A stretch of DNA of 64,000 nucleotides, taken from positions 1 through 64,000 of the forward strand of contig MU626351.1 in NCBI GenBank assembly GCA_025603075.1. The letters run 5' to 3'. The position numbers and the translations under genes are program-made. The stretch is from Neoconidiobolus thromboides FSU 785 (lineage: Eukaryota; Fungi; Entomophthoromycota). Below the pieces are notes generated by a model that was given only the letters and a program-made list of their open reading frames with translations, was not told the DNA's origin and searched no databases. Positions 1 through 64,000 of this stretch are shown piece after piece (position 1 is the stretch's first letter; each line of letters opens with the position of its first letter).

Positions 1-87
1 GAAGATAATATTCTTTTGGGTGGAACTAGAAATTCTCATAACAAATCAAAATAATTAACCATGGGACTGACGAAGCGATATTTCACA
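1..87. mobile_element. End of 464-bp solo-LTR-like element (copy A, truncated by window edge)
   Basis: Matches 29734-29883 except for a 64-bp internal deletion; ends in GATATTTCACA at 87; a MITE begins 10 bp later. Confidence 0.75.
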
Positions 88-96
88 ACATCATAT

Positions 97-194
97 GGGG
101 ATGTGTTTTTTTGTTTAAGAATTTTACTATGATCTTTCCACTTAAATAGCGCTTAAAAAATGGAAAAATAATGAAATTAAAAAAAAACAGTCCC
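97..194 (+). mobile_element. ~98-bp MITE family copy
   Basis: GGGGATGTG...CAGTCCC with core TTAAATAGCGCTTAAAAAATGGAAAAA; ATAT on both sides (93-96, 195-198). Confidence 0.9.
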
Positions 195-468
195 ATATTA
201 TGTACCTTTTTTTCATTTATGTGGTCGTGGCTCATTTTTGTTTCTTTTATAATTTGTCATTATATATTTTTACTGACTCTCGAATGAGAAGTTGGAATGT
301 GAAAAACAGACTGAATACTTTGGGGTAATAGAAGTGACAGCGATGCCTGCTTGACCAACGATATTTGTATTATTGTAATATTCTATCAATTTAGTTTGCA
401 TAAGGATATAATTTTGGATTAATTAGAACAGAAGTTAAATTCTACTCTCCTTCTTTTGGTATTTTTAA

Positions 469-2340
469 ATGTCACTAAAGTTTGATCAACTGCCAGGTAT
501 TCTCCTAAAAGGGGTATTTAAGCTACTAAGCCCGAATGAACTATTCAATTATAGTTTTTTAAAATAAATGTTTATTTGAAATTGTCAATGATACTATCAA
601 GTATAATTTAGTACATAGAGTTTATTTTAAAGGGGGATATCGTGGGTATAAAAGAAACTTCAGTAGAAAAAATGGGTTATTGGTGGAGCATATGGATATA
701 ACATCTGATACCCTTAATTACTTGAACTATTGTCGAAGTGTGATATCAATAGGCTATAACGAAGAAAACGATATAGCTAACAAGGATAGTAGCGAAGTAA
801 AGATCGAGCTACCAGAACTAAAGGAGTTAACCATAAATGACTATAACCTAGCGCGGTTATCGAATTGCCTCAATAATATACAATTATGGAATATATTTAA
901 GTTATTTAAATTAAATTGAAGAGCCATAGTTTCTAGCTCTGAGATAGTAATTAAAGAACTAATCAAAAGCTTCAGCCCAAGTAAATTAAAGTCACTTACA
1001 ATACATCCCAATGATGCTTTAATCCTTGATGCATCGGATATACTTAAAGCAGAACTTAGTGTATTAGAATTAATAAAATTGAAAACTTCTGGTAAAGTTG
1101 TTGATCTTTCTTTATTTGATCCTAATATAAATTTTGTACCTAATTTAAAATTAGAGATCAAAGGCCAATTTCAAGATTTCAATATTAGCTGTCTTGGAGA
1201 TTTATGAAACCTAAATACTGTAAAATTAATTGATTATAGTAGTGAATTTTTTGATTTGTGTGATAACAGCAATAGCTTGAAGATGATAGAAGGCGGTAAT
1301 ATCGTCACTTTAGGCCATTTCGATTTTAAATACCAATTTAACCACAATTTATGAAGTTATCAAGCTTAAATGAAATACATGTTAAATAAATATTAGTAAA
1401 ACTATTAAAATCAATTTTTTTGATATCAAACGCTCAGAGAATTCAACTCAATTATTTTGATAAAACTACAAGGTTGTTATTCCTAATCCTAAAAATATTT
1501 TTATAAAATATGAGTATACAAAATAGATATTTTGTGGATTTATTTAGAGATTTTCGTTATTTTTCATTCTCATTTCTGAATCTTGAAGTAACTAAAATTG
1601 AAAATTTCAAGCTTATAGATGTCAACGATTAAGTCAATGATGCCTTTACACCTTCTTCCTCGACACATCAAATATTAACACCAATAGAAAATACTGTAAA
1701 TCCATTATTGAGTGGCTTAGCTCCCCTTGAGATTTGTTTTAATTCTCTCGACATTCTCACAAAAATTTGATATTTTAGGTTCCAAGTTGACAATTCCACT
1801 AATGACTATTGCTCCTGTTAAGGATAGAAAGCTTCATAATGAAGTTAAAAAAACACAACGATATACTGGATACATCTTAAGTACATTAAGTATCGCCTTT
1901 ATAACTATTACTATTAATAAAATGGGTTATAATAGTTCTTACTATGTGAGGATACGGTAATAACTTATTTTAATGTACTTATACAGAAATTTAAACAATA
2001 AATAGCTACGCTATTTATGAAAAAATGACACAAATAGAACTATAATAATGAATATGATAATTCTATAGATAAAAGTCAAATTGACCAAATTTCAATTAAA
2101 AATCTGGCTTTCAATATTATTTGATATGCTCAGTACTTTTAGTTAATAAATTTATGAAAATGAAAAACTCCGATTGGATTAAGGTAGGCTTACTTATTTT
2201 TTAAAGATTGATAGTTATCACTTATCTAGTGTTTAAGGTATTGACCATGAAGTTAAATTAATAAATTTTGGATTAAATGTATGAGCTCAACAATACCAAC
2301 TTTACATCAGCTCATATGAATGACCTCAATGAGTATAATA
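469..2340 (+). pseudogene. F-box/LRR(RNI-like) protein pseudogene
   Basis: ATG 469 gives MSLKFDQLPGILLKGVFKLLSPNELFNYSFL (F-box-like). A frameshift near 560 is followed by ...NGLLVEHMDI...YCRSVISIG...FSPSKLKSLTIH..., with in-frame TGA at 917, 1205 and 1352; FLNLEVTKIE near 1580. Same motifs as 53646-54964. The 3' limit is approximate. Confidence 0.7.
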
Positions 2341-2567
2341 TATAGTACACATTTTGTTACATGTCATTTTTGTACTTTATTTATATCAAAACTCCAAAGC
2401 TGGTAAACTAATGACATCATTTGGATGACGAAAGGAAAGAGATAAGGGATAGGCTATTTTTTTCAAATGAAAGGGATCAAAGCCCTTAACAAAAAATAAA
2501 CAGGAGTTTAAAATCTCATTTTTCATTTAAGTTAACAAAAAATCAATAAAATAAAAAACAAAAAACA

Positions 2568-4792
2568 ATGGATAAAGTAAAAAAAACGAGCAAAGGCAAG
2601 CAAAAGGAGAAACAAATTCAGAAAGAAGAGGAGGAAGCACCCAGCTCTAGCGGTATCAAACCCAGTTTATCAAAGCGTAAGAGTTCCTTCAATGAGCTTC
2701 TGACTGGTCAATTAATTAAAGAAGAGCAGACCGAAGATGGTCGATTCAGACGTGTGACACGACGAAGAGTATTCTTCATCTTTGGTTCACTATTGGGTTT
2801 TGTCCTAGCTTACTTTTTAGTTTCTACAAAAAAAGAAAGCATTCAAAACTTTTATGGAAACGATTGGTCGAGTTATTTTAACTTTGAGTTTGATTTAGCG
2901 GACGGAGATTGGAAGTCATTATTACCTGAAAACAGCATGTTGGAGGAGCTATTTGGTAATTTCAGTAATAGTGTGACACAGAGATCACCAGTGGCAAAGA
3001 TTGAGGACTCACCAGGTAGGAAATTAAAGGATATGGGTGCAAAGCCTAAACATCCAGTAGTCATTATTCCAGGGATTATTACCTCAGTAAGTTGATTTAT
3101 GAGTTTTTATTATTATTTGTTATTAAGTGTGTTTTAGGGTTTAGAGTCCTGGGGCTTAGATAACTGCTCAAAAAAGTACTTTCGTCAAAGAATATGGGGT
3201 ACAATGAATATGTTTAAAACAGTATTGACTGATAAGCAATGCTGGGTCGATAGTTTAAAATTGGACCCAGTTACTGGATTGGATAATGGAGATTATAAGT
3301 TAAGAGCAGCACAGGGTAAATTGAATAGTATAAGCTTTTAATTGAAACGATTTATTCTTTTTTATTTGAAATAGGTTTAGATGCTGCTGACTATTTTGTT
3401 ACGGGCTATTGGGTATGGGCTAAGCTAATAGAAAACTTTGCAATTCTTGGGTATGATAACAATAATATGCATCTGGCTGCTTATGATTGGAGATTGAGTT
3501 ATGCTAATTTAGAAAAGAGAGATAGTTTCTTTAGTAAATTGAAAAATACCATTGAACGAGCAAAGATTGGTTCTGGTGAAAAATTAGTAGTACTGTCGCA
3601 TTCCATGGGTAAACCGAAACTTATAATAATTTAACAAAGAATTAATTAAACGTTTTTTAGGTGGTTCTGTATGGTACTATTTTTTAAAATGGGTTGAAAG
3701 TGATAATGGCGGCAAAGGAGGTAAAAATTGGGTAGAAGATCACATCCACGCTTCTGTGAATATAGCTGGCTCCTTGTTGGGCGCCTTGAAAACAATCCCT
3801 TCTTTACTTAGTGGCGAACAAAGAGAAACAGTGCAACCAATGGCACAATATATTTTAGAACGCTATTTTTCGAGACAAGAAAGAGCTGAGTTATTCCGTA
3901 GTTGGGGTGGCCTTTGGTCTTTGATCCCAAAGGGCGGGGAGCATATTTGGGGTAATCATGAAAAGGCAGCAGACGATATTGAGAATCATGTTTCTCATGG
4001 TAACTTTTTATTGTTTCCTACCCAATCCACGTTGGGTCACAACTTTACAGTGGATGAAGCAATTCAGTTATTAAAAGTGGCTGGTGGAGAACAGTTTACA
4101 AAGAATTTAGAAGAATCATATAGCTTTGGAGCTGCTTTAAATGAAGACCAAATAAGAAACGATGATCCGGCTGCTTGGTCTAATCCATTAGAAACTAACT
4201 TACCAAACGCTCCTAGTATGAAGTATTATTGCTTATATGGATATGGGTTGCCTACAGAAAGGTCGTACCATTATGATGAAACACCAGCATTGGAGGAATT
4301 GGATGAGAGTAGGACTTTGAAGTATATTATTGATAATAAGGTTAACGATTTGGATTCAAAATCGGAGTCTGGAGTACGCAGTGGGTTAGGGTAATATAAC
4401 ATAATACATCAATAGTATAAAAGGCTTAACCCGATACCTTTATTTAGAGATGGTTCTGTACAATTGCTATCTTTAGGTTATATGTGCGTTAAAGGATGGA
4501 AAAAGAAGTTGTATAATCCAAGTGGGTTAAAAGTGATAACTAGAGAATTTAAGCACAAACCAGTAGCTATCTATGAGGATATTCGCGGCGGTCCAGAAAC
4601 TGGTGAACATGTTGATATCTTGGGGAATTATGGCCTTACTGTAAGAACCTCATTTTATTATAAAACAGTAAATTTGTTAATTTTTTTATCTAGATGGATA
4701 TCATGCAAATTGCAACTGGCTTTGATACCCAAAATATCACGGATCGTATTGAATCAGATATATTAAGCGTGGCTGATAAAGTACCGCTCTAG
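2568..4792 (+). CDS. LRO1: Phospholipid:diacylglycerol acyltransferase (PDAT, LCAT family), multi-exon
   Basis: N-terminal TM helix, HPVVIIPGIITS|GLESW across intron 3087-3137, VLSHSMG nucleophile motif, NLPNAPSMKYYCLYG, GDGSVQLLSLGYMC, EHVDILG; stop TAG 4790-4792. Confidence 0.95.
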
Positions 4793-4868
4793 ATGTAAAG
4801 AGATAAACTTATCAAATAAAATTATATTAGTTATATTATTATGTATTCCATTTTATTCATTTCTAATT

Positions 4869-6157
4869 TTAAAAATTGAAAGGTATAAAAGGGTAAAGAC
4901 TAAACTTGAGCTTAAATATACCCATTAGAAATAGGATGGAGCCTACTAAGATAACTAAAAAGGCAATGGTCAACAAAGATTGTAACCATTGGTTGCTGAT
5001 TGTAGGAGTGGTACGGCCAATGTAGATTACTGCAAATGTAGCTATGCCATCTAATAACAATAGTAATAAGTTATAATTAACAAAAAAAAGAAAACAAAAA
5101 AAAAGTACATATGAAAGCAATGACATGGCTTTCTAACCCATATTGCTCTTGGAAGCCAGAAGCATACCACTGTATAGCTCCATTCCTTGCCATTCTTGAA
5201 TAGGCGGGCTGACGTATACTGTTCCACATCTGGCCAGAGGACATAGAGAGAATGAATACCTGGATATTAAATTAGAGGTTCAGTTTTGATTACAAGTCTA
5301 AAAGTTACTAAAGTGATAGCTGACCATAACCTTTTACTAGTTAAAAGTTGTTTTACATTGGCAGCAAACAGATAGGCCAAAGTGGCCAAACTAGCTATGA
5401 TACCTCCTTTTAAAGCTAAAGATTGGTAATCTATGGGTTTGCTGTAGAATACCTAGATTATTTTATTTATATATATTCCTATCTAATTTTGATTATAGTT
5501 TACTTTAAAAGTCAAATATTTATTAAGGAATTCGATCATTTCTTCAATGGAAGATTCACTATAAAACATTTTAAATTTTTGCTTACTAAAAAACTAATGT
5601 ATTACCTATGAGACTCATTATAGATTTGATATTTTGGGTCTGAAGTTTTAGCTTCATTTGGGGTATACAAGAAAAGATTAGGTGCTCCAGTTAATCCGTA
5701 CTAATAAATAATCTAAAAATTTATAAAATGCAAACCAAATTTTGAATACCTTAACAAAAACGGATGTGGCATCCTCATAATCTAAAGAAGCAATGAACAG
5801 TTTATCCTTATTTTCATTCTTTTCCAAATCTTTAGCAATAAGCTTTAAGTTGTTATCAAGGTGGCTAAAGTAAAGGAACCTCATTAGACATCGCCCACAG
5901 AAATGATTTTAATCAAACACTTACCGACAAGGGGTACAATCAAACCTCTCACCGAGAACTGTTAAAGCTACTAGCATAGAAAAATCTCTTTTGGCATTAA
6001 TATATTTATTAAACGATTTTGGGTCTTTGAAATAAATGATTCCATCTTTTTTAGTCTCTTGTTGAATGTCTTTCAATATATCTATTTCTGCGTTGATACC
6101 TACTATCAGAAAAAGACAGAAAAGTAGTTGAAGAACACGTATTATGGTCACTTGCAT
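4869..6157 (-). CDS. OST3: Oligosaccharyltransferase OST3/OST6-family subunit, multi-exon
   Basis: Signal peptide, thioredoxin-like CTPC motif, SGQMWNSIRQPAY and ASGFQEQYGLES near 5130-5250, C-terminal TM helices ending KFSLYPFIPFNF. OST3 versus OST6 is not resolved. Confidence 0.9.
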
Positions 6158-6559
6158 TCTTTTGGTTGACTAAAAGTTAAAATTTGGAGTAAATTGTTAG
6201 TGTTTTTACATGAGTTGGTGACTTTGGTCACTGTGATTGGTGGACAAAAATTGCTAAATTAGGTAATAAAATTGGTCACTCGATTGGGATAGCTTTGTTA
6301 GGTTATTAATTTTCATATCATGAACTGTAGATAATAAAAATAGATGATTAATTAATTTCAAAAATATAGCATTTATTTACGACTTCAAACGCAATAACTT
6401 ATATAACAAATAATTGCGGTTCAATATAAGCTATAAATATAAACAATATAGACTATTTTTTAAAGGATTGAACTAAAAGCCACACCTAAGCAAAAAACAG
6501 TAAATCAGTATCACCTTAAAGTTTTCGAAAAAACAACTCTTTATTAAATAAACCCCCGA

Positions 6560-9500
6560 TCATCCTGTATAAGTAAAACAAGCAAACTGGATCCTAGTAG
6601 TATATCTCGCCTTAGCCACCAATGTTTCCAACTCCTTCAACTCACTCGGATCCATATTCTGGAATGGTGGTTCCCCTTTTGAGTATTGTCCACTATGGAT
6701 AGCACTATAAATTATCTTAAATAAATCTGACGTCTTACTCGTTGAAAAGGGCTGCAATATTAATTCGATGAATTCAACTTCTAAAGTAGCCTAGGAGGTA
6801 AAATTAAGCTGTTGTTTTTGATCTAAAATAAAATAATGGTTACCTGCAGAGCGCCTTCCTTAGAGAGTCTTTCAATATTACGAAAGCATATTAAAAGCTC
6901 TTGTGCAATTAGTTCTAATAATTTCGCTAAAATACGCTTCATTAATACATCACTTACTTTGGAAGATTCGGCATGTACAACCACTAAGGACATTAGGATT
7001 TCATAGATAAAGGGGCGGATATCTATACTTGTTAGATAAAATATTACCAAATCAAAAAATATAAGATTACTCGTTGGCTTTTCCTTAGTTTCCCAGTTGA
7101 AGTCACTGAACAAAATACCTTGTTGTAAAGTTTCTCTTATATTGGCTATCTGTTTAAGTATATAAGCATCGAATAATTTCTCCTCCAAAATCTTTATTGC
7201 ACTTTTAATTTGCTAAACAACATAAATCCAATTTCTTTGCAAATTTTTGATTAATGGACTTACAATTAAATTCAACTTCTTGTTAAGTCCAACTGCAGAT
7301 TCAAACTCAGTAATGATTTTTTGGCTGTGTTCTTTGGTGATCGAGACATTGTTGAGTGCTAACACTAGTTTATCAAGTTTCTGTATCATATTTAATTTAA
7401 CTGTTATTATTTAAAAAACTATATATTACGTCTGGGAGATCATCTTTGGTTTCGGTTTTTCTTTGAAAGAAGGCCATGAAGTTAAGACCATCCAAAAAGG
7501 ACAAGGTTGAATCAATCAAACATGGTATCCCGGATTCTAAAATTACTGGATCATCCTAATGAAGTTAGTATTATAAAATTTAAAACTAAAATAGAATAGT
7601 AATAAATACTTCAGCCATTAAATTTGGCAATACCAATTTAGACGCTTTTATAATCAATTTCAAAATAGTAATTGATCGAAGTTGATAATCATAAAACATT
7701 TGACAAGATTTTGACTTACGTGCTTTGGATTCAATATCGATAAGGAACACACATTTGGAATCTAGAAGAAAAATAAATCTATCTAAATTGGTAAAAAAAT
7801 CTCTACCTTGTATCCAACTATCACAAAAGAATGCCGAAAAATCCACTCTTGTTCTAGAGAATAATTGCAAAATGAGTTTATTGATATGCTTTGGTGCGTT
7901 GATATGCGCAATTTCTACAAAAGCTACTGATAGCTCTTGGATAATCATAGAGGCATAATGGCCTACTAGTAAACAATTTGAGTCATCTGGCAAAGGTAAT
8001 AAGGTCTTTTCGTTGATTGCTGTGATAATGCCAAAATGTGGAGATCTATCTGATTTCTGTGGCAAGGCTACAGGATCTGGGTAAAACACTTTGGAGATTG
8101 TAATCATTAATAGAGCTACGATCTCTTCTGTCATCTGTAACCAAAAGGCCTCATATTTATTGTCTGGGAATAGTTTCTAGAAATTGTTAGACTTCTATAG
8201 TTTATACAAACTGAAACAATTACTTTATAAAGTTCATCTTTTTTAAACTGATTTAAGAACTTGTAAAGTTCTGGAATAGTCTTTCCAATCAATTCACTTA
8301 GTATTTTAATAAAAGCGTGCGTTTGCTTCCATATAAAAGCATTTGGCAGTTTATCTTTATTATAAATATTAATAATCTTTATGAACATTTACTTAATTTA
8401 CCAATAGTTGTTTGAAAAAAGTCAGTGCTTTGAATTTTCAATAGCGCTTGAATTTCTTGGGCTCTCCTTAACAATATAATTTCTTCCTGTTTATGATGCT
8501 CTAAATCATATTTTCCGAACGCATTACCAACTGAGTTGTTTAAGGTTGTTTGGGCTTAAATAGAATTTAAAAACAACACAAATTAAAAACAAATTAAATT
8601 ACCAATCAATGTGTCAATATGCTCCGTAAACGACCTATCTACAAATTCAATGACCCATTTATGTTGGTTCTTTAAATAAAAGATAAGTGGGTCTTTGGTA
8701 CAATCAAGCTGAAGTAAATAACTGAAAACAAATGATTAGCAGCCATCTATAGTATTGTCATATTATGTTACTTTATATATTTAGCCTGAAGATCCATATC
8801 AATCCAAGGGTTATCCAGTTTACTAAAGATACTTTCTTGAACCTTAAGTATACTATCCTGAACAGGTATCCATACCTTTTCAAATAATCGGTGCAAGGGG
8901 CCACCAGCAGAAGCACCTGTGGACGCTGACTTCATCAAATGCTTGCCCTTTTTGTAATCGTGGACGGCTAAATCATAGTTCGACTATTTGATGCAATTGA
9001 TAAGATAGAGTTTTAAAAATAGTAGTTAAAGATCAACTAATTAATAACAACTTACTGTTTTAATATAATCCAACATACTGGTAGGCAAATTAAAAAAAAA
9101 CTTATATCTTTCTACCACATTTAAAGTAGATCTTATCTTTTCAGTACGGTTTGTCCGCTCAATAATTGGTCCAAATACAATCTGTGCTTGTTCAAATGCA
9201 TCTAATAAAAACCATTAATAAAGATCAATGATGTCAACTAAATCTCACCATTTAGAGCATTCTCATAGCTTTCTGTTCCATATCCTGTAGATTCCTTCAC
9301 ATTATTACTCAACAATTCTTGGTACAAATCTAAAACCCAAAATTATTACTATTAGTTCCTTATTCTTACCAGATAAAAATGTTATTGATCCTTTAAAAAC
9401 TTTACCATCCACCGTATTCTTAGCACTTACAAAAGCGTCAAAATTATTTTTTACTAATACCCTCAATGATTTTTCTCTTTCACTCATTTCTCCTTGTAAA

Positions 9501-10024
9501 TAGTTTCTTCCCAATATAAGGTCCTGATAATGCGTACTTTTATGTACCAAGGATAAATACTTTCTACTATCAAACTTCGGACTCTTGAAGACTAAGCTAG
9601 GGTCTGAAAGCGTATTAATTAAATTTAAAATTTAAGTTTAAATTTTTGATTGATGTTTACCATTGACATAAGCTTCTCGCTCTTCTTGTTGTTTAAAAGC
9701 TTGGCTTTTCAAATTATTAATCGGATATTAAAATACATGAACTAAACACTTACTCGTATGTCTGATAGATTCCCAGAGGGTCAAAGCTTTCATCACCTTC
9801 TTGAACAAGTCTATCACTGTCCATCACACTATTTGGTGTGCTTTCATGCCAGCTTGTTGCATCCAAACTATCAAGTTTGTAGAATTTCAGTACTAAAAGG
9901 GTAAAAAAATTATTGGATTATAAATTGTTTGTAACTTTATTTATTTGAGTTAATTACATGTATTTTCGTCCGTTACTTTTCCTGGTATACCGAAACTATA
10001 GCGAGATAGATGAAGGTCACTCAT
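6560..10024 (-). CDS. SEC5: Exocyst subunit Sec5/EXOC2, many exons
   Basis: ATG at 10024 (MSDLHLSRYSFG); LRVLVKNNFDAFVSAKNTVD; YDLAVHDYKKGK near 8950; C-terminal ARYTTRIQFACF. Confidence 0.9.
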
Positions 10025-10503
10025 TTTTTAGTAACAAAAAATTTATTTTTTCATGGTTTTGTTTAGGGTTATATATTTTTAAGCCACAGTTTTTTTTGAG
10101 TTTTTGATTGGTGCTATGGTGTTATTAGTATTAATTATGATAATGTTTATAGCAAATTTTATCAAATTATAATATTAGACTAAATTTCTCTACTATTATA
10201 TTTTATTTAAGCTATTCAGATATACTCAAAATTTAAGATTTTATACTGTTATCTCATAAAAGTACTGCCATGTTAAATTTGTATTATATTTTAATAGTAG
10301 GCAAGTAATCTTATTTTATCTAAAATCTCTTTAATAATCCAATAAATAATATAAATAATTACGTTGAATTCTCAAATATGACAACTCGATCTTTTATAGG
10401 CACTTTAATTCTATTTTAATATCAAAAACATTTATTTTGTTTTTAAAAGTAATTAATTTTATCTTTATTCAAGTAATAACTTCATCACCAGTCCAAAAAC
10501 TCA

Positions 10504-13500
10504 TTATTCCTTTTTAGCCATATCACCTTGATTCTCACCTTGTTGTTGCTGTCCCCCATGTTGCTGCGTATCCTCTGGCTTGTTTAATGAGTTCTCAATA
10601 GCGGCAGGCGGCAGCGTAAACTGTGGCAAATTATTACGTTGACCATCTGGAATGAGCCTGGACAATTGTAAAGTACGTATCTCGTTATGACCTAAGATAG
10701 CGGGTCTATACTGTGGTCTAGGCTGCTGTAGCTGGTTTTGACTTTGTGCTTGGGATTGAGCTTGAGCTTGCATCCTCTGTTCATGCTGCTTAGCATAGCT
10801 AAGATCTGCTTGGGAAATCGAGGATCTCCTTGGTTGACTTTGTAAGATGGGTTGATGTGCTAGCTTTTGTGGAAGTCCATCGTTGCCTTGGTTTAACATC
10901 CTTGGCGGGAATACGGAGGAAGCCCTTGGGCCTATTAGGGTGTTGTTAGATACGTTATGTGTTGGGCGGTTAGCGCCTTGCTTTGGCTGTAACCTACGGT
11001 ACTCTTCTAGTGATGGATGTACAAGCTGTGACTGTGATTGTTGTGAAGGAAGTTGATGGTGGGATAATCCACGATGGTGAGAAGATTGCTCACCTATAGC
11101 GTGATGTGGTTCACTGGGACGTATATGACCGCTATGCATGGGTTGGCTAGGGTTCGGATAATGTTGTCTGGGCTCAACATTGGCTGGAAGCTGATGAGCT
11201 ATTTGAAGAATCCTTGGGTCATTAGAAGACACTCCACTTGGTTGAGCTGAGTGCCTAGGCATGGGCTGATAGGTATTTCTAGAGCCATAGCCAGGCTGGG
11301 CATGTAAGGATCGAGAATGCCCATGACCTCTGTAAGAGGTAGTAGGATAGTTCGGAAGTAATGTCCGAGGGGGATAAGGATTAGAGTCTATCCTTGTATT
11401 AGAATAATTTGAAGGAACATGTTGGGTATTATAAATATTTTTTTGCGCTTGAGCATTGGGGTATTTATATTCATTACTAGTCAAAGGATGACTCGGTTGT
11501 TGATACTGGGATGGCCTGGTATTGGAGCTCATGTGTGGATATTCCTTATAGAGTGTAGATGTTGCGGGATAAGGAAGGATATGTGGTAACGAAGTATTGG
11601 TTGGAGCTGGATGATGTTCTTTTGGAGTCATAGCAACTTCATTAGATCTTGGGTTAGGAACATGTCTGTCTTGATAAGTATTTATTGTTGGGGGTGTGCT
11701 ATATCCAGTGTTATTAAAAGATCGATTGGCATGTACTTCAGCAACATCAGCTAAGAAAGAAAGTCCTGATGGTTGATTTGAAAATCTTTGATCTCTTTGG
11801 CTCATATAACTAGTTGAAGTTGATTGCCTTGATGAGCTTGCCATATTATTATCTCCAAACCAATCCATCAGTGCTGATTTGCCCCATTTCTTATCCTTGT
11901 TATCCGCTTCTGGTGAATTAAGAATAGCATTTATTTTAGTGACAGATGGTGTACTCACCATTGAACCTGTATTATGGGTAGGTCTCTGGTTTTCCAAAGC
12001 CTGCTTTTGAAGATCAAACGAAGTATCTCTGGCTCTATTTCTATTTGTATTATCCCCTAATCTAGATTCATTATTATAGTTAGAAGCAGAACCTCCCATC
12101 TGCATCATATCATTATTAAAACTATTTTCAATTGCTTGTTTTGATAATTTATGTGCTGTTGATTTTGGTTTCCTAGTTTTAGCAGTCTTTATTTTTTCGT
12201 TTCCTAAAGTTGGCTGCATTAAAGAATTTATAACGTTATCTACTTTAGATATTGAAGAATTAAATCCATCATTTGTGTTACTTGTTGCCCCTGTACTTAT
12301 TGAAATATAAGGTGAATTTCTAGAAGTTGATTGGCTTGCTGAGTTAAGATTAAGGTCTTTGACTTTTTTACCAATCTTATCTTTAATTTTCTTGGTATAC
12401 TTACCCCTCTCCTTCTTTGGTTTATTTTCACTTTTTGTCGATGACCTCTCTTCTTTATCACCATCAGTTCCTTTGTCGTTTATCATTGGATTGATTTCTG
12501 CACTTACGTTGTGGCTTTTACTCTTTCCTTTTTTACTTGCTTTTGGTACCATAGCACTAGTAAGAACCAACTCATTAATTCTACTTTTAAGTTCCCTATT
12601 TTTTTCTTTTTTACGTGGCATCGCAGTACTAGTTGATTTACGACGTGCTCTAAGGGTTTCATTCCTTCGATGTCTCTCAAGCTGGCTTTTGATAGCTAAT
12701 TTCTTTTTATTACGATAATAAAAGAGCACACACTGCGCTGGTGTTTTATCTGGAATTTTCGCAGCAATTTTACCAAACTGTTTAGGGAATTTGAGATAGC
12801 TTTCAATAAACAATTTTTCTTCTAGTGGTTCCCAATGATCAGCATTTGCATTCTTAAAATAGTGTACTTTTGGATCTAAAATTAATGTATTACTATCATT
12901 CATAGTTACTAGACTCTTTTCAATTGGATCCAAAATAATTGGGGGTACTATTGCTGTGGTATTAGTAGTATCGCCGCCTTGATTCAAATCAGCACAGGCA
13001 ATTGAAGCCAGGATCTCTTGAAACTCCTTTTCGCTCCTTACTACATCGCCATATTGAATATTGAAGCTCCCAATTTGACTTTTACTTGAAATACTACCAT
13101 CACCTTTACTATTCTCATGCATTCGTTTACGTGTCTTCTTTTTCTCAGCCAACCTATTACTTTGTTCTCTATCGCCGTCATAAATAGATTTATACTGCTT
13201 TGCCAACTCATACGATTTTTGTTTTAAGTATAATTTCCTTTTGAACAAATTCTTCATTAGCTTGGAGCGCAACTTTCTATTCCTCATAACGGCCTTTTGG
13301 TAAAACGGATATCTACTTTCAAACGTGGATTTGGCTTCTTCTTCTTTATAGTTTTATTAATGTATTCATATGATATATATTGTAATACCTGTATTATTTT
13401 GCTCATTTTGAGGTTCAATCATATCAGATTCTTTTTGGTCAAAGGCCCCGTTCTCAATAAAAAATCCAAGTATTTCAATTTTAGGTAAATCAGTGACATT

Positions 13501-16196
13501 ATTCATAATATTGTTTGTTGCTTCGCTACTTTGATTAGAAAGTGCTTGTATAGCAAGAATTCCATCTCCATTCCCATTTCCCTTTTCCATAGATCCAATA
13601 TGTTGGGCATTTTTAGTATTCTCTTCAACTACTATTTTCTGATGTTCAAAGCGAGAAGGTGAGTTAGCTTCATTATTCTCGACTTTATTGGATACATGGT
13701 CCATAATTTCTTTTGATGAGGCTTCGAGTTGTTTTTGATCTTCCATATCGCATCCATTTACTTGTTCAATATCTATAAAGTTTAGTGTTTTGAGCATGTA
13801 AAGACAAATAAAGGGTTTACTTGAACTTGATATAGCTTTTTTATGAAGATTAAAGTTTGACGAAGCTCCAACTAACTCTTTGTCTTCTTGAGTTGCTAAA
13901 TAAAGTTAAACTAATTCAAAATAACATTATAATTATTTACCTTGAGCTTCAGTTACTGAGATTATCATAGTGCCTGGTGTATCCGAATGAAGATTATTTT
14001 GCGTCGATGAGTCCGTTTCTGGTACTATATTGGTATTGACATGGCTATTATTTTCGCTTCCAAACATCAATATATCCTCTCCAACTTCAGTATTTTTAAT
14101 TTGTTTATCTACAAAATTTAATCTCTATTATTAGTGAAGTTGATAAATTACCTCCAACTATCAACTCCTTTGGTTGATCACTGTTCTCTAAGTTAAGATT
14201 AATATTATCATTTGTATCATCACGATGACTTTCATAATGTTCTGATATCTTTTCTTCAATTAAGAACTTTAGATTTTCTAATACTTCTTCTTCGACATTA
14301 AATTGTGGTTCGATTTCATTGAAACAATTAATGGAGTCAACTTGTTTCTCAATTTGAGCATTTATCTCATTTAATTTCTCTTCATTGTTTGTAGCGTCTG
14401 TAACATTAGTGTCTAAATTAAAATGGTTAGCATTTTATACATAAAATATGGACATAACTAATTACTCATATTGGGTACTCTTGTATCTACATTCTTTTTT
14501 GAAAGATCAATCGACTGAGATACTGGAGTCTCTGTCTCAAATTCTGATTTTACTACTTCTGCACTTATGTTATCGCTGCATTGGGTATCGTCAACAATTA
14601 CGCTTGATTTGTCTTTACTTTGGGCGCCAGTAATAGCTTTTACTTCTTCGTCTTTGGGAAGTGAGCTTTCTCTGATAGTACCTTGGTGATCTGTAAATGT
14701 ATTACAGTTTTTTTTCTCAGCTTCAAGATTGATTGGTGTGTCTTTTGGATTTTCTTTTTTAGCTTCAAAAGCATCCGCGCTACTTAACTGATTATCTTTT
14801 TGAGCTTGATAATAATTTTCTTGGCTTTTCATATATTCCTTTTTAATTTGAAACTCACCTGGCCTATTTGCCGACTCCTCATTTGGACAATTTAAACCTC
14901 GTTCATTTAATGTAGGCAAGTGAAGTTCATTCCTAATGAATGAACTTGATGATGTATCTTCACTTCCAGAAATATGATGTGGATCACTGTACCTTTGGTA
15001 AACTTCATTATTACTTCTAGCACTTTGACTATACGGAGGATCTGAAAATACATCTTTAAGCTCATTAGTTGGCCTAGCTGGGCTACTATAACCAGAATAC
15101 TGAGAACTCATGCCCCTAATTCTAATTTCATTGTCAAGTCTAGATGAACTATTAATTTCCAAAACACTATCACTTTTATCGTCAATTCCCGATTTTTCGC
15201 TTTTTGGACTTTTGGGATCATTAAGCTCTTGATTATCTTTATGATAGGGTATATGTTCACTGTTTCCTGGTCGATAACTATCCCTAAATATTTTTCTTGG
15301 AATTGAAAATTTTCTGCCTCTATTAAAACGTCCGCGATTCGGAAAATTCCGTCCACGATAATTAGATCTATGATAGTGATTTCTTTCTTCATTAAATGAA
15401 TGATTCGACGCTTCTTCATAGTCTGAATTTTCTCTTGAATGGTCATTTCTAAAATTGGCTCTTCTTTTTGAACTTGAACACTCTGTTGTTGGTGATTTAT
15501 CCTTCAATCTAGAAGAGCGCGTAAAACTTAGCTCATACTTTGACTATTTTAGTTAAAGCTATTAACTTTAATTAGATTATATATTACCTTATTTTTATCT
15601 GATTGATCTATAGGGGAAATGTCATTTCTTTTAAAAGATGAATTTGAAGTCGTTTCAATATCTCTTTCGTCATCAGAGTATACGCGTGGTCCAAGACGAG
15701 AGGTTATATCTAAAGCATGATTGTTCCTGTTTTCACTATCTCCTTGTTGATAATAGGTATTTGTATTTCTGTTAAAGTTCCGATTATAATCTCTGTCTTT
15801 ATTTGATCTAAATTAGTTAATACTACGATTTGATACTGTTTTTCAAAATCAATCTACCTATCAAACTTATTGTTAAAAGAACCACGTCGGAAAGGTCTAC
15901 CTCTATAACCACCACGTGGTCTAAAGGATTAAATGTTTTTTAAAAAAGAATAATCAAAATAAATACCTAAGGTTAGGAGAACTAAAATTAGGATCATGCC
16001 TGTCTTTATTCCAGTTATTTCGATGTTTGTTTTCAGAATTGGATTGCTTATTTGAAAGATTATTTGATTTATAACGAAACTGTTCCTTATTATCTGAGAT
16101 ATCCCTTGATTCTTTTCGATTATACGTAGACCAGTCTTCCCGTGAATACTTTTTTTCATTGTGTGAAAAGCCTTTGTTTTTGTCCTTGTCTTCCAT
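10504..16196 (-). CDS. SNT1: SANT-domain corepressor, Snt1/N-CoR-like, multi-exon
   Basis: WEPLEEKLFIESYLKFPKQFGKIAAKIPDKTPAQCVLFYYRNKK is the N-CoR/Snt1 SANT1 signature. Upstream RG-rich and acidic exons (ORFs 15954-16196, 14458-15507, 13366-13797) are joined by GT-AG introns; long Q/P/H-rich C-terminus. Confidence 0.8.
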
Positions 16197-16507
16197 CTTG
16201 TTTAGTTTTAGGGATTAAGCTGTTATCCTTTTAAACTTTGACTATTAAGGTAATTGTAAATTATTCAAAAAAATAAACTAGAATTTTCAAGTTTACTTAT
16301 TCAATCAATTTAATTTTAAGTTCAATTTTTGCTTTAATTCTTATATCTTTCAATTTCTAGCCAAACCATTCAACTTGTGCATTATTTTTTACTGAACCGT
16401 TCGTAATAAAGTTTAAGTGAAATCATTAGATTAAAAAGCATAAACTAAATCTAATGTGACTGTCATATAAAAGTTAAACTAAGCTAAAAGAAAAAAAAAA
16501 TTCTTAA

Positions 16508-17929
16508 ATGCAAATCAAAAATTTATTATTTGAAAAAATTGTATATATATTATTATTTATTAATGGTATCGCCTCACAGTATCATCGACAGGGGGCATTC
16601 CAAGCTACAAAAATAGTCAATAATAAAGCGGCCGAGGAACACGCTAATAGCGATGATGCTTTTGGCTTAACCCTAAAGCATATCTATCATTTTGGAGAAC
16701 CTGAACCTTCGATTGAGATTTCAGGGGTTGATGTTGTAAACTCTATATTTCAACAATGGGACGCATCAGAAGATAAAAGTTATTCACCAATGCATAGAAT
16801 CGACCTCGAATCTTTGAAAAAACTTAAAGATTACGAAGAGGATCCTAACTTTTTCCAAGATAATAACAACGATGTTGTTTTAAAAGCAAAGAAGTCTATT
16901 ACTACGCTTGCTAAGATGGCAGCTCACGCTTATAATCCACTGCCTAACAGACCATGGAAGGATCTGGGATCAGATTGGAAAGAGGTATTATTTAGTTTTA
17001 AAGATTAAACCACCTTATTTACTGACTCTATTTTTTAGAAAGAAGAATTTGGCTGGAAAAAGAGAAAGGTACGAGGATATATTTTTTCAGACAAGCAAGA
17101 AAAGAAGATGATCATAGCTTACAAAGGAACATCATTTACTTTTTTACCAGGTGGTGATGATTCCACTAGTCCTAATGATAGGGAATCAGATAATTTGATG
17201 TTTTCTTGTTGTTGTGGTACTACAAATGCTAATTGGACACCTGTTTGTCCATGTGCTAAAGATAGGAACTTATGTGATGATAAATGTATTCATCAACATG
17301 CTCAAATGAATACTACTTATTTTCATGGGGCTTTGGTAAGCTTTATATTTTATACTCCGTAAAACGATACTAATTAAAAACATAGGCTATCTACGAGGAG
17401 GCTAAAAGAAGATACCCGGATGCTAAATTTATATTAACAGGTCATTCACTTGGAGGTGCGCTGGCCTCTTTAGTTGCCATGGAAAAAAATATAAACGCTG
17501 TTACGTTTGAAGCACCTGGAGAAAGGTTATACGCTCGTCGATTAGGATTAGATCTTGAGCTTAAACCTGAAACACCATTCATTTATCATTTCGGAAATAA
17601 TGCGGATCCAATATTTATGGGAACTTGGTAAGTTTATATCTACCATATTATGTTTTAATTATTTATATAAACATATTACATTTAGCAATGGTAAACTTTC
17701 GTTATGCTATTTAGGTGGTTATGGGATGGACAGCAAATGTCATACAAATACCAAATGTACCTTTGATGCTATTGAAGATTTAGGTTGGTTACCTAGTATC
17801 TTCCATCATAGGATTAAAGAGGTGGTAACTGAGATATTTGATGATTGGGCAGATGGTTATAGGAATTTTACAGTCTCTTGCGTTTCGAAATCAAACTGTA
17901 CCGATTGTGAAGATTGGAAGTTTAAATAA
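16508..17929 (+). CDS. ATG15: Atg15-like autophagy lipase, multi-exon
   Basis: LKHIYH, TLAKMAAHAY, IIAYKGTS, NDRESDNLMFSCCC, LTGHSLGGALASL, VTFEAPGE, YHFGNNADPIFMG, HRIKEVV, C-terminal CTDCEDWKF. Confidence 0.93.
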
Positions 17930-18615
17930 GAAAGAGGCTTTTGAGATTAGATCCTATTATTACTATATCATTAAATAAAGCGTAAAGCTATTCTATTTTA
18001 GAAAGATTTTGTTTATTTTTGTTTGTTATTTAGTATTCGTAGGGTAACTAAATTTTAAACAGTCATACAAATTTATTACTTCTATAGAGTTTACAAATGG
18101 CTTTGGTCTTTTTGAAAAATCAATGTCGAAAGTATAGAATGAGAATACCAAAATGCTTTTACTAGGAGATAATTTTCAGTTTTAATCATAAAAACATACT
18201 ACTACAACCAAGAATGTGCCTATCTTTTACATGATAATAAAAGTCAACTATCGGAAACCTAATGCTTTTCCTTTTTTAGATTTTAAAGGTTCTACTTTGA
18301 GTATGCAAATATAACTAAATCTCTTTCTGAATCTTTCCTTTCATAACTTTTCCGAATATGTAAATCTCTTTAGTGAACGTTTACTACCTTCAAACAGCAA
18401 TCACTCACTGTTTAACTTTTCACTTAGTACTATGATAATTTACAATTTGATTAGATAGGCATATAGTTGTGTATTATATTTACATTTTAAAGCATAAATT
18501 GATAATCTTGAATGAATAAAACATTGTAAATAAAACAGAATACGTGCTTAAAATATCAGATTTAAAATTATAAAATCTTTTAATTTTTAATTTAACAAAT
18601 TTCAAACATTCATTT

Positions 18616-18708
18616 GAGAATATCTTTTTTATTTTCATCACTTCTTCCATTTTTAAGCGCTATTGAGAGGAAAAATACTTGTAAAATTTTTAAACAAAGG
18701 GGATTTTC
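18616..18708 (-). mobile_element. ~98-bp MITE family copy (degenerate)
   Basis: CTTCCATTTTTAAGCGCTATTGAGAGGAAAAA core; ATTT on both sides. Confidence 0.75.
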
Positions 18709-18890
18709 ATTTTTTATTTGACATAGTATTTAATACATAAATTAATTTTAATTTCAGTTCATGAAAACACATTTAGATGAAAATTATTTTTATGCTTATC
18801 GTTTATTTTTATAAAATTTACATCCATTTCATATTGGGTGCTTGTTAAAAAAAGCTATACAAAGTATTTATCTGTTTAATTTTTAGTTAA

Positions 18891-19620
18891 ATGCTCTTAG
18901 TTTTATTGTTGGGTGCTCAAGTAATTATTGTTTAGCACAAGAAAGCTGAGATAGATGAAGCCACTCCGATACAAATATAAAAAATATTCAACGCGATACC
19001 CAAATAATATTAAAACCAAGTAAAAAGTGCCTCTTAAGTTCAAATTAAGTCTTTTTATTTGGATATGGCATTTGTTCATTAGCATTTATTAATGATATCA
19101 CCCTTTAGCAACATTGAGAAAAAGTCTCTTTATAACACTTCAATGTCTGAAAGTAAAGCAACAGAAGAATTCATGGTAGTGATTTAATCAACTCAACCTT
19201 GAAGCACATCTATCATTATAAAGAACCCGAGCCAGCTGTTGAAGTTGCTAAACAAATGGCTCAATTCCTTTTTTAATATATTAAATGCATCTGGGAATAA
19301 AAGTCATTCATCAACATTTGGTGTTAAATCGAAGAATTTAGAAAATTTTTAAGATAAAAAGGAGTACCTCAAGCTCTTAGAAGATACTGACATGTCATTA
19401 GAGAAAACAACAAACTTAGCTATTACTTTGGAAATAATATGGATCCAGTATCTATGGGAGATAGGTAAAATATTCATCATTATATTTTTAATGCGAGTTT
19501 TAGAAAATAATTGTAATCTTGTCAACACAATCTATATTTTTCGGTTATTTCATTGAACAAAGTCAATGTGGCAGCAGTATAGAACCACAACGATAACATT
19601 TGCCTCTAGATGAATTGGCC
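18891..19620 (+). pseudogene. Degraded tandem paralogue of the ATG15-like lipase
   Basis: TLKHIYHYKEPEPAVEV (19196-19246) matches TLKHIYHFGEPEPSIEI of ATG15. YYFGNNMDPVSMG (19421-19459) matches YHFGNNADPIFMG, with a donor GT at the same position. Stops and a large internal gap are present; the ends are approximate. Confidence 0.75.
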
Positions 19621-19996
19621 TTTTACCTATCCAATTATTAGCTTCGGTATTTTATAGTAAAATAATATCGGAAATATAGGATTGCCTTATTGTCATGTTT
19701 AAGTGCATTTAAATGAATGAAATATAATAAGTAATTATAATTCAGTAAATGATAATAAGTTATTATTAATATGTAAATTTGAGAATAGATAAAAAAAATA
19801 AATATCATTTTTTATTATAAAATAAAATGAACCAATGATAATGATTTATAATCATTTTAAGATAAGATTCTAGTCACCATCTAATCAAAGTTCATATGTA
19901 GCATTGATGACTCAACCTGATATTCTCAAATAATAAACATATAAAAATTCAAACAAAGCTTTAAACTTGTACTTTAATTCTATTTAAAAATATATT

Positions 19997-22276
19997 ATGG
20001 CTTACTGGAAAAAACTCCAGAAAACCCAGATTCTATCAAATATATCATTAAAACAATTAAAATTTCAAAGATCATTAACTACATCATTTAGATTATTTAA
20101 TAACAATAATAACGATAACGATATGGAGTTAAATAAATTTTCTTCTACATTAACTCAACATAAATCTAGAGGAGCTGCTCAAGCTATGTGTAAGTTATTG
20201 ATATTTATTATATAAATAAAAGCAACTAAAGCCATTTTATTAATGTAGTATACGCCACTGGTTTGAAAGAAGAAGATATGTCTAAGGCACAAATTGGTAT
20301 CTCTAGTGTGTAAGTAAATCACTCATTTGTCTTTCTAGAAACTAATCGAATTATTCTTCTATTTTATATTATATTCTACTCTATATTAGTTGGTATGAAG
20401 GTAACCCATGCAATATGCATTTAAATAAATTGTCAGATCATGTGAAACTTGGTGTTGAAAATAATAACTTAATTGGTTATCGATTTAATACTATTGGTGT
20501 ATCGGATGGTATGACTAATGGTACAGAGGGTATGTCATATTCTTTACAATCCAGAGATATTATTGCAGATTCCATTGAAACAGTAAGATTTTGAATATTG
20601 TTGAATGGCATTTTTTATTAATTATTGTGGTTTAGGTCATGTGTGGTCAATTTTATGATGCAAATATATCTTTACCAGGTAAATCATACCATAAATCAAA
20701 CTATTTTCAATCAATTAATCTCTCCCCATTCAAGGCTGTGATAAAAATATGCCAGGTTGTTTAATAGCTATGGGACGAGTAAATCGCCCCTCAATAATGG
20801 TCTATGGTGGTACCATTAAACCAGGAAAATCAAGTTGTCGACCAGGTCAAAATTTAGATATTATATCAGCATTTCAAAGTTACGGTGAATATATAACGGG
20901 TAAGATTGATGAAACTGAAAGAAGTAGTGTAATTAAAAACTCATGTCCTGGAGCTGGCGCTTGTGGTGGAATGTATACTGCCAATACTAGTAAATTTTTT
21001 TATTTATGAAAGGTGTTGGTAATGCGGTATTAATAGTTTATTTTTTAGTGGCCTCAGCAATTGAAGCTATGGGTATGTCATTACCTTATTCTTCTTCTAT
21101 ACCAGCAGAAGATGGAGAAAAAATTAAAGAATGTTTAAGAGCGGGAGAATACATTAAAATTTTGTTAGAAAAAGATATTAAACCAAAAGATATTATGACA
21201 AGAAAAGCCTTTGAAAATGCTATTACAGTGGTTATGGCTCTAGGAGGTAATACGATTTATCAACTCAATTTACTCTCTCATTAATTTTATGAATTTAAAT
21301 GAAGGTTCCACCAATGCAGTATTACATTTAATAGCTATGGCTCGTGCAGTGGATGTTGAATTAACACTTGATGATTTCCAAGTTATAAGTGATAAAGTGC
21401 CCTTTTTAGCAGATTTGAAACCCAGCGGTAAATACGTTATGGAAGATATCCAAGGCATCGGAGGTACTCCAGCCGTCTTGAAATATCTATATGAAAATGG
21501 CTTGATACATGGTGATTGCATGACGGTAACTGGAAAAACAGTAGCAGAAAATTTAGCTTCTGTACCAGGCTTAAAAGAAGGACAGGATATCATTAGACCT
21601 TTAGAAAAACCATTAAAACAAACAGCTCATATTCAAATATTAAAAGGTAATTTAGCACCGGAAGGTAGTGTGGCTAAGATTACTGGTAAAGAGGGATTGT
21701 ACTTTGAAGGTCCTGCTAATGTATTTGATAATGAAGAAGCGATGCTAAAAGCTTTAGAAGATAATAAAATTAATAAAGGTGATGTGATTATTATTCGTTA
21801 TGAAGGTCCTAAAGGTGGACCCGGTATGCCTGAAATGCGTAGGTGGTTCATTTTTTATTGGGTAAAAAAGATATTAATAGTTATTAGTTACTCCAACTTC
21901 TGCCATTATGGGAGCTGGATTAGGTAAAGATGTAGCTATGATGACAGATGGAAGATTTTCAGGTGGTAGCCATGTGAGTCTTTTAATTAATACGCTATAA
22001 TATTTATGTAATATCCATTCATTCTAGGGTTTTATCATTGGACATATCTCACCTGAAGCACAAGTAGGTGGTCCCATTGCATTAGTAAAAAATGGGGATC
22101 GTATCATTATTGATGCAGTTAATAAAAGTATTAAAATGGCTGATGTAACAGAAGAAGAGCTAGTGGAAAGAAAGAAAGAATGGAGAGCACCACCATTAAA
22201 AGCTAATCGTGGGACACTTTATAAATATATTAAAAACGTCAAATCAGCGTCACTTGGATGTGTGACGGATGAGTAA
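19997..22276 (+). CDS. ILV3: Mitochondrial dihydroxy-acid dehydratase, multi-exon
   Basis: Presequence-like start, [69 protein letters not shown], ends SLGCVTDE*. All introns are GT-AG and join in frame. Confidence 0.97.
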
Positions 22277-22398
22277 GGCTATTAGGAGTGGTAAATACGA
22301 TTTAATTTAAAAATAAATGAAGACAAAATTAAGAGGGATATTATTTTATGGTTATTTTTTATTTTAAATATCACTATATTATGCTATAATATTCTCTA

Positions 22399-23234
22399 TT
22401 ACATTCTCTTTCTATCTTTTAAAAATTCATTAATAGCAAATAAACTTTTAAATCCCTGGTACTTCATATGTGGTAAATCGATCCAAAACTTACTTTGTTT
22501 AAACTCCTTCCTACCCACATATTCATCCAATAATCTAAAAGTGACATGAGGTAATCTTCCATACTTTAACATACCGACTTTAATAGTAGTAAATTCGGAA
22601 CTTCCTAATATGGAAGTAGTTTCAAAAGTAACTTTAGTGTTGTGAGTGATCAACTGAGTTTCGGTGGGTTTAACATTTTTTTCTATTGAATTTTGAATGG
22701 GGATAATGTTGTCTGATTCTGGATATAAATACATATGTAATACATAAGGGCCACAAAACCAATGCATAAAACTAGTGGAAGCTAAACTGGTGATACAAGC
22801 TAAAATAAAATAAAAATATTAATTAATAAAGTTCATTTTGTTATAGGTATTGTTATTGTTATATTATTATTATTCTATTATAACTAAATCCAAATACCTA
22901 GTACCACCCAAGTAAACGAAAAATTAGCTTGCTGTACCCAGGGATGTTGCCAATAAACAGTAAATAAAGGCAGTGACACAACACCTAATAAACTTGTCAT
23001 TAAAGATAATTTTTTGACTAATTGGATCGCTCTTCCAGAAGGGGAAGTGAATACCAATTCACCTTTGAGATCATTAATTTCGTTCAATGAAGTGGGTTGA
23101 AGTAATTGATTGTTCGAGAATACGGAAGTTTGTGTATGAAATGCTAGCTTTTGAGTGCTAAGATTTAATGACGGATAGAGATTGTATCTTAATTTTAATA
23201 TTAAATTAGATTTTAATAGTTTAGATTGAATCAT
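22399..23234 (-). CDS. TMEM70/TMEM186-family mitochondrial membrane protein, two exons
   Basis: Presequence-like N-terminus, AIQLVKKLSLMTSLLG followed by two TM segments, MHWFCGPYVLHMY and TFETTSILG; one intron near 22810-22895. Confidence 0.7.
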
Positions 23235-23491
23235 TTTTTTTAAGCTTTGAAATGAAATAAGTGATTTTTAAATCAAAATTAAAAATTGAAGTTTGTTGAG
23301 TTTACAAATAAAATACATTTTCAAAAGTATAGGAATGCTTTTTCATTTTTTTCATTTTTTGAATGCTATTATTGCATTGAAAGATCAATTATTGTAGATC
23401 CTTTAAAAAATACCTAACATATTTTAATTTATATAATTATAAAACAAATTAATATATATAAATTAAGTGACAAAGATAGCAACTAAAATGA

Positions 23492-23563
23492 TTCTTCATG
23501 GTCCAGTGGTTAGGATTTTCCGCTTTCACCGGAACGGCCGGGGTTCGATTCCCCGTGAGGAAG
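23492..23563 (+). tRNA. trnE-TTC: tRNA-Glu (anticodon TTC)
   Basis: 72 nt; acceptor TTCTTCA/TGAGGAA, D arm TGGTCCAGTGGTTAGGA, anticodon loop CT-TTC-AC, T loop GGTTCGATTCC; no intron. Confidence 0.95.
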
Positions 23564-23785
23564 TAATAGATCTTTATTAAGCAATTTTTTGATGTAATTA
23601 TCAAACTTGGTTCAAATGCTACAAAAATTATCACTTTTGCTTATATTGGGCGTTTTTTTATCCAATTTTAATGGTTTTTTCTAGTTTTACGCTACATGAG
23701 AAATGGACAAAATTTGAATCAAGCTTTTAAACATATCAAAAATCGAAATTTTATAAAAGAATTGTTTTCTAATTATTTTAACAAA

Positions 23786-26700
23786 ATGAAAAAGGATAAA
23801 TTAAAATTGAAGCAAAGTAAATTAATGAGTATATAGAAATACCAATATTAGGTATTAATGATATTGAATTTAGCTACTTTAAATAATATATTAACGCCCA
23901 TTGGGGTGAAGGTTAATAGTAAGTAGTAATATCGATGGTATTAATAATGAATAGAAATTAAAGTTAACTTACATAACATTTAGCCAACCGAGGTATAGAA
24001 ATCGACAAGTTTGTTGAGGTAATATTAGTACAATTTATTAAATGATTTGGATAGATATTGATGAATTGCTATTATTTAGACACGTAAGAATGAAATTGAA
24101 CAGATGGAAAAAACGATGAAACAATATAGGTAAAGATAAAAGCAACTAACAACAATTAGTTTTTGATTTTCGATTTTTGATTTTGAGTCTATTTTTGTTA
24201 AATTAGAAAATCAGTCAATAAAAGAGCGTTTCAAACACTTCCAAGATATTTAAGAAGAAGAACAGCTAGTCATAATTGTTATAGAGTGCCGCAAAGATTA
24301 AGAGAAAAAACCAAATTTGAAGTGAGTATTTAATATTAGTAGTAATAGTATCCAAGTTTAATGGGATTCAATTAATATACATAATTATAGATCTCTAAAG
24401 ATGGCTTAAAAATAAGAAAAAGAAGCTCACGATTTAAATATTATGCTAAAAATAGAAGGTTAGAATATCTAAAAAGGCAAAGTAAGTTGTAGTTTATTAG
24501 TGAATTGTTTTTGTTTTTTATATTTTCAATCAATAGAAAATAAAACTTGGTTACAAACGCATATTTGGCATGCCAAAAGAATGCATATGAAAGTATTATG
24601 GGGCTATTCATTGGTAATAAGATTTAACTTAATATGTTATTTATATTAATATGGTATTTATTATTATTGTTATTATTACTTCTTGTTATTATAGCCCATT
24701 AAAGCTACATTGAAAAACTATCGAACTTTATATCGATATAATAAGACTAAAGCAACGATTTATGATATAAGTTATAATTCTATAATCCAATTAAATGGCA
24801 ATAAAATAGAGTTAAGTTCATTTTTAAATTTGTTTTTGGATCCATCCGAATTATCAGTAAAGAGCAAAAGGTAATATTAATATTTAGTTGTTTCTTTTTA
24901 TAAGGATATTAATATTGCTTTTATTAGAATATCAACAGGAAAAAGGATGTACTCAAGCATGTTATATGAGAAATTAAGTTTCCCTTATAACTTATTATGC
25001 CCAATTAAATTGATTTTCCAATCCACCCTCAACCAAACAGAACCCTCATCTAACAATACTAAAGTATGGATTATAATCCATGCTTCATGTTATTATAAAG
25101 TATTTAATATGTTCGAAAATGAAATTAGAGAAAGTGAATCAAACATTCAGTTATTAAATTTAAAGGATAAATTGAATTTGTTTTTATTAAATGGTAAAAA
25201 TGCAGCTATGAGTTTATCCAAGGCGTTGGATCCAACAGAGAGTGATGATCCTAAATTAGGTAATTCGAAATATGGACAAGAGGTAAAAAAAACTTATTTA
25301 AATTTAGATTTTTTTCTGAGATATTAATATTACTTTTTATTAGTTATTTTCCTTGTTACAATATCCAGGCTTAGCAACTACCATTGGTTTAAATACTATT
25401 TTTTCAGTCACTTTATTGGATCCTAGGTTGAGGTAAATTTAGTTTTATATAATAATAATAGAGTATTTAAATTAACATATGAATAACAAATAATAGAGGA
25501 ACTCCAAGAAAAGAAAAGAGCATAGAAAGTTATCAAATTACAAAAGATAAACAAGATAGAATCATTGATCTTTTATTAACTCATACCGATGATTTAGCTT
25601 ATTCAAAATTATGGGATATGATGGAGAATGAAGAAGAAAATAAAAATAGCGAGAAAAGTATTAATAATAGAAAATCAAAAGTGAGTCAAGCTATTTTATC
25701 GTAACTATATATTTATAATAATATTGTATTTAGTTGTTACTTCCTAAAACAGGATTAAAACCTACACCTTGCGATAACCGTATCCCCATCATCATCGTCA
25801 AGACAAGTATCTCTTCCCACCCTACATCAGAAAAAGACAATTATTTATTAATAACTCCCTCCCAATGGGGAAGAGATTTATTTAAACAGTTTGTTTTTAA
25901 TTCTACTTTAGTAATGGGTTTAAGAGATTATAATAATTTAAATTATGAATCAAAATCATTCCGATTTCCAAATGATTATCCAATGACTAACAGTTATTTG
26001 GAGTATATCAAAGATAAAAAGCTATTAAAGATGAGTAAGTATTTAGCAACTTCAAAGGCAAAGAGAGTCAATTTTGAAAAATTAAAAGTGAAATATCCAT
26101 TTGGACCCGAGTTTAAAAGTTTAACCTATTATCAACAATTAAGAGGAGAGGAAATAGAGGGAAATAGAATGGGAAATAAACGTAAATTAAAAGAAGAAGA
26201 GGGAAATAAAGAGGATATCAAAATGGAAAATGAGAGTGATAAAGTAATGGAAATTAAAAAAAACAAATTAAAGAATAAAGGTGAAGAAACAGATAGAAAT
26301 ATAGAAGAACCTAACACTGCTATCATCACTTCTCTAATTAATTTAAACTCTATGTTCTTATTACCAAATAAGTTAGTTAGTGAAGTTATTAAAATTAAAG
26401 ATGATGAACAAAAATTAATAAATATTAATAAAATATTAGATCAAAGTTTAAAAAGCTATGAATTTAAAAGAGAAATTCAATTGAATAATCAAGTGAATTG
26501 GGATTCAGGATTAATTCAAATCAATTTAGAATTTATTAATGGGGCGAGTGGTAAATTTAAATTTGGTATGGTTTATATGATGAATAAAAATTGGCTAGAG
26601 ATAAAGAAGGATGAAACGGTGAAAGAGGTAAATCCATTATTACTAACTTTTTTTAATTATTTGATTTAAATTTTATTCATTTATTAATGATAACTTTAGA

Positions 26701-27016
26701 AATCAAATTCAGCGAATGATATACCCCCTGAATCTGACATTATTGGCTATGTAACTTCAAGTAATTATTCATTAAGTGAAGGAAATGTAACTGGAATGGC
26801 AAGTATTTTATTAAAATCTTTGGTAGAATTGATGATTAAAGATAAAAGGTAAGTGGATTGTTTTATAAAGTTGTTTTTTTGAACAGATATAGGTGATGAG
26901 GTTGAATTTTAACTGATAGTGTTTTTTTTAGGAAAAATAGAAAAGATAAGTTATTGGTTTTAGTACGTTCAACCACATCTAGAGTTCCCAAAGTGGCTAG
27001 AATTATACTTCCTTAA
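23786..27016 (+). CDS. POP1: RNase P/MRP subunit Pop1, many exons
   Basis: FQTLPRYLRRRTASHN (about 24230-24275), WLQTHIWHAKRMHM..WGYSL (24548-24613), POPLD-like PSQWGRDLF/FPNDYP and IGYVTSSNYSLSEG; stop 27014-27016. The start codon is inferred. Confidence 0.92.
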
Positions 27017-27412
27017 GTAAAAATAAATAAGTGTGAAAGTTTCGATTGATAACATAGAGAAATTGATTTTTAATGTTTTTTTAATAAATTGTAAAATGAA
27101 AATTGTTGATAAGCTTTCTTAAGATTAAAATATGAATTTTAGCTTTTAATTTTATGTTATTATAAATATTTAAAAGTTAAAACTGATTGATTTTCTAATA
27201 TTGTTCAATTAATTGTACTTTATATCAGCCTTAAATGCAAGGTCATTGTCTATTTAATAAAAATCAGTTATGAATTAATGGATCTTTTAGTTTAATTATT
27301 TTTATTTATCAAATATTGAAATTATAACATGGATTTGATAAAGTGGAAAAATATGACAAAACAAGAAAATTGCCCCTACTAACAAGTTTTTAATAGTTGT
27401 TAATAATTAGTT

Positions 27413-27509
27413 GGGGATGTATTTTCGTGCTTAAGAACTTTACTAATAAATTTTTCACTTAAATAGCGCTTAAAAATGGAAAAAATAATGAAATCAAAAA
27501 AACACTCCC
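27413..27509 (+). mobile_element. ~98-bp MITE family copy
   Basis: GGGGATG...CACTCCC flanked by AGTT/AGTT. Confidence 0.92.
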
Positions 27510-27612
27510 AGTTAATTATTATGTATCATCATACTTTTCCACTTTACCAAATCCATTTTATCCTTTATTTTTTAAATCAAATTTAACAATACTAATGATT
27601 CAAAACATTAAT

Positions 27613-27712
27613 TTGTTTTTTTGTTTAACAATTTTATTAACAATTTTATTAACAGTTTTCCACTCAAATAGCACTTAAGAAATAGAAGTGATGAAGCTGA
27701 AAAAAACACCCC
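27613..27712 (+). mobile_element. MITE copy lacking its 5' G-run, abutting solo-LTR copy B
   Basis: Short internal tandem duplication of the AATTTTATTAAC motif; ends AAAAAACACCCC directly before TGTGAAAT. Confidence 0.8.
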
Positions 27713-28176
27713 TGTGAAATATCACTCTGTCAGCCCCATGGTTAATTATAGCATAATAATTTCCTAAGCTGTTGTGTTCTCGATTATACAGACAATTAGT
27801 CCCATGTTCTTATTTTGATTTGCTATGAGAATTTCTATCTTCGTCCCAAAGAATATTATCCTCTCGTTTTGATATTTATACTTATCGGAGTATAAAAGAG
27901 ATTCTAAAACATAATAGCTCTAGGCTTTTTAACTGAATTATTCCCTGATATCTTATACATTTAATAAAGACACTAAGTTTTCTTAATAATATTTTATGTA
28001 GATTTTACATTAGTATTGTCTATTCTATTTGTTTTACATAGTCTGTAGCCTATTACGTGCTATTCTTCGTAATCCAAGTCTATTTTAGTCACATAAACTA
28101 AGACTTTTCGACTTATAGTGTAATCAATCAGGTAATAGCTGTTTTTGACTCCAAATACTGAGTACCAGATTTCACA
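27713..28176. mobile_element. 464-bp solo-LTR-like element (copy B, inverted relative to copies A and C)
   Basis: Starts TGTGAAAT and ends ATTTCACA; reverse complement of 29420-29883 over its whole length (roughly 85-90% identical by eye). Flanks ACCCC/ACTCT are not a clean TSD. Confidence 0.8.
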
Positions 28177-28786
28177 ACTCTGTGTTGATACTCAAAAAAA
28201 CACATTTAATGAAACTATTAAAAAATTAAATAATAAAAGTTGTGTAATAATTTTAGATTTTAAACAAAATATGGAAATAGGAACAAGACCAGATTCAATA
28301 AATCTAGATCATTATAATAAACAAGCTATATCAGTATTAGGTTTTGGTGCTTTATACTTAAAAGATGATAAAATAATAGGCAGAGTTTATTTTGATTATT
28401 TATCTGAAATATTGAATCATGATTCAGCATATGCAGGAGATTATTTAATTGATTTAATCTCTATAGAGCTTTTATTTAAAAATTTTGTAAGAATTAATAT
28501 ATGGACAGGTACGGAAAATCATTTTAAATTTCAAGAGTTTCTACATTACACATTTGAAGAAATTCATAAAATAAATAGTAGTTTGAATGTCGATTTTAAT
28601 TTTTTTGCTAAGCATCATGGAAAAGGTATAATTGATAGACATTTTGGAAATCTTTTACAATGAAAAAGTAGTTTTAAAACATTAAGAAAAATGGAAGATA
28701 TTACTTAATTAATTTTAAAATTTGAGGTTTTTGTTTGTGAGCATAATATGATCAATAACTCAACTGTTAATAATGGAAAAACAGAT
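28177..28786 (+). pseudogene. DDE transposase fragment with Sola-like motifs
   Basis: VIILDFKQN ... SEILNHD ... INIWTGTENHFK ... FNFFAKHHGKGIIDRHFG. TGA at 28661-28663, with the frame continuing (KSSFKTLRKMEDIT) up to a MITE. The 5' end is cut by copy B. Confidence 0.75.
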
Positions 28787-28883
28787 GGGGATGTATTTTT
28801 GTGTTTAAGAATTTCACTAATAATTTTTCCGCTTAAATAGTGCTTAAAAGATGAAAAAGTAATGAAGCCAAAAAAACACCCCC
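28787..28883 (+). mobile_element. ~98-bp MITE family copy
   Basis: GGGGATG...CACCCCC; flanks AGAT/ATAA (TSD not preserved). Confidence 0.9.
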
Positions 28884-29026
28884 ATAAGTTAAATAATTGT
28901 TAAAGTTTTTATCATGTATAAGTAATAAAAAGTTAAATTTGTTGAAAATAGCTTTGATTTTCTTATCGTTAGCTTTTTTTAACTTTTTTAATCAAGCTTT
29001 TATATATTTTGTAATTAATAATATTA

Positions 29027-29115
29027 GGGAATGTGTTTTTTTGTTTAAGAATTTTACTAATATCTTTCGACTCAAATAGTGCTTAAAAAGTAGAAAATAA
29101 TGAAAAAAAATTCTC
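29027..29115 (+). mobile_element. ~98-bp MITE family copy (slightly shortened)
   Basis: GGGAATG...TTCTC flanked by ATTA/ATTA. Confidence 0.85.
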
Positions 29116-29174
29116 ATTATTAAGTTTTTAGTTAAATTTAATAAACTAATTATAGATTTTTTTATCAAACATTA

Positions 29175-29272
29175 GGGGATGTATTTTTGTAGTCAAGAGT
29201 TTTACTAACAATTTTTCCACTCAAGTAGTGCTTAAAAGATAGAAAAAGTAATAAAGCAAAAAAAATATCCCC
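29175..29272 (+). mobile_element. ~98-bp MITE family copy
   Basis: GGGGATG...TATCCCC; flanks ATTA/AATA. Confidence 0.9.
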
Positions 29273-29419
29273 AATATTTAATAATTTATATTAAAACTAA
29301 TTAAACTGCCATTCCTACTATTTTGATATTATTTAAAAGTAAAAATATCATTATCAAGGATACAAATAAAAATATATATATATTTTTAAATAAGTTTCAA
29401 TATCTGGTTTCAATATGGG

Positions 29420-29883
29420 TGTGAAATCTGGTACTCAGGGTTTGGAGTCAAGAACAGCTATTGCTGGGTTGACTACACTATAAGTCGAAAGGTCTTAGTT
29501 TATGTGACTAAGATAGACTTGGATTATGAGGAATAGCACGTAATAGGTTACAAGCTATATAAGACAAATAGAATAGACAATACTAATGTAAAATCTATGT
29601 AAAATACTATTAAGAAAACTTAGTGGCTTTATTAAATGTTCGAGATATCAGGGAATAATTCAGTTAAAAAGCCTCGAACTATTATACTCTGTAAACTCTT
29701 TTATACTCTGAAAAATATAAATATCAAAATGAGAAGATAGTATTCTTTTGGATGGAGCTAGAAATTCTCATAACAAATCAAAATAAGAACATGGGATTGA
29801 TTTCCTCTGAGCTCGAGAACACAACAGCTTAGGCGATTGTTATGTTATAATTAACCATGGGACTGACATAGCGATATTTCACA
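29420..29883. mobile_element. 464-bp solo-LTR-like element (copy C) with 5-bp TSD
   Basis: TGTGAAAT...ATTTCACA flanked by ATGGG (29415-29419) and ATGGG (29884-29888). Confidence 0.85.
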
Positions 29884-29885
29884 AT

Positions 29886-29983
29886 GGGGATGTATTTTTT
29901 TGTTTAAGAATTTTACTAACAATCTTTCTGCTCAAATAGCGCTTAAAAAGTGGAAAAGTAATGAAATCAAAAAAAACATCCCC
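29886..29983 (+). mobile_element. ~98-bp MITE family copy whose left end was hit by copy C
   Basis: GGGGATG...CATCCCC followed by ATAT; its left ATAT is found at 29413-29416, on the far side of the 464-bp insert. Confidence 0.92.
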
Positions 29984-30068
29984 ATATATTAATAGCTTAA
30001 TTTTACTATCATTGTTTATATCACGTTTAAAGACAACTAGCTATTAATAATGTTTAAATATTAAATAT

Positions 30069-30165
30069 AGAAGTATTTTTTTTGATTCTGTCTTTTTTTT
30101 CTTTTAACCGTTATTTAAGTAGAAAAACTATTAGTAAAATCTTTGAATAAAAAAACTGTATCCTT
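30069..30165 (-). mobile_element. ~98-bp MITE family copy (degenerate)
   Basis: Reverse-oriented core TTTTAACCGTTATTTAAGTAGAAAAACTATTAGTAAAAT; ATAT/ATAT flanks. Confidence 0.75.
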
Positions 30166-30775
30166 ATATTTATAAAATAAAAAGTAGTTAAAGAAATCAT
30201 TTAAAACTGTTAAAAGTTTAAAATAACTTTAAAACTTCTTTGTTTAAGCTAATAAGACTATTATTTCAAAAATTAACATTAGAAAAATTTGAAATTTTAA
30301 CATATAAAATGTCTTTAAAAGTTATTTTAAAAATTGAAGTACTTTAGACAGCTGTTTTTAATAACTAGGAATTGAAAAGTGTTTATTTTTAAGGCAATTT
30401 TTAACACTGTATACCCTTCCTATATATTTTTAACTTTGTATTAAATAACTTGATTTTAAATTAGAAACAATAAAAAGTATCTAGTTACAAACTGCTCTAT
30501 CATGTAATATTATCATGTTAAAAGTTATTTTACATTATCAGTCCTAAAAATATAAACTAAAATAAATTAAATTTGTTATCAAAGAAATGCTTTTAGGCCA
30601 TTTTATGCACTCTGTGTTGAATTTTGTGGTTGTTGATCTTTTTTTATTTGGGTTAACGGCTAGGTGTGAAGAAAATATTAAAGTTTCAATTGAAGTTGCA
30701 CATCGCTTCTATTTATTTATCTATTTAAAAGATTTCTCTTCATTTAAAAATGTGGAGTCCATGCTTTTAAAAATA

Positions 30776-30873
30776 GGGAGTGCTTTTTTTGGTTTCATCA
30801 CTTTTTCCATCTTTTAAGCGCTATTCAAATGGAAAAATTGTTAATAAAACCCTTGAACAAAAAATACATTCCC
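30776..30873 (-). mobile_element. ~98-bp MITE family copy
   Basis: GGGAGTG...CATTCCC with TTTTAAGCGCTATTCAAATGGAAAAA core. Confidence 0.9.
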
Positions 30874-33075
30874 ATACAATAAATTCAGTGAGATCAGTGG
30901 TAGTTAAGTTTGGATTTGTTCAGTTTTATTATATTTTGGAGCTATTTATATTTTTGTATTTTAGAGATATTCATATTTTTGTATTAGAGATATTTATGTT
31001 CTTGTTGATTATTGAAAGACTAGCTTATTGTCTATTTTGTCTGCTTTATTTTAAATTGATCTCATATTGAAAATCAATTATTTCCGAGCAAGGGATTTGG
31101 AATAACAGCAGATTTAATAAACTCCCACATTCAAGCATAAAGTCGAAAAAGAATAAAATAAAAATAATAGTGTATTTTTATTCTTTTGTTATAAATTGCT
31201 ATATTTGTAATTAAAATGTTTGGAACAAAGTTGTTTTGAAACCTCTCTCAATCTTAAAGTCTATAAAAAATTAATAAAAAATTCAAAAAATTCATTCCCA
31301 AAAATAACTCTATTAATAATTTAAACTAAACAGTAGACATAGGACACATAGAACAACGCAATCATAAATTATATTAAAACAAGGCTTATATAAAATTTCC
31401 CGAGACTTTATTGACATTAAAAGTATCAGTAATATCTTCAAAACACTAATACAATATAAACAATAAACTGAAAAAAATCTAGCCTAATTTTAATTAAACC
31501 GAATAAATGTTGGCAACTATCTAGATTTTTAAGCCCAAACTTTAATTTCCAGATTGCAATTGAAAAAAATATAAGGTCATAGCTAGGCTAGTATAACTTA
31601 TTTATAACGACTATTGCCTAAAAAATGAATATACTATCTTAAAGAACTACAGTAATTTATTACTCAAACGAAGAGGTAAAGAAGGAATATTTCAGAGTTA
31701 CCAAGGAATGTATTAATAGATTTTGGTTTAATAAAAAACTATTGAATAAATCTAATTATAGCTTACAATTTTCACTTAACTACATTTATTGAAAAAACTG
31801 TGCATTTCTGGCTTGGCGAGGGATGGGTAAAATTTGCTTAAGATGAAATCAAACAACTTTAGGCAGTCTAAAACCTGGTTAATACAATATTATGGTAGGC
31901 TCAATGGCCAGATCCATTCTTGACTAGACCTTTAATTAAAAACGAATTATTATAATTTTGCTAATATTTGAAATTAGATCACCGTATTAAAATAAATATT
32001 ACAATTTTCATTTTTAATACCAGGTTCTTAGTCAAGCCAAATTAGATCATATTTAAACTTTTTTATTATATAAAGGAACTATCATTTGTCTTTTCTTGAG
32101 ATCATAAGTAAGGATTACGTCAATTCTAAATGTTGAATAACTATTTTAATTATTTATCCGTAGATAGGTTACAGGTTACTACAATATAATAATTTATAAA
32201 CTAGATTTAAAAGTGTGACTACTTTTAATTGGGCTGTAACTCCCTTCTTATTCTAAGGTATAGCAAGATGATAATAATTATTTATATACATTATAATAGC
32301 GATTATATCATTTCATATGAAAAAAATATATAGGACAATTAATAATTATATTAATAAATCTTAATAATCTTAAACAGAGTTTCATCTATCATGGTTATGT
32401 ATAAAACATAATACGATAATTTCGTTTTTTCAAGTGATTGTTATGACAAATATCTTTGATCTTGATAATTATTCTATTAAAAATCAATTCTATTTAAAAA
32501 ATTAAACAGTTCAATCAATTTTAACGCACCAAAATAAGTGTAAACTAGCGATTGAGAGCACCACTAAGAGAAGTTTTAATCTTAACCCACACTCAAAGTT
32601 TTGTTTGTTTGAACAAGGAAAGGGTAGTAAAACCTAAATCTTGTATGCTAAATAAAAGCAGTTTTTACCTAACTTAAAAAAGCTAATCCAAAAATTAATA
32701 GTATTCACTTCGAGAAAAGCGTGATCTAAAAATATGTCAATAAGAGTCCAATCAATAAATTAATTTAATAGATTGAATCATAATCATTGGTCCAGTTTTA
32801 ATCCTAAAACCTAACCAATGTTTTCACCCTTCCAATTTGGATGCTTATGATTGGTGGAAATTATATATTGCCTTAATTAGGTAGGAGCTTCTTTTTACCC
32901 CTTACTAATTAGTCATGCTACCTCCTAAACCTAACTTAACATTAAACTTATAAAAAAATTGAATAGCCAATTAAAAAAAGAAAGTAATTTCAAAAGAAAA
33001 GTATAAATTAAGTGGGGAAAGACACTTTTTTAATTTTCCTATCCTTTCATTTATTCTATATTTTACTAATCCATT

Positions 33076-34038
33076 ATGAACATTAACGCTAATAAACCAT
33101 CCACAAACACTTCCCAATCTTTCAAAAGATTTTTAAAAACTTTAAAAAAGTTTGATTTTAACCGAAACAAGAAAACCGTATTCAATACCTCCTTAAAAGA
33201 GTCGGTTAAAGTAAGCAGCCATCAAATTAGCTTGAAGGCTTTCCCAAGCTATAGTGTGAGAATACCTACCATTATTTATGTCTGTACCGAATATCTAAGA
33301 GCTCATGGGACAGAATCAAAGGGTGTATTCCGCGTATCTGGCTCCCTCAAAAGAATGCAAAACTTACAATTGTTATTTGAAGATACTCCAAAGTATGGAT
33401 CCAACCTTGACCTCAAAGCCTTAGGATTTACACCTTTCGATGTCGCTAATACATTAACTAGATATTTAACATCACTTGTTGAGCCAGTGATCCCAAATGA
33501 ATTATTTCACTCCTTTAGAAGTGTGTTGGAGCAAGAAAGTGTAGATACTTATAAAGTAGAAGAATACAAAAAATTATTACAATCATTAGAACCGGACAAC
33601 TTGAATTTATTATTATACCTCTTAGATTTTTTTATGGAATTTAATCAGTATGCAGATGCTACTTTAATGCCTTACTCAAACTTGGCTTCCATCTTCCAAC
33701 CCTCTATCTTATGCTTGCCAGAGCATGTACATTTGCCTGAAGAATATAAGAAATCCCAAAAAGTAGTCGAATTTTTATGCTGGAATTATTGTTTAGTAGC
33801 AAAGAATCAAGTGTTAATCATTCCAACCTCAACTGAGAGAGTTGAGTTAAAAAGATCATTGACTAACCTCTCAAACAAATCCAAGTTTTTAATAAGGAAC
33901 AGTTCCGTATTATCGGATTCCTCTGATGTATCGACAGATGTATTGGAAGAAAAAAAGGAAGATGTTTTTAATCAAGCTACTGTACGTAGATCGAATACCT
34001 TCCAAGTTAAATCAAGACGCAGATTTACTTTTTTTTAA
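33076..34038 (+). CDS. RhoGAP-domain protein (Sac7/Bag7-like), single exon
   Basis: IPTIIYVCTEYL..GVFRVSGS (arginine finger), DVANTLTRYL, EPVIP, NLASIFQPSIL. Confidence 0.9.
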   Translation: MNINANKPSTNTSQSFKRFLKTLKKFDFNRNKKTVFNTSLKESVKVSSHQISLKAFPSYSVRIPTIIYVCTEYLRAHGTESKGVFRVSGSLKRMQNLQLLFEDTPKYGSNLDLKALGFTPFDVANTLTRYLTSLVEPVIPNELFHSFRSVLEQESVDTYKVEEYKKLLQSLEPDNLNLLLYLLDFFMEFNQYADATLMPYSNLASIFQPSILCLPEHVHLPEEYKKSQKVVEFLCWNYCLVAKNQVLIIPTSTERVELKRSLTNLSNKSKFLIRNSSVLSDSSDVSTDVLEEKKEDVFNQATVRRSNTFQVKSRRRFTFF

Positions 34039-35404
34039 TCTCTTTATCTTAGTGCATTATTATCATTAATCTATCTTTGCTTTGTAAATAAAATATTTTT
34101 AATTAGTTAATTATCTTTTTTACACCTATTTTTTAATATTATTATTATTATTTGATTAAAATTAGGGATTTTAATTTATTACGGTCTTAATGATTTTTCA
34201 ATTGTACACAACCTAATTTTTATCCTTAAATGAATGATATAAATTAAAAAAGGGGAGAATTCATTGTAAAAATTTGGTTTTATAACGAAATGTTTCAGGT
34301 GCGAAAAAATAAAGTTAAGCTTTATTGACTTTGTTTTAATATTTAAATAGTGAGTGTCTAATGGATATTGATAAGAGTATACTATTTTTTTAAAACGAAA
34401 AGCCTAGCCAAACTATAAATAACTATCTTGCTTAATTTCAATGAATTGAATGTGAAATTAAATTCAATCACTTGAGCTTTGAATCGTTTCATGTGGTCTG
34501 TTATATATTAAAAATTAGTGGAATTAAATAGCGTATCATTTATACAATGAAAACCCGATATTGATGATTATTCATGACCTTATCTCCATATTAAATTTAA
34601 TAAAATAGTATTTATTGACCTTTTACTATTAACAATATATTTTATATTGTCAATGGAAATGGGAATGTAAATAGAAATATGAAAATAAATTTTGCTCTAG
34701 AAATCAATTTAACAAAAGTATTAGATTTACCTTTTTGGCTCACTTTTAATTTAAAACCCGCAACCTCACTTTTTTTAAGGTTGATGCTTATTAAGTAAGT
34801 TTAACTTTGATTATTATATTAGCTTTTGAAATAGAACAATTGAAAATATTTATTCATTAAAAATATAATCGAAAATATTGCAGAATAAAAAGAAAAAACA
34901 TAGATAAGGGAGCAGCATTAAGAAAAGACTTTTATTTTTAGAATAAACCACCTTGCTATACTCTTTTATTTAAAAATACTTTGCTTAATAAAAAAATATA
35001 ACCAGGATCATTGTTTACAAAATAAAGTTTTCCTGTTAAAGTTACCAACAAGTCTAACTCCTGATCTAAGAATTAAAAGAATTTAGCTACTTAAGTACTT
35101 TCACACTTATAGAATAAATAATAATGTTAGAGAAAATTTTATTTCCATACTGTAAGTTCACTCTTGTGTTTCGCTTTTTGAAATCAATAAGCGTTTTTAT
35201 TCTTTCTAGTAGGAATTAATAGCTATTTCATTTAAAAATTAATTTAAATGTTTGATTATTTTATATAATATCAATTAATTTAATTTAATGGTATAGGGGA
35301 ATAAAATACTGATTAAATATCAATTAGAAAGTTAATTGTTTATTTGTAACAATTGTTATCCCATTTTAATTTTACCAAAAACAAATGACAAAAAAATTTT
35401 CTAT

Positions 35405-35497
35405 GTGAGGGTTTTTTTGGCTTCATCACTTTTCCATTTTTTAAGCTCTATTTAAGTGGAAAAATTGCTATAAAATTCTTAAACAAAACATATCTCC
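35405..35497 (-). mobile_element. ~98-bp MITE family copy
   Basis: Reverse core TTTTCCATTTTTTAAGCTCTATTTAAGTGGAAAAA; flanks CTAT/ATAT. Confidence 0.85.
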
Positions 35498-36168
35498 ATA
35501 TAGTTTTCAAAATGCCAAAGCTATCATTACTATCATATATTGTTGAACAAAATAAGAACGAGTAATGTCTAGTTAAATATATCTATAGCAATACTAATAT
35601 TCTATAGTTGTATCGCCATAAATGCAAAGATATAGTTATGCTATAGAGTGCATTCAAAAATTATTCAAAAGCTACTAGCGATTACTTTAAGTATTGATTT
35701 CTCGATTAACAACTAAAAGACAATGGCTTTTTATATACATACTCGATCTAGATATAATAATATAGCATAAATCATTGCTTTTAAGATTTTATATTAAGTA
35801 AGGTGTTTTGGTTTATTTGAATATCAGGAAATGTGATAATTATTGAATTATTTCAAAAAAATTACTTTGTTATTTGTAATAACTTTAATAAGTTCAAATA
35901 TACTACTTAAAATAAAGTCTAAAAGTAGTATTATATACACCAATGTATACATCAATCAAAAAGATTCAATTTTTAATTACAGACGACTAAGGAACTAACA
36001 TTTGAAGTGGGATACTTGTGATTTTGGGACAGTTTTAAATAATTGATATGAATACAAATAGCGCTTATTATTTTATAGTTACACTGGCAGAGCTATATTA
36101 TATAAACAATGGCTATAAAGTTTTCTTATACACGTATCAACATTGACACATGTTACAAAATAATATTA

Positions 36169-36267
36169 GGGGATATATTTTTTTGTTTGAGAATTTTACT
36201 AACAAGTTTTCCACTCGAATAGCGCTTAAAAGATGGAAAGAATAATGAAGCCGAAAAAAACACTCCC
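36169..36267 (+). mobile_element. ~98-bp MITE family copy
   Basis: GGGGATA...CACTCCC flanked by ATTA/ATTA. Confidence 0.92.
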
Positions 36268-36464
36268 ATTATATAATTAGTTTTTATGTATGCAAGCATT
36301 ACTACACAATATGAATAATAAGTATATTTAATCTAAACACGTTTCGTAAATACTCATTTAATGATGTCTTTTGAGAAATAGCTTAACAAAATTAGTATAT
36401 TTATGGCTACTCATTAATATCATAATATTTATAGCTGTCTGATAAAATATCACATTATAAATAC

Positions 36465-36572
36465 GTGGATTTTTTTTGATTTCATTACTTTTTCCATTTT
36501 TTAAGCGCTATTTAACCGCTATTTAAGCGGAAAAGTTGTTAGTAAAATTCTTAAACACAAAAATACATCCCC
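36465..36572 (-). mobile_element. ~98-bp MITE family copy with 10-bp internal duplication
   Basis: CGCTATTTAA appears twice; ends CATCCCC; flanks ATAC/ATAT. Confidence 0.88.
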
Positions 36573-36807
36573 ATATATTAAAAGTAATTTGACATAAAAG
36601 TAAGTTGTTTTCAATAAAAAAGATAATATTATAATTGCAAAAAGGATAGTATATTAAAAAGTAACGATGTATCAAAAAATAATATTAATGTTTGAGAATC
36701 ACTTTTATTTTAGATCAAAAACCCTTTACAGCTAGACAAACAATAAATTTACAATAGTACAATCACAATATGACTATTTTTAATAACTTTTATTATTAAC
36801 ATATTCA

Positions 36808-37909
36808 TCAGTTAGTAAATTTAGGATAACCGCTATACCCAACATGACGATCTTCGCCTCTGTATAAGTAAAAAGTAGAAAAATCAGTGATTTCGGATAA
36901 TTCGTTGTTGTTAAAGAAGCGTTCAGAAAGGTCTGGATTAGAGATGAATGGACGACCATGTACTATTACATCAGCTTTTCCATCTGCAATATATTTATCT
37001 CCTTCTTCGGCAGTAAAAGCACCATTAACAAAAATCTTAACATTCTTAATTAATGGAAGAATTTTTCAATATCAAGTTTATGGCCTCGATTAGTTGGATC
37101 AAAATCAGGAAGATGACGCACAAGTTGTATATAGGCAATATTACGTTTATCAAGTTCAGAAATTAAATAGCTAAATAATTCATAGGCTTCTTCTTCACTT
37201 TTTTCACCCATATCATTGTAGCCGCCACAGTGAGATAATTTAATACCAACTCTATCAGCTGAAAATACTTCATTAAAGGCATCAATAATCTCAAGGATAA
37301 ATCGAGAACGATTTTCGATACTACCACCATATTGATCAGTACGTTGGCTTGAGTGAGATTTGAGGAATTGGTGTGGTAAATAGCCATTAGCACCATGTAA
37401 TTCTATACCGTCAAATCCAACCTCTTTAGCATTAATAGCAACCTGTTTATATTTTTGTACGTATTCTTTAGGATCTTCAATTGCTCTTGGAACAGAATAA
37501 CCAGAGCTCCCCTCAAGTAAACGAAACCTCCTACCGTTAGCCTTAATAGCAGAAGGGGCTGGTGGGGCTATACCGGCATTACGTAAGGTGTTAGCAGCTC
37601 TTCATGGATGCCATATTTGTCCAAAGATGTGGCCATCATTTTCATGTACTGTATCGATTAATTTCCTCCACGCTAAAGTTTGTTCCTTGTTCCAAACTCC
37701 TGGTGCTTCAAGCCATTCGATACCTTGTGGCTCAATAAGTATAGCCTCAGTTAATAATAAACCTGGTGATACTCTTTGACGATAAAAATCGATATTTACA
37801 TTGTTTGGGACAATCCCACGATTACGAGTTAATGAACCAAGGGCTACTCGATTTTTGAGTTTTAATCCTTTGAGATCAATGATTGTTTCAAGTTTTTATT
37901 ATATGACAT
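36808..37909 (-). pseudogene. Old Yellow Enzyme (NADH:flavin oxidoreductase), intronless and disrupted
   Basis: LKNRVALGSLTRNR, GQIWHP*R (TGA at 37602-37604), GFDGIELHGANGYLPHQFL, RTDQYGGSIENRSRF, GRPFISNPDL. Frameshifts lie near 37890 and 37055. Confidence 0.9.
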
Positions 37910-38710
37910 AGCTCTAGTTGTTTAATTCAATATAAATTAATTTTTTATTTATTTTGATAAACAATGTCACTTAATTGATTTATATATAGTAATCGGCCTA
38001 AATTAATTACTAATTAAATCTATCAATTGGTCTAAATTAAAAATTAATTTGAGTGATGGTTTGAATAAAGCTGTTAGAATTCAAACATGTATTTTTTTTC
38101 AAAATTTCTTCGGGTGCTATTTGTTTTTTTACTCTTTTTAAAGTCCTGTTCTTAAGCTTTGCCAGAATTTGTAGTTAAAATTTTATATCAAATGAATAGT
38201 TAGCCACTGAACAATTAAAGTTTAATAACTGTAATTAACTTTATTCAACTTTTATACTAAAAATTAAGATTTAAAACCTCTATTACTAAAGATCAACAAT
38301 ATAGTAAAATTGTAATTTAAACCTTAATATGATATCACTCCTTTTATTTTTTTGTTAATTTGAGCGGAAAGCTTTTAATAATTTTTTATGTATATCTTGA
38401 ATATATGCAAACTAAAGAGGCAGATTGTCGAAAAAAGTTAGTTTAACCCATCAACTTCGATTTCTATTAAAATTCTTTTGATTATACAATTTTCTTTACT
38501 CTTAATTTTAGAATAATGAGGTAAATTATTAAAATCATTTATTCATAATTCCTAACGTATTGTAAATAATATCAAAATGCTAAAATTACTGTAATATAAA
38601 TTAGTAATAAATAATAGTTTTTAGAAATCTTAAATTAATGCTTATTAATAAAATCTAAATTTTAAAGTAAAAGGATATCTCATCATTTTGGTTATTTGCT
38701 AAATCTATAT

Positions 38711-38806
38711 GGGGATGTATTTTTATGTTTAAGAATTTTACTAACAATCTTTCCACTCAAATAGTGCTTAAAAATATAAAAAGTGATGAAACCAAAAAAT
38801 ATCTCC
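38711..38806 (+). mobile_element. ~98-bp MITE family copy
   Basis: GGGGATG...ATCTCC flanked by ATAT/ATAT. Confidence 0.92.
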
Positions 38807-39900
38807 ATATAGCATTAAAAATTGTTTTTTAAATTAAAATTTTCATACTAAACTCATTAACAAACATAGCTCTCGATTTAAAAACTGTAAGACTTTAACC
38901 AGTTAAATATCTTTTGATATATAAAACATCAATAATATCAGGTAGATTTTACTCTCCAATACAAGAAATTCTGCTATATTGAATTTTTATATCTGTCTCC
39001 ATTTTTGTACAAAGACACTTCTTCAAACCATTTACTCTTCCTTAACGATATCCTGGTCTCTTTACTATATTAAATAAATAAAAGCTTGCCTTGAAATTAA
39101 AGTAAGTTAACTGATAGGGGGGTCCTTATTGATTAATTTCTTTTAAATCAATTTTTTGATAAAAAGAATGATATTGTTAAGATATTCAATTGCTTGACAA
39201 TATAAAACAAATTCATTTGAATATATATGAGCTAGTTTTGTCCCTAGCGTTTTGCTAGAATGTCTTTGATACCCGGAAAGAGATGTACAACTTTATATAG
39301 ATTCTTTGACTATTCTTGTACCTAGAGTCTAGAATCTAAAGCCATTTTGACATTTTAGATTGTGAGATTGATACTTCTTAGTTTCTTCGAATTGCTTTAA
39401 TACATTTCTTTTTGATTTTAATGTAATTTTTTCTACTTGTTTTAATGAATCAGCTCTTTGGACTGTACACCAAGCTTATTGTAAATATTCAGCAAAAATA
39501 TTTAATGGCCCAGTAGATATTATTGATTCGCGCTATTCGCCCTTTAAAGTAAAGATGAAGGGATGAAAAGCTAGCTACTTAGTTAGAACTAAGAATGCTT
39601 ACAGAATTGATACCTTTTTGGGTTTAAGGTTCAAAAAAACATCATTAGATGATGTCTTCATTTTATTTTGACTTTTATCGGATAGTATTTGTTTTCATAA
39701 CTATATTAAAATAAGTACAACATCGCAATTACATTACGTAAGATTTAATTAATATCCTTTTTATGTATGAAATCATATAGCTTTGTTATTTAAACTATTA
39801 TATTATCTTTTTTATTCATAATAGTATAGCCCTATTATAAATGTAATAGCTTACAATTAGTCTACTTGAATTATAATATATTTTAAAGGATTCAATAAAT

Positions 39901-39999
39901 GGGGATGTATTTTCGTGTCTAAGAATTTTATTAACAATTTTTCCACTTAAATAGCGCTTGAAAAATGGAAAAAATAATGAAGTTAAAAAAAACACTCCC
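39901..39999 (+). mobile_element. ~98-bp MITE family copy
   Basis: GGGGATG...CACTCCC flanked by AAAT/AAAT. Confidence 0.93.
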
Positions 40000-41416
40000 A
40001 AATGATGGTTCTAATTTAATACTATAAAAATACTTTCGTAATATCAAAACCTGCTTATTTACAACTCACTCTAATTTTCTGGACTTTTTTGTCATATCCA
40101 GGCTTTATTATAATCATTGCATTATTATTTATTGATGCCCAAAATATCAAATTATCCTTTAAACATCTATCTCCGCCTCCATCCCCCATTATCACTGTCA
40201 CCTACTCCCATTGTTAGATGAAGCTTTGTGTATCTAAATTTGAATGAGTAATCTAAATATATTCAGATTGCAATAAAAGTTCTTTTTACCTAAAATAGTT
40301 TTAAAATTTTCAAAGCTTTTAAAAAGTGTGTTTATCTACTAGATGCTAATTTCAGGTTATATATGACTTGGCATCAATTAATACATCAAGTATGTATTGC
40401 TAAGATATAGAGAGGATTTGGCTTAACTTAATTAGTGATAAGAATCTGTTTATATCATTATAAATTGTAAACCTCAGTGATGGTTGGTAAAGTAATTAGT
40501 GAATTATGACTTAAAGATATACCTTACCTATATTGATTAAATTGCATAGATACTAAATATAGTTGTTTTTATAGTCTTTTTTAATAGGTTTAAAACATAT
40601 GTAAAGTAAATTTAGGTGAGAATTTAAAAAAACATAATAATCGATAATGTATCACAGAAATTAAAATAGTTTAAAGAAACAAAGAATTGATATTGAAATC
40701 AGTTTTTATCATTAGTTTTATTTTTATAATATCTTATTAATTTTCAACCTTTATAATAATTTTTCTAAGTTTGAATCAAAGATGTAATCTTTTTATTAAA
40801 CTTTTAGTTAAACATTGAATTTTAAAATAAAGACAATAAATAAGTTTACCCTGAATTCTCATACTTTAGATCTAATTGTCACAAACATGTCACGTCATGT
40901 TACTTCATGTTTAGATTAAGTTGTAAAGACTGAAAGTTAAAGTCATGATATTTAGCTTACAATGATTGGATGCAAACAAAATTAATTTCAATACTTTTTG
41001 TTATTTTCACAAGTTTAGTATTGTTCCCTTTGAATCTTCTTGGGTCATTTCGTTTTTTTTTGAGACTTTTATTAAAATTCTTTTACTCTCAATAAAACAC
41101 TTAGAAGCTTCAATTCCAAATCCTCAAAAATAAATCAATAAAGCGTTTTCACATTTGAATTTTACAACTAATAATAAAATGAACAAAATAACTCTAGATC
41201 TTGAAGACTCAACATTAAACTAGAAATCTTTTTCAACAAAACATCACTTTTAATGGTTGACTAAAAGCTTACTAATTCTATAAACCAATGAATTTCTACC
41301 TTGTGAGGTTTTAAAACTGGGCCAATAGAATAAATGCTAGAAAATAAACTGTCAAATTTCGATTATTTTCAAAAATAAAATAAAATTGATATTTCATCTT
41401 TTATAATAATAAAACA

Positions 41417-43251
41417 ATGCTTCGATTCAACTGTTTAACTAGAAATAAAGTAAAAATAACATTTAAATCAACATTATTTAATTTTAATAAAATGTAATGG
41501 TTTATTAGAACGCATTAAAGCTTACTGTCAATTCAGTACGTAACATTGTTACTGATGGTGGTTATAACCCACATGTTGCTGGTCTAAGTTATGAACAATC
41601 ACAAGTAAAAGATATTCTAAACTAAGAAAACATGCATATTAATGATATTATGTTAAAATTAACTAGTTTCGTGAAACTATTCATGATTTTGTACAGAAAG
41701 AGATTGCTCCATTAGCTCAAGAAATTGATCAAAAAAATGAGTTTCCAATGGTAAATTATTTAATATCAATAATAATTAAAAATAATAACTAAAATTTATT
41801 ATAGCATTTATGGAAACGTTTAGGAGATATGGGATTACTTGGTATTACTGCACCAGGTAATTGAAAATCATTATCAAAAAAAAGGATATTGGCTTAGATA
41901 TTTGCATTTTTAGAAAAATATGGTGGATTAGGTTTTGGCTATTTAGATCATTGTATAGCCATGGAAGAAATTTCTAGAGCTTCAGGTTCTGTTGCTTTAA
42001 GTTATGGTGCTCATTCTAACTTATGTGTCAATCAAATTGTACGTAATGGTAATCAACAACAAAAAGAAAAATATTTACCAAAGGTAATAAAAAAATAAAT
42101 ATATAATCTACAATTTAAACAGTTATATTAGTTAATCTCTGGTGAACATGTTGGTGCATTAGCTATGTCAGAACCTGGTTCCGGTTCCGATGTAGTATCT
42201 ATGAGTTTAAAAGCAGAAAAGAAAGGAGATAAATATGTTTTAAATGGAAATAAATTTTGGATCACTAATGGTCCTGATGCAAATACTTTAGTTGTTTATG
42301 CTAAAACTAAACCAGAAGCTGGACCTAAGGGGATTACTGCTTTTATTGTTGAAAAGGTAAGTAAAAGTAACAGTAAAAGAGGATATAAGTGAGGACACTA
42401 ATGAAGTTTGTTTTTAGGGATTTAAGGGCTTTTCTACTCATCAAAAATTAGATAAATTAGGAATGCGTGGTTCGAATACTTGTGAATTGGTATTTGAAGA
42501 TTGTGAAGTACCAGGTACATTTTATTTTATTAAAATTAATATTGCATTATTAATTAGTTATATTTTAATTTTGATTTTAATTAGCTGAAAACATCCTTGG
42601 TAAAGAAAATGAAGGTGTTTATGTATTAATGAGTGGATTAGATTATGAGCGTTTAGTTTTAGCTTCTGGTCCTGTCGGGTAAGTCAAAGAAATTATTAAC
42701 TATTATTATTTTAAATTCTATTTAATTATATTTAGTCTTATGCAAAATGCTATGGATGTTACTTTACCATATGTACATACTCGTAAACAATTCGGTAAAG
42801 CCATTGGTGAATTTCAGGTAAGTATTAACAATCCCATTAATTTTAAAGTTTTTTATTTTTTATCTTTTATTAGCTAGTTCAAGGTAAATTAGCAGATATG
42901 TATACCAAAGTATCCTCTACCAGATCCTATCTTTACGCAGTAGCTCGTGCTGCTGATGCAGGCAAAAGTTCAAATAAGGTAAACTTCTTTTTATTAAACT
43001 TAAATAGTAATATATATTGATCAATCTATACTTTTAATTAGGATTGTGCTGGTATTATATTATATGCAGCAGAAAGAGCTACAGAAGTAGCCTTAGATGC
43101 TATTCAGTTATTAGGTGGTAATGGATATATTAATGAATATCCAACTGGACGTATATTAAGAGATGCTAAATTATATGAAATCGGAGCAGGTACTAGTGAA
43201 ATTCGTCGTATGTTAATTGGACGAGAATTTAATAAAGAATTTAAAAATTAA
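41417..43251 (+). CDS. IVD: Isovaleryl-CoA dehydrogenase (mitochondrial), many exons
   Basis: [93 protein letters not shown]; stop 43249-43251. Confidence 0.96.
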
Positions 43252-43273
43252 ATTGAAATAAAATTAAATTGAG

Positions 43274-43888
43274 TTAGATGGAGTTGTTTTTATTTTTTTT
43301 TATAACTATATTCTCATTGTTTTTCCCATGGTTTTAATCGTGGTTTTAATTGCGGGTCACTTGGTTTTCCTTCATTAATTTTATTGGGAATCGATTTTAT
43401 ACCTTTTGAATAAGATACTTAATCTATTTATTAAGTTATTAATATTTCTTGATTACCTGGTACTGGCTTGCCCTCTTCAATTAATTTAACAATTTGTTGA
43501 AATGTCAATTTTTCAGTTTCTAAACATTAAATATCATTCCATTAGTTTTAATAATTCACCTGGTTATTAAAGATCACCTTCTTTTATTTCTCTTTTTATT
43601 TCTCCTTTTATTTCTCCTTTTATTTCTTCATTATTGTTGTTTTGAAGGATACTAAACATTGTTAATTTGTATAAAATAATACATAAAAGAGTGTAAATTT
43701 ACTTTAAAAAATAAAATTCTTTAATCTCTTCTTCTATATCTTCTTTTGCTTCCCCAGTTTTACTCAATTTGGCTATCAATTGTTCTCTTCCTTTCTGTGT
43801 TACTGTTATTATTATTATTATTATTATTACATTATTAGCTTACTTGAAACACTAAATCATTATCAAAATCATAATCTTTATAGCTCAT
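43274..43888 (-). CDS. PEX39: Small KPWE-motif protein, PEX39/C6orf226/YJR012C-like, five exons, absent from the ORF track
   Basis: Spliced reading: MSYKDYDFDNDLVFQ|KGREQLIAKL...EFYFL|NILQ..(EIKG repeats)..KE|ETEKLTFQQIVKLIEEGKPVP|GIKSIPNKINEGKPSDPQLKPRLKPWE...*. All four introns are GT-AG and keep frame. Confidence 0.8.
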
Positions 43889-44064
43889 TATTAAAAAAAA
43901 TGCAAGTAAAAAATAAACAAAAAGTAATCAATTTACAAAACCTAACCAATATTTTACCAAGCTTAAAACTCATGGATGACGCAGTTAAATAAAATTTAAA
44001 TTCAAGATTCGAAATTCAAATTAACTATTTTTTCAAAAATTCTTTCAAAAGAAATTCGTACAAA

Positions 44065-45014
44065 ATGAAACCAGTCTTATACAGTTACTTTCGTTCTTCT
44101 TGTTCTGCACGTGTACGTATAGCATTAATATTAAAAGGTATTGAATATGATTATGTACCTATTCATTTAGTAGAAGGAAAACAGGTATTTTATTATTATA
44201 CGTATTCTTATTAAATAATTAAGTGATAATTGATACTAATGTTTTTTATTTTTAGAAATCCCAAGAATATTTAGATATTAATTTACAAGGCAAATTACCT
44301 TGTTTAAAAATTGGAGATAAAGTGATTTCTCAATCCTTAGCTATATTGGAATACTTAGAAGAAGTTTATCCAGGTAAGTTTTCAACTGAAATTTAACTAT
44401 AACAACTTTAATATTTCTATTTTTTATTATTAGAAAACCCATTATTACCTAAAGATCCATTTGAGAGATCAAAAGTAAATAGAACTAATGCTGATGTATA
44501 TGTTGTTTATTTATATTATTATTTAGGTTCGTTCTTTAGCTTTATCAATTGTAGCTGATATCCAACCTATTCAAAATCTAAGTGTATTAAAGAAAATTGG
44601 GGATGGTAATAAAGAATGGGCTAACTATTTCATTACTGAAGGGTTTAAAAGTAAGTTATTAATTACTTTAATATTTTATTATATTTAATAAGTAATAATG
44701 TTTATTATTATGATTAGTTTTAGAACAAGAATTAAAATCTGTACATGGTAAATATGGTTATGGGGATGCTATTACTTTATTAGATCTTTGTATTTATCCC
44801 CAAGTTTATAATGCCTTAAGGTAAATTGTTATATTATTCTATCATTCCTTTCAGTTAATAATATTAATGTTTGCTTTTATTATTTAGATTTGAAGTTGAT
44901 ATGAATGAATTTCCAATTATTAACCAAATTTATAAAAATTTGGAACAAGTTGAAGCATTTCAAAAAGGAGATTGGAAAGCTCAACCAGATACTCCAAAAG
45001 AACTTTTAAAATAA
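44065..45014 (+). CDS. maiA: Maleylacetoacetate isomerase / GST zeta, many exons
   Basis: [21 protein letters not shown] (zeta-class SSC motif), [32 protein letters not shown], ends [10 protein letters not shown]. Confidence 0.93.
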
Positions 45015-45561
45015 ATCAATTTTATTGAAGTTTATTGCGTAATTAATATTGTTTTGTATTATCATATTGTATTATTAATATCTTATTATTACTATTAATA
45101 TTATTAATATTATTATTATTATTGTATATTTAAATATAAGCTCAACTATATCTTTTCTCAAAAAGGAATAGGAGATGCAAAAAGATCAATCAGGATAGTT
45201 TTATTACATGTTTCTTATTATAAAAGGATTATTTAATTTTTATTTAAATGTGAGTTTAAATAGATACATATTTAAAAAAGGGATAGAATTATAAATACAA
45301 AAAGATTAATCAAGATATTTTTATTATTTATTTTCTATTAATTGAGTATAAAATCACATTTTAATTTGACTATGAAGAACAATTATAAAAATAGCAATTT
45401 TCAACTAAAAAAAATTAAGAACATTCAAATAATCAATGAAACATAAAGAAAAAAATTTGATTTATTTAATACAAATAAATCTAATCTATTAATTAAAATC
45501 GAAAATAATGTTATTACTTTAAAATAGTTTTTTCATAACTTCATTTATTTATTGTTATATT

Positions 45562-46337
45562 ATGGCTTCAATAAATCAATGTAAATCTAATGCAATTTGC
45601 TAACAATAACAGTTAAAGCTAATATTTGATTTTATAGCATATGTAAGGGTTATACGACGAAGGATACAGGATTGTCCAGCGGTCGAATTATGTCAAGTAA
45701 AATGTGTGGATAGAGGATGTATGGTGCAACCGCCCACTGAAACTAGTTGTGCTCAAATTATTTGTGTACCTAAAAAAGAAAAGATAGCATCAACAAATAA
45801 TAATGGAGCTAATAGTTCATCGAAAGATAATATGAGTTTAGTAATTGGAGTTTCTTGTGGTGGAGCTACAGGTGTTATTATTTTAGTAGTAATAATCTCC
45901 TTTATTTGGTGGTATATTAAAAATAAAAAAAAGATTGATAAAAAAGGTGGGGTTTATAATTTTGTTAAAGTAAGTAAAACAAAGGAGAAATATAAAGAGG
46001 TAAGCATAAATAATATAATCTATGTGTTAATAACTAACTGTAGTTATAATTTTTATTTTAGATGTCAGCAAACAATTCACTTAATTCATTAAATAAAAGT
46101 CATCATACATTTTATCAAGATCCAGTAGCTATATTAAAAGGATATGATCCACTACAGGTGAAGATTAAAAGAATGGAAAGTACAAAGAAACAAAAAAAGT
46201 TAGACGATTTTAATATTGACAATTTAACTTCATTTAATACTACAGCTCCTCCTTATCATACTCAATATAATTTAAGGGATTCAGATCGATTTATTAATAC
46301 AATTAATGAGTTACAAGTGGTGGATATTAATAAATAA
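45562..46337 (+). CDS. Single-pass membrane protein with N-terminal Cys-rich module (Opy2-like), three exons
   Basis: Spliced MASINQ|SYVRVIRRRIQDCPAVELCQVKCVDRGCMVQPPTETSCAQIIC..., one TM (LVIGVSCGGATGVIILVVIISFIWWY), basic stop-transfer stretch, cytosolic exon 46062-46337. The family assignment is tentative. Confidence 0.55.
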
Positions 46338-46512
46338 AATCTAATGTTTTAATTATAAAATCATTGTTAGTTCAATATGATTTACAATAGATTACAATTT
46401 AATTAATTAATGATAGAATAATTAGTTTTTGTAGTTAATTTATTTTGATGTTCTTTTTGAGATTGATATTTTGACTTTATTTTTGGTAAGTTCAATTGTT
46501 AGTTTAAAAATA

Positions 46513-46595
46513 GGGAATATGTTTTATTTCAATGTTTTTACTAAATTTTAAATTTTATACATTAAAAAATGGACAAAATAATGCAACTAAAAACG
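46513..46595 (+). mobile_element. Probable highly degenerate MITE copy
   Basis: GGGAATATGTTTT...TTAAAAAATGGACAAAATAATGCAACTAAAAAC follows the consensus order; no clear 3' end or TSD. Confidence 0.45.
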
Positions 46596-46735
46596 TTTAG
46601 AATCCTATAAATAATCTAAATTTCAATTAGTCAATAAGATTCCAATTTTATATTATGCTAAACTTATAAATGTCAATTCAAAAAAACTTTTCTTGATCGA
46701 TTTCTTTTTAATTTTATTTAAAAAACAATTTCAAA

Positions 46736-48551
46736 ATGGAAAACAAGGATCAAATTATAAACTCGAACGAAGAAGCGATTGTCACACCCTTAGAATATTT
46801 AGAACAACAACTCAAACAAGAAATTGAAGCCAAAGAAGTATTACCTGGTAAATTTCAAGAATGCACATACCATCAAGGCCATTTAAATCAACCTGTATAT
46901 GTTTGCTTAACTTGTGAGAGAGAAGATAGTAGGGAGATTAAAGAAAAAGCAGGTATATGTTATTCTTGTTCTATTGCTTGTCATTCGAAACATGAATTAT
47001 TGGAATTATTTAATAAAAGAAATTTTCGGTGTGAATGTGGGACAAAGAAGTTTCAAAATAAATGTAACTTAGAAAAGTTTATTCCTCCAGAAGAGGGAGA
47101 AGTGATCCACGGTGATGTTGATAAAAAGGGGTGGAGGAGGAAGGTAGAAGGGAATGTATATACCGAAAATTTTGATGGGATTTATTGTTGGTAAGTGGAA
47201 ATGTGTTAAGATATTGATATTTTAAATTAAACTACTATTTTGTTTTAGGTGTAAAAGAAATTATAGCCCAGAAACTGAAACAGATGATATGTTCGAATGT
47301 ATTGATTGTCAAAACTGGTTTCATCAACGATGTATTGGGATTGTAAGATTTAAGTTTTAAACTGTATATTAGATTATAAATTAAATTATATTTTTTTAAA
47401 TATAAAATATAGAATGAAATTGACGATGATGATGAATTTATTTGTTGTGATTGTACAATTAAACATCCAATCTTATTTTCTTACTTAAAGACTAGAAAAT
47501 TATGTGCATTTAAAAAAAATGAAAATATTGTGATTAATAAGAAGATTGATAAAGTGGAAAATACAACGGATAATAATAACGAATATAAAGACGAAGATAG
47601 TAAAAGCGAAATAAAAGACAATGAAGTTATAAATGATAATGATAAAAAGGAAAATAATGATAGTGAAGTAACAAAAGATGATGAAACAACAGATGATATG
47701 ATCAGTAAACAAATTAATCTTAAAAAAGAGGCTGAAATAAAGACAGTATTAAGTGATACAGCAGAGAATAAAAAAGATGAGAATGATAATAAGGATATTG
47801 TTGAAGATAAAGATAATAAAGAAGATAATAAAGATTCAACTGAACAAAAAGATACTAAAGAAAATAAAAGAGTAAGAGAAGAAAAAATGGAAGATCAAGA
47901 AGATTTAAATAGTAGTAAAGAAGCAAAAGATGAAAATGTAAATCAAAATAGTAAAGTAAGAAAAATTGATGAAAATAAAAGTATTATCTTTTGTAGAAAA
48001 CCAGGTAATATAAAACCAGTTTATCTTATATTCAATAAAATTATAATTGTAATTTAATTATTAGATATATTACCTCAAATTCGGCCTATTCATTTACTTG
48101 CTAAAGATGGATGGCGTCGAATATTTTGTAAATGCGAAGAAGTAACTTTTAATATACTAATAGTGCTATTATTAAATATTGATTTTATATAGTGCCTATT
48201 AATTTATAAAGATCAAGATATGGAACATTTGATTGATGAAGAAGAAGAATACCTTATTGAAGAAGAGGAAAGAGATGAAGAAAATGAAATCGGTAATAAT
48301 AATAGTTAACAATTAATAATGTTATATTATTATTAAATCAAAATTAATATTAACTTATTTAATTAGTCGAAACTTTATATGATGCAGGCATGAAAGCATT
48401 GTCAAGTTTACCAAGATCTCAAGCAGTACAAATTACAGATCATGTTGATATTATTCGAGCTAAAATTAAAGAGTTTATTGCACCATTTGCTCAATCAGGT
48501 AAAATTGTTACTAAAGAAGATGTCATGAATTTTTTTAATCAAAATAAATAA
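46736..48551 (+). CDS. UBR7: UBR7/Mlo2-like E3 ligase (UBR-box plus PHD), multi-exon
   Basis: CTYHQGHLNQPVYVCLTC..GICYSCSIACHSKHELLELFNKRNFRCECG, YCWCKRNY..MFECIDCQNWFH, C-terminal GKIVTKEDVMNFF. Confidence 0.9.
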
Positions 48552-48601
48552 ATTTTAATCAAAATCATTTATTTATTTAAACTTTATCATTACTAACAAT
48601 T

Positions 48602-48695
48602 AGGGATGTTTTGATTTCATTATTTTTCCATTTTTTAGGCGCTATTTGAGTGGAAAGATTGTTAGCAAAATTCTTAAATAAAAAAATATATCCCC
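48602..48695 (-). mobile_element. ~98-bp MITE family copy
   Basis: AGGGATG...TATCCCC flanked by AATT/AATT; 50 bp downstream of the UBR7 stop. Confidence 0.9.
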
Positions 48696-48966
48696 AATTA
48701 TTAGTTTATTACAATTGATGTTTGGATTTAATTGATATTTATATATCTGAATTTAATAAACTTTATTACATTGATATTAATAGAATTCAACTTATTAAAC
48801 TTTATTAATATTGAATTTATTTTATATTGTTTTTAATATTAATATTAAATTATATTGATTTCATTTCTATTAAGTGATAAAAATGATCAAATTAAACAAG
48901 AAGTATAAAAGTAGTATATTTAAAATTAAAACGTTATTATAAAATAAAACCCCCATTAATTAAAAT

Positions 48967-49827
48967 ATGCTTTTATTATATATTATTTGTATAAACCTCC
49001 ACTTTATCCTATCTATCGTTTACCAATCTTGTTCTAAGAATGGTGATTTAGCATTAACTTTTGATGGAGGTCCCTCCCCTTATACTGGACGTTTATTAAA
49101 CCTCTTAAAAGATAAAGAAGTCAAAGTAACCTTCCACTTAAGTGGAGAATACCTCAACACTCCCTTTGTCAAAGCTTATGTACAGCAAGCATATCAGGAT
49201 GGTCATCTCATAGGTTTACAGTGTAAAGAAGATTTATTTAAAGTTGATAGTAATAACTCTACCTTTTTTGATCGTTTGACTGATTTGCAAAATAATATCA
49301 GTAAACTGATTAACTATAAACCTTATTTTTTAAGAGTACCTTATTCTTCTAATGATTTCCCTAAAGAAATAGTGGATAAATTAGAATCAATGGGTTTTAT
49401 ATTAAGTATTAGTAACTTAGATACTCAAGATTATTTATATGCTAACGTAACTAGTCCTGATAACGATAATATATTCTTAAACTTTAAAAATCAATTAGAT
49501 CAAATTATTCCACCTAGTAAAGGAAGTTTTATTTCCACTCAACATGATATTGTTCAAGCATCCATCAATCAAACTCCAAAAATTATTGATTATTTAAAGG
49601 ATAGAGGTTATACTCCAGTAACAATAAGTGAGTGTGTACAAGAGAATAAAAGTGATAAGGAAGTAGGTAAAGATAAAAGTAAAAAAAAGGATACGAAGGA
49701 CAAAGGGGATGAACAAACAAACAAAGAGGATAATAATAAAGTGGAGAATTCAAAAGTCAAATCAGATGCCATAGGTTTAAAATCTCACTTTTTATTATTT
49801 ACAATGATGGCAATAGTTTTTATTTAA
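48967..49827 (+). CDS. Secreted/GPI-anchored CE4 polysaccharide (chitin) deacetylase-like protein lacking metal ligands
   Basis: Signal peptide, CSKNGDLALTFDGGP, GHLIGLQCKEDL, FLRVPY, LDTQDY, ISTQHD, charged linker, hydrophobic C-terminus; single exon. Confidence 0.88.
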   Translation: MLLLYIICINLHFILSIVYQSCSKNGDLALTFDGGPSPYTGRLLNLLKDKEVKVTFHLSGEYLNTPFVKAYVQQAYQDGHLIGLQCKEDLFKVDSNNSTFFDRLTDLQNNISKLINYKPYFLRVPYSSNDFPKEIVDKLESMGFILSISNLDTQDYLYANVTSPDNDNIFLNFKNQLDQIIPPSKGSFISTQHDIVQASINQTPKIIDYLKDRGYTPVTISECVQENKSDKEVGKDKSKKKDTKDKGDEQTNKEDNNKVENSKVKSDAIGLKSHFLLFTMMAIVFI

Positions 49828-49912
49828 TAAAATTTAGCTTCTAGTTTGTATTTATTAATGTTTTATTAGACTTTACTTTATAAATGTATTTGATTCCTTT
49901 TAAATTAGATAT

Positions 49913-50011
49913 AGGGATGTATTTTTGTATTTAAAAGTTTTACTAACAGTCTTTCCACTCAAATAGCGCCTAAAAAATGGAAAAAGTAATGAAATCAAAA
50001 AAAACATCACC
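49913..50011 (+). mobile_element. ~98-bp MITE family copy (first of tandem pair)
   Basis: AGGGATG...CATCACC flanked by ATAT/ATAT. Confidence 0.92.
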
Positions 50012-50015
50012 ATAT

Positions 50016-50114
50016 GGGGATGTGTTTTTGTATTTAAGAATTTTACTAACAATTTTTTTATTCGAATAGCGCTTAAAAGATGGAAAAAATAATGAAGCCA
50101 AAAAAAACATCCCC
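50016..50114 (+). mobile_element. ~98-bp MITE family copy (second of tandem pair)
   Basis: GGGGATG...CATCCCC flanked by ATAT/ATAT; shares the middle ATAT with the first copy. Confidence 0.93.
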
Positions 50115-51652
50115 ATATGTTCATTTTAAAAACTTATTAAAATCGTTGCTATTTTTTGTACTTGATATTTGTACTATCTAATCTTATAAACATTTTCAAA
50201 TAAAATGTATAGGATTTCAACGGCTAGTAATATAAAGTTTTACTTGGAAGTGCTGTAAATGCTAAGTGTTTAATAAAACAGGATACAGTTATTTTAAAAA
50301 TACAAAATAAAGATAGCATCTGTTATATAAAAATAATATAGAATATACCAGACATTTTTGTAGTATTAATAATAGTAAAGTTTTATTCATTGACTTTCCA
50401 AACTAAACTGAGTATATTGAAATCAATAAACATATGACAAATTTGATATAGATTTCTAAATTGTTTACAAAATAACCAAAAGTATACATGATGATGGTAA
50501 ATTTTCTTTGTTGAATTATATGAAGAAGTTGTTTTGTAGCTCAATTGAATTTAACATACTTCAAAATACTAACAAATTTAAAATTGATTTTATTTACCTT
50601 TAATATACCTCTCACTTCAAAGCTAAGTTCTACTAGACACTTTTCTTTTTGTATGAATTTTGCTAACAAGTTAATCGAATTAAAAGTGCTAAACATATAC
50701 ATTTATCTTATTAAATTTTAGTTAATGAAATTCTTGATTTTCTAGTTCAGTATGATTGATAAACTTAACATTATAAGGTAATCTATAAAGTAATTGTACC
50801 TTTTTGATTTATATAAAAAATAGGCCATAGGTTACAATGGTAGCTTTTTTAAAATTTTATTCTTTTTTGTCTATAATTTTTCAATTCTCGACTATAAATA
50901 AATTCTATTCCAAACTATCAATAATAAGACATTAGCTGCTTTTTATCGGTTTAAATGGCTGTTCAAAAGATTAAAAAGCAACATAACGAGGAATATTGTT
51001 TGATTACTTATAATCACAATACTTTTGGATTGGAATTTATTTTTTTAATAATTGGATCCTATTTTATAAAAATCGGTTCTATGATTGCAGTTAATCACTC
51101 TCACCGCTTACATCACAAAAAAGATAAAGTTAATGAGCTACTTCATAATAAACTAGGAAAATAATGATCGAATTTCACCAGAATGATTTTTAAATCCATC
51201 CGTTTAATACGATTACTTGCCTTTTATAATGTATCTTAGATTTTGTATTGATAGATAATTTGTTTGGTTAGCTAGACTTCAATTTCTAATTTCCATTTTA
51301 TGTTACTTTGATACGAATATCATCACAAAAATGCACTTATTACTTTTTACTTTTTACTTTTTATAGGTACTTAAGCTTGATAAGTCTGAGTTGTTACCTG
51401 CGATTAAGTCTAGAAACGCGCTAAGAGTTTAGATAATCACTATCAATTGTGATTGTCCTATTATTTTGTTGTACTTTACTACTTCATTGTGCTCAGTTAT
51501 TAAATATATTTCAACAAAAACCATCAGAAAAATGTTTGTATTTAATAACTCGAAATTACTGTATTGCTAGCTCGAAGGCTTGTACATCTTTTTAAAAAAT
51601 TTCAATTAAAAATAAATCGGAATTATAAGTAATATATATCAAAATTCTTTAT

Positions 51653-52219
51653 TTAGAGATTAGAAAAAGCAGATAAACCAAGTGCTATAATAAAAGTAGT
51701 GGATAACATATAAACTGGTGAAGAAGTTAAAGAATTCGAAGAATTACCATGATCAGATTTAGAAGTCGAGTTAGTGGAATTTTTCTTTGCTGAGTTACTA
51801 GCCGACTTGGAATCGCCACTGGTAGAATTCGAAGAAGAATCTGAAGCGGAAGAAGTAACACTTGAACTACATGAAGATAGACAAGCTTTCATTTTATCAT
51901 TATCTTTATTATCTGGATCCGTTTGACATTTACTTACACAAGCAATATTCTTTCTAGCATCATCTTGAGTTTGTGTTTGAATACCATCACATTTATTTTG
52001 GCACACTACATTACCAAATCCACAATTGATTAAACATTTATCACGTTCGGATAATGGTACACTACTTTGTTGTGGGGTTGAAGCTGATGCGGATGTTGAG
52101 CCTGAGGGGCTCATTGCTCCAGACATAGATGCATTTGAGTTTGAAGAATCACCATTATTTTGTGCTAAACAAACAGATAATAAAATAGCACTCAAAGACA
52201 AAGAATTTATTTTAACCAT
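51653..52219 (-). CDS. Secreted Ser-rich, probably GPI-anchored cell-surface protein with four CX3C motifs
   Basis: Signal peptide; CLINC, CQNKC, CVSKC, CLSSC; Ser/Thr stalk; omega-like NSS followed by a hydrophobic tail. Confidence 0.82.
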   Translation of the reverse strand: MVKINSLSLSAILLSVCLAQNNGDSSNSNASMSGAMSPSGSTSASASTPQQSSVPLSERDKCLINCGFGNVVCQNKCDGIQTQTQDDARKNIACVSKCQTDPDNKDNDKMKACLSSCSSSVTSSASDSSSNSTSGDSKSASNSAKKNSTNSTSKSDHGNSSNSLTSSPVYMLSTTFIIALGLSAFSNL

Positions 52220-52722
52220 TATTTAATTTTTTTAGGATAGTATAGTAATCAATTTATAATATTATAATTATTATGATAAAAAATAAAGTAGTATGAGTTT
52301 ATTTATATATACTTTTTGCTTTTTTATTATAATAATTAAATTTACATGTTTATCATTACCAAACAAAAATTATCCTATTTTCATCTACTTTTAACCGCCA
52401 ATACTGAATTGGAATTCCAGTTCTCTGCTTTAAAATAAACGGTATTGGAACTATTATTAAATTAAAAACGTTTGAGATTGTTAACTATGAAAATTTGTTA
52501 TTTTAATGTTAATATAATTTTGATAGTTATTAATAGTTATTATTCATCTCAATAAAGTAAATTATTGTAATTGTTTATAGTTATGACTTAGCTTTTTAGT
52601 TAGCAAATGTCAACTAATTAATTATCATCAAATGTATCAATTAATACTTTAGATTTGTCATTCGCTTTTTTGTGATAAAAATTATATTATTAAAATTCTA
52701 GAGGTGATAGATATTAACATAT

Positions 52723-52820
52723 GGGAGTGTTTTTTTGACTTCATTGTTTTTTCCATTTTTCAAGCAGTATTTAAGCGGAAAATTTGTTAGTAAAATTCTT
52801 AAACACAAAAATACATCCTC
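52723..52820 (-). mobile_element. ~98-bp MITE family copy
   Basis: GGGAGTG...CATCCTC flanked by ATAT/ATAT. Confidence 0.92.
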
Positions 52821-53645
52821 ATATATATATATTTCAAAATTCTAAAACAATTTTTGGGTAAATCTAATCTTTTTTTAAATAAAAGCTATCTTTATAAATG
52901 AGCATTATGGTTGACCAACCTCCAACAATTTCATAAATAGCAAATTTAGCTCAATTTAAAAACAATAATTAACCTTTAAAGTAGTAAACTGTTATAGAAA
53001 TGACAAACATTAGCAATGGCATTGTCCTATTTTATTATTGGGATATTGTTGTATGTCAATAAGCTAAGGATTTACAATGTACCAGCTATTTTCTTTGATT
53101 TATTAAATTTTCAAAGATTAACATTTAGTGCATATTTGTCGAATGGATAAATACGATAAACTGAGAAATCTAATCAAATTACTGGTAGATTTTCTTTTCT
53201 TACATAACATTTGTAGCCTAACTAAAGCTCCATTTTTCATTACCATTCACCTGTATAAGATATACCCTATTGTTTTAATAAGGTAGTACGTGTTAAAATA
53301 CTGGTAACGTTAGATGCATAAATAACTTTAGTCAAGAAATTGTTTTGTTCTCAAGTGGTTCAAATAGTACATAATTATACTATCATCATTTACACATTGA
53401 TTGTGATAAACATAAAATACATTCTGAATGAATATTGTGATAGTATTAGTACTTCCTATAGTAGTACTGTTTTTCATGATATCAGCTTATCCCAATCTGG
53501 GTAAGCCTCTACAACTATTTGGCCAATCATAGCTTAATTTGAACTACAACGTTCTATAGGAAATAATGTTTATAGGAATATAAAAATAAACAAAAGGGTA
53601 AAGCTAAGTTTTCTCCCTTTCTTTGTTTATTAAAGTTGTACTAAG

Positions 53646-54964
53646 ATGCCATTGAAATTTGAATTCTTATGTGAGATTTTATTAAAAAACATATTTAAAT
53701 TATTAGATCCAACTGATGTATATAATTTATAATTTTTAAGTAAATACTTAATGTCACAAATAAAGTTGTCAGACATAGCTCAACTTACTCAGTTTATAGC
53801 TTTGGTGGATATTGAGACTATCAAGAAAGTTTTATTGAAGAAAACGGGCTATTAGTGAAACATTTGAATATAGATAATAATATCTGGAACATTCAAACTA
53901 CTGCCCGAATATAGTTTCTATAGGTTGTAGATGAATAGGACTGTATGAAAATAATATTTCAAATCAATTGAGTTGTCAAAGTTGGAAAGAATGACACTAA
54001 CGACAACTAATGATATGCGACTTTTTTATGACCTAGAACTATTTTATAGCCCAGAACTAATTGGAATACTTAAGAATTGTTTATATCAACTCGAAGCATT
54101 TAAAGTTATCGGGGATTACATTAGTGTTAATATAGTTAAACGTTTAAATCCAAATAAACTGAGATTGTTTGGAATATGCTCTAATAAAGGCTTAGACTTT
54201 AGTGGACTATATACTGTTAAATTGGAGTTTACCAAAAATATTATGTATACAATCCAATTTTTTTTGGTAATTGGTGTGAAAGCAGTTCCAATTCCAGTAC
54301 AAAATTTAGCTTCAGCTTAAAATTAAAAACCAAAGGGGGCATTGAATATTCTAGTCTTAAATACTTTAGAGATTTAAAGCAATTAAGAAATGTAAGGTTG
54401 CTAAACACCTCGAACGCATTTGTTTACTTCGATAAGGGATCAAACAAAGAGCTTTTATTAATTGAACCTAATACAGGATTTAATAATGGTGATAACGCAG
54501 ACAAGAAAACTAATAAAACGAAGTTGCTATTAGATAGTAATATTACACCTATAGGCTATCTTAACTCAACGCGCTCAATTAGCTATAGTTTTTTGAAACT
54601 ATCCACCTTTAAAAAAGTCCATTTTTGAAATTTATTAAAATATCTATTGAATTTAATTTCTATGTTACCCAATATCCAAACAACTCATTTTAATGACCTA
54701 CACTTTGATAGTGATTTGGTGTACTGTGAATTTAGCTAGGTAGGAGAAACTATGGTTATGATTTATACCCCACTCAAAGAGTTTCTATGCTTTCTATCCC
54801 TTTTCCTAAATTTTGAAGTAGTTAAAATTGAAAAAACTCATTTAATGACTATGGTTGTAGATATTGATCGGGAGCTTGCTACTCCTTTTTTACTTGTTGT
54901 ACTTACCAAATATCGTATGAATGCCTTTTTTAGGAAATTGAAGATAATCCCAATGTTACCCTAG
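53646..54964 (+). pseudogene. F-box/LRR(RNI-like) protein pseudogene, paralogue of 469-2340
   Basis: MPLKFEFLCEILLKNIFKLLDPTDVYNL*FLSK, ENGLLVKHLNID, YCPNIVSIG, LNPNKLRLFGI, FLNFEVVKIE; several stops and frameshifts explain the three short ORFs in the track. Confidence 0.75.
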
Positions 54965-55735
54965 CCAAAAGTATATTAGTTAAGTAATTATAGCTGTTAG
55001 TAAAAAATCACACTTTTATGATATTTTATATTTCATCATTTTTAGTTTGTTTATATTTTAATTAACTCTTCTCTACTCTTTATTAAATCAGCAGTAATTT
55101 ATTGTCGAGAAAAAACAAGAAGCTGGGTGAAGATCAAAAGTCTAGCTAGCACAAGAAATCAATCATATAGTATCATCAACTAATTAATTGAGAATATTTC
55201 AAAGTCATAGGTCAGGCGCTTTGATAATACAGATCTAACTTTAAACTTCCAGTAATGATAATGATTCTACATTCATTAGAAATCAAAAAAATATACTCAA
55301 TTACTAAGATTCTAGATGAAGAAATAAGATTTAAACTATTAAAATTCCTAAATTAAAAGCTGGTATTTATAATTCAATACTGATATTCAATCAATGTATT
55401 TCCTCCAAATAAGAGTGCATTATAATATCCAAGTGCCAGGTCCAAAAGTACAAAAATAGACATCTTGGGGAAAAAGCATGATGTCTAACTTGTTCAAAGG
55501 TATTTACTCAGAAAATTCAAATAACAGTTAAGAAAAAACGATGCTTTATGGTATTAAAGTTATTTGTATAATACAAAAAAGGTGGGGCTAGTTGGCTGTA
55601 TTAAAACTCAAATCAATAAAGCTGAGTCTAAATTTTACCAAATATTAATTAACATACATATTAAACGCACATATCAAACACCCATGTAACTTCATATATA
55701 ACCAAATTTAAATATATAAGCCTGTCAAAAAATAT

Positions 55736-55834
55736 GGGGATATTTTTTTTGGCTTCATTACTTTTTACATCTTTTAAGCGCTATTTGAGCGAAAAGATTG
55801 TTAGTAAAACCCTTAAACACAAAAGTATATCTCC
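55736..55834 (-). mobile_element. ~98-bp MITE family copy
   Basis: GGGGATA...TATCTCC with TTTTAAGCGCTATTTGAGCGAAAAG core; flanks ATAT/AAAC. Confidence 0.88.
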
Positions 55835-58800
55835 AAACAATACATTTCTAATCTCTGTTACTAAAAATAATGATTTTTTAGATTAAAATATTTCATTTTT
55901 AATGTATTTGACGTAATACCAATAAATACTATATTATAGTAGCACTGTCAATTGCTATATGAGTGGTTTTTAATTTTTCCAAGATCGATGGTAAGTAGCA
56001 TCAAGACAATAATCTTTCTTCTTACAGCATAACTAAAATCAAACAACACACTATAAAACCTGAAATATGATACCTATAAGCAAGGTGTTTGAATGAATTA
56101 TTTAATAATTTATAAATCGTTATCGTTTTATTATCCTTAAAAAAAGGCAGTTTTCATTAACTTCTATCTTATTTGTTACTTTTAATAAATACATTTTGAA
56201 CATGTTTTCAGAAAATACCATTAGTATTGATTTAATTTAATATTGTAAAACTAACCATATATGAATATTAATATTCTTGCAATTTTTCAAACTAACTTAG
56301 AGCTAGCTTTTAAAGTTAAATTATCAACTTGGTTTTTAAAATTATAACTATTTAAAGGGGTTCTATTATATTGTTTTATTTGTATGTTAAGACCAATTAT
56401 AGATATGAGGGCTTCTATCTTCTATTGCTGATAATTAGTAGAAATCCCCATAAATTCACATTTAAAATCAAAATTCAAGTAATGACACAAAATAATAGTG
56501 GTGTTTAACATGCGAATTTATCATCTTTAAGTTAATGTATAAGTTTTAGCAGTTAAATAATAAATACCCCTTTATTTTTGGTTATATCGTTAAGTCTTCA
56601 AAAGATCTAAAAAGGAATTTACTTTATTTATAAATTTTAAATAAAAGTATCCGAAATGAAACAATAAAGATCGGATAAGAATAGTATTATAGTATTGGAG
56701 ACTTAATAAAAAGTTAACTGTAGCACCCTTAGCCCATCTCGCTGAAATTATATGTAATCACCCAACCTTCATAATCGACACACCCACCCTAAAAATGAAA
56801 ACTTTAATTTGAAAGTTTTAAGAACATACCACATTTTTTAATTTATGCTTTGGTATAATATCACACAAACTATAGCTTTTCAGAAAATGCTATTTTTTAA
56901 TGTTGATTCACGTTGTTGGGGCTTTAAAACCTAAACTTAAATTTAGTCAAAGTACTTTTAAATAGAATGTTTTTTCTGGATTTTTACTTTTATTTATCAA
57001 ATCTTTTAACACAAAAATGCCTTCACCCACTCATTATTCTACTTTATTGAAGTGTTTAGGTGCGTTGCATTTTCATTATTTTTAAAATCAAATGCATTTA
57101 TACTTTCCAGTGGGGAGTTTTGTAAGTCAATTTTAAAAGTACCACAAATGTTTCAAACAAGAGTTACATCTATTATTTATTTTTAAATATAACATTATGC
57201 CAATGCAAAAATTTACACTTGATAATTTTACTTTTACACTTTACACTAAAAAAGATTTTAGTTTTAAAAGTGGAAGTTAGCTAAGAGTAGCTATAAATAT
57301 TCCAGTTATGCTAATACACGTCAATTTTAAATTACTAATATTTCTTCTAAATAGATAATAAAACCACTTAGTTACTTGATTTTTATATAAGGTTTCACTC
57401 TTTAAAGTTCATCACTTAAGTTATCGAAAAGTATAATTCTAGACTATTATACTATGTAAAGTTTCTATATTATCAATTTTAGTATACTAAAAATGCTTAA
57501 ATGAAAGTATCAAGAAACAAAAACTATAATTTAATGCCAAAAATGTCTATTCAGTTATTTTAAGCTTATTTATTTAAAATCAATAAATATAAAATAAGAT
57601 AGCATATTATTAAGCTCCTAAGAATTTTATACCCATCTCTTCAAAAATCGCATTTTCTTCACTATTATGGTGATAATATTTCTAATTGAGGTTATATACG
57701 CTTGGTAGAATAAGAGGTAATTACATTAAGTCATTCTAAAGGAAGTAAAATATAAAAGGAATATTTAATATTATTAATAGTGCAAAGAATAACTTTACAT
57801 GTATTTAAATGCAATGAGACAACATCGTGAAATGAATTTGACCTCACTTTGATTTGCTAAATCTTTAATGAGTTATATTAGAGTTAATAGTTAAATTGAT
57901 AAAGCGCACTAATTATTTTAAGGTATTAGTAAAATGTGCCAATGTATAGTGGGTTCTATTTGTTATTAAAGCTATAAATAGAAGATTGTTAATTTTCAGT
58001 AAATTAATAATTTAATCATAACTAAAGGACTGATGTAAGATTGAAGCTTAATGTGGTATTTTAGAAACATTATAATTATTTTATATACTTAAAATATTAA
58101 TGAGATAGCAATGTTTGTTAATCACTATTAATTAACTAAATTAAAGCCTAAAGAACAGAATTTTAATGTAGCAATAGTAAAGATTCAAATGAACTTATAG
58201 TAATTTATATTGTATTAAAATGACTTAGTTATTTACTAAGAGCAATAAAATCATATATTAATCAAACTACAACGTACAAAGTTTGACCTAGACTTAATAG
58301 CATATCAAGTAATAAAATACTGTGCCTATACTACTAAATTGAGTGTATAAAATATAGAATTTTCTTAATAACTAATCATCTTTACTAAGTGGAACTTGAA
58401 TTTAAAGCTCAAATTCAAATTTCAGGTTTATAGCTCAATTTATATATTTTTATTAAAATTTAATATATTAATATGTTAATATATTCCTACAAGCATTTAT
58501 TATGTATGCTTTTATGAAGATAATAGATTGTATAATATTCTCTTCTACTATGGTTCAAGAAAGGATTTTTACATTTGCTAATGAACTCATTGATTTAATT
58601 GATTGGTTCAATAATAAAAATGAAAATCTTATAAATAAGCGTAGTTGGTTAAACGTTCTATAAATAAATAATTACACCGAAAGGGATAATTTGATCCAAT
58701 TAATCACAGGTGAATTAGAGTGAAATTTTGAATTCCCTTTTTTGTAAAATAAATAAAATATTGAGTAAAAAAAGTAATGTTAAAGGGGATGTAATACTGA

Positions 58801-60083
58801 GGTCTCACTTGTCAAAGGAAAATTAGTTGCTTATTTGTAATAGAATCAAAGAATGATGGGATCAAAGAAAATCAATTTATCATAATGAAATATTGTAACT
58901 TAATCTCAATTTTATGAATTTTATAATTGTATTTTGTAATTTTAGCTCATAATAAAACATGCTTGAAATATGTATCTATATTGAGGAGAAAAAAGTAAAG
59001 TTATTTAGGTATTAACAAAATCGACTTTTTTTATGTATTAAATGGCAGATTGATAACCGTAAAAACATTGAACTAATTAAAATATGAAAGGGGGGTATAT
59101 AACATTCATATGCATTGTGAAAACATAAAATAGACGGAAAAAACCTAAATTTGAGTTGTGGCGAAAATTCATTACTTTCAATAATATTTTATTCTTTCAT
59201 GGCTATACCACCCAACAAAAACCCACATTACTGATGGGAAATATTGAGCATTAATTGTCGAATTTTATAAAATAAATTGTTTAAACAAATACTGAAAAGC
59301 CTGTTTTATAAATACATTAAATATTAAATAGTTTGAAATAGAGAAAAAAGTGAAATGTACCACTTTGATGCAGATCAAAATATTCCATTAACTAGTCTTA
59401 TGATACAGCTTTCATTTGAGCATAATTCTAAATTAAATATAAATAGAATGATTTGTAAGAATTGAACAGCATATATTCATATATTAGGACTGAGTGCAAT
59501 AAAATATGGAATGTTATGGCCTAATATAGCTAAAATAACTTGCTTAAATCTTAAGTTATGCCAAAAATAGTTAGAACTTGAAAAAGATCTTATGGTCATA
59601 ATAAATATGTGAGATAAGGATCAAATAAGAAATCAAAATTATGTCTGCTCCATAATACACTCCCTTTTTTATTTATATTCCAAAATCATACTAAAAAATG
59701 AAAATTTGACCAAAATGATTCGCTTATGAATCGTCCCTTTAATTCTGTACTTTTTTGAAAAGCCATCCCCCAAAGTAGCCTGCTGAGATTAGTATTTAAG
59801 CATTTCTTGATTGTTCTTGCTTTTTTCAATTTAGCTTTTTTGATTTTACAAATTTTTGTGTTATACAATTTATCAACAGTTGCTAATTTTCAACTAAAAA
59901 TAACTGGCTTTTATTTATTTACAAAACTTCTTTCTCGAATTAAGAGGACAACTTTAACACCGTTATTATCACCTTGTTAGCATAAATTTATATAACTTGA
60001 TCTAACTTGTTAGTAAAGCAATTTAAGAATCTACTTAAACACCCAGTATATACAACAACCAACATACAACAAAGCAATAAACT

Positions 60084-61782
60084 ATGTCTTATTCGAAAGA
60101 GCATCAAACCTCGCAATCAGGTTTCCAATACAATGGACACAACTTCAATAATCCTGTCCAATACAATCATCTTATGGCACATAATACCTTTAATTCTTTT
60201 GATAATAGACAAACAGCTTATATCAAAGGTGAGAATTCAATGTATCCTCCTCATCAAGGTCAGAATATGATTAATGCTAGTACCAACTTATCCCAGCAAC
60301 GTCAAGAGTTACCTATGAGTATGTCAGAACAGAACAATGAGTTTAATATGCCCAGATATATTCCGCATAGCTTCCATAACCAGCAAATGATGGACCAAAC
60401 ACATCCACAGACCCCTGCTCCCCCCACCACTTTTCATACTTTACCATCTCATCAAAATACCCAGATTCAATATCGCGAGGCAGCGGAAGCAAAATATACC
60501 TCAGCTGGTGCCGGCTCGCCAGATAATTCGATGCACTATGCTTCGTAAGATCAATGTTTATTATTACTCTATGTAACTAAATAAATCATTCTAGGAGTTT
60601 ACGTTTTCAAGTCATCTTGGAAGCTCAAACAGCTGCTGCTCAAAAATCTGAGGATGCACCTTTAACCTACCTCAACAAAGGTAAACTAAACTAAACTAAA
60701 CTATTTTTACGAAAAAAAATATTAACAAAAGTTTTTTAGGTCAATATTACCCAATCAATTTTTATGATCGTGAAAAATACGATGGGGAAATTACATCCAC
60801 CATCGTCATCATGTTTTACGATGAGGCTCATCGTCGTATGGCTGGAACTTATTGGGGATTTTGGCTTAGCCAGCAGCCATCTCCGCGTGGCGCCAGAGCA
60901 TTGATCATGGATAAAGGTGGTTCAAATGGTGCTTATGATACTAATCTAAAGCATTTTGACAGAGTTACCTTTACTTGGAATGGCCAGAAGGGAGCTAGAA
61001 TTTTGTTAAGATTCAACTGCTTATCAACTGACTTTTCACGTATTAAAGGTGTTAAAGGAATCCCTATGAAAGTACATGTCACTCATAGATTTAGTCAAAA
61101 AGGGGCTGTTATTGAAAGGTCATTTGCAAAAATTAAACTGTTTAGAGATAAAGGTGCTGAGAGAAAAAATAAGGATGATCAAAGACATCTTGAAAAAATT
61201 TGGGAAAAAATGAAAGGTAAAAGTATGGAAGATAATCCATTTATTGCTATGTACTCTCCAGTCAGCCAAGTTACTGAGTTTCGTGAGTGCCTTTATACTA
61301 ACGAAGTTGGAGAATCCGAAAAAGAATATACATTTCCACCAACTGAAGAAGAGATTGAAGCTCAATCTCAACTGCAAATTGGCCAAATGCTCGAAAATGG
61401 TATGATTAAAGAACGTCGTTTTGACACACTAGCTGGGACCGAAATACCTGATTTGATTGATGTTGATCCAACATATATCCCACATCTTCGTAAACCAAAG
61501 CCGTTATTGTGTATTTTTGTAAAACTTTTAAATGAAAGTGTTTATCGTGCAATTTACTTGGAAAGATTGAATGTACAGGAGTTGATAGACAAACTTGCAG
61601 CTAAATTACAGCTACAACCTTCAGCAATTACTGGAATTGCTAGACTTACCCAAAAAGGTATCAGAATTCACGTTGATGATTCCATGGTAGCTCAAATGAC
61701 AGATGAAATGGACATGGTCGTTGAATGCTCCTTCACTCCAGATTCTGGGAGTGCCAAAATGACTTTAATATTAAATTATTGA
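60084..61782 (+). CDS. Grainyhead/CP2-family transcription factor, three exons
   Basis: Q/N-rich exon 60084-60544; exon 2 SLRFQVILEAQTAAAQKSEDAPLTYLNK|GQYY; RFNCLSTDFSRIKGVKGIPM; KIKLFRDKGAERK; C-terminal YRAIYLERL..ELIDKL..VDDSMV domain. Confidence 0.92.
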
Positions 61783-62539
61783 CTCAAAGGCTTCTAAAGT
61801 TCATTTAAATACCTTAATGTATCTCAAACAAAATTGAAGCTTTTTCTTTTAGAAAAGTTTTGCTTAAAATTTTTATTGGTATTTTGCTCACATTTCCCAA
61901 TCAAAACTTATTTAATATCTTTTACCCTACCAGTGGAATTTCAAATAAAATATTGCTCTTTTAAATATGTATTAATTTGACATTTATACACTATATTAAT
62001 TTATTATACTCGTTTTAGTCATTTTAAAGAAGCTTTCTTTTTTTATTTGTAGGACTTTAGATTAACTGACACAACTGTAGCTTTAGCTTTTAAATAATGC
62101 CTTTTTGTACATAGTTTAGAAACAAGACAAGTATGATCTCTTATAATGTATGAAATTACTAGATTATGTTTGTAAATATTTTTAATATATTATAGTTTAA
62201 TATGATCTATTGTTATTTAAGCAGGCTTATCAAATATAAAATATTTTAATATAAGTTGTGTGATAGTAGGAATTTAACGATGATGTGTTATTTTTCTAAA
62301 GTTGCTATTTTTAAATATTTTATTTTCAGTTTTTTGATAGTTTTCTTATGATGTAAAATCATGTTAAAAAATACCTGCTTTGTCCTATGTGGTTGAGATT
62401 ACAAATAGCTAAATGAATTCATCTAATCTTTAGAATTTTAGATGATTACAACTATTATATACTATGTTGTATCATAAATAATTGAATTTTTGATTATAAA
62501 TATAACCTTAAACTTAAAAGCCCGTTCTTATAAAAAGTA

Positions 62540-62592
62540 GACAGTTTTAATTTTACAGTTTTAATTTTATAGTTCTAATTTTATAGTTTTAA
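62540..62592 (+). repeat. Short degenerate tandem repeat (about 4 x 14-15 bp, A(C/T)AGTTTTAATTTT)
   Basis: ACAGTTTTAATTTT ACAGTTTTAATTTT ATAGTTCTAATTTTT ATAGTTTTAAT. Confidence 0.7.
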
Positions 62593-64000
62593 TATTTAAA
62601 AAGCAACAAGTTCGTAGGATAGTTTTTTCAGTTTATTTAAAACTAGAAGTGGAAAAAGCATAAACCCAAGTATACATTAAATACAATTGAAACAATTCTA
62701 TAAACATGAAAAAATAAAAGCGTCTTTAAAAATGGTAATAAATTGAGCTTGGAGATTTGACCCGGATGGTATAAAATTGTGATTAAAGAAGATGCACTGG
62801 TTAAATAAAACTATTACAGCTCTTTTTCGACCATTTGGACTATTTATTTAAGAATTTTCTTTTTGTTGAACTCAGTTAAAATATAAGAATCGAAATGTAA
62901 AAAAATTGCTATATAAATAATTTAACTATAAAAACGCTGCTAACAAAGTTGCAAAAGAACTGGAATAATAGGAATTTCAAAAAGGTTCTTGAAATTGTTT
63001 TAAGCCAATAAATTCCATAGTTTCGGCTTCTGCCTTTTTTTAGCCAAAAAACATATGGCGCTAATGTTTATGCTACTCTATCCCTGAAAATTTTCAACAA
63101 TGAATAAACCAGATACAGTAACAAAGATACTACCCGAAAGTTGCTAAAAATAGAAAATCGAGTTAGCTATAAAAGCAATTGATAATATATTCAAGTACCA
63201 ACCATTAACATTACTTTATGTAGATTTTATGTATCATTTACTGTAACCTAAAATTATCACTATTTGAAACTGGAATTTATTTATAGTTTGTTAAATAAAA
63301 AGAAGTAACTAAGGATTATTCAAGCTTTACTATTTTTTTAAAAAATCTTGAAAGGATAGACCAGCTCACAGCCAGTTATCTTTTATTGTTTTGAATTTGT
63401 AACAGATTTTTTTAGCCTGAACTTAAGGATCACAGCTTTCTTATATTCTTAAATTCATATTAAATAGTTTAACTACGAACTGAAAACAACAAAAGGCATA
63501 AACTACAGGCAATTTTATAAACCCTCAGACATTTTAATAATATTGAAAGTATTTGTTAAATTTATATCATATGAATCGTTTTAAGGAAGCTTACTATATT
63601 TTAAATTAACAAATATGAATACATTCAATTTTATAAAAAATGAAATAAAAAAGTTCATGAACTAATATAAATTAACAATCGATTTTTTATGTTTAAAAGC
63701 TATATATGAAACAATATTTATCTTATCAAGTTTTAAAAATATTTCAAAAGTTAATATTTAAAATAATATTTATGCAGGCTACTCTTATCAATTGAAGTAC
63801 TTAAATTGAGATAAATTATAAAAAAACTTATAAAGTAATGCTTAAATCAGCTTTTTTTCTACATTTTATTATATTTTTTGAAAATGCCATAAAATGTTTA
63901 AACAAGATATATTTAAAAAAACGAAAAAATTTTAAGAATCAATCGAGAATACTTTAAACACTTATTTATTTTACGATTGCTTTTTATGATACACTTATCC

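Follow-up and report, generated by a model that had tools for sequence, protein, structure and literature searches.

A partial insertion hot spot of a solo-LTR family at MITE ends in the fungus Neoconidiobolus thromboides

Introduction

Several LTR retrotransposons avoid killing their host by targeted integration, a behaviour also studied as a model of how retroviral vectors might be steered. Tf1 of Schizosaccharomyces pombe is guided by the DNA-binding protein Sap1, while in S. cerevisiae TFIIIB directs Ty3 to Pol III start sites. To our knowledge, the well-studied targeted LTR elements all aim at features of the host, namely Pol III genes, heterochromatin or Sap1-bound promoters. Outside the LTR elements, the non-LTR retrotransposon Tx1L inserts into the DNA transposon Tx1D of Xenopus, and in bacteria IS1397 and members of the IS110/IS1111 group target the palindromic REP/BIME units at a defined position and orientation. 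Plant LTR retrotransposons nest non-randomly and favour certain regions of other elements, with weak structural or nucleosome correlates (Jedlicka et al. 2019, PMC6911290).

The solo-LTR family of N. thromboides described here has an insertion hot spot at the ends of a short, abundant MITE. With Tf1 and Ty3 it has in common that the element is an LTR element of the Ty3/gypsy type, that insertion is precise to a few nucleotides and subject to orientation effects, and that the target is a “safe” non-coding sequence; the targets of Tf1 and Ty3 are bound by protein. It differs from both in that the target is a MITE terminus together with its duplication, that about 5–14 % of the copies use it, that the element is seemingly extinct and that a tethering factor is only postulated. 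A peak at a fixed distance, as in the tethered elements Ty3, Tf1 and Ty5, is found, but the use of the target by a majority of copies is not. The likeness to Tx1L and other sequence-specific non-LTR elements lies in a preferred target in or at another family of transposable elements; however, elements of the Tx1L type rely on a target-specific endonuclease and target-primed reverse transcription and reach nearly full specificity, whereas we are dealing with an integrase-type LTR element and a partial preference. Homing on a short and abundant MITE-like repeat is also what the REP/BIME-targeting insertion sequences do, but their DNA transposases are prokaryotic and work by another chemistry, and there is no evolutionary relationship. 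Compared with the regional preferences in plant LTR nesting (PMC6911290), the present case is a single-nucleotide hot spot at the end of a DNA transposon, with an orientation bias. What is new in the MITE-end hot spot is the class of target; the behaviour, targeted integration, is known.

The window and its nested copies

The window, that is the whole stretch of DNA analysed, comprises the first 64 kb of one contig (C94) in an assembly of 24.6 Mb and 799 contigs. It has a G+C content of about 28 % and long open frames are scarce, which marks it as eukaryotic. A first-pass annotation, made from the letters of the window, had described a 464-bp element with TG..CA ends in three copies, here A, B and C, each close to a MITE end, and had estimated that MITEs cover some 2 kb of the 64 kb. 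Both descriptions hold: the distance to the MITE is 0–9 bp in all three cases, and about 20 MITE copies occupy roughly 2 kb (Table 1). The same is true of the layout around copies A and B. The left flank of copy A lies outside the window, and copy B, which is wedged between a MITE-like end and a truncated copy of another repeat (repeat X), has no target-site duplication.

Table 1. Features of the window and the reverse-transcriptase-bearing relative; positions refer to the window unless a contig is given.
Feature	Position	Strand	Remarks
LTR copy A	1..87	-	Incomplete, cut off by the contig start; turns the same LTR end towards its MITE as copy C does
MITE beside copy A	97..194	+	Separated from copy A by 9 bp; 4-bp duplication ATAT on either side, 93-96 and 195-198
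MITE-like fragment	27616..27712	+	Its ...ACACCCC end (27712) touches copy B directly
Solo LTR copy B	27713..28176	+	Ends at 28176, not 28178; reversed relative to copy C and 86 % identical to it; deep branch of the tree
Truncated repeat X	28179..28786	+	Decayed, DDE-transposase-like; second place of recurrent LTR copies
Left ATGGG of copy C	29415..29419	.	5-bp target-site duplication
Solo LTR copy C	29420..29883	-	464 bp, TGTGAAAT..ATTTCACA; probable strand, from the relatives that flank gag-pol
Right ATGGG of copy C	29884..29888	.	AT from the MITE's own ATAT duplication, GGG from the MITE terminal repeat
Target MITE of copy C	29886..29983	+	98 bp, GGGGATGT..ACATCCCC; ATAT duplication at 29413-29416 and 29984-29987
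LTR-flanked gag-pol element (L035)	C168:34500-43717, element 2178-8761		Only reverse-transcriptase-bearing LTR-flanked element; the assembly's only intact Ty3/gypsy gag-pol frame

Copy C is the most telling of the three. Its ATGGG duplication had been read as running across the MITE end, with one ATAT of the MITE's own duplication left stranded on the far side of the LTR, and this reading is confirmed by rebuilding the empty site: removal of the LTR and of one ATGGG restores AATATGGGGATGT. Since the site is restored intact, the MITE must have been in place before the LTR arrived.

The MITE is a short, non-coding element of about 98 bp and high copy number that extends from GGGGATGT to ACATCCCC, with terminal repeats GGGGATGTnTTTTT. 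It is flanked by a 4-bp duplication, mostly ATAT, also AGTT, ATTA or AAAT. A pattern for its core has 5,696 matches in the genome (21 for the control pattern), and exact ATATGGGGATGT ends occur 2,450 times (3 for the control). MITEs make up roughly 2–3 % of the genome but 11.6 % of the DNA that flanks the LTRs. The LTRs thus sit in MITE-rich regions, so that part of the association between the two is regional. As a separate observation, MITEs are also found head to tail with one common ATAT (…CCCCATATGGGG…), at 49914-50114 of the window, at locus L022 and at C62:57177; the MITE family tends to insert at MITE ends too, as expected from its preference for ATAT targets.

Identity of the 464-bp element

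The 20-bp terminus of the LTR has 394 matches in the genome and none for the control pattern. The copy census rests on 64 full copies, obtained from 70 fetched loci, and on genome-wide pattern searches. Nearly all of the 64 begin and end with TGTGAAAT...ATTTCACA, with TG..CA ends and 8-bp terminal inverted repeats, and the best 40 full copies are 95–98 % identical to copy C. The flanking duplication (n=64) is 4 bp long in 33 copies, 5 bp in 8 and 3 bp in 2, and is absent in 21; six copies of the last two classes are one mismatch short of a 4–5 bp duplication. A 5-bp duplication, which had been put forward as typical, is therefore right for copy C but is not the family norm, which is 4 bp.

Reverse-transcriptase (RVT_1) matches are confined to two loci of the genome, C168 and C40, the latter being a fragment without a nearby LTR. 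The C168 locus (L035) carries an open frame of 1486 aa with matches to gag, RVT_1, RT_RNaseH and the integrase zinc finger Integrase_H2C2. About 600 residues precede the gag match in this frame, and it also has a weak dUTPase match. Two relatives of the 464-bp unit, 75–81 % identical to it, bracket the frame and both have its orientation. It is these directly oriented relatives around gag-pol that make the 464-bp units solo LTRs of a Ty3/gypsy-type lineage, and the identity proposed in the first-pass annotation is thereby upheld, together with the TG..CA ends and the 4–5 bp duplications of 41 of the 64 copies. If the relatives are taken as the guide, the LTR at copy C probably reads, in its true orientation, along the minus strand of the window.

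The first-pass annotation had further asked whether gag-pol lies between two direct LTRs, with a primer-binding site and a polypurine tract. Such an arrangement exists in the relative at C168; none was found with the 464-bp LTR itself. At C168 the 5' LTR is followed by TT and then by TGGCGCTCATAAC, a candidate primer-binding site with its TGG two bases past the LTR, and the 3' LTR is preceded by nothing but a short purine-rich stretch, ATAGGGTGTGAAA. The two LTRs are mutually about 75 % alike, the element lacks a flanking duplication, and past the zinc finger the integrase core is interrupted by stops. By eye, the C-terminal region ends in a GPY/F-like stretch and has no chromodomain-like tail. 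The integrase core domain rve (PF00665) gives zero matches across the whole assembly, which, with the stops in the C168 integrase, fits an extinct family rather than an active one.

Nor do searches with RVT_1 and rve reveal, anywhere in the assembly, a full-length element with a young 464-bp LTR. Internal retroelement sequence is found beside none of the 64 LTR copies, and neither BLASTN nor TBLASTN nor TBLASTX finds the internal part of the C168 element in the 70 LTR loci or the window. In particular, TBLASTX (E<=1e-3) shows no resemblance between the segment 31333-32233 of the window, whose frames all contain stops, and the integrase region of C168. The family thus appears to consist of solo LTRs only and to be extinct in this assembly.

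Some LTR loci are of interest in their own right. At L018 (C69:1018-4481) two inverted LTR copies have swapped flanking tetranucleotides, GAAG and AAAC, which is the signature that one would expect if two solo LTRs had recombined and inverted the DNA between them. At L027 (C100:1-2056) a solo LTR adjoins a (TTAGGG)n telomere-type repeat at the contig end. Many other contigs start or stop inside the 464-bp LTR, so that the family evidently breaks the assembly.

LTR copies also recur in or near the first ~300 bp of repeat X, in the window as well as in C35, C8, C13 and C180 (L013, L038, L040, L030). Two of these, L013 and L040, have the LTR at the same ..AAAAAT(C/G)CAG site of the repeat. Repeat X exists in at least 40 copies at 85–92 % identity; it has no Pfam match, and its nearest Atlas clusters include DUF7869. 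In two of its copies the homology begins directly after a MITE, and these two MITEs are oppositely oriented.

Enrichment at MITE ends

How far the situation in the window holds for the family was assessed by a local permutation. The empty site was rebuilt for each of the 64 copies, MITEs were annotated with a profile made from the window copies, and each insertion point was set against every position of its own 3-kb flank, which corrects for MITE-rich islands. With the discovery copy left out, 6 of 63 insertions (9.5 %) fall within 3 bp of a MITE end where 0.97 are expected (p=4.6e-4), a 6-fold local enrichment, and 9 of 63 (14 %) fall within 10 bp where 2.9 are expected (p=0.002). It is the first sample, made up of the copies most like C, that accounts for the excess: 5 of its 31 copies lie at most 3 bp from a MITE end, as against 1 of 32, a number not above expectation, in the second sample (84–96 % identity).

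A genome-wide search for junctions, defined as an LTR end, a gap of 0–30 bases and a MITE start, gives 50 matches against 3 for the control, although some of these junction counts may be inflated if small contigs are redundant copies, redundancy having been judged by distinct flanks. The gap is exactly 2 bp, and then always AT, in 10 of the 39 readable MITE starts outside the window (p=3e-7), which gives the junction ACA/AT/GGGGATGT. It is at most 3 bp in 15 of 39 (p=5e-5), and the background at gaps of 10–30 amounts to some 0.86 per base. Insertions are found at either end of the MITE. The two LTR ends are not used alike: in 9 of 10 ACA/AT/GGGG junctions it is the same end, TATTTCACA, that faces the MITE (p=0.02), and in the true orientation this is the U3 end. 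The corresponding search for the far, flank-side junction yields 13 matches for the expected end and 9 for the other, with controls of 1 and 4. A pattern of TATTTCACAAT plus flank is unspecific (106 matches, 72 in the control) and was kept for a few readable cases only.

Most LTR copies sit elsewhere and have no clear target motif. The 35 insertion sites outside MITEs display a weak composition pattern but nothing like ATATGG, and the hot spot is accordingly not the product of a general motif. Duplications of 5 bp make up a high share at the hot spot. Insertions close to it in sequence are seen at L022 and perhaps at L008, where the ATAT..GGG sequence that was hit does not clearly begin a MITE. 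In addition, an 81-bp remnant with both LTR termini (C327:5271-5388) lies one base off the hot spot, with the flanks ...CACATCCCCA and CCATAT....

Targeting of MITE ends is thus real but partial and concerns about 5–14 % of the copies. An association beyond chance, as first proposed, is borne out, while its “3 of 3” rate overstated the preference. Likewise, the idea of a retroelement that homes on MITE ends stands as a strong hot spot, single-nucleotide in position, biased in orientation and hit in independent events, but not as a rule for the family. The first-pass annotation had named two observations that would speak against it. One was that copies genome-wide mostly lack MITE ends; we judge that this objection fails, as the genome-wide enrichment holds even though most copies are elsewhere. 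The other was that a single insertion had been spread by segmental duplication; this fails as well, since the loci do not have their flanks in common.

Independence and order of the insertions

Both junctions can be seen at five loci, C16 (ATGG), C42 (ATGG) and C57, C94 and C152 (ATGGG). Their outer flanks are all different and each restores ATATGGGG when the LTR is taken out. The junction on the MITE side is fixed and the far junction lies 4 or 5 bases off; the sequence beyond the MITEs is unrelated from locus to locus. A tree of 65 LTRs is star-like, and the copies at MITE ends are not clustered on it (10 changes of the label, 10.4 in shuffles). Unique flanks, intact duplications and a star-like tree together mean that the insertions are independent.

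The copies at MITE ends have somewhat shorter end branches (median 0.014 versus 0.026, p=0.03); two of them, window copy B and L050_43, branch off deep in the tree. A young subfamily that alone targets MITEs was considered in view of the difference between the two samples (5/31 versus 1/32) and rejected, given these two deep branches and the unclustered label.

Possible mechanisms

With LTR identity, independent events, the MITE-first order, the biases in position and orientation and the use of both MITE ends demonstrated, our reading is that a Ty3/gypsy solo-LTR family of about 400 copies combined loose targeting with a hot spot at the boundary of the 98-bp MITE (at least 5,700 copies), which it would have found through a distorted or protein-occupied terminus. 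We put the probability of this reading at roughly 0.7. The insertions would result from ordinary integrase-mediated integration with a duplication of 4, sometimes 5 bp, target choice being loose for the most part. At the hot spot, strand transfer would take place in the middle of ATAT and, 4–5 nt further on, inside the terminal G-run, AT^ATGG(G); this cut geometry would centre the integration site on the exact end of the transposon. The U3 end of the LTR points towards the MITE in about nine cases out of ten. What attracted the integration complex to the terminal inverted repeat may have been distorted DNA or DNA occupied by a protein, candidates for the occupant being the cognate transposase of the MITE or a host factor, in the manner of Tf1 with Sap1 and Ty3 with TFIIIB. 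The narrower proposal that the transposase or a host reader of the terminal repeat, bound at the MITE end, recruited the integration complex is unlikely as it stands, but such recruitment, if true, would account for a position exact to one nucleotide, for the bias in orientation and for duplications that tend more towards 5 bp at the site.

A protein may not be required at all. The integrase may have had a pure preference for the primary sequence or intrinsic structure of ATATGGGG(ATGT), nearly all such sites being supplied by MITE ends. Almost every one of the 2,450 exact ATATGGGGATGT sites is a MITE end, both ends of the MITE are hit with just the terminal repeat in common, and L022 lies at CCCCATAT/GGG with no MITE-like sequence behind it. 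However, no related motif appears at the other insertion sites, a 9:1 orientation bias is hard to obtain from a symmetric integrase-target preference, and ACA/ATGG junctions are few outside MITEs, where by a composition estimate ATATGG should be commoner. On this balance a bare sequence preference is not probable, yet it deserves to be taken seriously. A different role for the MITE transposase would be to make staggered breaks at which retrotransposon cDNA is captured without an integrase. The hot spot is indeed centred on the exact transposon end, where a transposase cuts, and the duplication length of 4 or 5 bp at one and the same site would suit such capture. Yet one cut would have to fall halfway along the duplication, 2 nt beyond the end of the element, and we know of no DDE transposase with this geometry; moreover, nearby insertions at -4 to +8 match a relaxed integrase preference. 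Capture is made less likely, too, by the LTR ends, which are complete (TG..CA), and by duplications of the same length as at ordinary sites, and we regard it as quite improbable.

The remaining alternatives deny targeting, the independence of the events or the nature of the element. If LTRs and MITEs merely shared gene-poor islands, the window would be a lucky nest; MITE coverage of 11.6 % in LTR flanks against ~2–3 % genome-wide, and a second sample of 32 copies without an excess, are what one would then expect. The local permutation controls for island density and is still significant, and regional co-accumulation can produce neither a gap peak of a single nucleotide nor an orientation bias, so that this explanation is largely refuted and highly unlikely. 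An LTR-MITE composite that formed once and was then copied, by segmental duplication or within a larger mobile unit, would account for the identical ACA/AT/GGGGATGT junction at about 10 loci and for its dominant orientation; MITEs might also have inserted beside older LTRs. But outer flanks and the adjacent MITE copies differ by locus, both MITE orientations occur, and the LTRs at MITE ends are scattered over the star-like tree, two deep branches included. Moreover, the LTR duplication spans the MITE end and removal of the LTR gives back the MITE's ATAT. Single origin and the reverse order of insertion are therefore largely refuted as well, and hardly credible. Finally, the 464-bp unit could be a non-autonomous DNA transposon of the Ginger1 type and not an LTR. 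Ginger1 transposons have TG..CA ends and a 4-bp duplication (PMC6839031). The unit agrees in its ends, its 8-bp terminal inverted repeat and its mostly 4-bp duplication, and no full-length retroelement with the exact 464-bp LTR was found. On the other hand, homologous copies flank gag-pol in direct orientation beside a TGG primer-binding-like site, and no rve match exists genome-wide that could act as a Ginger transposase. The terminal repeats of Ginger1 are, besides, far longer than 8 bp, the length seen in this unit. A Ginger1 origin is thus very improbable, and integration of an LTR element at a distorted or protein-occupied MITE terminus remains our preferred reading.

Concluding remarks

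Two things lessen the weight of the finding: the preference is only partial, and the searches turned up no active copy. A literature search with this species, in which one paper named it together with mobile elements, suggests that the mobile elements of its lineage have been little studied. In practical terms, the hot spot provides a defined 12-bp site that is usable for integration assays. If recruitment by the MITE transposase or a host protein is true, it would amount to a parasite using the machinery of another to reach a harmless landing site. More generally, a DNA-transposon end that serves as a hot spot would offer a concrete example of a transposon that exploits another, found in a fungal lineage that diverged early.
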